Under the pieces are notes generated by a model that was not told the origin of the DNA, ran no database searches, and saw nothing but the letters and a program-made list of their open reading frames with translations. A stretch of 63,997 nucleotides of DNA, filler included, from Collodictyon triciliatum (lineage: Eukaryota): NCBI GenBank assembly GCA_043381765.1. It is 5 parts of 5 records of this genome, joined end to end, with 100 filler letters (N's around TTAATTAATTAA, not from the genome) between each part and the next. Parts side by side here need not be neighbours in the genome. Positions count along the whole stretch, not along the records: positions 51,336 to 63,997 come from JBHJMP010002129.1; 4 more parts are not named here. The stretch is one strand, 5' to 3'. The position numbers were made by a program, and so were the translations under genes. Shown here in pieces: positions 1 to 63,997 of this stretch; position 1 is the stretch's first letter; each line of letters opens with the position of its first letter.

Positions 1-855
1 AAAAAAAAATACTTTTCATCGATTGTTGGGAGCTGTTGTGATTTCAATATGTAACATCTTGCAAACAGATAAGTGTCGGTAACCAAATTATGACACAATA
101 AAACTGTATCTTGATTTTGTCATAGTCATCTGCATTCTTTACAATCGACTTTAGAGATGTTTTCACATTTCGATAGTCTGGTTTTACAGACTTTACATTC
201 TCATACTAAAGATGTTTCCTTTTCTTCATCTGAAAGTCTTTGTTTTATTTTTCCTTCAGAAAACTACCGAGTTTTCAATTTTTTTTTCCTTTATTCGATT
301 CGAAGTGCAGCGAGGTTATGCCATACAAAGGGGCGGAATAGATTCCTCAGGTGTTTTAAATTATCATAATTTACTATAAATATATTAAAATAGATGATAT
401 TATGCCTCAGGTCTGCCCCATGTATTAAAAAACCGTATGTAGTATAATTTCCAGAAATAGTAAAGGCAGGAGGAAAGCACTTTTTGTCTCGATTGCCGAT
501 CGCAATCACCGTTGCTTGGGCGCTTTCTTGAGTGACCGACGAAAGACTGAAGGACATCGAAGGTAGGTTCGCCGCTTCACTTGCGCTGCAACGTCCTTTG
601 GTGTCACTCATTAGCAGGTCGCGCCATTTATCGAAGACGGCAGAAACAAGATGGAGCATTATTTGTTTCGAGTATTTGGCTGCACATTTGTGTCTTCTTG
701 TTGTCTGTTCTTGGCCTCTGGCCCATGCTGTTGTTTTTGGTGGTGTGCGACCGCTTTCTCCATAGAGACCAAAGGATGCAAGTTGCTCTCTTGCTTTAGC
801 GAAAACTCAAGAGATGAAGAACCAGGGCTCTGTTAACTTCTAATCCGCAGAGACG

Positions 856-1125
856 ATGAGCGAAGCTAGCGAATCGGCAGTGCGTCTTCTCCGGGTTTTG
901 ATTGACAAGATAGCCGGCCCGAATGCTTCCCAAACAGAGTTGTTTCCATACTGTCTTCGAATTCTATCCAGCCGGCTTGGGTCCACTCAGCTTCAAGATG
1001 ATGTTCTTATTCTAGATACGGCCAAGAAGAGGCGTAAGGAATCCCGCTGAAAATAGAATATTTATGCTTTCTTTTTCCGTATTTATTGATCTTTTTCTTT
1101 ATTTTGTCGATCAATGAATCCCGGC

Positions 1126-1223
<98 letters not shown>

Positions 1224-4200
1224 CATTATTATCTATTGAAATTAAAATCGAATAAAAATTTTTCCTGAATAGAGGTATCGAGGCATTTTGTTGGTATTAT
1301 TTATTTAATATTGAACCCAATATACCTGCTTCAAATTATTCCTTAACCTTACAGTTGCACATGAAAATCGGTTCAATGATGCTGCAACACTAGCTGAGCT
1401 TCATCAAAGACTTTTGTCCAAAAGAACACTCAGGAATCCGACTGCACTTTTGCATCTACTCACAACTATTGCTAATCAATCTGTAACACCTTCACAGCCA
1501 AATGGACTACATCATTCGGTAGATTGTGTTTGACATTTTAATTTTATAGTATTTGATATGTTTTAGCGAATGTTTAATATATTTATATTCATGGTAGTTC
1601 TTGTCATCGAATCTATCGAATGTTGATTTGGTAATAGAGCGCATGCAAATTAGAGGTTTATTTTATTTTTAGACAAGACTGTCTCTGTTATTTGAATGAT
1701 TTATGTCTGTTTTATTTTGGTTGTGTTTATTAATGAAAAATGTTTTTCCTAGACAAAGAAAAACGTTCTCAGCTCGAACCAGCGTCCTCTAGATCTTCTA
1801 TTCCGCCTTCCACTGCAGCTTCTGGGTCCACTATCAGCATAGATGTGCGACAAAATCATATGCAGCTCTCGCCAGTATTTCATGATTTTCAGAGGGTTGA
1901 AAAAAGTGACTTTCACGATTATATTGATTGATTTATACTTTTCTTTTAAAAAATAGTTGAAAATCATCCCAAAGGCCCTGCTAATGAATTATTATCAATT
2001 ATAGCCTTACTTGAAATACCTGAAGAGTATTTGATCAGAGATTTAGTCTTTGTTTTGCATGGTGTCGAGGGAAAATATATAAAATATGACTCGTCGTTGG
2101 ATGCATATGGAGTTGAACCAAGTGTATAGTTTTTTATTAATAACTTTTATTGTGATGTACATTCATTAAAAAAACCGGAAATGAACTCATTCTCTGATTC
2201 ACATGAAAGATTGGAGTTCCGAGACCTATTAAGGATCTTATCAGGAGGTGCTCTGAAGTTGGCTGGATTTACCGCCGGATCAATACCTTTCTTCAGCAAA
2301 AATCCTCAGAGGCGTCGGTTGGACTCATAGTCCAAGTAATGATTTATAGTCTAAATCCAATAATTCATTCTATTATTACAGCCTTTCAAGGATTAAAATA
2401 TTCATAACAGAGTTTTTGCTCTCGAATTAAACAAGACTTGTTGGAGTATTATCGACTTGTTGCTGTACTTGAAGGTCTTGATCAGTCACTTGCTTGATTT
2501 TAAAGCACAAAAACTTAAATTCATATGTATTTTGAATTATAGGAACAGTATCTAACTTGTCACTCTTCTTTTTCTTTTTATTCTCTATTATTACTATATG
2601 CATCTCTTTCTTTATCTTTATCTTTATCAGTATCATTATACACTTATGTCATTCAATTCTTATCTTTATTCATGCCTTAATATTAATTATGACATTAGGT
2701 CAGCTTCTATCGAGCAGTACTCCTATATCTCGGTTAGAGAATGAGCAATCCTGCTCCAACGCAATTACTCTACGTCGCATGTTTGTCTGGCTTCAAGGAC
2801 CTCTTCAGAAAATTAAAATAATTGCCACACTAGTTGATATGTGCCAAGGTTGGAACCATGTTTTTATCAGAATATTTTTGAATCAAATCAAAAGTGGTAT
2901 CCAAAATTTCTATTAAATTTGGACTATGTGTCAAAACTTTTAAATCGTTATAAAATCGAAGCGAAAAAGGGAGGCGCAATTTTATCAACAGTGCACAACC
3001 ACTCAAACACTGGTGATCCTGTCATGAGGCAATACGTGGAATCCGTTTTGAAAGAAGTAGGAATGCCATTTATTTTGATTTGGCTACTAGGAATTTTTTC
3101 CGATAATATAAATAATTTATTATGACAGATTTCCCGTCCACTATATCTTATGGTTCAAAAATGGATGTTTGAAGGTGAATTGCAAGACCCTTTTCAGGTT
3201 AGTGTTCGCGTGATTTTTATTCGAATGAAAACTTTACGTCGTTGAAAGCAGTTTGGATTTTATTTCCTATTTTTTCTTTTTTTCTTTTTTTAATTGACAT
3301 TGTTGTAGAATTTATGCATTTGGGAATAAAGTTACATGAATACGATGATGTATAGGAATTTTTCGTTGAGACTGATACTAAAGCAATAAGCGGTGAATCT
3401 CTCTGGTCTTCGAAATACAGATTGCGAGACGATATGCTTCCATCCTTTATAATAAAACCTCTTGCAGAAAAAGTGAAATATCTCATATGTTTTTTATGTA
3501 ATATTAATTTAAAAGCATTATATGAACACAAGAAAAATAATATTGCATCCTTAACTGTAAAATGTTACTGCAGTACTCTAATTTTTGGAAATTAGATTCT
3601 TTTGATAGGGAAGTCTATCAACTTTATTCGATATTGCTGCAAGGTTGGCATTTTCTATTTCCATTCTAGAAAAAATGAAAATTAAATAGTAAATAAATTT
3701 TCTCTTTTCAAAGGATAACATATTTCATGTAACCACCATTATTTTTCATACATGGTGTATTTATCATTTTAAAAAATAAGGATACCCAATGGATCAAAGA
3801 TTCTGGCCTACAGTCGTATGAAAGATCCTCAACTCTCGAATATGGTACGCCGACTTTGGAAAAAACTGTTGAAGAAATTTCTGATGCCACGAATAAACGC
3901 CTTGTAGAGGTTTAAATGAATTATTTTTCTATTTGAGCTATCATCACTTTTGATATATGAATGCGACATAATTTTTTTTATATAGCACAAGTCCCAAAAC
4001 ACCCTGAAGGCTTGATGATCGATAGTTATACAAAAAAAAAATTCATGCCCAAAATAGATCATGTTCTCCAAATATAAACTTGAGAGCCATTTTTCTGCCT
4101 TGAAGCGATATCTTCTTCTCGGACAGGGAGACTTTGTTCAATATTTAATCGATCTGCTCAAGTAATCATTAGTCCTTTGCACTCCTATAATCATAAAAGC

Positions 4201-6192
4201 ACAAATTAGCGTATTGGAGAGGAATTGTAAACTTTCTGTTTTGTACATCAATCTCGACATAATAGCACCCTTTTAAAACAAATTTTTGGGAATAATCTCA
4301 CAATTTAATCATCCTCCCATATAAGTACCATCATCTATTCATATCTACCATAGTGATGCTGTCCAAAAGGGGGGATTATCACCGACCATGGCTATGAGAA
4401 ATCTTAGGCAAGACTTTTCTAGCATTCTAGATAGTGCCATAAGAGGCTCAAACGCCCAATATGATGACCCCGAGATACTTGACCGCTTGGATGTCAAGAT
4501 GGAAGATGTAGTGCATTTCATCTATCCTATTTTATTTCCCTTTTATCGTTACGATATTGAAATATAACGCAATATTATCCTCGGTGAATTATTATTATTA
4601 TTTTTTGTTTGGTCTAGCTTCCCGTAGCTTTTTTTTTCATTGCTTTCAATTGACTAAAGCTGATTTTCCCTTTTTTTTAAAAAAAAAAAATTCAAATTAA
4701 TTGGTGAATATATATGTAATCGAACTAGGTTAAAGAATCCGAAAATATTTTGGATGTATTCTCTTTAGAATATAATGTCAATCTCCCCATCAACGTAGTG
4801 TTAAATGGGGAGGGTACAAGATTTTTTCTTTCCTTTTAGCGTACGATCAAGAAGGATACCACACAAAATTGAAAGGGGTTTATGTTCTCTTTTTGTTTTT
4901 GCCTGTCCCTTTGAATCTTTTAATTTCTGCTAGTTTGGGGGCTATGTCCCTGTATCGCCAATAAATGATTAATTTGTTCAACTTATTTACTAATTTGAAA
5001 AAAAAAATATACAGCTATGAAAAAATATGGATACATATTTCAATCTCTGTGGAAATTGAAAAGAATGGAAAACTATTTAAATATGATTTGGCAGTCACAG
5101 GTATAGTTGTTCGGTATAATAGTATTCTTAAAAAAGTGGGGGCTTGTACTCGTACTTATAGATTTTTTTTTCCTTTATTCGATTCAAAGTACTCGTACTT
5201 ATAGATGAATGACTTTCGGTGATTTGATGAACAGAAATCTAATTATTGTTTGTCTTACACGCACTATATTGCAGATTGGTATGAGTAGAGTTCTGCGTTC
5301 TTGGGTGCATCTAGGTCCTTTCCTCCGGCGGTGTCAAGTTGAACTTCCGTTTACATACTTGCTTTTATATGCAACTTTATCAAACAAAATAAATAAACGA
5401 CTTGTTTTTTCTTCATTTTTCATTTCATATACTCCATATGAGTTGTACAGAAATTGACTACTCTTTTCTTTCTTTTTTTTTTTTAACATAGGTTTTGAGA
5501 ACAGAGATGGTTCATTTTGTAGATAATCTTAATTATTATGTGATGTTTGAGGTTCTGGAATGTGCATGGGTAGAATTACAGTCCAATCACAAGAAAGCCA
5601 CTGACCTAGACCAGCTTATTAAGGTTTCTTCATTTCTACTGCCCCGCATATTTGCCTCATAGAGGAACCCCATTTTCACGACACATTATTTTTTTCTCCT
5701 ATATTCCATTCAAGAGGAGGGAGGTTTTTAGATTATTTTTTTACAAAATCGAGGGGGCCTTTGATGCAATTATGCATAAGTTATTTATGTTGATATGTAT
5801 AGGCCCACGACAAATATCTGTTGTGGATTTCCGGGAATATGCTTTTGCGAGAGATGCACGGCAAAGATAGTCCTGATGGCTTCAAAGGCCTTTTCCGGGA
5901 TATATTCCGAGTCATTATGCAATTCCACGACTTCCAGCGGGATTTTACGACAGCCGCTTTAGAGGAATACACAGAGTATCAATCGCGAGAGCAGATGATC
6001 GAAGAGCGCGCAAGACAAGGCAAATGGGGGGAAAATCCGGCGCAGATGAAGGCCCAGATGCACGGGTCAATCCCAAACACAGCATTTTTTATGAGCCTTG
6101 GTTACAAACGGTGCCCAACGAGCGCCGCAAACGAGCGCATCGACCGACTGGCCACAGAATACCGAGCATACATTGGACAATTTATTCAGAAG
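856..6192 (+). CDS. TUBGCP3: Gamma-tubulin complex component 3 (GCP3/Spc98), ~16 exons; 3' end lost in the N gap at 6298-6846
   Basis: Spliced translation gives GCP-family motifs: LIRDLVFVLHGVEGKYIKYD, SEVGWIYRRI, LEYYRLVAVLE, ITLRRMFVWLQGP, GELQDPFQEFFV, ILLIGKSINFIRYCC, ALKRYLLLGQGDFVQYL, LDSAIRGSNAQYDD, EMVHFVDNLNYYVMFEVLECAW. All traced introns are GT-AG with consistent phases. Confidence 0.92.
1128..1231. repeat. (TAT)n microsatellite in GCP3 intron 1
   Basis: Direct tandem repeat. Confidence 0.97.
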
Positions 6193-6297
6193 GTTTGTGT
6201 TTGGGTATATGTTAATAATCAGAACGAGGTAGAAGAGAAAAAGAGTCCCAAAAAAAAGGATGAGCTTGTCGAATTATCCCTCTTTCTTCTTCTTCTT

Positions 6298-6846
6298 NNN
6301 NNNNNNNNNNNNNNNNNNNNNNNNNNNNNNNNNNNNNNNNNNNNNNNNNNNNNNNNNNNNNNNNNNNNNNNNNNNNNNNNNNNNNNNNNNNNNNNNNNNN
6401 NNNNNNNNNNNNNNNNNNNNNNNNNNNNNNNNNNNNNNNNNNNNNNNNNNNNNNNNNNNNNNNNNNNNNNNNNNNNNNNNNNNNNNNNNNNNNNNNNNNN
6501 NNNNNNNNNNNNNNNNNNNNNNNNNNNNNNNNNNNNNNNNNNNNNNNNNNNNNNNNNNNNNNNNNNNNNNNNNNNNNNNNNNNNNNNNNNNNNNNNNNNN
6601 NNNNNNNNNNNNNNNNNNNNNNNNNNNNNNNNNNNNNNNNNNNNNNNNNNNNNNNNNNNNNNNNNNNNNNNNNNNNNNNNNNNNNNNNNNNNNNNNNNNN
6701 NNNNNNNNNNNNNNNNNNNNNNNNNNNNNNNNNNNNNNNNNNNNNNNNNNNNNNNNNNNNNNNNNNNNNNNNNNNNNNNNNNNNNNNNNNNNNNNNNNNN
6801 NNNNNNNNNNNNNNNNNNNNNNNNNNNNNNNNNNNNNNNNNNNNNN
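6298..6846. other. Intra-scaffold assembly gap (N run)
   Basis: Run of N without the TTAATTAATTAA linker. Confidence 0.99.
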
Positions 6847-7132
6847 CTGGGTATTGTTCGTGTGTGGATATATGTGTGTGTCTGCGGTGTATCCGGTTAA
6901 AGTCTTGTCCGGAGTGAGGGTGTAGGCGAAAAGAGAAATCGACCCCTTAATCATGATTTAATCAACAAGAATGCTGCCATTGAGGAGAGAGAAGCAGGGC
7001 GTATAGAGGAAAAGGACCACAAGAAGAGAGGCAACGAACGGGAAGGCGGGCTAGACGGGAAGGCGAAGCAGAAGACTCTAAAAGGCATCAACGCGCGATG
7101 AAGCGGAGTGTGGAGAGATAAGGGCGTGGGCT

Positions 7133-8118
7133 TCAAGCGCGAATGCGGGAAACCGCAGCCACAGAGGAAGCACCGAAGCCACGCATCGCGCAGAGCGCAG
7201 CCACGGCAACTTCGGCATCCTTGATGAGAGACGCGTGTGGCTGTGGCTGTGGCTGTGGCTGTGGCTGCGGCTGTGGTTGCAGTGGGGAAAGGGTGGCCCC
7301 TTGGTCGGTGGCTGTGGTGCAGTCCGAGCTCAGCTCCGAGTCGGAGGACGAGTCTGTGGCAGCATCAAAGCACGTGGGGAGGGGAGGTAGCACGTGCAGC
7401 GGCTGTGGTTGTGGTTGTGGCTGGAGGTGCAGCGGTAGTGACAGCGGACACGTGTAGGCGTTTGTGTATGCGTACGGGCGGGGTAGCGAGGCGAAGGGCA
7501 GGAGCTGTGGTTGTGGCTGTGGCTGTGGCTGTGGCTGTGGTTGCCGCTTTGGTGGGAATGGGCGGGGTGGGAAGTGGGGGGCCGGTCGGGTCGGATTCTT
7601 GCGGGTTGGTGGGCGGCGCAGGGGCAACAGCATGACTGTGGCTGCATCTGTGGCTGCATCTGTGGCTGTGGCTGTGGCCGTGGTGGAAAGTGTGGCAGAG
7701 AGTGTGGCAGCTAATGGAGCTTCGCGGTCTTCATGCTTCTTGCCCCATGCGCGCGTGTAGTTGCCGCCACAGTGCTTGCATAGCCAGCGGATGACGCTGC
7801 CACAGAGTTTGCAGTACCCTCCCTGGGTGAATTTATCTCTGAGCCTGCTTGTCTTTTGTCTTTTGTCTTTTGTCTTTTGTCTTTTGTCTTTTGTCTTTTG
7901 TCTTTTGTCTTTTTGCTTTTGTCTTTTGTCTTTTGTCTTTTGTCTTTTGTCTTTTGTCTTTTGTCTTTTGTCTTTTGTCTTTTGTCTTTTGTCTTTTGTC
8001 TTTTGTCTTTTGTCTTTTTGCTTCTGTCTTTTGTCTTTTTGCTTCTGTTTGCCACGACGCGTACCTGCGGCTTGTTGGGTGGATTGTTCAAGTTGCAAGT
8101 GTAGCAGTGGGGCGGCAT
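7133..8118 (-). CDS. Putative zinc-ribbon protein, ~247 aa, 2 exons (8118-8065, 7822-7133), with PQ-rich low-complexity tail
   Basis: Intron 8064-7823 (CAG|GTACGC...CCCAG|GGA, phase 0) joins MPPHCYTCNLNNPPNKPQ to GGYCKLCGSVIRWLCKHCGGNYTRAWGKKH, giving three CxxC pairs. The tail has (QP)n tracts and ends AEVAVAALCAMRG. Confidence 0.62.
7850..8048. repeat. (GTCTTTT)n heptamer repeat filling the zinc-ribbon gene intron
   Basis: Direct tandem repeat. Confidence 0.96.
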
Positions 8119-9438
8119 TGTGGATGGGCGGTTGATTGCGGCGCGATTGCTGGATGAAGAAAAAAAAAACAGTGTGTTCTTTCAGGTTTGGCTTTGTTTT
8201 TTCTTTGTCTTTTTTTTTTTTCCCAATCTTGTGTCTCTCTTTGTGGGTCTGTGTGACCCGCCCTGCCCCGTCTTGCTCCACCCATATTGGAGTCATGGTT
8301 GTGCCCTCCACCTGCCCTTGTCTGTCGCCCTGATCATTGGGGTGCCTGTCCGAGGCTGACAGAGCAATTCTCGTGGGGCCGGGGCGTGTTTGTGTGTGCG
8401 AGGACGACTCGCTGTTTGAGGTGATTATATATGAGGATGGTTTTCAGCAGTCAGAATGTCGCGTTTCGTCCGATGTTCTCTTAAGCCTGATTTCTTTCGA
8501 TATAAAACAAAAAAATCACTGGAGCTCACAAATTAATTGACCTTTCGGTATTTTCCTGCGCGTGTCAGTCATTGAAGAAAGTGGTATTGAATCAAAAGCA
8601 AACAAAAAGAAAAAAAAACACAGTTTGTTTCTTGGTTGTTTTTTTATTTATTGGCGAAAGCGTGAGTGGTTTCCTTTCATCCATCGTTGCGTAAATGCGA
8701 ATGTTTATTCGACTTCCTGCATTTTCAATAAATACGGACAAATATAGTCAAAGTTCATGACGAATGACCACGCGCACTGATTAGCTCACTTCTTTGCTTG
8801 GAAACAGAGGGCAAAAGCTTCGTGCTTATTCCGCATTTGGACCGGCCATCCCTTCAACGGCCCCAACGCATATTCCTAATCTTAAAAAAAAAAAAGAAAG
8901 AACATGAATTCATTTTTGTGTGCACGAGAGGATTGGAAATATAAAGAGCAGCCCAATTACTTTCCCTTCGATTCCTGTTCGTTTTTGAACGTGCAGAATT
9001 TGTTTCTTCTGGCTGAATCCAACTATCGGCACGCGCAACATTCATATATGGTAATAATGCACCACACACGCTCCAAACAAGCACACGCACACGTACGTGC
9101 AACTTCATACACTACATTCAACTAACCACATGTACCTGTAAAAAAGGTCTAGACATTAGTATATATGTATGATTAAGATTACATAATGAATATATCTTAT
9201 TTAGATAAACCCATTCAATACTTATTTAAAAAGTCATATGTTTATTTTCCAAATATGCATATTCTGTGAACAACACTCACATCTTCATTCTTCCGCTTTG
9301 ACGAAAGCACGACGCGGCGTGCGGATGGCCGCGCAATAGGCATGAACATAAACAAGACCCACAAGATAAAGAGATACAGCTACGAGAGGTTTATAGGCAC
9401 TTCTTCAGGCGGTTAGTTATAGGCCCCTGCATCACAAC

Positions 9439-12400
9439 TCAGCTCAACTTCGAGCGCAGAGTAGGAGTTCGGGGGCGTGGAACAGCAGGTGGTGCCTGGG
9501 CAACCACAAATTTGGGGGCGGATGTAGACTTTAACAATTGAGAGGGAGGGGTTGGGGCAAATGTAGAGGCTGAGGTAGATGTCGGAGACAAGGGTGTGTT
9601 GGGCCGGGAGACTCGCTTGGATATCTCATCCGTTTGCAAAGGTTGGGATAATCGCGTAAACGGTGGATACTCGGGTGGAAGAACAGACGCCCGGGGTGTT
9701 GCCGGAGGCAGGCTTGGAAACGCGGAAATGCTAGGAGAAAGGGGAATATGGCTAGAGGCTGAACTGGGCCTTGCAGCCCGCGGGGTTAACTTCTCCTCGG
9801 CAACGGCAAGAGGGTCCATTGCGTCTGCTGCATTAATAGCAGGCAAGTATGAGAGCGCAAAGGATGTCGGGGGTTGAACTTGTCCTGGTGCTTGTGCGTG
9901 GCCAAGCGTAAAAGATTCGTCAGTTTTGGGTGTTGCTTCATTAACTAGAATGATGTGCTCCACTTGGCGGGGGTGCGATTGGTGATAAAGCGAGGTTCCC
10001 TCTATCATTCTCCCGATGCTAAGCAGTTCAGCTTGCACAGATGTGGTGTCCATGCCTGTTTTCTGGAGTAGAGTAACAAGGTATCGACATTGGGTCATTA
10101 ACCTCCCAACTTGAATAGTTCGCTCTTTTCCTGTATATCTTGCCATTTAGGGATTCTGAGACCCGTTTGATACACATTTGACATAGCAACGTCATTTTGA
10201 TATGAATCAGAGAACTTTACCTATGTTTTCGAGTTCTTTGATGCGCTTGGTGAACCTTTTTTTTTTCATACATATAAAAATGGTTAATTTATGAATAAAT
10301 GCCTAGTTTTCTATTTCCCCTATATATGATGTTCTATTGTTCGCTAATATATGATATGACATTTAGTTTGAATCTTGTAAATATCACGCAATTGGGGGTA
10401 GAGGAGGAAGAAGAAAGAGGGAGAGGAAGAAAGAGCATATATTCATCTGGATTGCACTTTTGGTGTGATTCTATCATCCGCTTTTGAAGGGTCTCCATGG
10501 CTTTTCGATTTTTCACGTCGGATGACATACGTTGCGCAATTTCATTATCTTTTTCCCTGGTTATTCTTTTGCACTATTTATAATATTGAAATTAACATGC
10601 CAGCTTGTGACCTTGCATTAAGATCTCAAAATAGTAATCATAATTAAAAGGTCCATATCATTACAAAAATTACCATATCCACTTGAATATCAATTTTGGT
10701 CATAAGTTCTTTCTTGTCTTTATCCAGAGCCCTCAACAATTCTCGGATATGCAGTTCTGATGCCAAGTATTTCTTATGGAAATCGCAATTTTATATTATT
10801 TTTCTCATAAATGACATGACACTATTTCATAGTGACACATTCACTTGAGAAACCGGTAAAACAAAAGAAAACAAAACACTCCATATCATAGAGTAATATT
10901 CAACAATCATACTTCCTTGAAAATAGTCGCCTCTCTAATCTTGACCTCCAGATCACTTATATGGTGATTACCCATTTTAATATGGTCTTCGAGTTCCTTA
11001 ACAGCTTTGGCATGTGATTCATTTATCCGGTCAATTTCCTTTGTATAATATACTACAAGCTTTTTGAGGTCATCTTCGTGCTCTTTGAAGGCAATCTGTG
11101 CATAATGAACAGTAAAATATATTGTATCCGAATTCACAAGTGGTGGTGGTGGGGGGTCTTATTTGGTGTGAATAAATAATAAATGACCAGGAATCGCCCG
11201 GTAAGTAATTTACTCACCTTCCATGCTTGACGAAAGACACTTTCTTGCTTTAGAAGGTATGCCTTCAAGCGAACTTTGTTTGCCTTTCTTAGATGATCAA
11301 TTTTTTCTTTATAATTGGCATCCATGAAATTTCTCTTTGACAGATTCTAGTCATAAAAAAGATTTTTTTTTAAATGAAACTCTTGTTATTTCATGATTTT
11401 ACAGTTCAATACATTCTTTTCTTTGACCTGAATAAATGAAAATAATTTCCTACTTTACATTCATTTTTACAGTGATATGGGGAAGGGGAGCTTTGATGAA
11501 AACAGCAAACCTCCTCTGTATAGCTACTATAATATTCATCACACTTCATATTGATATCCATCGCAAGTTTATCTAAAAGACTCTCTTCTATAGTTTGGGT
11601 TTTAGACATCTCTTCCTAATTTTTGGGACAAAATATCGTAAGCTAAGAGCCAAAAAAAAAACGAAAATTTTTTTATTATTCGATGTCTAGGAAACAACCT
11701 TTATGAAGGCTTTCGCCTTGTCCAAAGCGTATTGAGCTACATGAGCCAAAAATATACCGTCTTGTTTTGAAAACTATAAAAAAAAATTCTTTAGATTTGA
11801 AGTCGTCTCGAAAACAATGCTTTTCAAGGTTTATTGTTGATTAAATTATGTTAAAAAATTGACCTCTTCACTAGCAACTATTACTTGAGGAATTTCAGCA
11901 AATCGCTCCCTCATTTTGATGAATGTTTCATTCTGACGCTTTCTTAAAGTTGCACGGTGCCTAGAAAAAGCCTCAAAGAGATGATACTATATCATCGAAG
12001 TTAAAATGAATGAATACGTTCACCATATCATATCACTTGAAGCTTTCGTACACCAGAAGTGCAAATAGATGAGGTAACTTTCATTATTCTTTGTATATAG
12101 GTACATTAGCTTACAGAAAATCGAGGATTAACACAATTTCCGCTTGCAGTCCCTTTAGGTTCATGAGTCCCAAAATTATGCTAAGAGTTTAATGGAGATA
12201 TTTAAATGTGGGAGAATAAAAAAACATCTTTTTAGAAAGAAGCATAAAGAATAGTTAGATGTAGCATGGACCAGCTCTAGAGGATTTTGGTATTTCTTGT
12301 CGGCTTCGTCTTTCCTTTTGGTGCTGCTTGGAGTAGTGTCTGTTGATGATTGGAGATCTTTCGGGCTATATTCCATGTGAGGGAATGAAAATACTTCATC

Positions 12401-12570
12401 AAGAATATCTTCCTCCATGAAAAACTTCGGGACCGTAGGGGAGATGATCTTTTTCGATATCGGAATAGGTATTTGGATATGTTCGAGTTCCAACTTTGCA
12501 GCCGAGGTAAACCACGCCTTGGCTGCTGTTTCGTCATTGGAGGCATCATTTTTTTCATCGATACCAATGC
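9439..12570 (-). CDS. Uncharacterised coiled-coil protein with Pro/Ser-rich C-terminus; 5' end truncated at the contig end
   Basis: About 10 exons join in phase through GT-AG introns (e.g. NPLEL|GLQAEIVLILDFL|HRATLRK, MDANYKEKIDHLRKANKVRLK, IDIQVDM|CKRITREKDNEIAQR, ELENI|GKERTIQ). Charged heptad pattern. Confidence 0.8.
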
Positions 12571-12597
12571 CTGTATTGAATAATTGAATGATTGAAT

Positions 12598-12650
12598 ACA
12601 ACAACAACATCAAAATCAAGAACAAGAACAAGAACAAGAACAAGAACAAG

Positions 12651-12694
<44 letters not shown>

Positions 12695-12748
12695 AACAAC
12701 AACAAAACAACAACAAAACAACAACAAAACAACAACAAAACAACAACA
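12598..12748. repeat. Compound (AAGAAC)n/(AAC)n microsatellite at contig end
   Basis: Direct tandem repeat. Confidence 0.95.
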
Positions 12749-12848
12749 NNNNNNNNNNNNNNNNNNNNNNNNNNNNNNNNNNNNNNNNNNNNTTAATTAA
12801 TTAANNNNNNNNNNNNNNNNNNNNNNNNNNNNNNNNNNNNNNNNNNNN
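12749..12848. other. Artificial contig linker N44-TTAATTAATTAA-N44
   Basis: Six-frame stop spacer flanked by Ns; identical copies occur at 25587, 38422 and 51236. Confidence 0.98.
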
Positions 12849-13595
12849 TCTTTTTTTTCTTCTCTTTTTTTTCTTCTCTTTTTTTTCTTCTCTTTTTTTC
12901 TTCCCTTGATGGAGAGGAAATGTGAAAAAAAATAATCATCAGAGCTATTCCGAAGAACGTTAGTAGCTGACCAATCGATTCTCTGAGCTCTCGCTTCCGC
13001 ACCCAAGGACGAGACGAGAATGTGCCTTGCCTGCTGCGGAAGCGATCACAGCAGAGTTCTCGGAGAAGGCCACAACCGCTGATCGCTCGCAAATCCCCCA
13101 ACCAAAACACACCACCGCGCTCGAACTGCAGTTTAACACTAATGCTACGATTTACCATCGTGATAGAGCAGACACAATAATCAGCATTATTAATAGGTAA
13201 ATAGTACATATTTGTATTGAAATTATGTCATAAATTTGTTAAAATCCCACTTTTTATACATTTTTGAATTATATATTATATATTCCACATTTAATAAAGC
13301 AAAAGAAGAAGCCCGTTACCACCGTTACTTTCCCTTCATCACAGAATTGGAAACAATATTTTTTCATTTATCTTTTCTGATCATCAAAAATCGATTGTCT
13401 TGTGATGGGGATGGAAGAGAGGACATGAAACAAAGGCGTGGAAACTCGAAGAGAGTAGCATTGCTCCTGTGGGCTCATCTCATTTCAAGGCACATGAAGG
13501 CATTCCCTCATTCTGTTCCTGGTCTCGGTGATGTTCTGATCAAGAATTCTTTCTTTCCTGTTATGCGCTTCGTTCATTTTTATTCTTATTCTCAT

Positions 13596-13629
13596 TCTTC
13601 TTCTTCTTCTTCTTCTTCTTCTTCTTCTT

Positions 13630-13728
<99 letters not shown>
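13596..13728. repeat. Compound (TCT)n-(TAT)n microsatellite upstream of CFAP43
   Basis: Direct tandem repeat. Confidence 0.96.
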
Positions 13729-13864
13729 GTTCTTTGTTCAGTGGGCCGAAGTCAGTGTCGTAACAGAGGTTATCCAAGCAAAACGAAAAAAAAAATAATT
13801 ATTACGGAATAATTAATCAGGCAAGGAAGTTAGAAAAAAATATAAGCCAAGAACAATCTGATCG

Positions 13865-15155
13865 ATGCCTCCACCCGAAGGATCGCTCTCTATCAGGTTT
13901 GCGCAAACACAAACAAACTCTTTCTTTCCGGCGCCCTTTGAAGCCGCCGTTCTAGCGTGTTATGTTCTGATATTGAGTTGCGAAATAGTACACTCATCTT
14001 ATCAAGATTTTACTTCAGTTTTTTATATCCCTGTCTTCCTTATCTTATTCCAAACAATCGCCTTTAATGCTTCATATACTATGTGTGAATATGATCTTGG
14101 TATTTTATATCCGGTAGATTCTGACTATGATTCTCCCCAATAACTGCCGCTCACATATTAAGCCGTTCTTATGGATACGATGGTGGTCGAATCCACTTTA
14201 TTGACGAAGAAACAGTTGCGTTTATCCTCGGAAACGCAATCAAGTTTATAAACACGTCGTCTGGGCATCAGTTTCACATATGGTGCAAAGGGAAAGGAAT
14301 TCAAGTGAGCTTACTTGCTAACTAGTAAAGCTAATCTCGGTCGAATTTTGTTTTTTCTCTCCCGAAATATTCTGATATTCTTGCATTTTTACACGATTAT
14401 TTCATGGACTCTTTATATTTCCCCATGCGAGTGATATTCACATTAGTGTCTTTTTGTACCACATAGCAATTCGCAGTATGTCGCAAAGCTGGCATCATCG
14501 CGGTCGCTGAAAAAGCCAATAATCCACGTATATTTATCCACGAGTATCCCGATGGGAATATTTCCACCGTTTTATCTGGTAGGACTGCACAATCAGGACT
14601 TGCATTACCCTTGAGTTTTGATAAATGCGCGACATATTCGTAAATAATTCGTGTCTTTTTTTCCTCTTGTCACTTATCATCCATATGAGTTTTTAGAATT
14701 CATTTAATCACTATAATACAGGAGGAACGGAGTTGGATTTCATCTCTATGAGCTTTTCGCGGGACGGATCAAGATTGGCTACGATTGGAGCTCTTCCAGA
14801 TCACAATATGATTCTGTGGGATTGGGAAAACCAGAAGCAGCTCCTCAAAATAACGACGGGGGAGATTCGATATGATATGGTTACATTCAATCCCAGAAAT
14901 GTTATGGAGATTTGCGGATCAGGTCCCGAAGGAGCGACGTGCTGGATTATTGACAAGGCCTACGAATCCTACACTGCGAAAACTATGCAAGTTCATCCCT
15001 ATTGATGCAGTTTGATATTTCGTTTTCGTCTCCTATCAATTATTTTTCTGGAGACTAAAGCATCAACATGCCTAATTCTTCACAATAAGCTAGCTTTCTA
15101 CACATCCTCTCGTCTTGGCTACCTTGCTTTAATCCCAAATAAACACGAATCCCTT

Positions 15156-15190
<35 letters not shown>

Positions 15191-18100
15191 ATATGCAGTC
15201 GAAATACACTTCCTTTATTAATGCAACGAATGTGAAAACATTGACTAAATCTGCAGTGAACTCGGACCATCTTTGGCTACAGTTGAGAACGGGGAAACTG
15301 TGAGTGTAAAAGTTCCATGCCACTGCTGGACCGCAGACAGCAAGATTCTCATCGGAACCGACCGCGGAGAAATTCACCTAGTGGACCCAGAGACGGGCTC
15401 AATCGAGCGCACAGACACGCAGTTTCAAGAAGACATCGCCCGGTCCATTCTGCACCTGTCTCTCACCCGCAACAGCATTGCAGTTGTTACCAGTGACGGA
15501 ATGTTGTCTTGGATTCACCAAGAAAACTTTGAGTTTGAGACAAATACAGAAATAGGACCTGTGCACATTTCCGCCGCCGAGTTGTCTCCTGACCACAAAG
15601 CCATGGTGCTTGGTACAAAACAAGGGTTGATATACCAGACCAAGTTCACGTTTATCGGAGAAACACTGTCCATCGAAACAAACGAAATTGCTGACTATCA
15701 CCACGGTCCAATCCTCGGCCTTGATTCACTTCCTCGACAAAATAGGATTGCCACGTGCGGACGTGATGGCACAATTCGCATCTGGGACACTCAGGACCAC
15801 ATCATGATATGCAAGAAGCAGTTCCCCACCGGGCTAACCTCTCTTTCATGCAGCCCATCGACCTACTTTTTGGTTGTTGGTTCGCAAGATGGAGTAGTTC
15901 GAATCTTTAGCATCAATCAACCATACACTCCTGTGCTTGTGCATAGAGTCAAGTTACATGACGCACCGATAACACACGTCGGTTTCTAGTTTATTAACCA
16001 TTTTATCTCACATCACCAGAGCCATTCGTTTGTTTTCAACCCCAAGCTCATTCTATCCATACACATATGGAGCTTATATTTGTTTTACCCTTTTTTATTT
16101 TCACTTTTATGTTAAGCCTCCTTATGAAATATATTTTTCTCCTATTGAAACACACAGATTAAGTATTCGAATGATGGTCGATACATCGCCACGGGGTCTT
16201 CGGATAAAAACATCGTCTTGATGCATGGACATCCGAGTCATAACTTTGAGATTCTTGGAATTGCAGAGCTATCTGGCCCCATCACTGCTCTAACATGGAA
16301 TTATGCCTCTAGTCCGCAGGTTTCATACTCAAAAATCGTACAAAAGACTGACACATGCTATTTGTTCCTCATAAAAACACAAGGCGAGACGCATTCATCA
16401 TTTACTATTTTATATTTCTCCCTCCATAAAAGCTGTTTGTGGCTATCGACTCTGGAGACGTCTTTAGAATTGAACCGCCTCATTCATCATTCCGCCCTGA
16501 TGAAACGTTCAAAATGAACAATCAAGTATGCAAGGTGAGTAGCTGATGAGTCTTTCATTCTCAACCAAAGCATTGGGCAGCAATTATAAGGGCATACCAA
16601 ACCTCTTTTGTAGAGAAGTTTCATGGATTCTATCTTTTCTATATGATAAATATAAATATGTTTTCACATAGTCACTCAAACATTTGTTTGTAAAAACACG
16701 CATAGAAAAGTCTTCTGAAAATGGAGTTCACATCTATGGGACTGGCAGTATTCCCGTCAAACATAACCAAAAACAACCAAACATTCTTGTCGATTTCCCA
16801 AGACAAAATCCTTAAGAAATATACAATGCCGCTGGAAACAGGCGACCCTGACCTTATGGACGACAGCGACCTCGTTCAGGCAGAGGAAGAAGTCTGCATT
16901 ATTATCAATACAATTTTTGTTTTCCTTTTTTTTTTTTCAGTTTCTTTTTGCTCCAAAGCACTGCTGTATCATTCTTTATCATGTATGTTAGACCATCACC
17001 GCCCATCTTACTTTATTCAAACTACGCAAACATTTTCTTACCAAACCTCGCTGTGGAAGACTTGAATATATACGCATATGAATATATTTTTGCCGATGAG
17101 GTAGAATTATTAATTTCAATCACATATGAGATTCTTTCTCACTCACAAAAACCATACTACACCGCAGTACACTGGATTCCAAAAAGTCGGCAGGACTATC
17201 GGGCTTTCTCCAGGCGGCCAGCTTGTTGCCATGGGTGATGACTCTAACATGCTGATTCGGTTCTCGCAAAATCTGGATGTTTCGTTTGGCTCGAGTTGTC
17301 ATGATACAGCAAAGGGGGGTGTGGCCCTTGTTGCATTCAGCTCGCTGGACCCAAAGATTGTCTACAGTGTTGGTGACGATGGGTCTATCCTGTGCTGGTC
17401 CATCCGAACGAATCAAATCCTAAAATCACAGCCCCCAGCTGAGTTACAGGTCGACTACGATTCACTTCCCCAAGTAGATGACCCGAACACACATGGAGAA
17501 ATCACCTTCTTTGAGAAGTCCCTCCACGAGTTCAGGGAGGATGAAGAGAAGCAATATTCGGTATGCATGTTTAGTTATTTATTTTCGCTTAAAAACAGAA
17601 AAAAATATACGTAAATCATTTCCCCCCTCGATATCAGATATGTCATTCTCTTTATTTGGTTCAGAAATATCAATGAAATATCAATCACCATCCCAAATCA
17701 TATTCTCTTTCATGAATCTTGGAATTGGGAGCTTTATTTTTGTGGAAACCACTCAAATATCTTTCTTTTATTCGCACAGTCCATGAAATTAACACTATTT
17801 TGTATCAGTACGCCAAAAATGCAGCCAGGGATGAAATCCAAAAATTGAAAGAAAAATATGTCAGACTCATACAGTCTAATGAAATGGTAATTCTATTGTA
17901 ATACATCCCATAAATGCGATGTTTTCTCTCACTAAAACTGTATTTCGGAGCAACATAATTTTATGTAGATTTCATCTTTGGACACATGTCATGCCCTTCG
18001 TTAATCCTTGTCTTTGTAAGGCACCCGAAATAGAGAAGTTGGACCGGAGTGAATTTGTTGTGGATATTGAAATGCGTGACCGACTTATCGCCGAGGGAGA

Positions 18101-21100
18101 GGAAAAAGTAAAACAATATATTGAAGATATTGAATATAATAACTCAGGATGTGACTTGATCTGGGAAAGAGTCAAGGTACATTTACTACTCGAACTATTT
18201 ACTATGTATATGATTTGATTTAATTAGCTATGCTTTGTTTATAATTCTCAGTTTTCTCGACACGTTTTTTTTTTTTTATTACTTGAATTATCTTCTGGTT
18301 CTTTTGATATCAGAATCTAATTTTTATATCCTCTACGTCATTTTTTTTCCCATGGAAAAATATAGAAAGAATGCTGGGATTCAATGAGCGTAAAATGTAT
18401 TCTTCTGAATGCTTTCAAGTCTGGACGCAAAGTAAGCAATTATCCGATGCGGCACATTAAGCCCCATGAAAAAGCAATCATGGAAAGAATAAAAGCTTTG
18501 CGACGTGTCGAAAAAAGAGAAGCCAAGTTTCTTCGAGTAAGATATTAATAATTGGTGATTAGCTAAAAGACCGATGTTGAATATAATGTTCTCAAATCGA
18601 ATAAAAAAACCATCATTTACATGCGAATAATGCTAAAGGCTCCCCTTTATAAATTCCTCATCTCCATTTGTTTAAACAGGCTTACTTTCTACTCTCTGGT
18701 GTTTTTTTTTTTTAAAAAAAATAATATAAAATTCAATTAGCCAAACTCTGCTGTCGCACGCCCATTTTCGAACGAGCGGTTGATGACACAATCATCAACA
18801 AAGAGCTCACAAAATGCTATCGCACCGCCAGGTTCTGCAGATGCCGAGAAAGTAGAAACAGAGGAAAAGGTTCTATAAATGAATGTCCTTATATATTTAT
18901 TTAATGGATGTGTTCTAAATTCATAACTAAATCACATTTAATGCATCAGGAAGAAGAAGTAGAGGAAGCTGAAGTGAAGAAGAAAGTGGAAGAAGAGGAC
19001 GATTTGCTTTATGACCCGTTGGAACTCTATACACCAAAACGCAAAATCTCACAAATGAGATTGCTACAGATGAGGATTCTTGATTATAAGGTATAGTTGC
19101 ATATATCCCTTCTGGTAAGCAAGGATTCATCATTATATAAGTAGATTAGATTCGAACACAACCTGACTACTCTTTCTTCTTCTTTTTTTTTTTTAAAAAA
19201 AAACTATTGTGATAGGCTGCATACAACAAACAATTTGATGAGTATCTCGAAATGAAGAAACTGGAGATTCAAAAGATCGACGACCGTGAAGCACGCATCA
19301 AAGCGATATATAAAGACTTGGGGATGGATTATGACCCCCCAGTCAAGTATACTTTAGTTCCAGACGAAATCCCAGAGCATATTCTGGAAGTGAAGGATAA
19401 TGAAGTGGTTGTAAATGTAATATTTGTCACACTTTTTCGAGATGAAATAAATACATAAATGACTAGCACGATTAAGATACATTTTTTTTTTACCTTTGTA
19501 TGTATATATATACATTTTTATAAACTATCGTGTATTACGCAGTATCTTCCAACTGGAGAAGAAGTGAGTGTTGCCAAAGCCAGAGAAGAGGAGACCCTTC
19601 GAGCAAATCAGAAAGCAGGTGCAAATGCAAAGGAAACAGCCACAGACCGTGCATTGAAAACTATGATGGGTGGAAAGCTGGACAATAGGTCTCTCTTTCT
19701 TTATGAGTTTCCAACTAACTTTCAAATGAATTTTTGTTTTGATACAGAAATAGCGGATTGGTTCGTTGAGACATAGCCTATCATCTTATCTCAAGTACGT
19801 ATTTTATAATAACCAAAATTTTGTGCAGGGGCGATGAACAGTCCTTGGAAGACATAGTTCGCCCCGAGTGGATGAGTAGGCCTGCTGAGGAGCTGTCTGA
19901 GGAAGAAATCAAAGAAATCAAAGAGTTTGACCAGAAGATAGCGACCATGAAGGTGAGAAGCTTGTTCAATATATATTCGCCTCTACATCCCACAGAGTTG
20001 CTATCGAATCTCGGGTTGGGGTTAATTCGATAACAGTTCTTCCTTGGTATTTACTCCCATGAAAATATCAGGAGGAGCGCGAAAAACGTAGAAAAGCGCT
20101 CGAGACTGAGCTGAAGAAGCTCCAAGGCTCAATCATCGATATTTGCGTGGCTTTTGACGAAAAAGTCGCACAACTCTTTAGTATCCGTAACCAAACTGAC
20201 CAGGCCATATATGAAGAGGAATTGAAAATTATCAAGCTGGCGCAGGCACTTTTACAGGATGAAGACTTTGAAAACAGAGTGCCTATTCAAATCGTCATAA
20301 TTAAAAGAAAAAAAAGAGGAAAATGAAAGAAAAAGAGCAATATACGCCCCGTTGTAATTATTTCTCCCCTTGTGAAATATTTATGCTCCATATGGCCTGT
20401 AGGAATCAAAGCTCTCTGTTGTTCTAGATGAACTGAAGCATAAGAAGGGAAAATGTACCACCACACTTCTAGAGTTCAAGGTTTGTATCATTTGGTTGCA
20501 TTAGTAAGCGAGGCTCTTTATGCACCCGAAGATATCATTATGTCCAACCGACGCACTCATAGGAAACGGTGATTTTATTTTATTCTAGAGAGAACTCGAC
20601 CAATTCAAGGAACAATACGAATCTGTGGTAGGCATAGACAAAAACCTAGAGCGTTCATTCAAAAGGGAGTTTGCAGACGCCGACATGAATTTCGACATAT
20701 TGTTACGATTGTTCAAACGCCGATTCAAGGTTTTCCTCATTCTTGAAACCAGAAACCATACGCATTCAAAGGAAGAAAAGGAGCATATGCATAATGCTTC
20801 ATATTGACTTGTGTATTGTTGAACAATCCTGTGGTTAAAACACATCCTTTTTATAATTAACTCTGTTTTCACTTCTTTTCTTCGGTCCTAAATAACAAAA
20901 CAAAGCCACCGCCGGTCACACTCCGACCTGCACCGGATATCCACCCGGACCCAGTTACATCCATCGAGTTTCAGGAACAGCAGGCAAGCGAAAGTGCCAT
21001 GTCCAATGACAAGTTGGATCCAGTTTTAGACAAGCCCGAAGGCTTGGATGATTCCATCTGGGAGCGCTTTTTGATGGCAAGAACAGCCAAGATGGAGAGT

Positions 21101-23112
21101 GAGGCGGAGGTAACATATACATTTTCGAAAATATATGAAAACTTTGGAAATATCATCTTTTCCCTATCCTTCTGCCTTCTACATGGAGAAGTCTGAGCTT
21201 TATCAATACTCATATTATAACAGATTTTTCATCCACCATGAGCAACATCTTCGAATAAGATTGAAATAAACGTTTAAACAATAGGTTAAAAAGTACTCGA
21301 CGATTCTGGCCGAGATGACTCGTTACTTCACATTGGTGAGCGAAGAAGACCAAAAGCTTCAGTCAGATATCGAAAGGGTTCTCCGTGAGTTTTCAGAGTT
21401 CCGTGAAATCCGTGTAAGAGAAGCCTCCAACCTTGATATCTTGTTCAAGTTGAAACAAGGGCAGGTGTGTTGTAGTTTAAACATGTTAGACATCACTTAT
21501 CCATGACGATTCCTCTTTTTAATACCTCGCTCATTACACCATTCGGACACAGTTACTCTTTTTTTTTCCAGCATTACTCAAATGCATTCGTACAGCTCAG
21601 TAATTCTTTCTTTTTTCTTTTTCCTTTTTCATATTTTTTCTTCCATCCTGGCGTGCTTAAAAAGGTCGAAGTAGAACAAGCAGCTGTTGTGACGGACTAC
21701 GCAGATGCAGTGCTCATCCACCGCACTGTTGTCCAAGAGTTAAATCAGGTTATCCGTCAGCTGGGAGAAGATATTGTGAGACTTCTCCGGCAAATCAAGG
21801 ACTTCCGGAAGAATATCCATCAGGTTCTGTGCATCTCATGAATTCTTCTCCCCTTCTTCATTCACATTTGACTGATATACGAGTTTATATGGTTTTCATT
21901 GTTTCTTAAGCAGAGCTGTTATTTTCCTCTTCTTTGCGCCAACAAACATTCCATTATTTTTTTTTGGGGCGTTAATAAACCACTTTTTTATTTATTAACA
22001 GGTAGAATGGGAAAACAAGCGCCTTGAAATGCAGGCAGAAGACCTGCAATTCAAGATTCGAGATTTCCAATTGCTAAGAGTGACAAAAAGTTTGCAGGAA
22101 CTTATCAAAGGTGGTTCGGAAGACCGGCACGCTATTGAAGTTGATATGCTGGAAAAGCGAATAGAATATAGCGCAGTTGTGAGTTATATATTACACACGA
22201 GAAAAACTCTGAAATGTTTTTTTACACACTTTCTCTGTGTTTACCTCGTTATCAGATTTCTCACCCTTATGATAATTATAATCGATAATATGGAAAAATA
22301 AGGATTCACTCCCGATTCAAAAAAAAATATATGCAAGAATGTCGCCAATGGTTATCTTAAAAGTGCTTTCTTTCTTAGTCCCACCAAAACAAACTGGCAG
22401 AAAAGAAGAAAATACTCGGGCAACTGAAGAAGCTAATCGAAGCGAAGGAGAAAGAAAATGAGACACTTGACGACCAAATTCAAAAACTGAGCATTTCCGT
22501 CTACGAGCGCAATAAAATACATGAGATTCAAGGTATTTGCACGCAATAATATACTTGTAACTGTTAATATCCATCATATATTCTTTTCCATTTATCAAGT
22601 CCTTCGGTTTCTACTTAAATATTTTCTTGAAAGACTCAAAAACAAAGACAACAACATGATGATTAGCATGACTCTTGATAAATCGATATCCTATTAATTT
22701 ATTCGACAGTATACCACGCCATACATACTAAAATATTAAATAAAATGAAGGCAAATAAGCAATTCATGTTAAAAAAAATAAAGATACAAAAAGATGCTAG
22801 AAAAATGAATAGAAAAGAAAGAGATGAATGAGGAATATCACACCACCATCTATAAGATTTACCGACCGATGTGCCATTACTCACAAACTCTCACACTTAG
22901 TTTCTCGCGACGAAACGACCACAGTGCCGAGCGCGAAGAAGATGCAGGATATTTCGTACATGCGCCGACTCAACGACGTGCAAAGAGGCCAGGAGGAAGA
23001 GATTCGCTTTCTCCGCGAAGAACTCGAGCGGCTGCGCCAAAAGACTTTCCCTTCGTTTTCGTCCATTGCAGACAAACGCAAACGCCCCGCAATGACCGAC
23101 TCTCGGCGCTGA
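13865..23112 (+). CDS. CFAP43: Cilia- and flagella-associated protein 43 (WDR96): N-terminal WD40 repeats plus C-terminal coiled coil, ~23 exons
   Basis: WD40 repeats (SMSFSRDGSRLATIGALPDHNMILWDWE, IATCGRDGTIRIWD) and family-typical C-terminal motifs (IWERVKKECWDSM, LLYDPLELYTPKRK, LFKLKQGQVEVEQAAVVTDYADAVLIHR, EWENKRLEMQAEDL, LRVTKSLQ, LREELERLRQKTFPSF). Complete ATG-to-TGA model. Confidence 0.9.
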
Positions 23113-23602
23113 AAAATACAGTCAGATGAACCACTTAATCAAACGAAACTATAAGCCAAAGAAAAAAAATATGAAGCATGGAAATTTAGTGATTTAAGGA
23201 TGTGATAACGTCCAAACACAATATATGGATAAGAAAGAAAAAAAAACACCTAAAAACCGAAGGACAGCATATAAACGATATCCTGATTTCATCACCATAC
23301 GATAAGGCACTGATTGAAAATGGATATATGTATATTTAAAAAAGGAAAGAAAGAGGTCTAATCCCCATGCTGTTTATTCGCTGGGACAAATCGAATGATA
23401 TCTCCATCCATCACCTACAAACATATTTATCACCAAACGAGCGAGAGTCAGGTATACCATATGACTTGTGCAAAATAACAACTTCATGAACGAAAGAACA
23501 CGAAGCTACGTTCTCCAAACAACCCCTCTGGGGTATTCTTTTCCCTCTTGTCTGTCATTTTGATTTATTCTGACTTGTGTTTGAAAGAGACACAAAGCTG
23601 GC

Positions 23603-25182
<1,580 letters not shown>

Positions 25183-25586
25183 CTTTATTATGCATTTAGT
25201 TATTAGCAAAGATTAAATAAGTATTATTTCAAGGAAAAAGAAAAGGAAAAAAAAAGGAAAAAAAAGGAAAAAAAAGGAAAAAAAAGGAAAAAAGGGAAAA
25301 ATTAAAAAAATTAGAAGATTAAAACCAAAAGATAAAAGATAAGATAAAAAGAAATAAAGAAAAAGAAAAGGAAAAAAGGAAAAAAAAGGGAAAATAAAAA
25401 TAAAAGAGAAAAAGAAAAGAGAAAAAGAAATTTAGAAAAGGGAAAAGGAAAAAGGAAAAGAAAAAGGTAAAAAGGTAAAAAGGTAAAAAGGTAAAAAGGT
25501 AAAAAAGTAAAAAAGTAAAAAAGTAAAAAAGTAAAAAAGTAAAAAAGTAAAAAAAGTAAAAAAAGTAAAAAAAGTAAAAAGAGAAA

Positions 25587-25686
25587 NNNNNNNNNNNNNN
25601 NNNNNNNNNNNNNNNNNNNNNNNNNNNNNNTTAATTAATTAANNNNNNNNNNNNNNNNNNNNNNNNNNNNNNNNNNNNNNNNNNNN
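25587..25686. other. Artificial contig linker
   Basis: N44-TTAATTAATTAA-N44. Confidence 0.98.
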
Positions 25687-25798
25687 AAAAACAAAAAACA
25701 AAAAACAAAAAACAAAAAACAAAAAACAAAAAACAAAAAACAAAAAACAAAAAACAAAAAAAAAAACCCACTAGGACATTCAGCATATAGACCGAAAG

Positions 25799-28007
25799 AT
25801 GCAGCCCCTGAAGAAGACCTTTGTGGCATTTGTGCTGCTGATCGCAACCTGTCTCCAACCTTGCCACACACAGGTAAGCCATTTCCGGAAAGCACATAAT
25901 ACTTTAGATCCGCCTCATCGCCACACTTACTTCGCACCTGGTTTTCATCCAACTGACCTCTTTCATGCGAGAAATACTTAATCCCTGCTTAACCAATCCC
26001 TTCCGCACGCATAATAGGGAGCAGCTCCACTTCAATTGATCGAAGCGCTCTCGGCTGAAAGCACAGTCCCGTTTCTGAATACCGCGAATTATCGCAAAAT
26101 CATCGCATCATCAGAGCGAGATTTTCACGTGTTGGTTGTGTTCACAGCCCTCCAGCCAGAGCAATCATGCAAGATATGCAAGTAATCGATTTCTTATTTA
26201 AAATGTATATGAAACATATCGTAACACATACAAGAGATGAGTATATCTTTGTTTCGTATATCTCAATGCCACATTATATCTATGTTAGATGACATATTTA
26301 TAATGTCTGATGTAGGGTGTATTTTATTCATCCCTTCAAAGACTCAAAAACCATAGTGGTTCTAATTGATAAACCTACCCCTTTTTTCTTCTCTTTTTTT
26401 TCTTTTCCTATTTGATAATTTTTGTCATGAAAGCTACATGCTAATCAAATGTGTGCTTTTCTTCCTATTAAATCACAAGAGCGTTTGACAAGGAGGTTCT
26501 TCGCTTTGGAAAAGCTCTCAAAAACTACCGATATTCCCTTCCGAAGCCGCTTTATATTGTTAATGTGGATGTTAAGGATGCAGAGCCCATCTTCAGCGAA
26601 GTAAATGAACCAAGTTATCCTACGAAATGACCTTTGAGCTTTATACATTTATAGTGATATTTTCATGTACGAAACTGTTTCACATATTTTCACTTAGTGT
26701 TCCAAAAAATAGTACATGCCTTAATGACGCGCAATTATTGTGCTTAAATAACCCAATAGCATTATACTAAGTCAATCATATGTTATTTTCTACCCCCAGT
26801 ATGAATTGGAATATGCCCCTATCGTGAATTTCATGAAGGCCAATGAAAATAAAAATAAAAAGCCTGTATATGACTCCGCAAATAATTATGACATGTATGA
26901 GAACGACATGACTGCCGAAGGTCTTGCTGAATTCGTCCGACAACAAATTGGATACGAGGTTATCATTTGTTCCCACCTTTCTCTCATCTTTAAACCGCAC
27001 AGCCTGATCAGAATCTCATTCTCAGGCGATGCTGATTTTTTCTCCTGCGACTCGATGAAAATGAACGAAAAACACTATATATAACTGTAGTTACATTTCA
27101 CCCTTCACATATTTTGTATATCAACACCCCGCATTATAGATACCACTAAAGACAGAATCAGCTTCGATTTACCAAATTTTGGCAGCCTCGACAGTCTTGC
27201 TTCTGACGACCATCTGGCATATCAATAGTTACTTTGGTGGACTCGAAAATCTAAAGAAAATCAGGCATTCTTGGAAAACGTGGTTTGCAATGTCCCTGGT
27301 AAGTAAGCTTCACCGGAGCTTTTCTAATTGGTGCTAGTCAACAAAGTCAACAATATGAGAATCATTTTACCCGATTCACTTTTATATTCTGCTCATGGAT
27401 TTTATTTTATTTCCTAACATTATCATTATTGCCCAACCCAGTTCCATATCAGTTTTCAGGCCGGAGCAAAATAATCACCCTGTGCATTTTAGATATGGAT
27501 GTTCTTCTGTTTGGCGGGGACGGTTTTTAATCTGATCAGAAAGCCCCCACTGGTGTCTGTAAATCATCGGACTGGAGGGATGGTTTTATTCGCTCCTGGA
27601 CAATCTAACCAAACAATAGCAGAAGGCGCAATCATATCTGCTATGTGTATCCTCAATCCTTAGCATGATTATGCTTCAATGTAAATTCACAATAGTGTCT
27701 TATGTAACAACTGTAATTTCGCTTACTTTACTTTCACGCTTGAATTCCTTGACAGTTTTTTTTTCTTACCTAACGCCCAATTGTGTGTAAACTTACTACT
27801 TTTCGAAAACTTGATCTGGAATATAACTCGATGAACCTAGTTATTGTGTTTAGCAGTATTTTGATTGCCATTCATTCGCTGCTGGAAAGGAAGGCAAACA
27901 AGTGGGTGATTAGGATTCTGGGTGTGTTTTTTACGCTCCTTCTCTTGCTGTGCTACTACGGAATCCGTTTTGCGTTCAAAATGAAGAATCCATGGTACAT
28001 GAGATAG
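25799..28007 (+). CDS. OST3/OST6-family (MAGT1/TUSC3-like) oligosaccharyltransferase subunit, 7 exons
   Basis: Signal peptide, thioredoxin-like domain VLVVFTALQPEQSCKICK (CxxC), MTAEGLAEFV, four hydrophobic segments, LAGTVFNLIRKPP, APGQSNQTIAEG, and C-terminal FKMKNPWYMR. Confidence 0.88.
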
Positions 28008-28353
28008 GCATGGAGCTCCACTGAGCCATTAGTTTGATTTGGAATTTAACATGGCACCAAGACTGTCAGCTTTGGGCCACTCCCTCCAAACTCAATGGCA
28101 AGGGTTGGTGTATGGACAACCTTTATCTCGATAAGCGGATATATAAAAATAAAAATAAAGAGCTCAAACACATATGAGTTGACTAGAACCTTGATATCCT
28201 CCCAAATAAAATGTTTGCAGATGCATTTTTATTTATTTGTATCTTAATGTAGATTGATGTGCCCCAGCATTAGGGCTATATGTCTCGACAGAGACTTTAT
28301 ACATCTACATATATTTAGAGTTATTGAACAAAAAGAAAAAAATATGGATATCG

Positions 28354-31300
28354 TCACGCCTCTTCAATTGCATGGGTTGGTGTTTGGCTGGTTGTGTCCA
28401 TCCCCAGCCTTTGCATGATATGGATAGCATGTTCCGTCAGTCGGCTCAGCTCGTCTTTAGTTAGCTAATTGCATAATTCAAGGTGAGAGAAGTCATTTTT
28501 TTTTTTCTCGTTTGCACACCGACAAGTTCCTTAACAATCGACCTCGATTATTTTCTGATTGACTAATACAGTTTATTTTATTTTTTTAAAAAAAGGAGCC
28601 AACAAAAGTATGCGAAAAGGAAAGAAAAAAAAACATGCCAGTAATCGGAACTTTGGCTTCATCGCCTGGATTTCCTCACGAGTCCATTTTTGAGAAAAAT
28701 TTACGGCTCGCTCGATTTTCATAATGCTCTAGTTTTTTTTTAGTTGTAGAGACAACCATGTATTAATTTTAATATGTGGTTTATGTTATCAAATGAAATT
28801 TAATGGCGATGGTCACGCAACCAGTTATGAAAAATTGATTCTCAAATAAAATCATATGATGACATAAAACGGAATGGTAAACATACCTTCACCCTATCAG
28901 GGACTTGCTCAGTCTTTCGAAGAAAAATGCGATATTGACCGCGGAATTCCGAAAGTTTTCTCCTCAAGTGCTCATCCATGATATCTTCCTTCATTTCCCT
29001 GAGGATGAAATAATAGATTAATTTTACATGCTGTCCAGTTTTTATCTTATGTTTTGATTCCAAAGCAAAAACAGGAACTCAAAACCGGTTTTCTGAATAC
29101 CCAGAGTTACTTTGGGATGAATATTTGGCTCTTCTTTGCTTTCTCCATATTCTCCTTTATAAACTCTTGAAAGTCAACTTTTCCGCCAGCTTTACTGATT
29201 TCTGCGATTCTGGAATAATAAAATTTAATTATTCTATGATTTGCTGGGTCGCCAGAAATTTATGCTTGGAATATAAGTTAGGCTCTGCTTTCTTTCGGAT
29301 TGAGGACAAAAATAGATTATGTGATATCGCAACCTTTTCCTCTGGTCTTTCGTTAAAGTCGATATGCTTTTTTTTGACAAGTTCTCTTTCCTTTTATTGG
29401 CTTCGTATACTTTCCACTGGGCCAAGAGAAGCTATTTTCAATTAAAAGTAATAATATAAGTGATTGTAATCATCAGAGTAAATAGTATCTTACAAGGATT
29501 TACATTCAGTCTTTCTTTGTAGATAACTCGTGTTGTTCTGAACCAGCGTTGAATCCGGATAACTAGTGTCATGATGCTACTGTTACGTTCCACGTAATTT
29601 TGGTACTAAATTTTATTTCTTGTAATAAACCTGAAAAGCGGAAATTCTTTATAAGCAAAACGCTTTTCGCTTGGGTTGAGCAATCCTTGAGAAACCTAAA
29701 AATCAAATCAACTGCGAATTGCTTTTCCTTCTTGGCATGTGATAGATACGTCAGCAGAGACCACCTAAATTTTGATCAGGACACAACGTTAAAAGGTTAT
29801 ATTCGAATCAAATCGGTTTGAAGGTATAAACGAATTTCAAAGATACCATTTATTAGCACCTATATTTGAAGGAAAACCAAGAAGTCCAAAACAAACAAAC
29901 AAACAAACAAACAAACAAACAAACAAACAAACAAACAAACAAACAAACAAACAAAAGAAAAAGATAATACATAAGACAAAACAAGACAAAACAAGACAAA
30001 ACAAGACAAAACAAAACTAGACAAAACTAGACAAAACAATACAATATAAAACAAAAAAATACAAAACAATACAATGAAATTGCAAATTACAATAAAGACT
30101 AACACAAGCAACCACGAAAACGGTATGGTGTTAAAAATATGTATATAAAGCGTTAAATAAGTCCAACTTTCCAGCAGCATATCGCATTATAAATCTTGGA
30201 TTTGTTCGAGTCTTCTTCCGCTTGAGGGCCAAAGAATACAGTTTCATCCGAACCATTTTTTGAAGAAAAACAGCGACTCTAGTGATGAGCTCAATTCTGT
30301 TTTTCATAATTTCTCTTTTTCTTTTCTCCTTTTTTTATAGTTAATATCAGGAAAATGAAATAAAATAGTAACAGTAAAAAAAATCACAACTAAAATTCAT
30401 TTGGACATTAAATACATACCACTAAAGTTCCTATCAAGTAATTCTGAGAGCTGAGAAGAAAAACAATCACAACCCAAAGTCGAGATCCACTTTGATATTT
30501 TCCTCTAATCTTGACCTATGTTATTTTTCCAAAAAAGAATTATTGAAATATTTGTCATGTTATATTTGTAAAGACATGGGTATCTGATTACAACTTTCTT
30601 AACCAATTGGAGCAGGCGAAAGGATGAGACAAAATCCAACCAACGAATTCTCTTGTGCTTTTCTCGCTTCAATAGCGGCCTTTCTGGCCTCCTCCTTTTG
30701 TTCGATTATCTTGACCTTTTTCTCCAATAGCTCTTCCTCGAGTTTCATCTTCCTTTCCATAACTATTTGAGAATGCTCTGAATGCCTTTGAGCCTATTGC
30801 AATACATTTTTAGTCTTGTAATATTATGATTGATTTTTATTATTATTATTCCTTTAAATTTGTCCAAAATAATAGTATGATTAATAAATCCTCAGGGGTT
30901 GGTCGATTGCTAGGTAGGTAAGTTGGTTGGTTGGATTGGTTGGATTGGTTGATTGGTTGGTTGGATGATAAATACGAGTATGAGAATTAGGGTAAACCAA
31001 AATAAAGTCAGCATCATTTGTTAGACCTTGAGCTTAATTGATTCGAGGTACTTCTCAGGTGCGCTAAGTTTAATAATTTCTTGAGTTCTCTCTTTCATGG
31101 TCCGAGCCAATTTCTCATTTTCCTTCTTGTATTCTTCATGATTTGTTGCGTATTTTTTCACTAATCGATGTTAAAATGAAATTTAGAACAAAAGGGAATC
31201 TCATCTCACAGATTTTATTTTCATAAATTGTAGAAGATATAACGAGTAAAACGAGATAATTACTTACTTAACTCGGATGATATAAAGTCCCATTCCTCAT

Positions 31301-32583
31301 TATTTAATATCTGAACTCTCCTTTCTGGGCTAGCATGGATGAATTCTTTCAAAAACCGAACGGTAGGATTTCTGTCTCTTTCCATTAAAGACCTTAAGCC
31401 ACTGTTGCTGCGGTCTTGATATTCTGTTAATTTTTTATTTTAAAAAAAGGTTATTAATTTGTCGACCCTTTGCTACAAAAAAAACCAAAAAAAAACTAGC
31501 AAAAAAATAATAATTGATTTTATGATTTATTGTAAGTGGTAAGGTCTATCATTCTATTGATACTAACATGAGATATAGTAATGGTATTATTTTATTTTAT
31601 ATTTAGGAATTAAAAAAAAGGGGACCGTGTGACGATTGGTGTGGATAGACAGGAGGAAGCGGGCTGTCTGATATTGTTTGCCCATGGTTGTGACTTCCTT
31701 TTTGTTTGGCTGCTGGTTGATCACTGTGTAAGGAGGAACCTCCTTGAGGAAAAGACAGTTTCCTTTGAGCAGATGTATTACTTAATGAGGGTGATGGACT
31801 TTGTTGGATGGTAGGAATAGGAGATGAACGAGTTGACCATGATTGTTTTCCTCCTTGCCCAATGACTGAAATCATAGATTCGACGTCCAGAAGAGTATCA
31901 TCAAAGATATGTCTACCAACATCTGGATTATATCCTGCGGCATGTTCAGAACGCCCTGAAACAGAGAGCCGAGCATTGTTTCCGTAGCCCGCGAACAAGT
32001 GGTGATGGTGATGATGATCAGAATACCTACGCTCATCTGCACGAGACATGGCATCCAGGACAGATTGAACATGGGCGTTCTCTCTCTGAGCCAGCAGACT
32101 AATTCCATCAATGACATTTCCGCCGTTTGCAACTCGATTTAGATGCTGCCTTTGATTCACAATCACATGCCCCTTCTCCTCGGAGTCGGTTGGCGGATGC
32201 TCAGAGTCCTGAGTCAGGGTGATATGAATCTGCGGAGTATCTAATTCCAAGAGATTATATTCATAGCCAACGCGTTGGTGGCGCATAGGTGGTGATGCCG
32301 AGGACAGGCGGTTTGTTCGGTGAGGTGGAAGGTGCGGAAGTGTCTCGTGATGGCGGCTGAAGTGGTGGTTGTCGATTCGGTCCAGAGTATCTGCAACTGG
32401 TGTTTTGTGGATGGAAGTGTTGATGTCTGTGCTGTGAGAACGCGGGTGAGAAGCGACGGGGCTGAGCATTCTGCGCCGGCCAAGCGGGACGGACGCAGCG
32501 ACGGTCGGACTGGAATGGTCGTGTGTATCACTTGTTTGGTGCGGCTGTTTAGGCCCCATGGCGCTTGTCTCGTGCGGCTCCAT
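28354..32583 (-). CDS. Uncharacterised coiled-coil protein with IQ-like motifs and a long low-complexity N-terminus, ~10 exons
   Basis: Phase-consistent splicing. IQ-like segments VAVFLQKMVRMK and VIRIQRWFR; terminal exon LTKDELSRLTEHAIHIMQ...EEA*. Confidence 0.78.
29888..30075. repeat. (AAAC)n and (ACAAGACAAA)n intronic microsatellites
   Basis: Direct tandem repeats. Confidence 0.93.
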
Positions 32584-33130
32584 CTCTGTCCCTTGTGGTG
32601 GTTGGCCTCTCTTGGTGAGAATCGCCTCCTCTTGGGTCGGGTGGCTGTGATCTTTTCTAGTGAAGCTGCCGTGGGGTTTGAGTATACTATTGCGGTGTGC
32701 TTTGGATCGGTTGGACTTTCTCAGCCCTCCTATCGCAGGTATCGTCGGGGAAAAGATTGCCTCTTGCTCCTCTCTTTGATCTCTTCCTCTCTTTTCCCCT
32801 CGTCCCTTTTTTTTTAATTAAAAAAATATACAGTACTATTCTATCCTTTCGCAGTTGGGTAGTATATATTCATAGCTTGTGTAGTACAGGTGGGCAGCCC
32901 TCTTTTCTTTGCTCTCTGCGTCTGTTTGTGTGGTGAAAGGCAACTCTCAATGAGATGCGTTGTGGAGGAGTTTCTTTATTTGTCGGGTAAAGTCGTTATT
33001 ATTCCAGAATTGGTCTTCTGTATATTTTCCTTTTCTGGAGTGTAATTTGGTTGGCTGGATTTCTGTGCGTTTATGACTTTTTTTTTTTAATTCGAAGAAC
33101 TCTAAGCTGTCGAGTCTGTCAGACAATCTT

Positions 33131-33706
33131 TCATTCTATCATCAAGTAAACGGGCGGCTTTTTGGGAGCGGTGTGTTTTGGTTTGTGGTATGGGCCCTCC
33201 AGAATGTGATAAGGCGCTTGATAGATTGGAGCATCTGGTGGGTTGCATGGTGGAAGAGAGGGTCTTTCGACGAATGAAATGAGCACAGCACGAGGTGGGC
33301 ATACGAGATATCTCTCTTATTACGAGAAAATTAAAAAAACACAAACCGTGGTTTCCTCCTTTGCTTGATATCTGTCTCATGTAAAGCTTGAAATAATTCT
33401 CTTCGGCGAGGTGGTGGTGCTCTTCCTCCATATATTGCTTAATGGCCAGGAGCCCCTCTTTGAGCTTTTAATATAATCGATCATATTTTTTTGAGTTTGG
33501 ATGACTTTGAATAATCATGAATATAATAATATGATATGGAACAAAATTAGCAGAGCAAATTATTTACACGGGTTAAAAAAAAAGAAAAAGAAAAGGGTAT
33601 TATATTAAACCTCTTCAGACATATCTCCTTTAGCGAAGAAGTCAGAAAGAGACTTTACTCCATTTTTAATTTGGCACACAACATGATACTCCTCTTCGTC
33701 TGAGGA

Positions 33707-33789
<83 letters not shown>

Positions 33790-34096
33790 TGTAGGAAGGA
33801 TTAAGTACAAAGGTGTTATATAATGGCAACTTCAGAAAAATGAATACAATACTGTCAATAATTCACCTCTAACCAAAAAAAGGGAAAGGACATGCTCGAA
33901 GAATTCAACCATCCTCTTCATGGAATCTTCAATACCTTTCCCCCATTCAATAAAACGTTAATCTGAATAAGTAAGTATTCGAAATACTCCTGGGACACAT
34001 AAAGATTCTTTTATTTTCTTATTTATATTTGTAAGAATTGTCTTCACAAATTTTATTTTAAATGAGACGATGTGCCCTAAAGAAAAGTTCAATTCA

Positions 34097-34148
<52 letters not shown>

Positions 34149-35243
34149 TTTGCAATATTTTAGGCGAGAAGATGGTTCAGGAAAGAAGGCAAAAAATCAC
34201 GACATACTTATTTCCTCGCTACCTGATTGATGTATGGGTAACTTTCTATATTATTAAATGAATTACTATATAATCATTTAAAATAAAAAATTAACTACAA
34301 GGAATGAATAGCTTCCGCCAGAGGCTATACCATTCTTTCAATAGATTTGACTCTCACCTTCTGACTTCTATGGATAAACCCCGTGTGGAGTCATCCTCTG
34401 GAATTACTTTTGATGGCGAAGTAGAGGTATTGCTTGGATTAACATGAGAGAATTCACGAACCAAGAGCTTTTGTTCTCTATTTTCAAGGAATGATTATGT
34501 AATGTTAGACTGATCAAATTAGAAAGACATCTAGTTGCCCGCATATGAATGCGCTCTTACGAGTCTCGTTGGATTAGCCCCCTTTCTCGTTTTCTTTTCT
34601 TCTTTTGTAGCTTTCGCTTCTGATTTTTCGTGAGGCCATCTTAGGAATCCGTTTTTATTATTAGTAGAGGATATACAGGAGAGACAAACGAAGCTGCCAG
34701 CCGAGCATGGTCAACGTATAGCAAGCATGCATGCGCCCCTTATATTCCCCACACATGGATGATTATTATACTATCATGGATAGGCCTTGTCACGAGGGGA
34801 CCTAATTACCTTTTCCCCCACTCTTGCCGGGCTGGGTCATGTCTGACCCTGAGTCTGATCTGCTTTCATCGTGTACGCCACTCGAAGAAGTCTTTTCCTC
34901 GCATGCGGCCTCTTCTTTCACGGGAAGAACGACTCTCACCCGAGGGAGCCCCAGAGAAACCTTCTCGTCTCTGTCCTCAGTCCCACCAAACGCCTGGGCA
35001 AGCACGGCAAGCTCCTCCTGGGATTGACAACACCCACTTAGAGAACGATCTAGACCTCCACCCCGCCCTTTTCTTCCTTTTCTTTCCTCCTCCTCTTGCT
35101 CCCAGGGAAGGAGGTCAGCATAGAGCAGAAGAAGAGACGAAGAAGGCTACCTTTGTTGGCGGCTCGTAGACCTGCGGCTCCTGCTCGTCAGGGAATAGCA
35201 TGGAAACCACGGCCCTTCGAAAAGACGCGCGCCTGGCAGCCAT
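33131..35243 (-). CDS. Possible ERICH1-like protein, ~8 exons including an 11-nt microexon; last exon uncertain
   Basis: MAARRASFRRAVVSMLFP...YEPP N-terminus, basic LTKNQKRKLQKKKRKR segment, and MVEFFEHVLSLFL helix. The resemblance to ERICH1 is from memory and was not searched. Confidence 0.6.
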
Positions 35244-35260
35244 CACACGGAGGTGACCCG

Positions 35261-35280
35261 AGATAGACAGATAGATAGAC

Positions 35281-35338
<58 letters not shown>

Positions 35339-35345
35339 GGAGAGA
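35261..35345. repeat. (GATA)n/(GA)n microsatellite
   Basis: Direct tandem repeat. Confidence 0.95.
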
Positions 35346-35489
35346 ACTAGAATAAGCCCAACAGGAAGCAGGAGCGAAAGGGTTTTCTTTGCTCGGGGTT
35401 TCCCTCAAGCAGCGTGTTTATGTCTGCCCCACCAGGATGAGGTTCTGCCTGCGCGGTGGGGATGCGGGCGGAGTCAAGGGAAGGCTTCC

Positions 35490-38339
35490 TCAAGCGTACT
35501 TTGCAAGGAAAGCAGCAACAGCATCGCGCTCACGGGCCAGCCAGCGGGCGTTGGAGCGGATGGACTCGAGCGACTGCTTGATGGTGCGCTCGGCCTGAGG
35601 CACGGGGTTCTGCTCAAAGAACAGCTCGACCTGGCGCGCCATCTCTTCCGTGGTGAACCTGGAGGTGGCGTAGGAGATCATTGTGCCAAAGAGGAACTGT
35701 CCAGACCCGAACTTGCTCTCGAACGTTGCCCACTTCTCCTGCATAAACTCCCACGTTGCTTTGCGCGTCCGGGCCGAGCTGGAAGCGGCGGCAATGACGA
35801 TGTATGTGTCCTGCGTGCGAACCTCGTCGGAGAGCGAAAACTCGAGGGTGCGGCGCAGCAATGCTGGTGTGCGTGCGTGGCCGAGTGCGCGGAGTGCCTG
35901 CAGGCGTTCCTCGGGCAATGTGGCTGAGCGGTAGATTCCAAGGATGTGTTCGTACTCCTCTTCTCCTCCGTACTCCACGCTCATGCGGTACACCACGCCT
36001 TTAAGGTCTGCAGGCAGTGTGGTCGGGGCCTTGAGGAACTCGCGGAAGCGTGCGAGGGCGGTTTCGACAACTTGCCTGGAATAGATTGATTGGTTGATTA
36101 GTTGGTTGGTTGATTGGTTAGGGTGAGTGATTGGTTAGTTGGGTGGGTGAGTGAGTGAGTGAGTGAGTGATTGGTTGATTGAGTGATTGGTTGATTGAGT
36201 GATTGGTTGATTGAGTGATTGGTTGGTTGATTGCCTAATTGAGTGAGTGATTGATTGGTTGATTGAGTGATTGATTGGTTGATTGAGTGATTGATTGGTT
36301 GGTTGAGTGAGTGAGTGAGCGAGTGATGTAAATTTATTTGGCAGTCGCAATTACTCACTTATCGCCATTCCCGCCGAGTGTAGATATGACGAGGGAACGC
36401 AGCATCGGCGTCAATGGCGATTCGCCCTCCTTGGGTACCCAGCCGATCTTCTGGTATACTGCAGAGAGCAGAGAAACAACGTACTTTTGGAACTGCGGGT
36501 GGTTCGGCTCCTCGGACCACAGACCAGACAGATAGCCCACGCTGCCGATGAGGTCGGACCAGACAGGGTACTCGATCTCGTTCGAGTAGGCTTCGGCAAA
36601 CTCCAACGCCTGCGATGTCGGAATCATCCCTGCCTTCGAGAGGGCAAATATGTCATTCTGAACCCCGAGACGATCGACGGGGGATATGGCCAGAGACAGA
36701 ACGGGCTCCTTCAGCTTGGACAGGAGTTCAGGTGCGTAATTGGTGCGATAAAAGCCGTTCTGTCCGGCGTTGCACTTAATCCACGAACATCCACAGAAGC
36801 CTCCGTACGCGATCTTTCCCTCCTTGGAGGTGAAGTCAAACTTTTTGCTCTCTTTGGAAGAGTCGGTGAAAGACAGCCCCAGCCACCATTTCTGGTCTTC
36901 GATCTACAAATAATAAATAATAGTTCATCAGCTCGGGCGATAGAAAAACAAACAAACATAATCGCATGTACAAGACTACTCGAAAGCAGCGAGGTGGGCG
37001 ATTCGTGCTGTGCATCTAATGGAAAGTTGTATTTCTCCTTTCATTCCTTTTCCTTCATTACCGGCTCGGTTGGCTTGGTGGTGAGAAAGCGCTCTTGTCT
37101 TATCTTCAATTCATCGCCCTCTCCTTGCTCAATCGATACGACAGGGAAACCAACTGACCTTGTCCAATTGCCCATGAATTCTTTCACGCTCTTTCCAGAA
37201 GCCTCCTCCAGCGCAGCCCAGAGGTCCTATTTATCCATCAACATGCACACTTTGAATCAAATTAAAGGGGAATGCGAGTTCTGTCAACCTTGACTATTCA
37301 TTAGAAAGAAATTACATCGGTCTCAGCATTTCCGTATAGGAAACGGTTCAGATAGAGCTTGATGCCCTTCCTGAAGTTCTCTTCGCCTAGCCAATCTACA
37401 ATCATGCGAATAACACTGGCACCTTTGCAGTAACTACGCATGAAAGACGAATGTAAGAGAAAAACGCAACGAAAAAAAAAAAAGGAGGAAAATATCACAG
37501 AAAACGATTGTGAAAGAATAAGAATAATAACAAAGAAAACCTGATAGTGTCAAAGATTTCATCAATTTCAGCCGAATTCTTTACTGGCACTTCGATGGGG
37601 TGGCTACTGAGTAGTTCATCCAGCTCCAGGGCATGGTTGTAGTAATTGGTCACAAACTGGGTCCAAATATCCCAATCAGGGAAAAGATGAGCAACAGCAA
37701 GGTTTCCAACCCAGGTGGCAAAACCTTCATTCAGCCTTGATAGCAAAAAAAGAACAAAAAGGAAAAGAAGCAAAGCAAAATAAATTAGACCGATATAAAG
37801 GCCAAGTAACCATTAGAAATGCTAATGTATAAGATTCCAGAATTCATTTTAAAAAACAGGAATTACCATAAGTGCGTCCACCATTCCATGGTCACAAGAT
37901 TCCCGAACCATTGATGAGCAAGTTCCTCAAGAGAAAGAAAAAGAGCAATCAAAATGTTAAATACGTGAACATACAGCCAAAGAAAAAAAAAAGAGTTTTT
38001 GAATAAGTTCCATGTTAGTCAAATTATGTGTTACAACCGCAGTTTTTCTCTCTCTCAACTTTACATGGGCAACAATATAGGCAACGTCTTGCTTTGCTGC
38101 GACAGAGGATTTCTTCTCATCAATAAGCAGAGCAGCTTCTCGATATGTGATAAGCCCCCAGTTCTCCATAGCCCCAGCAGAAAAGTTTGCTAGGTGGTAT
38201 TTTGTTAGGTGAAGAACAAATTATGGCCATTGTAACCTTGATAAATTTTGAAAGAGATTCATACGAATGGTGATCATATCGGCCTTCGGAAGAGGATACC
38301 CGATGCCAAAATACTCTGTGAAGTACGATAGGACTCGCG
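35490..38339 (-). CDS. M1-family (puromycin-sensitive-like) aminopeptidase, 5' end truncated
   Basis: [21 protein letters not shown] (GAMEN), [31 protein letters not shown] (HExxH...E), [10 protein letters not shown], and an ERAP1-C-like tail ([19 protein letters not shown]). Confidence 0.95.
36082..36326. repeat. Mixed tetranucleotide repeat (GATT/GAGT/GGTT) in the last aminopeptidase intron
   Basis: Degenerate tandem repeat. Confidence 0.9.
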
Positions 38340-38421
38340 CTTGATATATGTAAATGATTAGGAATAAGTGTGGAGTTTCCTGCACTACATGATGTGGATA
38401 ATATTGGCCCTATGAATTTTG

Positions 38422-38521
38422 NNNNNNNNNNNNNNNNNNNNNNNNNNNNNNNNNNNNNNNNNNNNTTAATTAATTAANNNNNNNNNNNNNNNNNNNNNNN
38501 NNNNNNNNNNNNNNNNNNNNN
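38422..38521. other. Artificial contig linker
   Basis: N44-TTAATTAATTAA-N44. Confidence 0.98.
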
Positions 38522-38909
38522 AAAAAAGAGAGAGAAAAAAAGAGAGAGAAAAAAAGAGAGAGAAAAAAAGAGAGAGAAAAAAAGAGAGAGAAAAAAAGAG
38601 AGAGAAAAAAAGAGAGAAAAAAAGAGAGAGAAAAAAAGAGAGAGAAAAAAAGAGAGAGAAAAAAAAAGAGAGAGAAAAAAAGAGAGAAAAAAAGAGAGAA
38701 AAAAAGAGAGAAAAAAAGAGAGAGAAAAAAAGAGAGAGAAAAAAGAGAGAAAAAAGAGAAAAGGAGATAAACAAAAAAAAATATATTATTCAACATGCGG
38801 CTCCAGAATTCCCAGAATCCTGCTACAAAGCGAGCCGACAATAGCTATTCATAAATCTTTTCTCTCTGCATTAGTTTTTATCTTATTATCCCTCTCAGAA
38901 TATATCAAA

Positions 38910-40945
38910 ATGTCATTTCGTGGTGGAGAGCCTTCAAAACCCGAAATCAGCTCATTTGGTAAGCTAAAAGGACAGGACATAGTACATTTGCAGTGCCGAG
39001 AATCGCTTGTAGCTCTTTCCTTCTTATCCGTTTTCAAGTCTGGAAAATTATTAAAAAAACGAACTTTTATGTTTATGAGATTGTATACCACTACTATAGC
39101 ACCACCGGCTGGAGGAAACAGTGATTATGTAGAGGGTGTTACAGCAAAGGTGGTTATGCTGGGAGATTCGGGTCAGCTTTTATTCATGATCAACTCCGTT
39201 ATTGTCTCAGAGAAGCCAATTATTTTCATAATATTTTGTAGACCTTCCTAGATATGTGGCCTGCCTTATTTTTATTATTTAAATGAAATTTGTACATAAT
39301 CATGATAAAAAATAAAAAAAATGAAAATAATGTGAGACAGTTTCAGAACATTATTGAATATATGAGTTGTTTCGTCGTTCTTTATGGACACAATTAGGCT
39401 AACATTTCTTTGCTCACATGAATATTTTGAGGTGTGGGAAAGTCTAGTCTTGTCATTAGATATGTGGATGAAGTGTTTTCACCGACAATAAAGAGCACCA
39501 TCGGGGCTTCTTTTTTCACAAAGAAATTGTAACATCCTTTGTTTACCAATTAATCTATTTTAATTTGTGTATTTTAATTATAATTTATGTATATTAAAGG
39601 ATATGTTTTTCTACAGAAAAATTTAAGTCATTCACGTTATATAATAGTGCGGTGGACAGCATAAAGGTTAAACTTCAAATATGGGATACTGCGGGTCAGG
39701 AAAGGTTTCATGACAGATCGCTCTATTTGATTCTATGTGAAATCATCAAATCGCTCACAATTTAATTTTCCTCCTCTCCCAACGCTCTATTAATCTGTTG
39801 GCGCATTAGTATTTGGTGAATTTTTTATGCTTATGATAAACTTGTTTATCATAAATTAGATTCCGCTCTTTGGTTCGATTGACTATAGATTCAAAAAATC
39901 AATTTTCTTTTGAAATAGTACCCTGAAATGTAAAACGTATCATGATTTCTATTTTTCTTCATTTCTGTGAACGTTTATGGGTATAAGCTGCAATATCAAG
40001 ACCTAAACTCCTTCAATTTCAGACACCAATGTTTTATCGTGGTGCTGCTGCTGCTGTTCTTGTCTTTGATGTTACGAATGAGTTAAGTTTTGAAAAACTG
40101 AAAACTTGGGTCAAAGAGCTACGTCAAAATGTTGATGAGTCTTTGAGTATGAATTTCATAATTTAAACACTTGTAATATTTTCTCCTTTTCAAGAAAAAA
40201 ACACATAATATTTTGTTCAATTATAGTTATTTCATACTGTATCCAATATACTTACATTTTACCTATCCTTTCCTTTCCTTTCCTTTCCTTTCCTTTCCTT
40301 TTCTTTTCTTTTCTTTTCTTTTCTTTTCTTTTCTTTTCTTTTCTTTTCTTTTCTTTTCTTTTCTTTTCTTTTCTTTTCTTTTCCTTTCTTTTCCTTTCTT
40401 TTCATTTCATATGTCATGGATGTTATGATTGATGGATTTTGTGAACACATACAAAAGTACTGGTGATTGCGGCAAACAAAGTTGACCTTCAATCAGAGAC
40501 CAGAGTCCCAGCAAAAAAAGTGCAAGGTGTGTATCTTTATAAATTTCTGGGCATGCCCACTGATTGTAGATGCTGATTTCGAATGAAAAGTATGAACATC
40601 AATCCATATAAGGCAAAATGTATGCAAGAAACCCACATAATTATTTCTCAGATTTCTTTTTCTCATTCGTGTATTATCTACCTATATTTATTGATTGATT
40701 ATGCTAATGATTGTTATTGAACCATCGCTCTGTTTGGTTTTAAAACGTCAGAATACGCCTCAAGCATCAGAGCAGCAGTGTTTGAAACGTCTGCCAAGGA
40801 TAACATCGGAGTGTCAGAGATGTTTAGTGGTATTGCAAAGCAACTCGTCAAGGTGTATAAGAGCCCTCAATCTACGGCAACGGCCACTCCCGGGTCGTCC
40901 ATAACCATTGAAGAGGTACCGAAAAACAAAGGTTGTTGTAGCTAA
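38910..40945 (+). CDS. Rab GTPase of the Rab5-related endocytic group, 8 exons
   Basis: [53 protein letters not shown], ETSAK, and C-terminal GCCS prenylation motif. Confidence 0.93.
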
Positions 40946-41501
40946 GGTGGAAACATCCAAGAAGGGAACGGGCATTAACCAACAAAAGATCATTACGATT
41001 TATGTCTAGACCGAGCTACATGTCCTCCCCAGGATTTAATAAAAGGGAATTAAAACACAAGGCTCGTATGTACACGATGGTGTTCCGTTCCCTCTTTGAT
41101 TTCTACTGTTTCAATTTGTTGCATACGAGCTCCTATATTGTGGTTTACCACTGGTAATTTCATGTTATTGTACAAATCATGCCGAAATAAACTAAATCTA
41201 AACCGGGCATCGAATGAGATTAACAATCAGTGCAGTAAAATGTATATTTTATCCATACAGGGAAATGTACAACTTCATTGTTGAGTGTTGTGTGTTTATT
41301 AGGCCAGAACAATAATGACAAAGTGTATAGGAAAAGACGTCATGAGTGACTTAAGGCACGAGACGAACGCCGCAAACAGAGAGCTGTCATACACGCTACG
41401 AAACAAGCATGTTGTTGCAGTGGTATCAACGCCACACAGAATCCTTCCCAGGGCGATTACAAGCTTTGTGTATTGAAGTCAGGCAGGTATCTGCATCCAC
41501 G

Positions 41502-42595
41502 TTACAGGATTTCCCCTTAATATGCCCATTCGTATTGTAGTCATGGTGGTGAGTGACACGAATGACAACTTCAAGCGAATCATAAAAAATTAAAGTAAGA
41601 TCATTAACATACGAAAAGAGACCAAAGTGGCAACTGATTTTGGTCAACATTCATATGTTTTCTTTCTTTTCCATTTGTTTTTCACGCACTTATTTACAAC
41701 AAAAAGAATAAAATAGAAAAAAAAATGGCAGACCACATTGACCACAGAATCGAGTGCCGGGTGCGTTGCTTTTCTTGCATGAACGGCACAGTTTTGCAGT
41801 TGATGAAGATGCAGACGACGATGTTGATACAAATGCAGACGACGTGGCAGGTTTCGGAGCAAGCGTGCTGGCGGCAGGTTTTGGAGGAGCGGGTGATGCA
41901 GAGGGTTGGGTGTTGACAGGCTTTTTTGTCTCCACGGGAGCAGCTCCAGGTGCAGGGTTTCCTGGCTGGAAGGAGTCAAGCGCGCCACCACCACCGAATC
42001 CGTAACCTAGATAAATTGCAGATGAGAGGGGAGGCAAAGTAATTACTTGGGCCGGCATAAATCGCCACCTTTCAAGCGGAAGTTTTTGTCGAAGCAGGAT
42101 TGGCAGTATTGGCAGTCTATGGATTATGCAATTAAATAAGTAAGATTCCATCGGGCAAGGTGGGTAGTAAGGAAAGTAAATCAACAAATAAATTAAATGA
42201 ATGAATAAATGAGGTGTGGCACAAACAAACAAATAAATAAATAAATAAATAAAGGAAAACAAAATAAAAAAGTGCTTAAATTTGACCAACTTTCATGATC
42301 GACAAAACCCCCTGGAGAAAGAGCCTTACTACAGGCAGTACACTTGAAGCATGTCTACATGTTTATTTATTTATTTGAGTGCATCATTATTATTCATGAC
42401 AATAAAGAGAACGGCGTCTACTCAATTCATCAGCATGTATGGAGAATAAAAGGAAAGGGGGAAGCTTTTGTTCCTCCAGTCATAATTTACAACAAAGGAA
42501 GGGACTTCAATGGGAAGTACCTTGTGGAATATTTTGCCGAGGGCGGTCAGCTTCTCCGCCGCATAGACAGCCTTCTTGCAGCGCTCGCAGTTCAT
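41502..42595 (-). CDS. Single LIM-domain (CRIP-like) protein with Pro/Ser/Ala linker and C-terminal zinc ribbon
   Basis: MNCERCKKAVYAAEKLTALGKIFHK|TCFKCTAC...YCQSCFDKNFRLKG|YGFGGG, then CRSCKKSNAPGTRFCGQC|GEIL*. The last exon (41515-41502) is tentative. Confidence 0.85.
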
Positions 42596-43284
42596 TCGGA
42601 ATTACCTAGAAAACTCTGAGGTTGAAGGGCAGAAGCCTTGTCAATAATCCCACACGACAATTCATTGAGCTTCGCAGCAAGAGGCAGGAACGCGCCGCGC
42701 CTGCGTTGCCTCGCGTTGGGTGGCGCTGCGCAAAATGGACACACACGGATGCTTGTCAAGCGAGAAGGCTGTCAACAACGATCACGTTCTTGTTTGGAGC
42801 AGAACAATGTTTTCTGTGGTGTCTGAGGCCAATTCATGCACTGAAAAAAATACAATTACGGCAGACGCCATTCAGTGAATTCGTCTTGAAATGGAACGCT
42901 CCATCTAACAGGAGGCATTCTTCGCACACCATTCTGCCAACGCGCGCTGGTATGATTATTCACTCGCATGGGTAGATATAACCATCTCAACCACGCAACT
43001 TCCTCAAGCAATTGTATTTTTTTTTAAAAAAAAAATGTATATATGAAAAACTGGACGAGTATTAGTATTCCAGAATGATAGTTTATTCAGCTTTTAAACA
43101 AAAAGGGAAAATATCTTGGTCAGCAATTTCAGTCAACCTTTATCTTTTCTTCAAACTACAAACTAATTTGTTGATTTTACATTTTGGATGGGTAAGAGTA
43201 GTTTTTTTTTCCTGCTTATTTATTCATGTCATCATGTTTCGATTCAATCAAGAGGGGGCGAATAGCCAACAGCACGTGATGGTT

Positions 43285-44981
43285 TCACGGTTCCAAGATG
43301 ATTTTTCCAGTAGTTTTACGACCTTTGTGTATATATGATAAAGCTTGAATATCGATGACATTCTACTAAATTATCTTAAAGATTCTTTCATGATTGCCAT
43401 CTGTGGATTATCTTAACTTACCTTGCAACGCAATATGAGCAGCCGCCGCGTCTTTCAGAGGGAATTTCCCTCCGATTAGGGTTTTAAGTTGCCCATTTTT
43501 TATCCATTCAAAAATATCAGCACAGCGCTTTTCATATTCCTGTAATAAATTAAATAATTATATGACCCCTCAATCTCTTCAGAGCAGCATCAAAACACAC
43601 AAAAGATATCGTCAACATAAAAAAAGGAGCTATTTATCTGGTTTTCGATTAATTTTAAGTAACCATAACTAAAGGATTTTTTTATATAAATATATGGTTT
43701 TTTTTTTACATACACTCCGTGTTCTGATATAATGGATCAGATTTGGTCGTGTGATAAACAGAGAGCCATGTTGGTTCAGTATCTGATTCATATTTTTGCA
43801 AGAGATTCGAGAAAAGCAAAATGAATTCGACGATAAAAACTTCTTTTCAAGCGAAAAAAAAGTGTAAACTTGAGCTCACCTGAACATCTATCTTAGGCAC
43901 TGGCCCTGATGCTGCCCCATATACGACCATGTAACCACGAGGAACCAAGGCTTGAATGCCCTTCTCAAATGTGTTGGCTCCTACTCCGTCGTAAACAACT
44001 TCGACACCATTTCTTTGTATGTATCATCCAAAAGAAAGAAAAGGATATAAGCGAGAGCTAAAGTCAAAGTAGATATTTATATATATGGTATGGAAAAGCT
44101 AAAACTATGCTTCCTTCATTTCCCCCTCCCTCGCATTTTCTTTTAGGTGAAGCCACTTGATAAGAATATAAATTTTTTCTCTACCCGTTAGTATATTCTT
44201 TGACTTTTTCCAAAAAATCATGTTCTGTGTAGTTGATGATGTAATCTGCGCCTGCATCACTTAAATTGGGGTTTCAAGCAATTGATCAGAGATTTATCTC
44301 GTACTATTATATTTTGAAAACATTCAACTAATGATAATATCCAAGAAAAAATGGGTGGTGACTTAGTAATACACATACCGGGCTAATTTGGCTTTTTCCG
44401 CAGTAGATACTGTTGCAATAACATTTGCACCTCTCATCTTGGCTACCTGTGTAAGCAAATAACCTACGCCCCCTGCAGCGGCATGGACTAGAGCAGTAGA
44501 GCCAGGTTTTAGCCCTATCATAATTCATTGTAATTTCAATACTTGAAATGCTATTCTTGATAGAGCAACATATCTCCAATAATCCAGCACCTATATCTGC
44601 AAGGTAATGGGCAGTCAGCCCCTGAACCATCGATGCGGCTGCGACATCATATGAGACTTCATCAGGGATTTTCACAGTAACAGATTCACGAACGGCGACA
44701 TAATCGGAATAGGACCCGTTCACCATGCAATATGCGACTCTATCTCCGGGCTATAACATTTAGATATGGCAATCTTAGTGCCCATCAGAAGTATCCAGTA
44801 CGCAACTATATTTGAATCGATGCAGGTGACTAGATTGAAATACTGCGAGATAATGAGCTATATTCCATGCGTCATATTTAATATTTAACACGAAATGCAA
44901 GTGGATATCGTGATGAAATTTTCTGAAATAAAATGAAATTGGAAAAAAAGGCTAAAATGTTCCTTCTTTTCCTATTTTTTA

Positions 44982-45039
<58 letters not shown>

Positions 45040-45514
45040 TTAAACCTTGAAGAGAGTCACTTTCTGACCAACAGCCTCCACGACTCCAGCTCCATCTCGC
45101 CCGATCTGTATTGGCTTAGGTAGCGGATACAGTCCAGTGCGGTGGTAAACATCAATATAGTTCACACCGATCGCACGGTTCCTTATCAAAACCTGTGCAT
45201 ATCAAATGATTCATAAGAACATCATCGATATGAAAGTAATATCTAAGCGAGGAAGCCAGCAGAGCTCCCCCATGACACGGACAAGAAAAGGGCCTTGGAG
45301 CATAGGGCTATTGACCGAAAAGAGACAGGAAGAAACTTACATCCTCATCATTCACAGCAGGGATTTCCTTTTGCCCATAACGAAGCACACTAGGGTCGCC
45401 GCATTCATCCACGATGATGGCGTTTTGAAGGACTTTGGAGAGGCTTGACGTGCGTAAACCTCTCTGAAGAGGAGGTCTTGACATCATCGGGCGACTCAGG
45501 ATCTTGCGGAGCAT
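43285..45514 (-). CDS. NADPH:quinone oxidoreductase (zeta-crystallin/Qor-like MDR), probable mitochondrial presequence
   Basis: [66 protein letters not shown]; the N-terminus is Arg/Ser/Leu-rich with no acidic residues. Confidence 0.93.
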
Positions 45515-45815
45515 GTTGCCAGGGTTGTGGCTAACAGAAGCGGTGGTTTAGCAGAAGGAAAGTATGCGACAGACCCCCAGCTTGTATGCTTTTCAGGTTG
45601 CACACAACTTGTGATTCTGTGGTGCTTCGTCGGGCTTCGAGGCCATGACGTTTCTTAGGGTCAAGACGCCTCCAATCAGGATAAAAAGCTATTTTCCAGT
45701 TTTGATCACTGTTGACACAGGGCGCAGCGGATGTTTCGGCGCCGTCAGATGTCAACCCCGGTTGTGCGCAAGGAAAACACGGGAAAAGTCTGAGGCCAAA
45801 GCACACACAGGAAGA
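45515..45815. promoter_or_regulatory. Probable bidirectional promoter between the quinone oxidoreductase and RING genes
   Basis: ~300-bp relatively GC-rich gap between divergent ATGs; inferred from arrangement only. Confidence 0.5.
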
Positions 45816-50212
<4,397 letters not shown>

Positions 50213-50270
50213 AGTGTGAAGCTATTTTTTAGGTTTTTTCCCAAGCCAAAAAAAAAAAAAAAAAGGAAAA

Positions 50271-50302
<32 letters not shown>

Positions 50303-51235
50303 AAGAGAAAGAGAATAATAAAATATGTGCTAAGAGTTAGAACAGCTCGGTTCCTTCGAAAGATTCATCTAGTTTGCGATGTTTGAATCTAAATTTTATA
50401 AGCCTCTGTAAAAATTCGAGTAGGGAAAGAGAAAAGGAACTATTTGATGAGTCTAAAATTAGATAGAGTTTCTTAAAATTAGGTCAAAAATGGATTGAGA
50501 TGTAGCAGAACGACATAGTTTGGTTATGTTTTCGTATCCCTTTTCTCCTTGAAGCTTTCTCTCTAAGCGTATGGCCCTATATCATAATATCATCAGAAAG
50601 ACGTGTATACTGCTAAGTTGTAACTACGTGTTCTATCAAAAAAAAAATTCCTGTATCAGAACTCTCAGATAGAATCGACATGGTACAGAACGAAAACAAA
50701 ATAGAGCGAATATAATAATACGAAAAAAATTCAACAAAAATTTTGTATATAACCGGGCCCATAACTCCACGGAAGCCGTGTTCATCAGTAAACCCTCCGA
50801 AATGGTTAAAACGCAAGACAAATAATCATGAATTATTTCCTCTGTGCTCGATTTTCTAATAATAAATAAATACACACATGCACAATCATTTTAAACTTGA
50901 TTCTGAGGTAATTTACTTAATTATGAAAAGAATTGATTTCATAGAAATGATGAAAAAAAATTTGCTTTCTAGCCATTTTGAGCTATTGTATCACCTAATC
51001 CAAATTGTAGAATGGTATGGCAATATCTCCAAGATATCAGCGTATTTTGTAGACTTTATGAGCATATCATCAAGATGAATTGATAGTATTTGAACGGGAA
51101 ACTGGTCTCCCTTCAAGTAATATTTTTATATAGCCGCAAATCATTCAAGTAAAATGTGAATTAAAAAGAAAATATACCAAAATATTTTCTAAGTATTGAA
51201 ATCGATACTGTGAAAAAAAAAAAAAAAAGGGGGGG

Positions 51236-51335
51236 NNNNNNNNNNNNNNNNNNNNNNNNNNNNNNNNNNNNNNNNNNNNTTAATTAATTAANNNNNNNNN
51301 NNNNNNNNNNNNNNNNNNNNNNNNNNNNNNNNNNN
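51236..51335. other. Artificial contig linker
   Basis: N44-TTAATTAATTAA-N44. Confidence 0.98.
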
Positions 51336-52077
51336 TGTTTTTTTGTTTTTTTGTTTTTTTGTTTTTTTGTTTTTTTGTTTTTTTGTTTTTTTGTTTTTTG
51401 TTTTTTGTTTTTGTTTTGTTTTTTGTTTTGATGCGCGCGTTGAGTGGCTGAATGATTCGTTGGTGCAGATCAAAGCTTCTGGGCTGAAACTTTCATTGAA
51501 ATTGTACATTTTTGTATAATTATTTGATTAGAAGATCAAACACATATGGAGAAATTCCTCTTTTGGATCTCAATTATAATCAAACTATATTTATACATAT
51601 GGAAATTATAATATAAATGTATAAAATGAGAAAATAAACAAATATTCTCATAACTGCATCAAAATTTATGAAAGGCTATGTAAATGTAGCTTTACAGTAA
51701 TACCTCTGAGGATATCTCGGCCTGATGGGTGCGGGTTGACAAAAAGGCAACGCGTCGTATTACAAGCAGTTTGACATCACACTTGAACTCACCCTCTCCG
51801 CAGGTGTTTTCAAAACATAAATAGAACATTAAAGTAAAAAAGAAAAGAAAAAAAAGAAAAAAAAAGAAAAAAGAAAAAAGCACGAAAAAGACCCAAACCT
51901 ATATTCGAAGCAAACGCAAAGCATCAGAGAGAAAAACCACAAAATAACTCAACCTTCCTCGGTGTTTTGTCTATGTAATATCTATATCAGACCGAAGTGA
52001 TGATTGGCGAATTAGGGCAACGAAGGCCTCTTTGTAGACTTGTCTTTCTTTATACGTCGTTGAGCATGATGAACATA

Positions 52078-55000
52078 TTACTTCATCGAGTCGGAATCAA
52101 CAAGGAAAATCAGATCATCCTGAGAACAATGATACTTCCTCGCCAGGGATGCCAGATCCGATTTGCCTCGAAGTTCAGAGACATTTTCCCAATAATCCAC
52201 AGACACTCGCTCAGCGATGTTCTTTAGACCATGGTCACAAAGATACTCCACAACCTCTCCACGGTACATATCTTTTATCGGAGAGTACTTGAGAGGAAGC
52301 AAGCGTTCTGATGCGTCAAAACTTGAGCTGAGCTGCGCTGATAAAACTTCGCTCAGATATGTCGAGACTACGTCCAAGTTCGGTCTTAGTTTGTAGTTTT
52401 GTCTCCAACACACTTTCATTAGCCTCTCAAATACCAGCGGCGTATTTCTTGGTATTTCAGGTCGCAATCCATTCATCGACGGGGCTTGCCCCATATTCCC
52501 CAGAAACGGCTCCACACCTGAAAACATAAACCAAATGAGCAAAGCTAAGGCGTATACGTTACTCAACTCTCCTCTATGGCCTATATTCACACAGTCATCT
52601 CCATATTGGGTGACATCTTCATAATAGGGCGTGCTTACGACCTCTTGTATTTCAGGGGCTTGCCAGTTGGATGTTCCATCCTGTTTCCATTCACCAAACC
52701 TAGTGGGTAAATCGGAGCCAATTTTGTCCTCACTTCGATGACTTACAATTCCAAAATCAGCTATTTTGGCGATTCCCCTTACCACCATGATATTGTCAGC
52801 TTTTAAGTCTTCATGAAAGAGATTTTTAGCATGCATGAATAAAAGACCCTTGCATATATGTGATGCAAAGTTGGTGATACCAGAAAGACCGGGTCTGTGT
52901 TCGATCTCGTTGGACATTATTTTTTTCAATGATGCTCCAGCATTTTCCATCACCATATAAAATTCAGTATCCTTACGAAAGACCCCAAAAAGCTTGACGA
53001 TGTATTCGCAATTGCTACATTCGTGCATGTACTGGCTTTCATACACCAACGAACAAACAACGTCGCTAAAATCTTGGTTTCCAATCTTCCCCACTGTCTG
53101 AATTTTTACCACTGCTTCGTTTCCTCTGTAAAATGTCCTGTAGACTCGCCCGTAAGACCCTTTTGCAAGATAATCCACAAGTTCGATCTCGTCATCGACC
53201 CATATGTCACTCAATTTCAAATTTAGCATACTTAAATCATACTTAGCATCCTCCCTTTTCGTTTTGGATGGCTTCGTTCTCATCCGCGACTGAAATCGTT
53301 TGGATATACCTACATCAACGAAATTTGTTATTGGTATTATACGAGTTGCGTGATGACATCCAAGGCTTTTGCACTTTTTTTTTCTGAAAAAAGAAAAAGA
53401 AAAAGAAAAAGAAAAAGAAAAAGAAAAAGAAATTTTCTATTTCCGGTGGCTATTTTCCATTTAAATACTTTCAAGATAAACCTTCCTCCAAAAAGACTCT
53501 GCCTCTTTTTGTCAAATCCCTATCCAAAACATGACCTGAAGTACATATTCCCAACTCAGAATCACCCACAGCACACGATGTCCGGACGATTCCACCTGAC
53601 TGTCTGATTCTGCACTCGTAACATTCAAAGTGGCATGCTTGAACAAAATTTGGGCGGATGTCGCATATTTTTCTTATTAAAAGCAGCAACACCTCAAAAA
53701 GTTTGATGTATTCGATCTGTTGGTCCATCTCATACTTTCTTATCGTCAAGCTAATGTTATTCTCACCAATCACGATTAGAACTCTTAGATCCTCACCTGG
53801 TACCAGACATACGTTATCCGACTGCCCGATCTTGTTTAAAGTTACGTGAATGAGGGCGGCGTTTGTGAAAAATTGATTTTCATACTGCACACCAAGAGGC
53901 GAACCTTTTGTCAAGGCGAGGGCTTGGACAATAATATTGCTTTTGTCGGACAATTGAACCCCCGAGTCGCACTTTAATTCCATAGATATTTCTGAGACAC
54001 AATTAGCTTCGGGTTTAAGACTCCATATCGAATGAATGTCCAAACATCGTTCCATCAAAGAAGGAAAGGCCACACATTCCTTATTGAAGCTTATTCCAAG
54101 TCCAAAGTGTTCAAAAATGTGAATGATTATTGAAAACGTTCTTTCATCCATTTCGATGTTTAGTTCAGAATTAATTTTTTTCTTCAGCTTTTGCAAAAGT
54201 ATGATACCATTCGATTCTTTTCCCAACCCCCGGAAACTAAAGACGCACCGAAAAATGTTTATAAGAAACAATGGATCTAGAAACACGATACTTTTAATGC
54301 TTTCGAGTGATGAATACCAAATTATCGAACCAAGGTCATGCAGATATTTCAGAGCGCTCTCGACATGAGTACGGCCTAATCGTAAACTCTTTTCTCCAAA
54401 TTCAAAGATATCGTCAACACTTACATACTTTACTGATTTTCCTTTTGAATGCAAATAATCTTTCATATGTATGTAGGCAATAGGGACATCGACATTAACA
54501 TTTCCTAATTGCATCATAGCTTGATAGATAGTTTTCTTCATGTCGCTGATTCCTTTTCCAGTCTTGTTACTAACTCTCAGCTCTGTTTCAATAAAGGAAT
54601 GATGTCTATTTGTCCGTTTAATAATTTCGATTTCTTTTTTCATTTCTCCCGAGCTCGATGGATTCTTTCTGTCTCTGTGGGTGCCCAGAATTACAACTTT
54701 TGAGCCTGGAGCGAAATCATCCAACATTTTTACCCATCGGGCAAGATTATTTCTCTCCTTACCCTGGTCTAGTCGGTATACTATCAAAACAAGTGCTCCA
54801 GATGAAAGAAAGAATGGATGAGTGATTTGGAACTCTTCTTGACCTCCAAAATCCCATATTTTGAGAGATAGTTTGGTTTGAAACAGTTTCCCAACAGTTG
54901 ATTCATCAATATCCACACGGGCAATACCATCTGTTCTTTCTTGAAAATTACCCGAAGTGCTTTTGAAAAAGAAAGAGTTTTGAAGCAAAGATTTTGTTAG

Positions 55001-56506
55001 TGTCGTCTTTCCAGCCTCTCCTTCGCCAAGTAAAAGTATCCTACCCTGTGTCCATTTTGCCATTCCGTTCATGGATAGCATTAAAAAGTTAAAAACCGAT
55101 ATTGGTCCTTGGTTGATTACATCTTTTGGGATATTCTTGATTGGATTGCCATTGCATATTAGTCCCTTGTCAAGCAAACTCAGGCTCCCGATCAATGGCG
55201 GAATTTTTTCGACCTAATGCCCGAAAAAAATGTATTCTTTGGATGCATATATATGAAGGAGGGTGTTTTTTTGTTTTGTTTTGGATTATTTTAATTATTA
55301 TTATTGAACGAATATTGAGAGAAAATACCTTGTTATGGGAAATATCAAACACTTGCAAGCATGTCAGATTGGCTATGAGATCAGGGATGTGTGATATCTA
55401 CACAAATTGACGTTTCTGGAATAAAAAACGGACTCGGTCGTGTTTTTTTATTACAAATTTTACCTTGTTGTTAGATAGGTCGATTTTCTTGAGTGAGGTC
55501 ATTTCAAACAGCCAACTCGGCAGTGTAGATAGCTGTGGTAATTTCTTGCGTTAGTTAATATGTAACCACCCACAATATTTGTAATTCAATCATATCCAGT
55601 GTACAGATATGGAGAAGGACCTGAATTGAGTGAAGTCCAAGCCTAGTCAGGTTAGATAGACAAGTTAAAGGCCTTGACACGACAGAATTCTATATTGATT
55701 ATTATTTTATAAATATAGAAGCGAGTCAATATGCAGTAAATTAGTCAAGATACCATATTGTTTGAAAAATCCAAGGAATCTATCTGGGTGAGAACAGAAA
55801 GATACGATGGAAAGCAGTCCATCTGAGTTGTTTTCATATAAAATATTGTTAAGGGTGAGCGAGAATTAAAACATGAGTGTTTATAACGGAAAATTTTTAC
55901 AAGTAGTGGCCATCCCAACCTCATTGTGTGACAAATCAATTGCTTTCAGGTTTGTCAAATGCGTTATAGATGCTGGAAGATGTTTAATTTTTTTCCTTTT
56001 GAAGCTCAGAATTGTCCATGATTCTACTTGTTCTGCGTTTGGAAACCAATTGAACTTTACAACGTCATCTGCCTATTGCATCATAGTTTTTTTTATTGGT
56101 ATTCGCATACCGTTAAGTTAAAGTTATGGAAATGAGGATATTATGATATATAATTATTATTATTATTTTTTAGAAAAAAGGCAGGGGCTTCTTACTGGGT
56201 CATAAAGATGAAGTATTCGAAGAGACTCAGCTATTGAGATTTCTCCTTGCTTTTCTGCTTCATTGGACCAACATGGCAGCTCAGAAATTCCTACAGGGGC
56301 TCTTTTGACATTCATTTGTCCCGAATCACTTCGCAAGTACAGTCTCTTTAAGTTTGTTAACGCACACAACCAAGGGGCTAGTTCCTCCATCTATTTTAAT
56401 TATCAGAATAATAATTTTTGATTGATAATACGGCGCATGAATCACGGCATTTCCCACCAGCAATATTTGATATTGTGAATGAGGTGATTTTTAAATACGT
56501 TTGCGC

Positions 56507-56605
<99 letters not shown>

Positions 56606-57111
56606 CTACTCACTGGGTTGTCATCGATGCACAAAGACATCAGTTGGGCAAGGCGAGACATCCAAGTCGGCAAACAGGAGAATTGGTTGCTTGAAATATC
56701 GATAGAAATCAAACTCTTTAGAGACAAAAGACTCTCTGGCAGTGCTGATAGCTGATTGGCAGATATATCAATGTCTTGCAAATTTGTCATTGCAAGCAGC
56801 TCGATGGGAAAGCTTGAAAAGCGGTTTCTCTCGATCCCCAAAACCTCCAAATGTCTCAAGCACGATACCTCGGCCGGGAGGAACGAAAGCTCATTGTTGT
56901 AGAAATTCAGCACTACCAAGCGAGTGAGCTCAAATAGAATCTCTGGAAGGATGGCGAGCTTTTTGCTGCTGAGATCAAGGCCGGTGCGTTCTCTAAGCGA
57001 GTCGATGCTTTGTGCGTGGGCAGGAACAAACAGCGAGAGATCGCCGAGACCTGTGTCTGCTGCTGCCATTCTATTCGCTGATTGGATACGAGAAAGTGCT
57101 GAGTTTGACAT
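52078..57111 (-). CDS. ROCO protein kinase (LRR-ROC-COR-kinase), ~1360 aa, 9 exons: 57111-56614, 56390-56196, 56072-55920, 55822-55754, 55689-55621, 55532-55464, 55397-55329, 55213-53482, 53309-52078
   Basis: 23-aa LRRs; ROC motifs LLGEGEAGKTTL, RTDGI, IWDFGGQEEFQITHPFFL, GTHRD; COR motifs ALKYLHDLGSIIWY, VFLDPLFL, FPSLM; kinase motifs GSYGRVY, AVVK, HEDLKADN, DFG, WQAPE, CWRQNYKLRP. Confidence 0.92.
56507..56605. repeat. (AAT)n microsatellite in ROCO intron 1
   Basis: Direct tandem repeat. Confidence 0.96.
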
Positions 57112-57459
57112 CGAGTCTTATTCTTTGCTTGTGCTCTGAGGAAAGAGCAGATGCACCGCGTTTGGGGAGTGTATGGGGCTGCATCTGCGCTGCTTGATCG
57201 TCTTCTGTGATCTCCTTCTGAGACCGTTTTCCTGTGATCGTTTATGCAAAGATTTAAGTGCACAAAAGGATTGGTTTTGGACAAAGGCAACTCTTCGTCG
57301 TTCCGCCCTTTGTCCAATTTTGGCGAAGAGTCACCACATTCTTTCTTTTTCTTTTTTTGGAAGATGTTTTTTGTGTACTCCAGTTCTTCGAGTCCACATG
57401 ATTTGATTGACATTGATATGTCAACGCGAGGCGAAGAATGCGATCGGCCGGATCGAAGC

Positions 57460-57765
57460 CTTTCCCTTTTCCCTTTTCCCTTTTCCCTTTTCCCTTTTCC
57501 CTTTTCCCTTTTCCCTTTTCCTTTTTCCTTATTCCTTTTTCCTTTTCTGTTCTTCTTTTTCCTTTTTCCTTTTTCCTTTTTCCTTTTTCCTTTTTCCTTT
57601 TTCCTTTTTCCTTTTTCCTTTTTCCCTTTTCCTTTTTCCCTTTTCCCTTTTCCTTTTTCCCTTTTCCCTTTTCCTTTTTCCCTTTTCCTTTTTCCCTTTC
57701 CCTTTTTCCCTTTTCCCTTTTCCCTTTTCCCTTTTCCCTTTTCCCTTTTCCTTTTTCCTTTTTCT
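57460..57765. repeat. Long polypyrimidine (CCCTTTT/CCTTTTT)n tract between the divergent ROCO and membrane protein genes
   Basis: Degenerate heptamer repeat. Confidence 0.95.
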
Positions 57766-57788
57766 GTTCTTCTTATGGTTGAATGTAG

Positions 57789-59762
57789 ATGAGGATCGGG
57801 TCTCTTGAAGAACACAGCTCCGATTCCGGTGTGGGAGTCGGGGCGATAAACGCATGGAGCGGAAAGAGCGCCTGCTCAAGGGAGGATGTAAACTCCAATA
57901 GCAGTATCAACCAAGTCCATGAGGCGTACGAAGCCTCAAGCGAATGCGCCGCACCTGATGACGATAAAAAACAGAGTCGGTACCAAGCAATGAGCCAAAG
58001 CGAAGAGCAGAGCGAAGCACACAAACCCCAAGGAATCGAAAAGAAATCCACAATCAAGCTTGTTCTTAACAAGGGCATTCAAACCATCGATAGACGCCTG
58101 ACCCTATTTTCACTCATGTTTAGAAACGAGAAAATTCAAAGGCTTCTCATTCGCATGTATAAAAGAACCAGTGTCTCAGCAGCGCTCGGTGTATTCTGGG
58201 CTTTCTGCACCATCGTTTCACTATCGATCTGCTTTCAAAGACAGGTGATATCCTCTTCGGTATACATCCCTGTTCAGTCGTGCTTCATGTTTCATTTTGT
58301 GATGCATCATTCGATGTTCATCCGTGTTGGCATTGTCAAGGAGTTGGCAAAGTCATTCAACTTTTGGTTTACCTTGTGGAACACAGTCTCGTTCCACACC
58401 TGCTTTGTGCTTCTCTCGGGTGTGACGGTAGAGAGCATCTTTGCCGCCGTCCACTCAACTGTCAGTTTATTCCTGATTTTATTACTCTTTGATGCGCATG
58501 CCGCAAAGCACCTTCGAATTATGAGAATGATTTTATTCGTGGGAATTTTTTCTTACATACCGGTGATTGTAATGCTTGCCTTCGGGTTGGCAGATTTGCA
58601 CACAGAGAGAATCAACTACCCTCCACACGATGTCGAAATTGTAAACCTTCGGCTTCAGGCAATAGATAACCTTTCAACCTTGATGATTTACTTACTTCGA
58701 ATTGTTTACAATCACATATACTTGAATCAGCCAACAACAATCGCATATATATCGAGATTCTATGCCATCAACAATAACAAGGAACCAGCTTCGATGATGA
58801 CTTTAGTTAAAGGAAATGAACGTGCCTGTCGTAGCAGAAGCAGAGACACAGAAGTTGCAGAAACACAAATTGAACGCCCGACAGAACCCAATATACCTTT
58901 ATATGAAAATCAATTGAACGAGCCATTTGATATAGAAAAAGGATTTGATGACATTGATGGGCATGTTGTAAAAAAAGACGGCGAAAATCAACAAATGTCA
59001 TCAGAAACCACTGACGAAACGAAAAAGACTCTACACAATTATTTGATTATGGGAATCCTAGACGACAAAAGTTTAGAGTATGACTTGCATCAGACTTGGT
59101 ATCATATCCTGCTAGTCAAACATTACAAACAAATCGCAAAGATTCTAAAGTCGAAATGGTACAATGCCTTGGGGATTCTTTTTACCATGGCCTCCATCTT
59201 GTTGTCGCTCCCCTTGGCTGCACGGTTTTATGACGGACTTGTCTTTCATTATTTTGGAGTAGTGACTATACTCTTGGGCATTGTGTTTATCTTTATTCAG
59301 ATGCTCTCCACCAGTAATTTTATTATGCTTCGCCATATGGTCCACTCGTTTGACTTTTGGTATGTCATGTTCCTTATGTGCAAGATATATGTAGCATCCG
59401 GTGTGCTTTGTGATTGGGACGTTCGCATGCTCTTTTGGTTTTACTCTATCCTGGGATTGAACTGGTGCTTCATGGTTGATGCGCTTCATATCTGGTCCCG
59501 CAAGTTGTCCAAACTATCGATATTTGGCTTGGTGTGGATGTTGTGTGCTTTTATCTTGTGCAAAGCAAATATTGGAGACACGTTTGAGCAAGACCGCTTT
59601 GTTCACTTTAATCGCATAGACTTTATGTCCGCCAGAGTTACGCTGTCATCCTCGGCATTCTCTGGCAGCATATTCTTTCTTCGCTTCTACTGGAGCTATC
59701 TCAAAAACCCAAACAGAATTTTGTTCATTACGGAAAACGTGAGAGTTGAGAAGATGATGTAG
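57789..59762 (+). CDS. Intronless 657-aa multi-pass membrane protein with two homologous transmembrane halves; function unknown
   Basis: Single long ORF with two hydrophobic blocks separated by an acidic linker; paired motifs KSFNFWF/HSFDFWY, LFDA/MVDA and YLLRIVY/FFLRFYW. Confidence 0.85.
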   Translation: MRIGSLEEHSSDSGVGVGAINAWSGKSACSREDVNSNSSINQVHEAYEASSECAAPDDDKKQSRYQAMSQSEEQSEAHKPQGIEKKSTIKLVLNKGIQTIDRRLTLFSLMFRNEKIQRLLIRMYKRTSVSAALGVFWAFCTIVSLSICFQRQVISSSVYIPVQSCFMFHFVMHHSMFIRVGIVKELAKSFNFWFTLWNTVSFHTCFVLLSGVTVESIFAAVHSTVSLFLILLLFDAHAAKHLRIMRMILFVGIFSYIPVIVMLAFGLADLHTERINYPPHDVEIVNLRLQAIDNLSTLMIYLLRIVYNHIYLNQPTTIAYISRFYAINNNKEPASMMTLVKGNERACRSRSRDTEVAETQIERPTEPNIPLYENQLNEPFDIEKGFDDIDGHVVKKDGENQQMSSETTDETKKTLHNYLIMGILDDKSLEYDLHQTWYHILLVKHYKQIAKILKSKWYNALGILFTMASILLSLPLAARFYDGLVFHYFGVVTILLGIVFIFIQMLSTSNFIMLRHMVHSFDFWYVMFLMCKIYVASGVLCDWDVRMLFWFYSILGLNWCFMVDALHIWSRKLSKLSIFGLVWMLCAFILCKANIGDTFEQDRFVHFNRIDFMSARVTLSSSAFSGSIFFLRFYWSYLKNPNRILFITENVRVEKMM

Positions 59763-59949
59763 CACTTGCCTATTGCCTGTTATTTGGAAATGAAAGTCCT
59801 CCAAACAGGCGATTCGCATGCTTTTTTTTTTTTTTTTTTTTGTTAAGAAACTCTTAATTAACCACTTCTTCAACAACAATTACAACAATAATAAACGGAA
59901 CATCTGCAGGTTTTCGAATGAAAATATATATATATTGGTATTTCTTGCT

Positions 59950-60051
59950 TTGTGTTTTGTGTTTTGTGTTTTGTGTTTTGTGTTTTGTGTTTTGTGTTTT
60001 GTGTTTTGTGTTTTGTGTTTTGTGTTTTGTGTTTTGTGTTTTGTGTTTTGT
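59950..60051. repeat. (TTTTGTG)n microsatellite
   Basis: Direct tandem repeat. Confidence 0.95.
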
Positions 60052-60397
60052 GGTTTATATACATCAAGCGTCGAAACGTTATCCTTTGGAATTTACTTCG
60101 TCGCGGTGTTTTGTGCTTGAGTTTTTATTGACAGTTTTGACAGATCGAATCATCCTTTCAAAGCTGTGTGCTTCTTTGGTGGCGTGTGTATAGAAGGCTT
60201 CCTCTCTCTCTTAACTTTTTTTCTTTTTGTCTCGCTCTCTTCCTCTCCTTCTTTTCCACTACCGATCAAGGCTACATAGCAAGTTGAGAACATTTTGTGT
60301 TGGCGTTTTTGCGGCTGAGAGCCAAGACCGACGTGTGAATTGATTTCCTAAGCTTGGCAGATTCTCTGTGCCTGCAGCTGCTGAGAAGACTGAGAAG

Positions 60398-63300
60398 ATG
60401 GCCGACTCGAGGGTATACTTGTTGTTTGAAGCTGTCTTTTAGATTTTCTTTTCTTTCTTTTCTTTTCTTTTTCTTTCTTTTCTTTCTTTTCCTTTCCTTT
60501 CCTTTCCTTTCCTTTCCTTTCCTTTCCTTTCCTTTCCTTTCCTTTCCTTTCCTTTCCTTTCCTTTCCTTTCCTTTCCTTTCCTTTCCTTTCCTTTTGTTT
60601 TGTTTTGTTTTTCTTTTTCATTTATTTTTCTTTTCTTTTCTTTTTTTAACCTTTTTTCTTTGTGCTAGATTACATCTATTAGTCTTAGTCCATCAGTTTC
60701 AGTGAATTTTTCATCACGTTACATTATCTTAGGATCGAGGTCCTATTATCCAAGGATTTCTGAAAAAGAAAAAGATTAATAGCTGGAGCTGGAAAGGTTT
60801 TGCGAAATGAATGGAATATTCTCATTTGTTTATCTACTTGTTTTTACTAATTTATTCAGTTTTTGGTTTAATGATATGTATTAATTCATTCATTCATTCA
60901 TTGTTTACAATTTGTTTAGATTAATTCCGACAGGAAATCTAATTTTTGTTTTAAAAAAGTTTAAGGATTCCACCGCTGTCTTACCTTCATTCTCAGACTA
61001 CTTTGTTGAATAGACTCATGGAAATTCAAGCTGACATTCCCTTTTATCCTGCAGAGCGATGGTGCTGCTTATACCCAACACAACTTCTGTTCTACAAAAG
61101 GCGCTACGATTTGGATCCAATTAACACAATCTTATTGACAAACATGACCGGAATCCACCACGCAGAATCAATTCCTGAGCATGGAGTAGCGTGAGTGCCC
61201 ATCGCAAAATCTCGGCCTGTTTCTGAATTTTCTTCAGTTGTTTATTTTACTTTTGTCTTTGTCTTTGTCTTTGTCTGTGTTTTTGTTTTTGTTTTTGTTT
61301 TTGTTTTTGTTTTTTCTTTTTCCTTTCTTTTTCCTTTCTTTTTCCTTTCTTTTTCCTTTCTTTTTCCTTTCTTTTTCCTTTCTTTTTCCTTTCTTTTTCC
61401 TTTCTTTTTCTTTTCTTTTTCTTTTCTTTTTCTTTTCTTTTTCTTTTCTTTTTCTATTTCTTTTTCTTTTTCTTTTTCTTTTTCTTTTTCTTTTTGTTTC
61501 ATCTTGAATATTTTTTTCTTGCCATCGTCTTGAGTAAGTAATTGACCAATTTATCAGGTCTGAGCAAGTAGCCCGAGCAGTCGTGATTGATTTTGGTGTG
61601 CCTTCCATCATTCTCCTCTGGGAGACTCAGGACGGGGCGAACCACTGGAAAGACCTCATCCAGCTCTCTTGGGAAAAAAGCATGCGTGACCACAAGGCTG
61701 TAAAGATGGACCCTAGCCAGCTTACCCAGAAAGAGGGATATAAGGTTAGCTGCATTCCGATAATGTGCATCTATTTGCTAGATCTATTCATGTTCTTGTG
61801 CAGACATTGTATCTTGCTACTGGCCTCAATTCAAGAGTTGTTTATATATAAAAACACCCGAAATTATAGTCTATTCAAATCGAAGGAACATTGCAAAAGC
61901 GCACGTTCACAAGCTGGAGATGGCGGTCGCGGTACTTTGTCTTGGATGGATTTACATTCACATACTTTAAAGACTCCAACAAAACCGAAACAGTTGGAAG
62001 CATAGTTTTTGATGAAACTGTGAAACTCCGAATCAATCCCCAAAGCTTCCCTGGCATCAGTAAAGACGAACTGGAGCGATGTTTTGCTCTGATATGCGGC
62101 ACAAAGGACACCTGCTTCATGGCTGAGACTGCATCCAAGAAGAAAGAATGGATTGGAGTCATCTCTGTTGTTCTTCAAAATCTAAAGATTTCATATGGCT
62201 CATCGGCGACCGAAATGAACCCCCAGCCTCCAGCAGACGTTTTGCAGTTATCTTGCACACCGTCTGACGGATCAGAAACCCAAGCCTCGCATAATCACCC
62301 TGTTGAAATAAGTTCGCCTCGGGAGGTGAAATCAGTAGTCCACGAACTCACAAAAAGGATGAGTCTGAATCACACCACTCTAAACGAATCGCCATCAAAG
62401 GCAAATCCTTCAACTTCAGAGCTATCGAAAAAGGTTATTTTCTGCATGACCTCTTCTGGTCTTGTTACCCCTCTTTCCTTCCTATTTTATTTTTGACTCG
62501 GGTTCTTCTATTTCTACATTAATTAGATGATAACTCATGCACTATACCACAGGATGACCCAAGGGCCGGTTTGGTTTTCCTGGTACGAAAAAGTACAAAC
62601 AAGAAGGGATGGAAACAGAAGCATGTGATAATCCTGCCGCGCGACCTAGCGTACTACAAACCTGACCTCAATGTTGATAGGTAGTTGTTTGCTAACTTTG
62701 CAAAGATAAAATATTTTTTCTTTTTTATTCTTTGACCATCATCAAAGCTTTTGAAAACTCTTCCATCAGGGAGGACATGAAGAAGGTACCGCTAGATTTG
62801 ATTACAAAGATTCAAAAGGCGTCCGAGGCAAAGGACGAACTATTTGAAGACTTTGAGCTTTCCAACTTAAACAGATGTATCATTTTGTCCAATCCAAATG
62901 CCAAGATGTTTATTTTATCTGCTACTGAAGAGGTATCTCAGAGATTGTACGACGATCTCATCATCGCTCGTGCAAGGAGAGAACGAAGCCTTTCAAAAAC
63001 GCTGCCTCTAAGACGAAGGTCTTTTTTATTTTCTCTCTTTATTATTATACCTTTCAAATGGCAAGGTTAATCTTCCGGTATACACATAACCATGTCAAAA
63101 CCACGACCAGGAACCTCATCAAGTCACGTGAATAATCGACTCAAATAAACTTTTCTCTATCACATTCTCTGCAGCATTAATCGAACAACATTGTCGGGCT
63201 CCCCTAAAATACATACACTCGAGCCATTCGCAGAGCAATCAAAAGAAGATCACCATCAGACAACCACAAAACTAGATGAGAGCCACGTGTTACTATCCAA

Positions 63301-63956
63301 AAAGTTAAACGACATTGCGGCAGCTTCCATTGCAGAAGAAAACGATGAGCAATGCGAAGCTGTTTCCAAGTTTTTTGGAACGACTGGTCGATCGGGCAAC
63401 TCCATAGGCGAAGAAGTATTTGATACTGATATATTTGACTTTCTTCAATTGGCCATTAGCATTTCTCTTCTGTTTTGGTTTATTTTGGTTGACTATCATA
63501 TTTTCTGACATGATTGAAATATTGATTTTCTTTTCATTTTGTTTCAGGCAGCGCCAGTTCTATTCAGTCCTCCAGTCCCCATCACGAGAAGCACTCCACC
63601 TCAACAATCACAAACAACAGCCTCCTTTTCTCAACCCACAAGCATTAACTCCTCGATACCTAAGACAATGTCGAGCTCGAGCCTTAAAAACATATTCACA
63701 TCTGTGGTTTGTAAATTATTTGCTGTGTTTTTTTTTTGTGACAATGCCTTCTTTTTCTTTTTCTTCCTTCTTTGTTTTCTATTTTTCTTATTATCTGATG
63801 ACGATTTATTAAATTATTTCATAGGAGGGACTCTTCTTGTCAAATGACCGGGTTGAGAAAGCGTTGCTGTATAAGGGGAAATTACGACTTTCAAGTCTGC
63901 GAAAACAAGATAGGACATTTTACGATTGCAATCTCCTCTATCTCAAGAAAAAAGAG
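60398..63956 (+). CDS. Multi-PH-domain protein, 3' end truncated by the window end
   Basis: PH1: IIQGFLKKKKINSWSWK|ERWCCL...NHWKDLI. PH2: IEGTLQKRTFTSWRWRSRYFVL...KKEWIGVI. PH3-like: AGLVFLVRKSTNKKGWKQKHVII...LAYYK. Confidence 0.87.
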
Positions 63957-63997
63957 GTTTGGGGCTGTTAGATAATTTATTTATTTATTTTTTTATA

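What the first reader, a model, noticed from the sequence alone, without database searches (positions are those of the whole stretch)
55329..56614. ROCO gene with a one-LRR-per-exon symmetric cassette (candidate modular receptor system)
Seen in sequence: all seven introns in the LRR region are phase 0 and fall at the same register of the repeat (DDNP|, LYDP|, SHNE|, SNNM|, HSIQ|, SNNK|, SHNK|). Four consecutive exons are exactly 69 nt, i.e. one 23-aa LRR each (55822-55754, 55689-55621, 55532-55464, 55397-55329). The ROC-COR (1732 nt) and kinase (1232 nt) exons, in contrast, are unusually long and uninterrupted for this genome. Any such exon can be skipped, duplicated or swapped without a frameshift. 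Established: one-LRR-per-exon ROCO genes with exon shuffling were proposed as candidate pathogen receptors in the brown alga Ectocarpus. Inference: a similar diversifying receptor could exist in this flagellate.
Basis: partly seen in the sequence, partly recalled or inferred. Interest (0 to 1): 0.75.

Follow-up and report, generated by a model that had tools for sequence, protein, structure and literature searches.

The report
ROCO kinase gene with single-repeat exons
This is an intact, expressed LRR-GTPase-kinase (ROCO) signalling gene of a freshwater flagellate in which four leucine-rich repeats each sit on their own 69-base exon; the structure is real, but nothing available shows that the cell uses it to mix and match repeats as an immune-type receptor.

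Summary
On the minus strand lies a nine-exon, 1347-codon LRR-Roc-COR-kinase gene (52078-57069). All seven introns in the LRR domain are GT..AG, phase 0 and sit right after 'LxLxxNx'. Four consecutive exons are exactly 69 nt. Spliced contigs of run X1, about 1% diverged, reproduce six of the eight junctions and carry exons 3-7 in order; no skipping joint is listed.

The 'diversifying receptor' reading finds no support. The LRR units are old: 13-48% amino-acid identity, third codon positions at chance level, introns unalike. No relic LRR exons occur in introns or on the other strand. The X1 comparison gives 16 synonymous against 11 non-synonymous changes.

Exon length, phase, register and domain order all differ from the Ectocarpus system (72 nt, phase 2, no kinase; PMC3341825, PMC11378527).

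The nearest relatives are nine old ROCO paralogues and one LRR-kinase of Diphylleia rotans, at 26-38% identity. Isoform breakpoints in that LRR-kinase fall at the same repeat register, so the intron positions look ancient.

Verdict: an ordinary ROCO kinase with inherited repeat-register introns. No whole genome was held, so the number of paralogues in this organism is unknown.

The parts
56614..57069 (-). Exon 1, coding part from the assumed ATG (57069-57067). It holds an N-terminal cap and five regular 23-residue LRRs in one exon. The exon probably begins at 57077, behind a 5' intron.
   Evidence: Pfam LRR_8 1.4e-14. An X1 contig lies on 56615-57076 with 27 and 41 unplaced letters at its ends.
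56391..56613 (-). Intron 1: 223 nt, GT..AG, phase 0, placed after 'DDNP'. About half of it is an (ATT)n microsatellite (56501-56613).
   Evidence: No joint is listed, because the repeat was skipped by the tool.
56196..56390 (-). Exon 2: 195 nt, holding one regular LRR and a 42-residue irregular unit with the motif RAPxGISxLPCW. Intron 2 (56073-56195, 123 nt, phase 0) follows 'LYDP'.
   Evidence: It aligns from its first residue to Diphylleia P0166 residues 137 and 276. RNA joint 56072/56196.
55920..56072 (-). Exon 3: 153 nt, holding a 28-residue irregular unit and one regular LRR. Intron 3 (55823-55919, 97 nt, phase 0) follows 'SHNE'.
   Evidence: RNA joint 55822/55920.
55754..55822 (-). Exon 4: 69 nt, one 23-residue LRR. 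Intron 4 (55690-55753, 64 nt, phase 0) follows 'SNNM'.
   Evidence: RNA joint 55689/55754.
55621..55689 (-). Exon 5: 69 nt, one degenerate LRR. Intron 5 (55533-55620, 88 nt, phase 0) follows 'HSIQ'.
   Evidence: RNA joint 55532/55621.
55464..55532 (-). Exon 6: 69 nt, one LRR. Intron 6 (55398-55463, 66 nt, phase 0) follows 'SNNK'.
   Evidence: RNA joint 55397/55464.
55329..55397 (-). Exon 7: 69 nt, one LRR. Intron 7 (55214-55328, 115 nt, phase 0) follows 'SHNK'.
   Evidence: RNA joint 55213/55329.
53482..55213 (-). Exon 8: 1732 nt, holding the last LRR and C-terminal cap, the Roc GTPase (P-loop, DxxGQ and THRD motifs read in the translation) and COR. A CxxC...GH motif conserved in the relatives closes it. 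Intron 8 (53310-53481, 172 nt, GT..AG, phase 1) follows.
   Evidence: Pfam Roc 4.9e-20 and COR-A 2.6e-12. PDB matches 4wnr, LRRK2 and 3dpu/6hlu. Invariant C531, C534 and H561. Intron 8 is inferred from frame and splice signals only.
52078..53309 (-). Exon 9: 1232 nt including the stop. It holds a TKL-type protein kinase (VVK, HED in place of HRD, DFG, APE) and a tail of about 90 residues with no family match.
   Evidence: Pfam Pkinase 3.1e-28. Best PDB matches are RIPK1 and MLK1. 34% identity to the Diphylleia LRR-kinase. The tail has no Pfam hit at E<=1.

Best explanation
The locus is one intact, transcribed gene for a protein of about 1347 residues with the order LRR (about 14-15 repeats), Roc GTPase, COR, protein kinase. 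No signal peptide or membrane segment is evident by eye (not tested with a predictor).

It most likely works like other ROCO kinases. The nucleotide state of Roc, read through COR, controls a TKL-type kinase, and the N-terminal LRR solenoid binds a partner and/or covers the kinase. This step is inferred from recalled LRRK2, Roco4 and bacterial Roco work; nothing was tested here.

The phase-0 introns, all at one repeat register, are an old inherited footprint of how the LRR array was built: an exon-plus-intron unit duplicated long ago. They are spliced constitutively today. The gene belongs to an old, diversified ROCO/LRR-kinase family typical of Diphylleia-like (CRuMs) flagellates.
For: - Gene model and motifs.
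- Expression: spliced contigs give 6 of 8 junctions. One contig (depth 4.2) runs exon 3-4-5-6-7, another exon 7-8 and another exon 2-3. No alternative joint is listed in any of the 4 runs laid.
- The same exon set is present in X1, which differs at 27 listed coding positions, 16 synonymous and 11 non-synonymous.
- Age of the units: pairwise 13-48% amino-acid and 22-58% nucleotide identity among 12 units. Third-position identity among the four 69-nt exons is 0.17-0.43, against 0.25 expected. Introns are not alike (15 pairs, best z 2.4) and there are no cross hits between exon-plus-intron units.
- Old intron positions: in the Diphylleia LRR-kinase cluster, the three isoforms switch sequence exactly at 'GNP|IQELP' and 'GND|ITELP'. 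That is the register of the window's introns, and window exon 2 aligns from its residue 1 to both places.
- Family: the window's Roc-COR groups with 9 Diphylleia ROCO clusters (support 89/97) and has no one-to-one orthologue; its end branch is 1.21.
Against: - No biochemical or genetic test exists, so the mechanism rests on analogy.
- Logan contigs drop rare variants, so minor exon-skipped isoforms are not excluded.
- X1 is only guessed to be RNA. The precise GT..AG removal of six introns is what argues for cDNA.
- Introns 1 and 8 lack a listed joint.
- The intron positions in Diphylleia are inferred from isoform breakpoints, not from genomic DNA.
- The first five repeats have no introns although three of their four internal borders (plus the border before the first unit) end in AG like the intron-bearing ones. 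Intron loss, or later gain in the 3' repeats, must therefore be assumed.
- The kinase has HED instead of HRD, so its regulation may differ from LRRK2.
Confidence: 0.7

Rival explanations
1. This is an Ectocarpus-like diversifying receptor. The 69-nt phase-0 exons would be skipped, duplicated or exchanged, within the gene and among paralogues, to generate variable LRR surfaces that sense pathogens or prey and signal through Roc-COR-kinase.
For: - The exons are symmetric and equal in length, so the arithmetic allows it.
- The nearest relative carries a ROCO family of at least 9 clusters. Some are fused to STAND-type ATPase modules (DUF4062, AAA_16, NPHP3_N), which gives an immune-receptor-like look.
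- The kinase is non-RD (HED). From memory, that trait is frequent in pattern-recognition receptor kinases.
- LRR-part changes against X1 are 5 non-synonymous to 5 synonymous, against 6:11 elsewhere, but p = 0.69.
Against: - No skipping joint in the spliced contigs.
- Exon number and order are identical in the diverged source.
- Units and introns are saturated, with no recent copies.
- No relic LRR in introns, on the other strand or anywhere in the five pieces of the window; the next best HMM score is 8.4 bits, E 0.49.
- No second ROCO or LRR gene on the 12.7-kb piece.
- Among 8 Diphylleia clusters with two or more isoforms aligned, none shows a clean in-frame loss of 23-residue multiples.
- LRR units of the Diphylleia proteins are also old, at most 57% identical within a protein.
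- Exon length, phase, register and domain order differ from the brown-algal system.
Confidence: 0.1
2. The shared register would come not from duplication of an exon-plus-intron unit but from repeated independent intron gain at a proto-splice site that recurs in every repeat (the codons for N-K/Q/E end in AG). On this reading the cassette look is a by-product of sequence periodicity.
For: 4 of the 7 intron-bearing borders end in AG (GAG, CAG, AAG, AAG), and the same AG ending occurs at intron-free borders in exon 1 (AAG, GAG, CAG). The units and introns keep no trace of common descent.
Against: - Three intron-bearing borders do not end in AG (CCA, CCA, ATG).
- The same register is inferred at two borders of a Diphylleia gene only 32-39% identical in this region, which fits inheritance better than repeated gain.
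- All seven introns share the exact nucleotide position.
Confidence: 0.15
3. The gene model is an artefact: two or three separate genes (an LRR protein, Roc-COR, a kinase) wrongly joined, or a decaying pseudogene.
For: No contig bridges intron 8 between Roc-COR and the kinase. No public protein combines this Roc-COR and this kinase at more than 38% identity.
Against: - The LRR-to-Roc junction is carried by a spliced contig (55213/55329).
- The Roc-COR frame has no start of its own after the LRR and stops 11 nt beyond a GT donor. The kinase frame opens behind an AG 172 nt further on, in the matching phase.
- The whole 4044-nt frame is open.
- Changes against X1 are mostly synonymous in all parts.
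- X1 and X2 contigs cover the kinase exon and the 3' end.
Confidence: 0.05

Closest known systems
Brown-algal LRR-ROCO genes of Ectocarpus and kelps (Zambounis et al. 2012, PMC3341825, passages and section 15 read; Teng et al. 2024, PMC11378527, passages read)
   Same: Both are ROCO proteins with an N-terminal LRR array in which single repeats are encoded by equal-length, frame-neutral exons.
   Different: - The brown-algal exons are 72 nt (24 residues) with phase-2 introns and the border after 'NxLx'. Here they are 69 nt (23 residues), phase 0, with the border after 'Nx'.
- Brown algae have LRR-Roc-COR only; this gene adds a kinase.
- All but one of the brown-algal ROCO genes have a repetitive one-LRR-per-exon structure; here it is 4 of about 14-15 repeats.
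- Brown algae show relic exons in introns, recombined recent duplicates, gene clusters, several splice variants and positive selection. None of these was found here.
LRR-Roc-COR-kinase ROCO proteins: LRRK2/LRRK1 and Dictyostelium Roco kinases
   Same: The domain order LRR, Roc, COR, TKL-type kinase is the same. Roc-COR matches LRRK2 chains at about 1e-17 to 1e-18, and the kinase matches the TKL kinases RIPK1 and MLK1.
   Different: - No armadillo, ankyrin or WD40 domains were detected in the pieces scanned.
- Identity is low, and LRRK2-like sequences fall outside the window/Diphylleia clade.
- The catalytic loop reads HED rather than HRD or YRD (YRD is recalled).
- That the LRR covers the kinase in LRRK2 is recalled and was not tested.
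Diphylleia rotans (CRuMs) ROCO and LRR-kinase transcripts in EukProt EP00002
   Same: - These are the nearest relatives of both halves: Roc-COR 26-38% in 9 clusters, kinase 34% in one LRR-kinase.
- They share the irregular LRR unit with RAPxGISxLPCW, the conserved CxxC...GH at the end of COR, and the inferred exon borders at the same LRR register.
   Different: - None combines Roc-COR with a kinase. The four largest of the five scanned carry DUF4062 and/or STAND-type ATPase modules (AAA_16), and P0003 carries PH.
- There is no one-to-one orthologue.
- Only transcripts are available, so their introns are not seen directly.
Tetrahymena LRR genes with arrays of 90-bp exons (PMC6564038, passages read)
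   Same: Both show equal-length LRR exons separated by introns of one phase, read as clonal expansion of an exon-intron unit.
   Different: The Tetrahymena exons are 90 bp with phase-2 introns. There are tens of thousands of exons in thousands of young, species-specific genes, linked to a retrotransposon. Here there are four exons in one old gene.
Vertebrate glycoprotein-hormone receptor LRR exons (as cited in PMC11378527; the original papers were not read)
   Same: About one LRR per similar-sized exon, all introns in one phase, constitutively spliced in a conserved non-diversifying gene. This is the closest analogue to what I conclude here.
   Different: The vertebrate introns are phase 2, and the protein is the extracellular domain of a membrane receptor with no ROCO module.

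Membership tests
ROCO proteins | Roc GTPase domain immediately followed by a COR domain in one polypeptide | tested here: met
   Pfam Roc 4.9e-20 (residues 58-181) and COR-A 2.6e-12 (244-378) of the exon-8 translation. PDB Roc-COR matches are 4wnr at 1.3e-21, LRRK2 at about 1e-17 to 1e-18 and 3dpu at 1.9e-17.
ROCO proteins | Intact nucleotide-binding motifs (P-loop GxxxxGKT, DxxGQ, N/TKxD-type) | tested here: met
   Read in the translation: GEGEAGKT, DFGGQ and THRD. G63, G68, K69, T71, D121, G123, G124, T178 and D181 are invariant in 9 of 9 aligned family members.
LRRK/Roco4-type ROCO kinases | LRR - Roc - COR - protein kinase in this order on one transcript | tested here: inconclusive
   The LRR-to-Roc junction is seen in a spliced contig. 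The COR-to-kinase junction (intron 8) is inferred only from GT..AG, matching phase and an open frame.
LRRK/Roco4-type ROCO kinases | Catalytically competent kinase (VAIK lysine, HRD aspartate, DFG, APE) | tested here: met
   VVK, HED (aspartate kept, arginine replaced by glutamate), DFG and APE are seen in the alignment to the Diphylleia kinase. Pkinase 3.1e-28. Activity itself was not tested.
LRRK/Roco4-type ROCO kinases | C-terminal WD40 domain (LRRK1/2, Roco4) | tested here: not met
   No WD40 was found in the kinase exon, and the last 106 residues have no Pfam family at E<=1.
Brown-algal shuffling LRR-ROCO system | Each LRR on its own 72-nt exon with phase-2 introns and the type I register (GxxPxxLxxxxxLxxLxLxxNxLx) | tested here: not met
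   Here the exons are 69 nt, phase 0, with the border two residues earlier, and this holds for only 4 of about 14-15 repeats. Definition from PMC3341825 section 15 and PMC11378527.
Brown-algal shuffling LRR-ROCO system | Non-coding or inverted relic LRR exons inside the introns of the LRR domain | tested here: not met
   A six-frame HMM search with the gene's own units finds only the 12 units used to build it. The next best hit is 8.4 bits, E 0.49, on another piece of the window. The introns are 64-223 nt, too short to hold a relic exon apart from intron 1, which is mostly (ATT)n.
Brown-algal shuffling LRR-ROCO system | Recently duplicated or recombined LRR exons (high nucleotide identity within and between loci) | tested here: not met
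   Nucleotide identity among the four 69-nt exons is 33-43% (22-58% among all 12 units), third positions are at chance level, and there is no intron similarity. Between loci this could not be tested, because no genome is held.
Brown-algal shuffling LRR-ROCO system | Expanded, clustered gene family with pseudogenes | not testable with these tools
   No whole genome is held. There is no second ROCO on the 12.7-kb piece or the four other pieces. The nearest relative has at least 9 ROCO clusters, all deeply diverged.
Brown-algal shuffling LRR-ROCO system | Several splice variants differing in LRR exons | tested here: inconclusive
   Only the full exon chain is seen in X1 contigs, but contigs drop rare variants. 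Raw reads were not available.
Brown-algal shuffling LRR-ROCO system | Positive selection at the variable LRR positions | tested here: inconclusive
   One pairwise comparison gives 5 non-synonymous and 5 synonymous changes in the LRR part, none at an x of LxxLxLxxN within the 69-nt exons. The overall crude ratio is 0.19. This is far too few sites.

The most novel reading that the evidence does not exclude
Diphylleia-like (CRuMs) flagellates may own a lineage-specific 'construction kit': a 23-residue, phase-0 LRR exon module. Together with the odd RAPxGISxLPCW unit, it is shared among ROCO-kinases, ROCO-STAND ATPases and LRR-kinases. Through exon exchange over evolutionary time, and possibly low-level alternative splicing, it would have produced an innate-immunity-like receptor repertoire, independently of brown algae, ciliates, plants and animals. 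The window gene would be its first genomic example, showing the exon borders directly.
Probability: 0.1. Interest if true: 0.7.

Novelty: new member of a known kind. Interest (0 to 1): 0.3.

Why it matters
As it stands, this is a well-supported gene model for a ROCO kinase from a deep-branching, barely sampled eukaryotic lineage. No paper in the searched library mentions ROCO together with CRuMs taxa.

It adds a further lineage, after animals and Dictyostelium, in which Roc-COR is joined to a TKL kinase. That bears on whether this fusion arose several times.

It also gives a clean example of repeat-register introns with a unit (69 nt, phase 0) different from the brown-algal (72 nt, phase 2) and Tetrahymena (90 nt, phase 2) cases.

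If a genome-wide family of such exons with recent exchange were found, it would be another independent invention of exon-modular LRR receptors. Nothing seen here points that way yet.

Tried and rejected
- **RNA runs:** no listed holder is on record as RNA. X1 is labelled RNA only as a guess. X10 laid nothing. X2 and X3 cover only parts of exons 8 and 9.
- **Odd joints inside the kinase and Roc exons** (for example 52269/52613 and 52966/54309, with non-GT..AG ends and sides of 21-34 letters): I read these as short matches of other, probably paralogous, transcripts and dropped them from the gene model.
- **First metagenome scan with the single protein:** 38 pattern matches, none confirmed.
- **Second metagenome scan with alignment A1:** 80 loci, best-segment identity 19-40%, the higher values only on short segments. 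None of 85 LRR-unit hits there is bordered by AG..GT at this register, so no comparably built relative was found.
- **Word-based protein searches:** 'near' gave nothing above 28% identity, 'longer' nothing above 34%. The exhaustive HMMER search found nothing above 38%.
- **Diphylleia isoforms as a proxy for LRR cassette splicing:** the one internal 49-residue difference (P0160) is hydrophobic non-LRR sequence and looks like a retained intron. The other differences are N-terminal truncations or alternative ends. The short members P0154, P0155 and P0161 were not aligned.
- **Earlier notes of this scan:** none on this genome. The 8 shown of the 94 'ROCO' notes all concern prokaryotic fusions and do not bear on this gene.
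Full report
**What is there**

The stretch 52078-57077 on the minus strand holds one gene. Reading the sequence and rebuilding it by coordinates gives nine coding exons and a 4044-nt open frame (1347 codons plus stop).

| Exon | Coordinates | Length |
|---|---|---|
| 1 (from the assumed ATG) | 57069-56614 | 456 nt |
| 2 | 56390-56196 | 195 nt |
| 3 | 56072-55920 | 153 nt |
| 4 | 55822-55754 | 69 nt |
| 5 | 55689-55621 | 69 nt |
| 6 | 55532-55464 | 69 nt |
| 7 | 55397-55329 | 69 nt |
| 8 | 55213-53482 | 1732 nt |
| 9 | 53309-52078 | 1232 nt |

All eight introns are GT..AG, 64-223 nt long and AT-rich (GC 0.18-0.35). Introns 1-7 are phase 0 and intron 8 is phase 1.

Pfam finds LRR_8 in exon 1 (1.4e-14), Roc (4.9e-20) and COR-A (2.6e-12) in exon 8, and Pkinase (3.1e-28) in exon 9. 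Against solved structures, Roc-COR matches an archaeal Roco fragment (4wnr), LRRK2 and the Chlorobium Roco. The kinase matches the TKL kinases RIPK1 and MLK1 best.

The GTPase motifs (GEGEAGKT, DFGGQ, THRD) and the kinase motifs (VVK, DFG, APE) are present. The catalytic loop reads HED instead of HRD.

**The observation**

In exon register the repeat is a 23-residue unit, xxx[LIF]Pxx[LI]xxLxxLxx[LIF]x[LIF]xxNx.

I count about 14-15 repeats:
- five regular ones in exon 1;
- one regular plus a 42-residue irregular one in exon 2;
- a 28-residue one plus a regular one in exon 3;
- four single-repeat exons (4-7);
- one repeat plus the C-terminal cap in exon 8.

So 'one LRR per exon' is literally true for four repeats, and 7 of the 15 tabulated unit borders carry an intron.

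Random intron placement does not give this. The chance of 7 of 7 in phase 0 is 0.0005-0.03, depending on the assumed phase-0 share. A common nucleotide register has a probability of about 1e-11.

As an outside control, 0 of 85 LRR-unit hits in 80 distantly related ROCO loci from metagenomes are bordered by AG..GT at this register.

**Transcript evidence**

One public run, X1, is labelled 'RNA?' as a guess. It is kept as contigs, comes from coded organism A, and holds 0.42 of the sampled words.

Laid on the locus, it gives joints at 55213/55329, 55397/55464, 55532/55621, 55689/55754, 55822/55920 and 56072/56196, all CT..AC on the plus strand.

Depths and side lengths show three contigs: one running exon 3-4-5-6-7, one running exon 7-8 and one running exon 2-3. 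No joint that skips an exon is listed in any of the four runs laid.

For intron 1, a contig stops at 56615 with 41 letters unplaced; the (ATT)n repeat was skipped by the tool. Intron 8 has no bridging contig.

The same contig leaves the genome at 57076/57077, behind an AG, with 27 letters unplaced. A 5' exon probably exists, and the start codon is therefore an assumption.

Contigs cannot show rare isoforms, so this is evidence for a dominant full-length form, not proof of a single isoform.

**Variation**

X1 differs from the window at 27 listed coding positions, 16 synonymous and 11 non-synonymous. The crude ratio per site is 0.19.

The LRR part has 5 non-synonymous and 5 synonymous changes against 6 and 11 elsewhere (Fisher p = 0.69). 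The two replacements inside the 69-nt exons (codons 326 and 350) lie outside the x positions of LxxLxLxxN.

Exon number and order are the same in both sources. X2 (coded organism B) carries the 3' end with 1 difference in 946 nt.

**Is the cassette young or active?**

- The 12 regular units share 13-48% of residues and 22-58% of bases.
- Among the four 69-nt exons, third-codon positions agree at 0.17-0.43, against 0.25 expected from composition.
- The flanking introns are no more alike than shuffled sequence: 15 pairs, best z 2.4, from a shared AAT-type run. Exon-plus-intron units give no blastn cross hits.
- An HMM of the gene's own units, run on all six frames of the window, finds only those units. 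The next hit scores 8.4 bits (E 0.49) on another piece.

There are thus no relic or inverted LRR exons, which are the hallmark of the brown-algal loci (PMC3341825, section 15). The introns are also too short to hide any.

**Context**

The window is not one locus. Four N44-TTAATTAATTAA-N44 linkers join five pieces of about 12.7-12.8 kb. The gene's real neighbourhood is only 51336-63997.

On that piece there is:
- a head-to-head 657-codon uninterrupted frame without a Pfam match (57789-59762);
- a PH-domain frame (61870-62493);
- no second ROCO or LRR gene, on this or any other piece.

The neighbour's 1974-nt frame shows that long uninterrupted coding stretches are not special to the ROCO gene.

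**Relatives**

No whole genome is held. Public proteins hold nothing close:
- the word-based searches give at most 34% identity;
- an exhaustive HMMER pass over 1.84 billion representatives gives 7555 hits at E<=0.001, 11 at <=1e-30, and none above 38% identity.

The best eukaryotic hits are nine different ROCO clusters of the freshwater flagellate Diphylleia rotans (EukProt EP00002). The only strong match to the kinase exon is a Diphylleia LRR-kinase (34%).

In a Roc-COR tree, the window groups with the nine Diphylleia sequences (support 89/97, not above the tool's star threshold). It has a long branch of its own and no one-to-one partner.

The organism is therefore probably a relative of Diphylleia (CRuMs). 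This is an inference from paralogue-level similarity, not a proof. The small, near-identical shares in freshwater metagenome runs would fit, but only X3 was laid.

Of the five Diphylleia ROCOs scanned, four carry DUF4062 and/or STAND-type ATPase modules after COR and one carries PH. None carries a kinase.

**Age of the intron positions**

The three isoforms of the Diphylleia LRR-kinase cluster are identical downstream of, and unrelated upstream of, exactly 'GNP|IQELP' and 'GND|ITELP'. Breakpoints of that kind are expected at exon borders.

Both lie at the window's register. Window exon 2 aligns from its first residue to both places (E 8e-09 and 2e-07), including the unusual RAPxGISxLPCW stretch.

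This suggests that the register, and at least this exon, predate the split of genes that are now 32-39% identical in this region.

Across 8 Diphylleia clusters with two or more aligned isoforms, no clean in-frame loss of whole repeats is seen. LRR units of the Diphylleia proteins examined are at most 57% identical within a protein.

**Comparison with the known systems**

[quoted passage not shown] Relic exons lie in the introns and recent duplicates have recombined LRR regions (PMC3341825, section 15).

The gene here differs in exon length, phase, register (two residues earlier) and architecture (it has a kinase), and it lacks every dynamic feature that could be tested. It is at most a convergent layout.

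The same brown-algal paper notes LRR-kinases with single-LRR exons and no sign of shuffling, so the layout alone is not diagnostic.

Arrays of equal LRR exons in one phase are also known from Tetrahymena (90 bp, phase 2; PMC6564038, passages). According to PMC11378527, they also occur in vertebrate gonadotrophin receptors.

No paper in the searched library combines ROCO with Diphylleia, Collodictyon, Mantamonas, CRuMs or Rigifila: among the 10 papers listed of the 97 that hold two or more of the terms, 'ROCO' occurs in none.

**Conclusion**

The best reading is an ordinary, functional ROCO kinase whose LRR introns are old, inherited and constitutively spliced (confidence 0.7). The mechanism, Roc/COR-gated kinase with an LRR partner-binding or autoinhibitory arm, is by analogy only.

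The diversifying-receptor reading keeps about 0.1. It needs a genome-wide census and junction-level RNA data, neither of which was available here.

Independent intron gain at a recurring AG proto-splice site remains a possible origin of the pattern (0.15).

Noticed in passing
window 12749-12848, 25587-25686, 38422-38521, 51236-51335; also 6298-6846: Four identical artificial linkers (44 N, TTAATTAATTAA, 44 N) cut the window into five pieces of about 12.7-12.8 kb. A separate 549-N gap lies at 6298-6846. Linkage across the linkers is not real, so 'context' for any gene is limited to its own piece.
   Followed up: yes
window 57789-59762 (+): A 657-codon uninterrupted frame lies head-to-head with the ROCO gene. 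It has no Pfam family at E<=0.001 and many hydrophobic stretches, so it may be a multi-pass membrane protein. The region of about 700 nt between the two genes is largely a GA-rich microsatellite (about 57400-57790).
   Followed up: partly
window 56501-56613 (intron 1) and 53382-53438 (intron 8): There is a long (ATT)n run in intron 1 and a (CTTTTT)n-type run in intron 8. Both made the read-laying tool cut contigs there. They are likely to vary in length between strains.
   Followed up: no
window 53482-53620 (end of exon 8); alignment A1: A CxxC ... C..GH pattern closes the COR region. C531, C534 and H561 of the exon-8 translation are invariant in 9 of 9 aligned family members. It may be a metal-binding knuckle specific to this ROCO clade.
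   Followed up: no
window about 52700-52720 (kinase catalytic loop): The kinase has HED where its Diphylleia relative has HRD, so it is a 'non-RD' kinase. From memory, this trait is common in immune-receptor kinases; it was not tested further.
   Followed up: no
window 56196-56390 (exon 2); P0166 residues 137-200 and 276-316; P0160: An irregular long LRR unit with the motif RAPxGISxLPCW is shared by the window gene and by Diphylleia ROCO and LRR-kinase proteins. It occurs twice in P0166. It looks like a lineage-specific LRR variant.
   Followed up: partly
proteins P0160, P0156, P0002, P0005 (Diphylleia rotans): These have the architecture LRR - Roc - COR - DUF4062 and/or AAA_16/AAA_22/NPHP3_N. 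That places a ROCO switch and a STAND-type ATPase in one 1900-2400-residue protein, an NLR-like combination I have not seen described.
   Followed up: no
loci L004, L011-L013, L015-L020 and others (contigs JAAUXT01...): About 28 of the 80 metagenome loci come from one assembly, and most match the query only from residue about 117 onward. This suggests a large ROCO family with a shared intron position in another, unidentified eukaryote.
   Followed up: no
window 61870-62493 (+): This frame has a PH domain (3.2e-10), probably one exon of a larger gene downstream of the ROCO neighbour.
   Followed up: no
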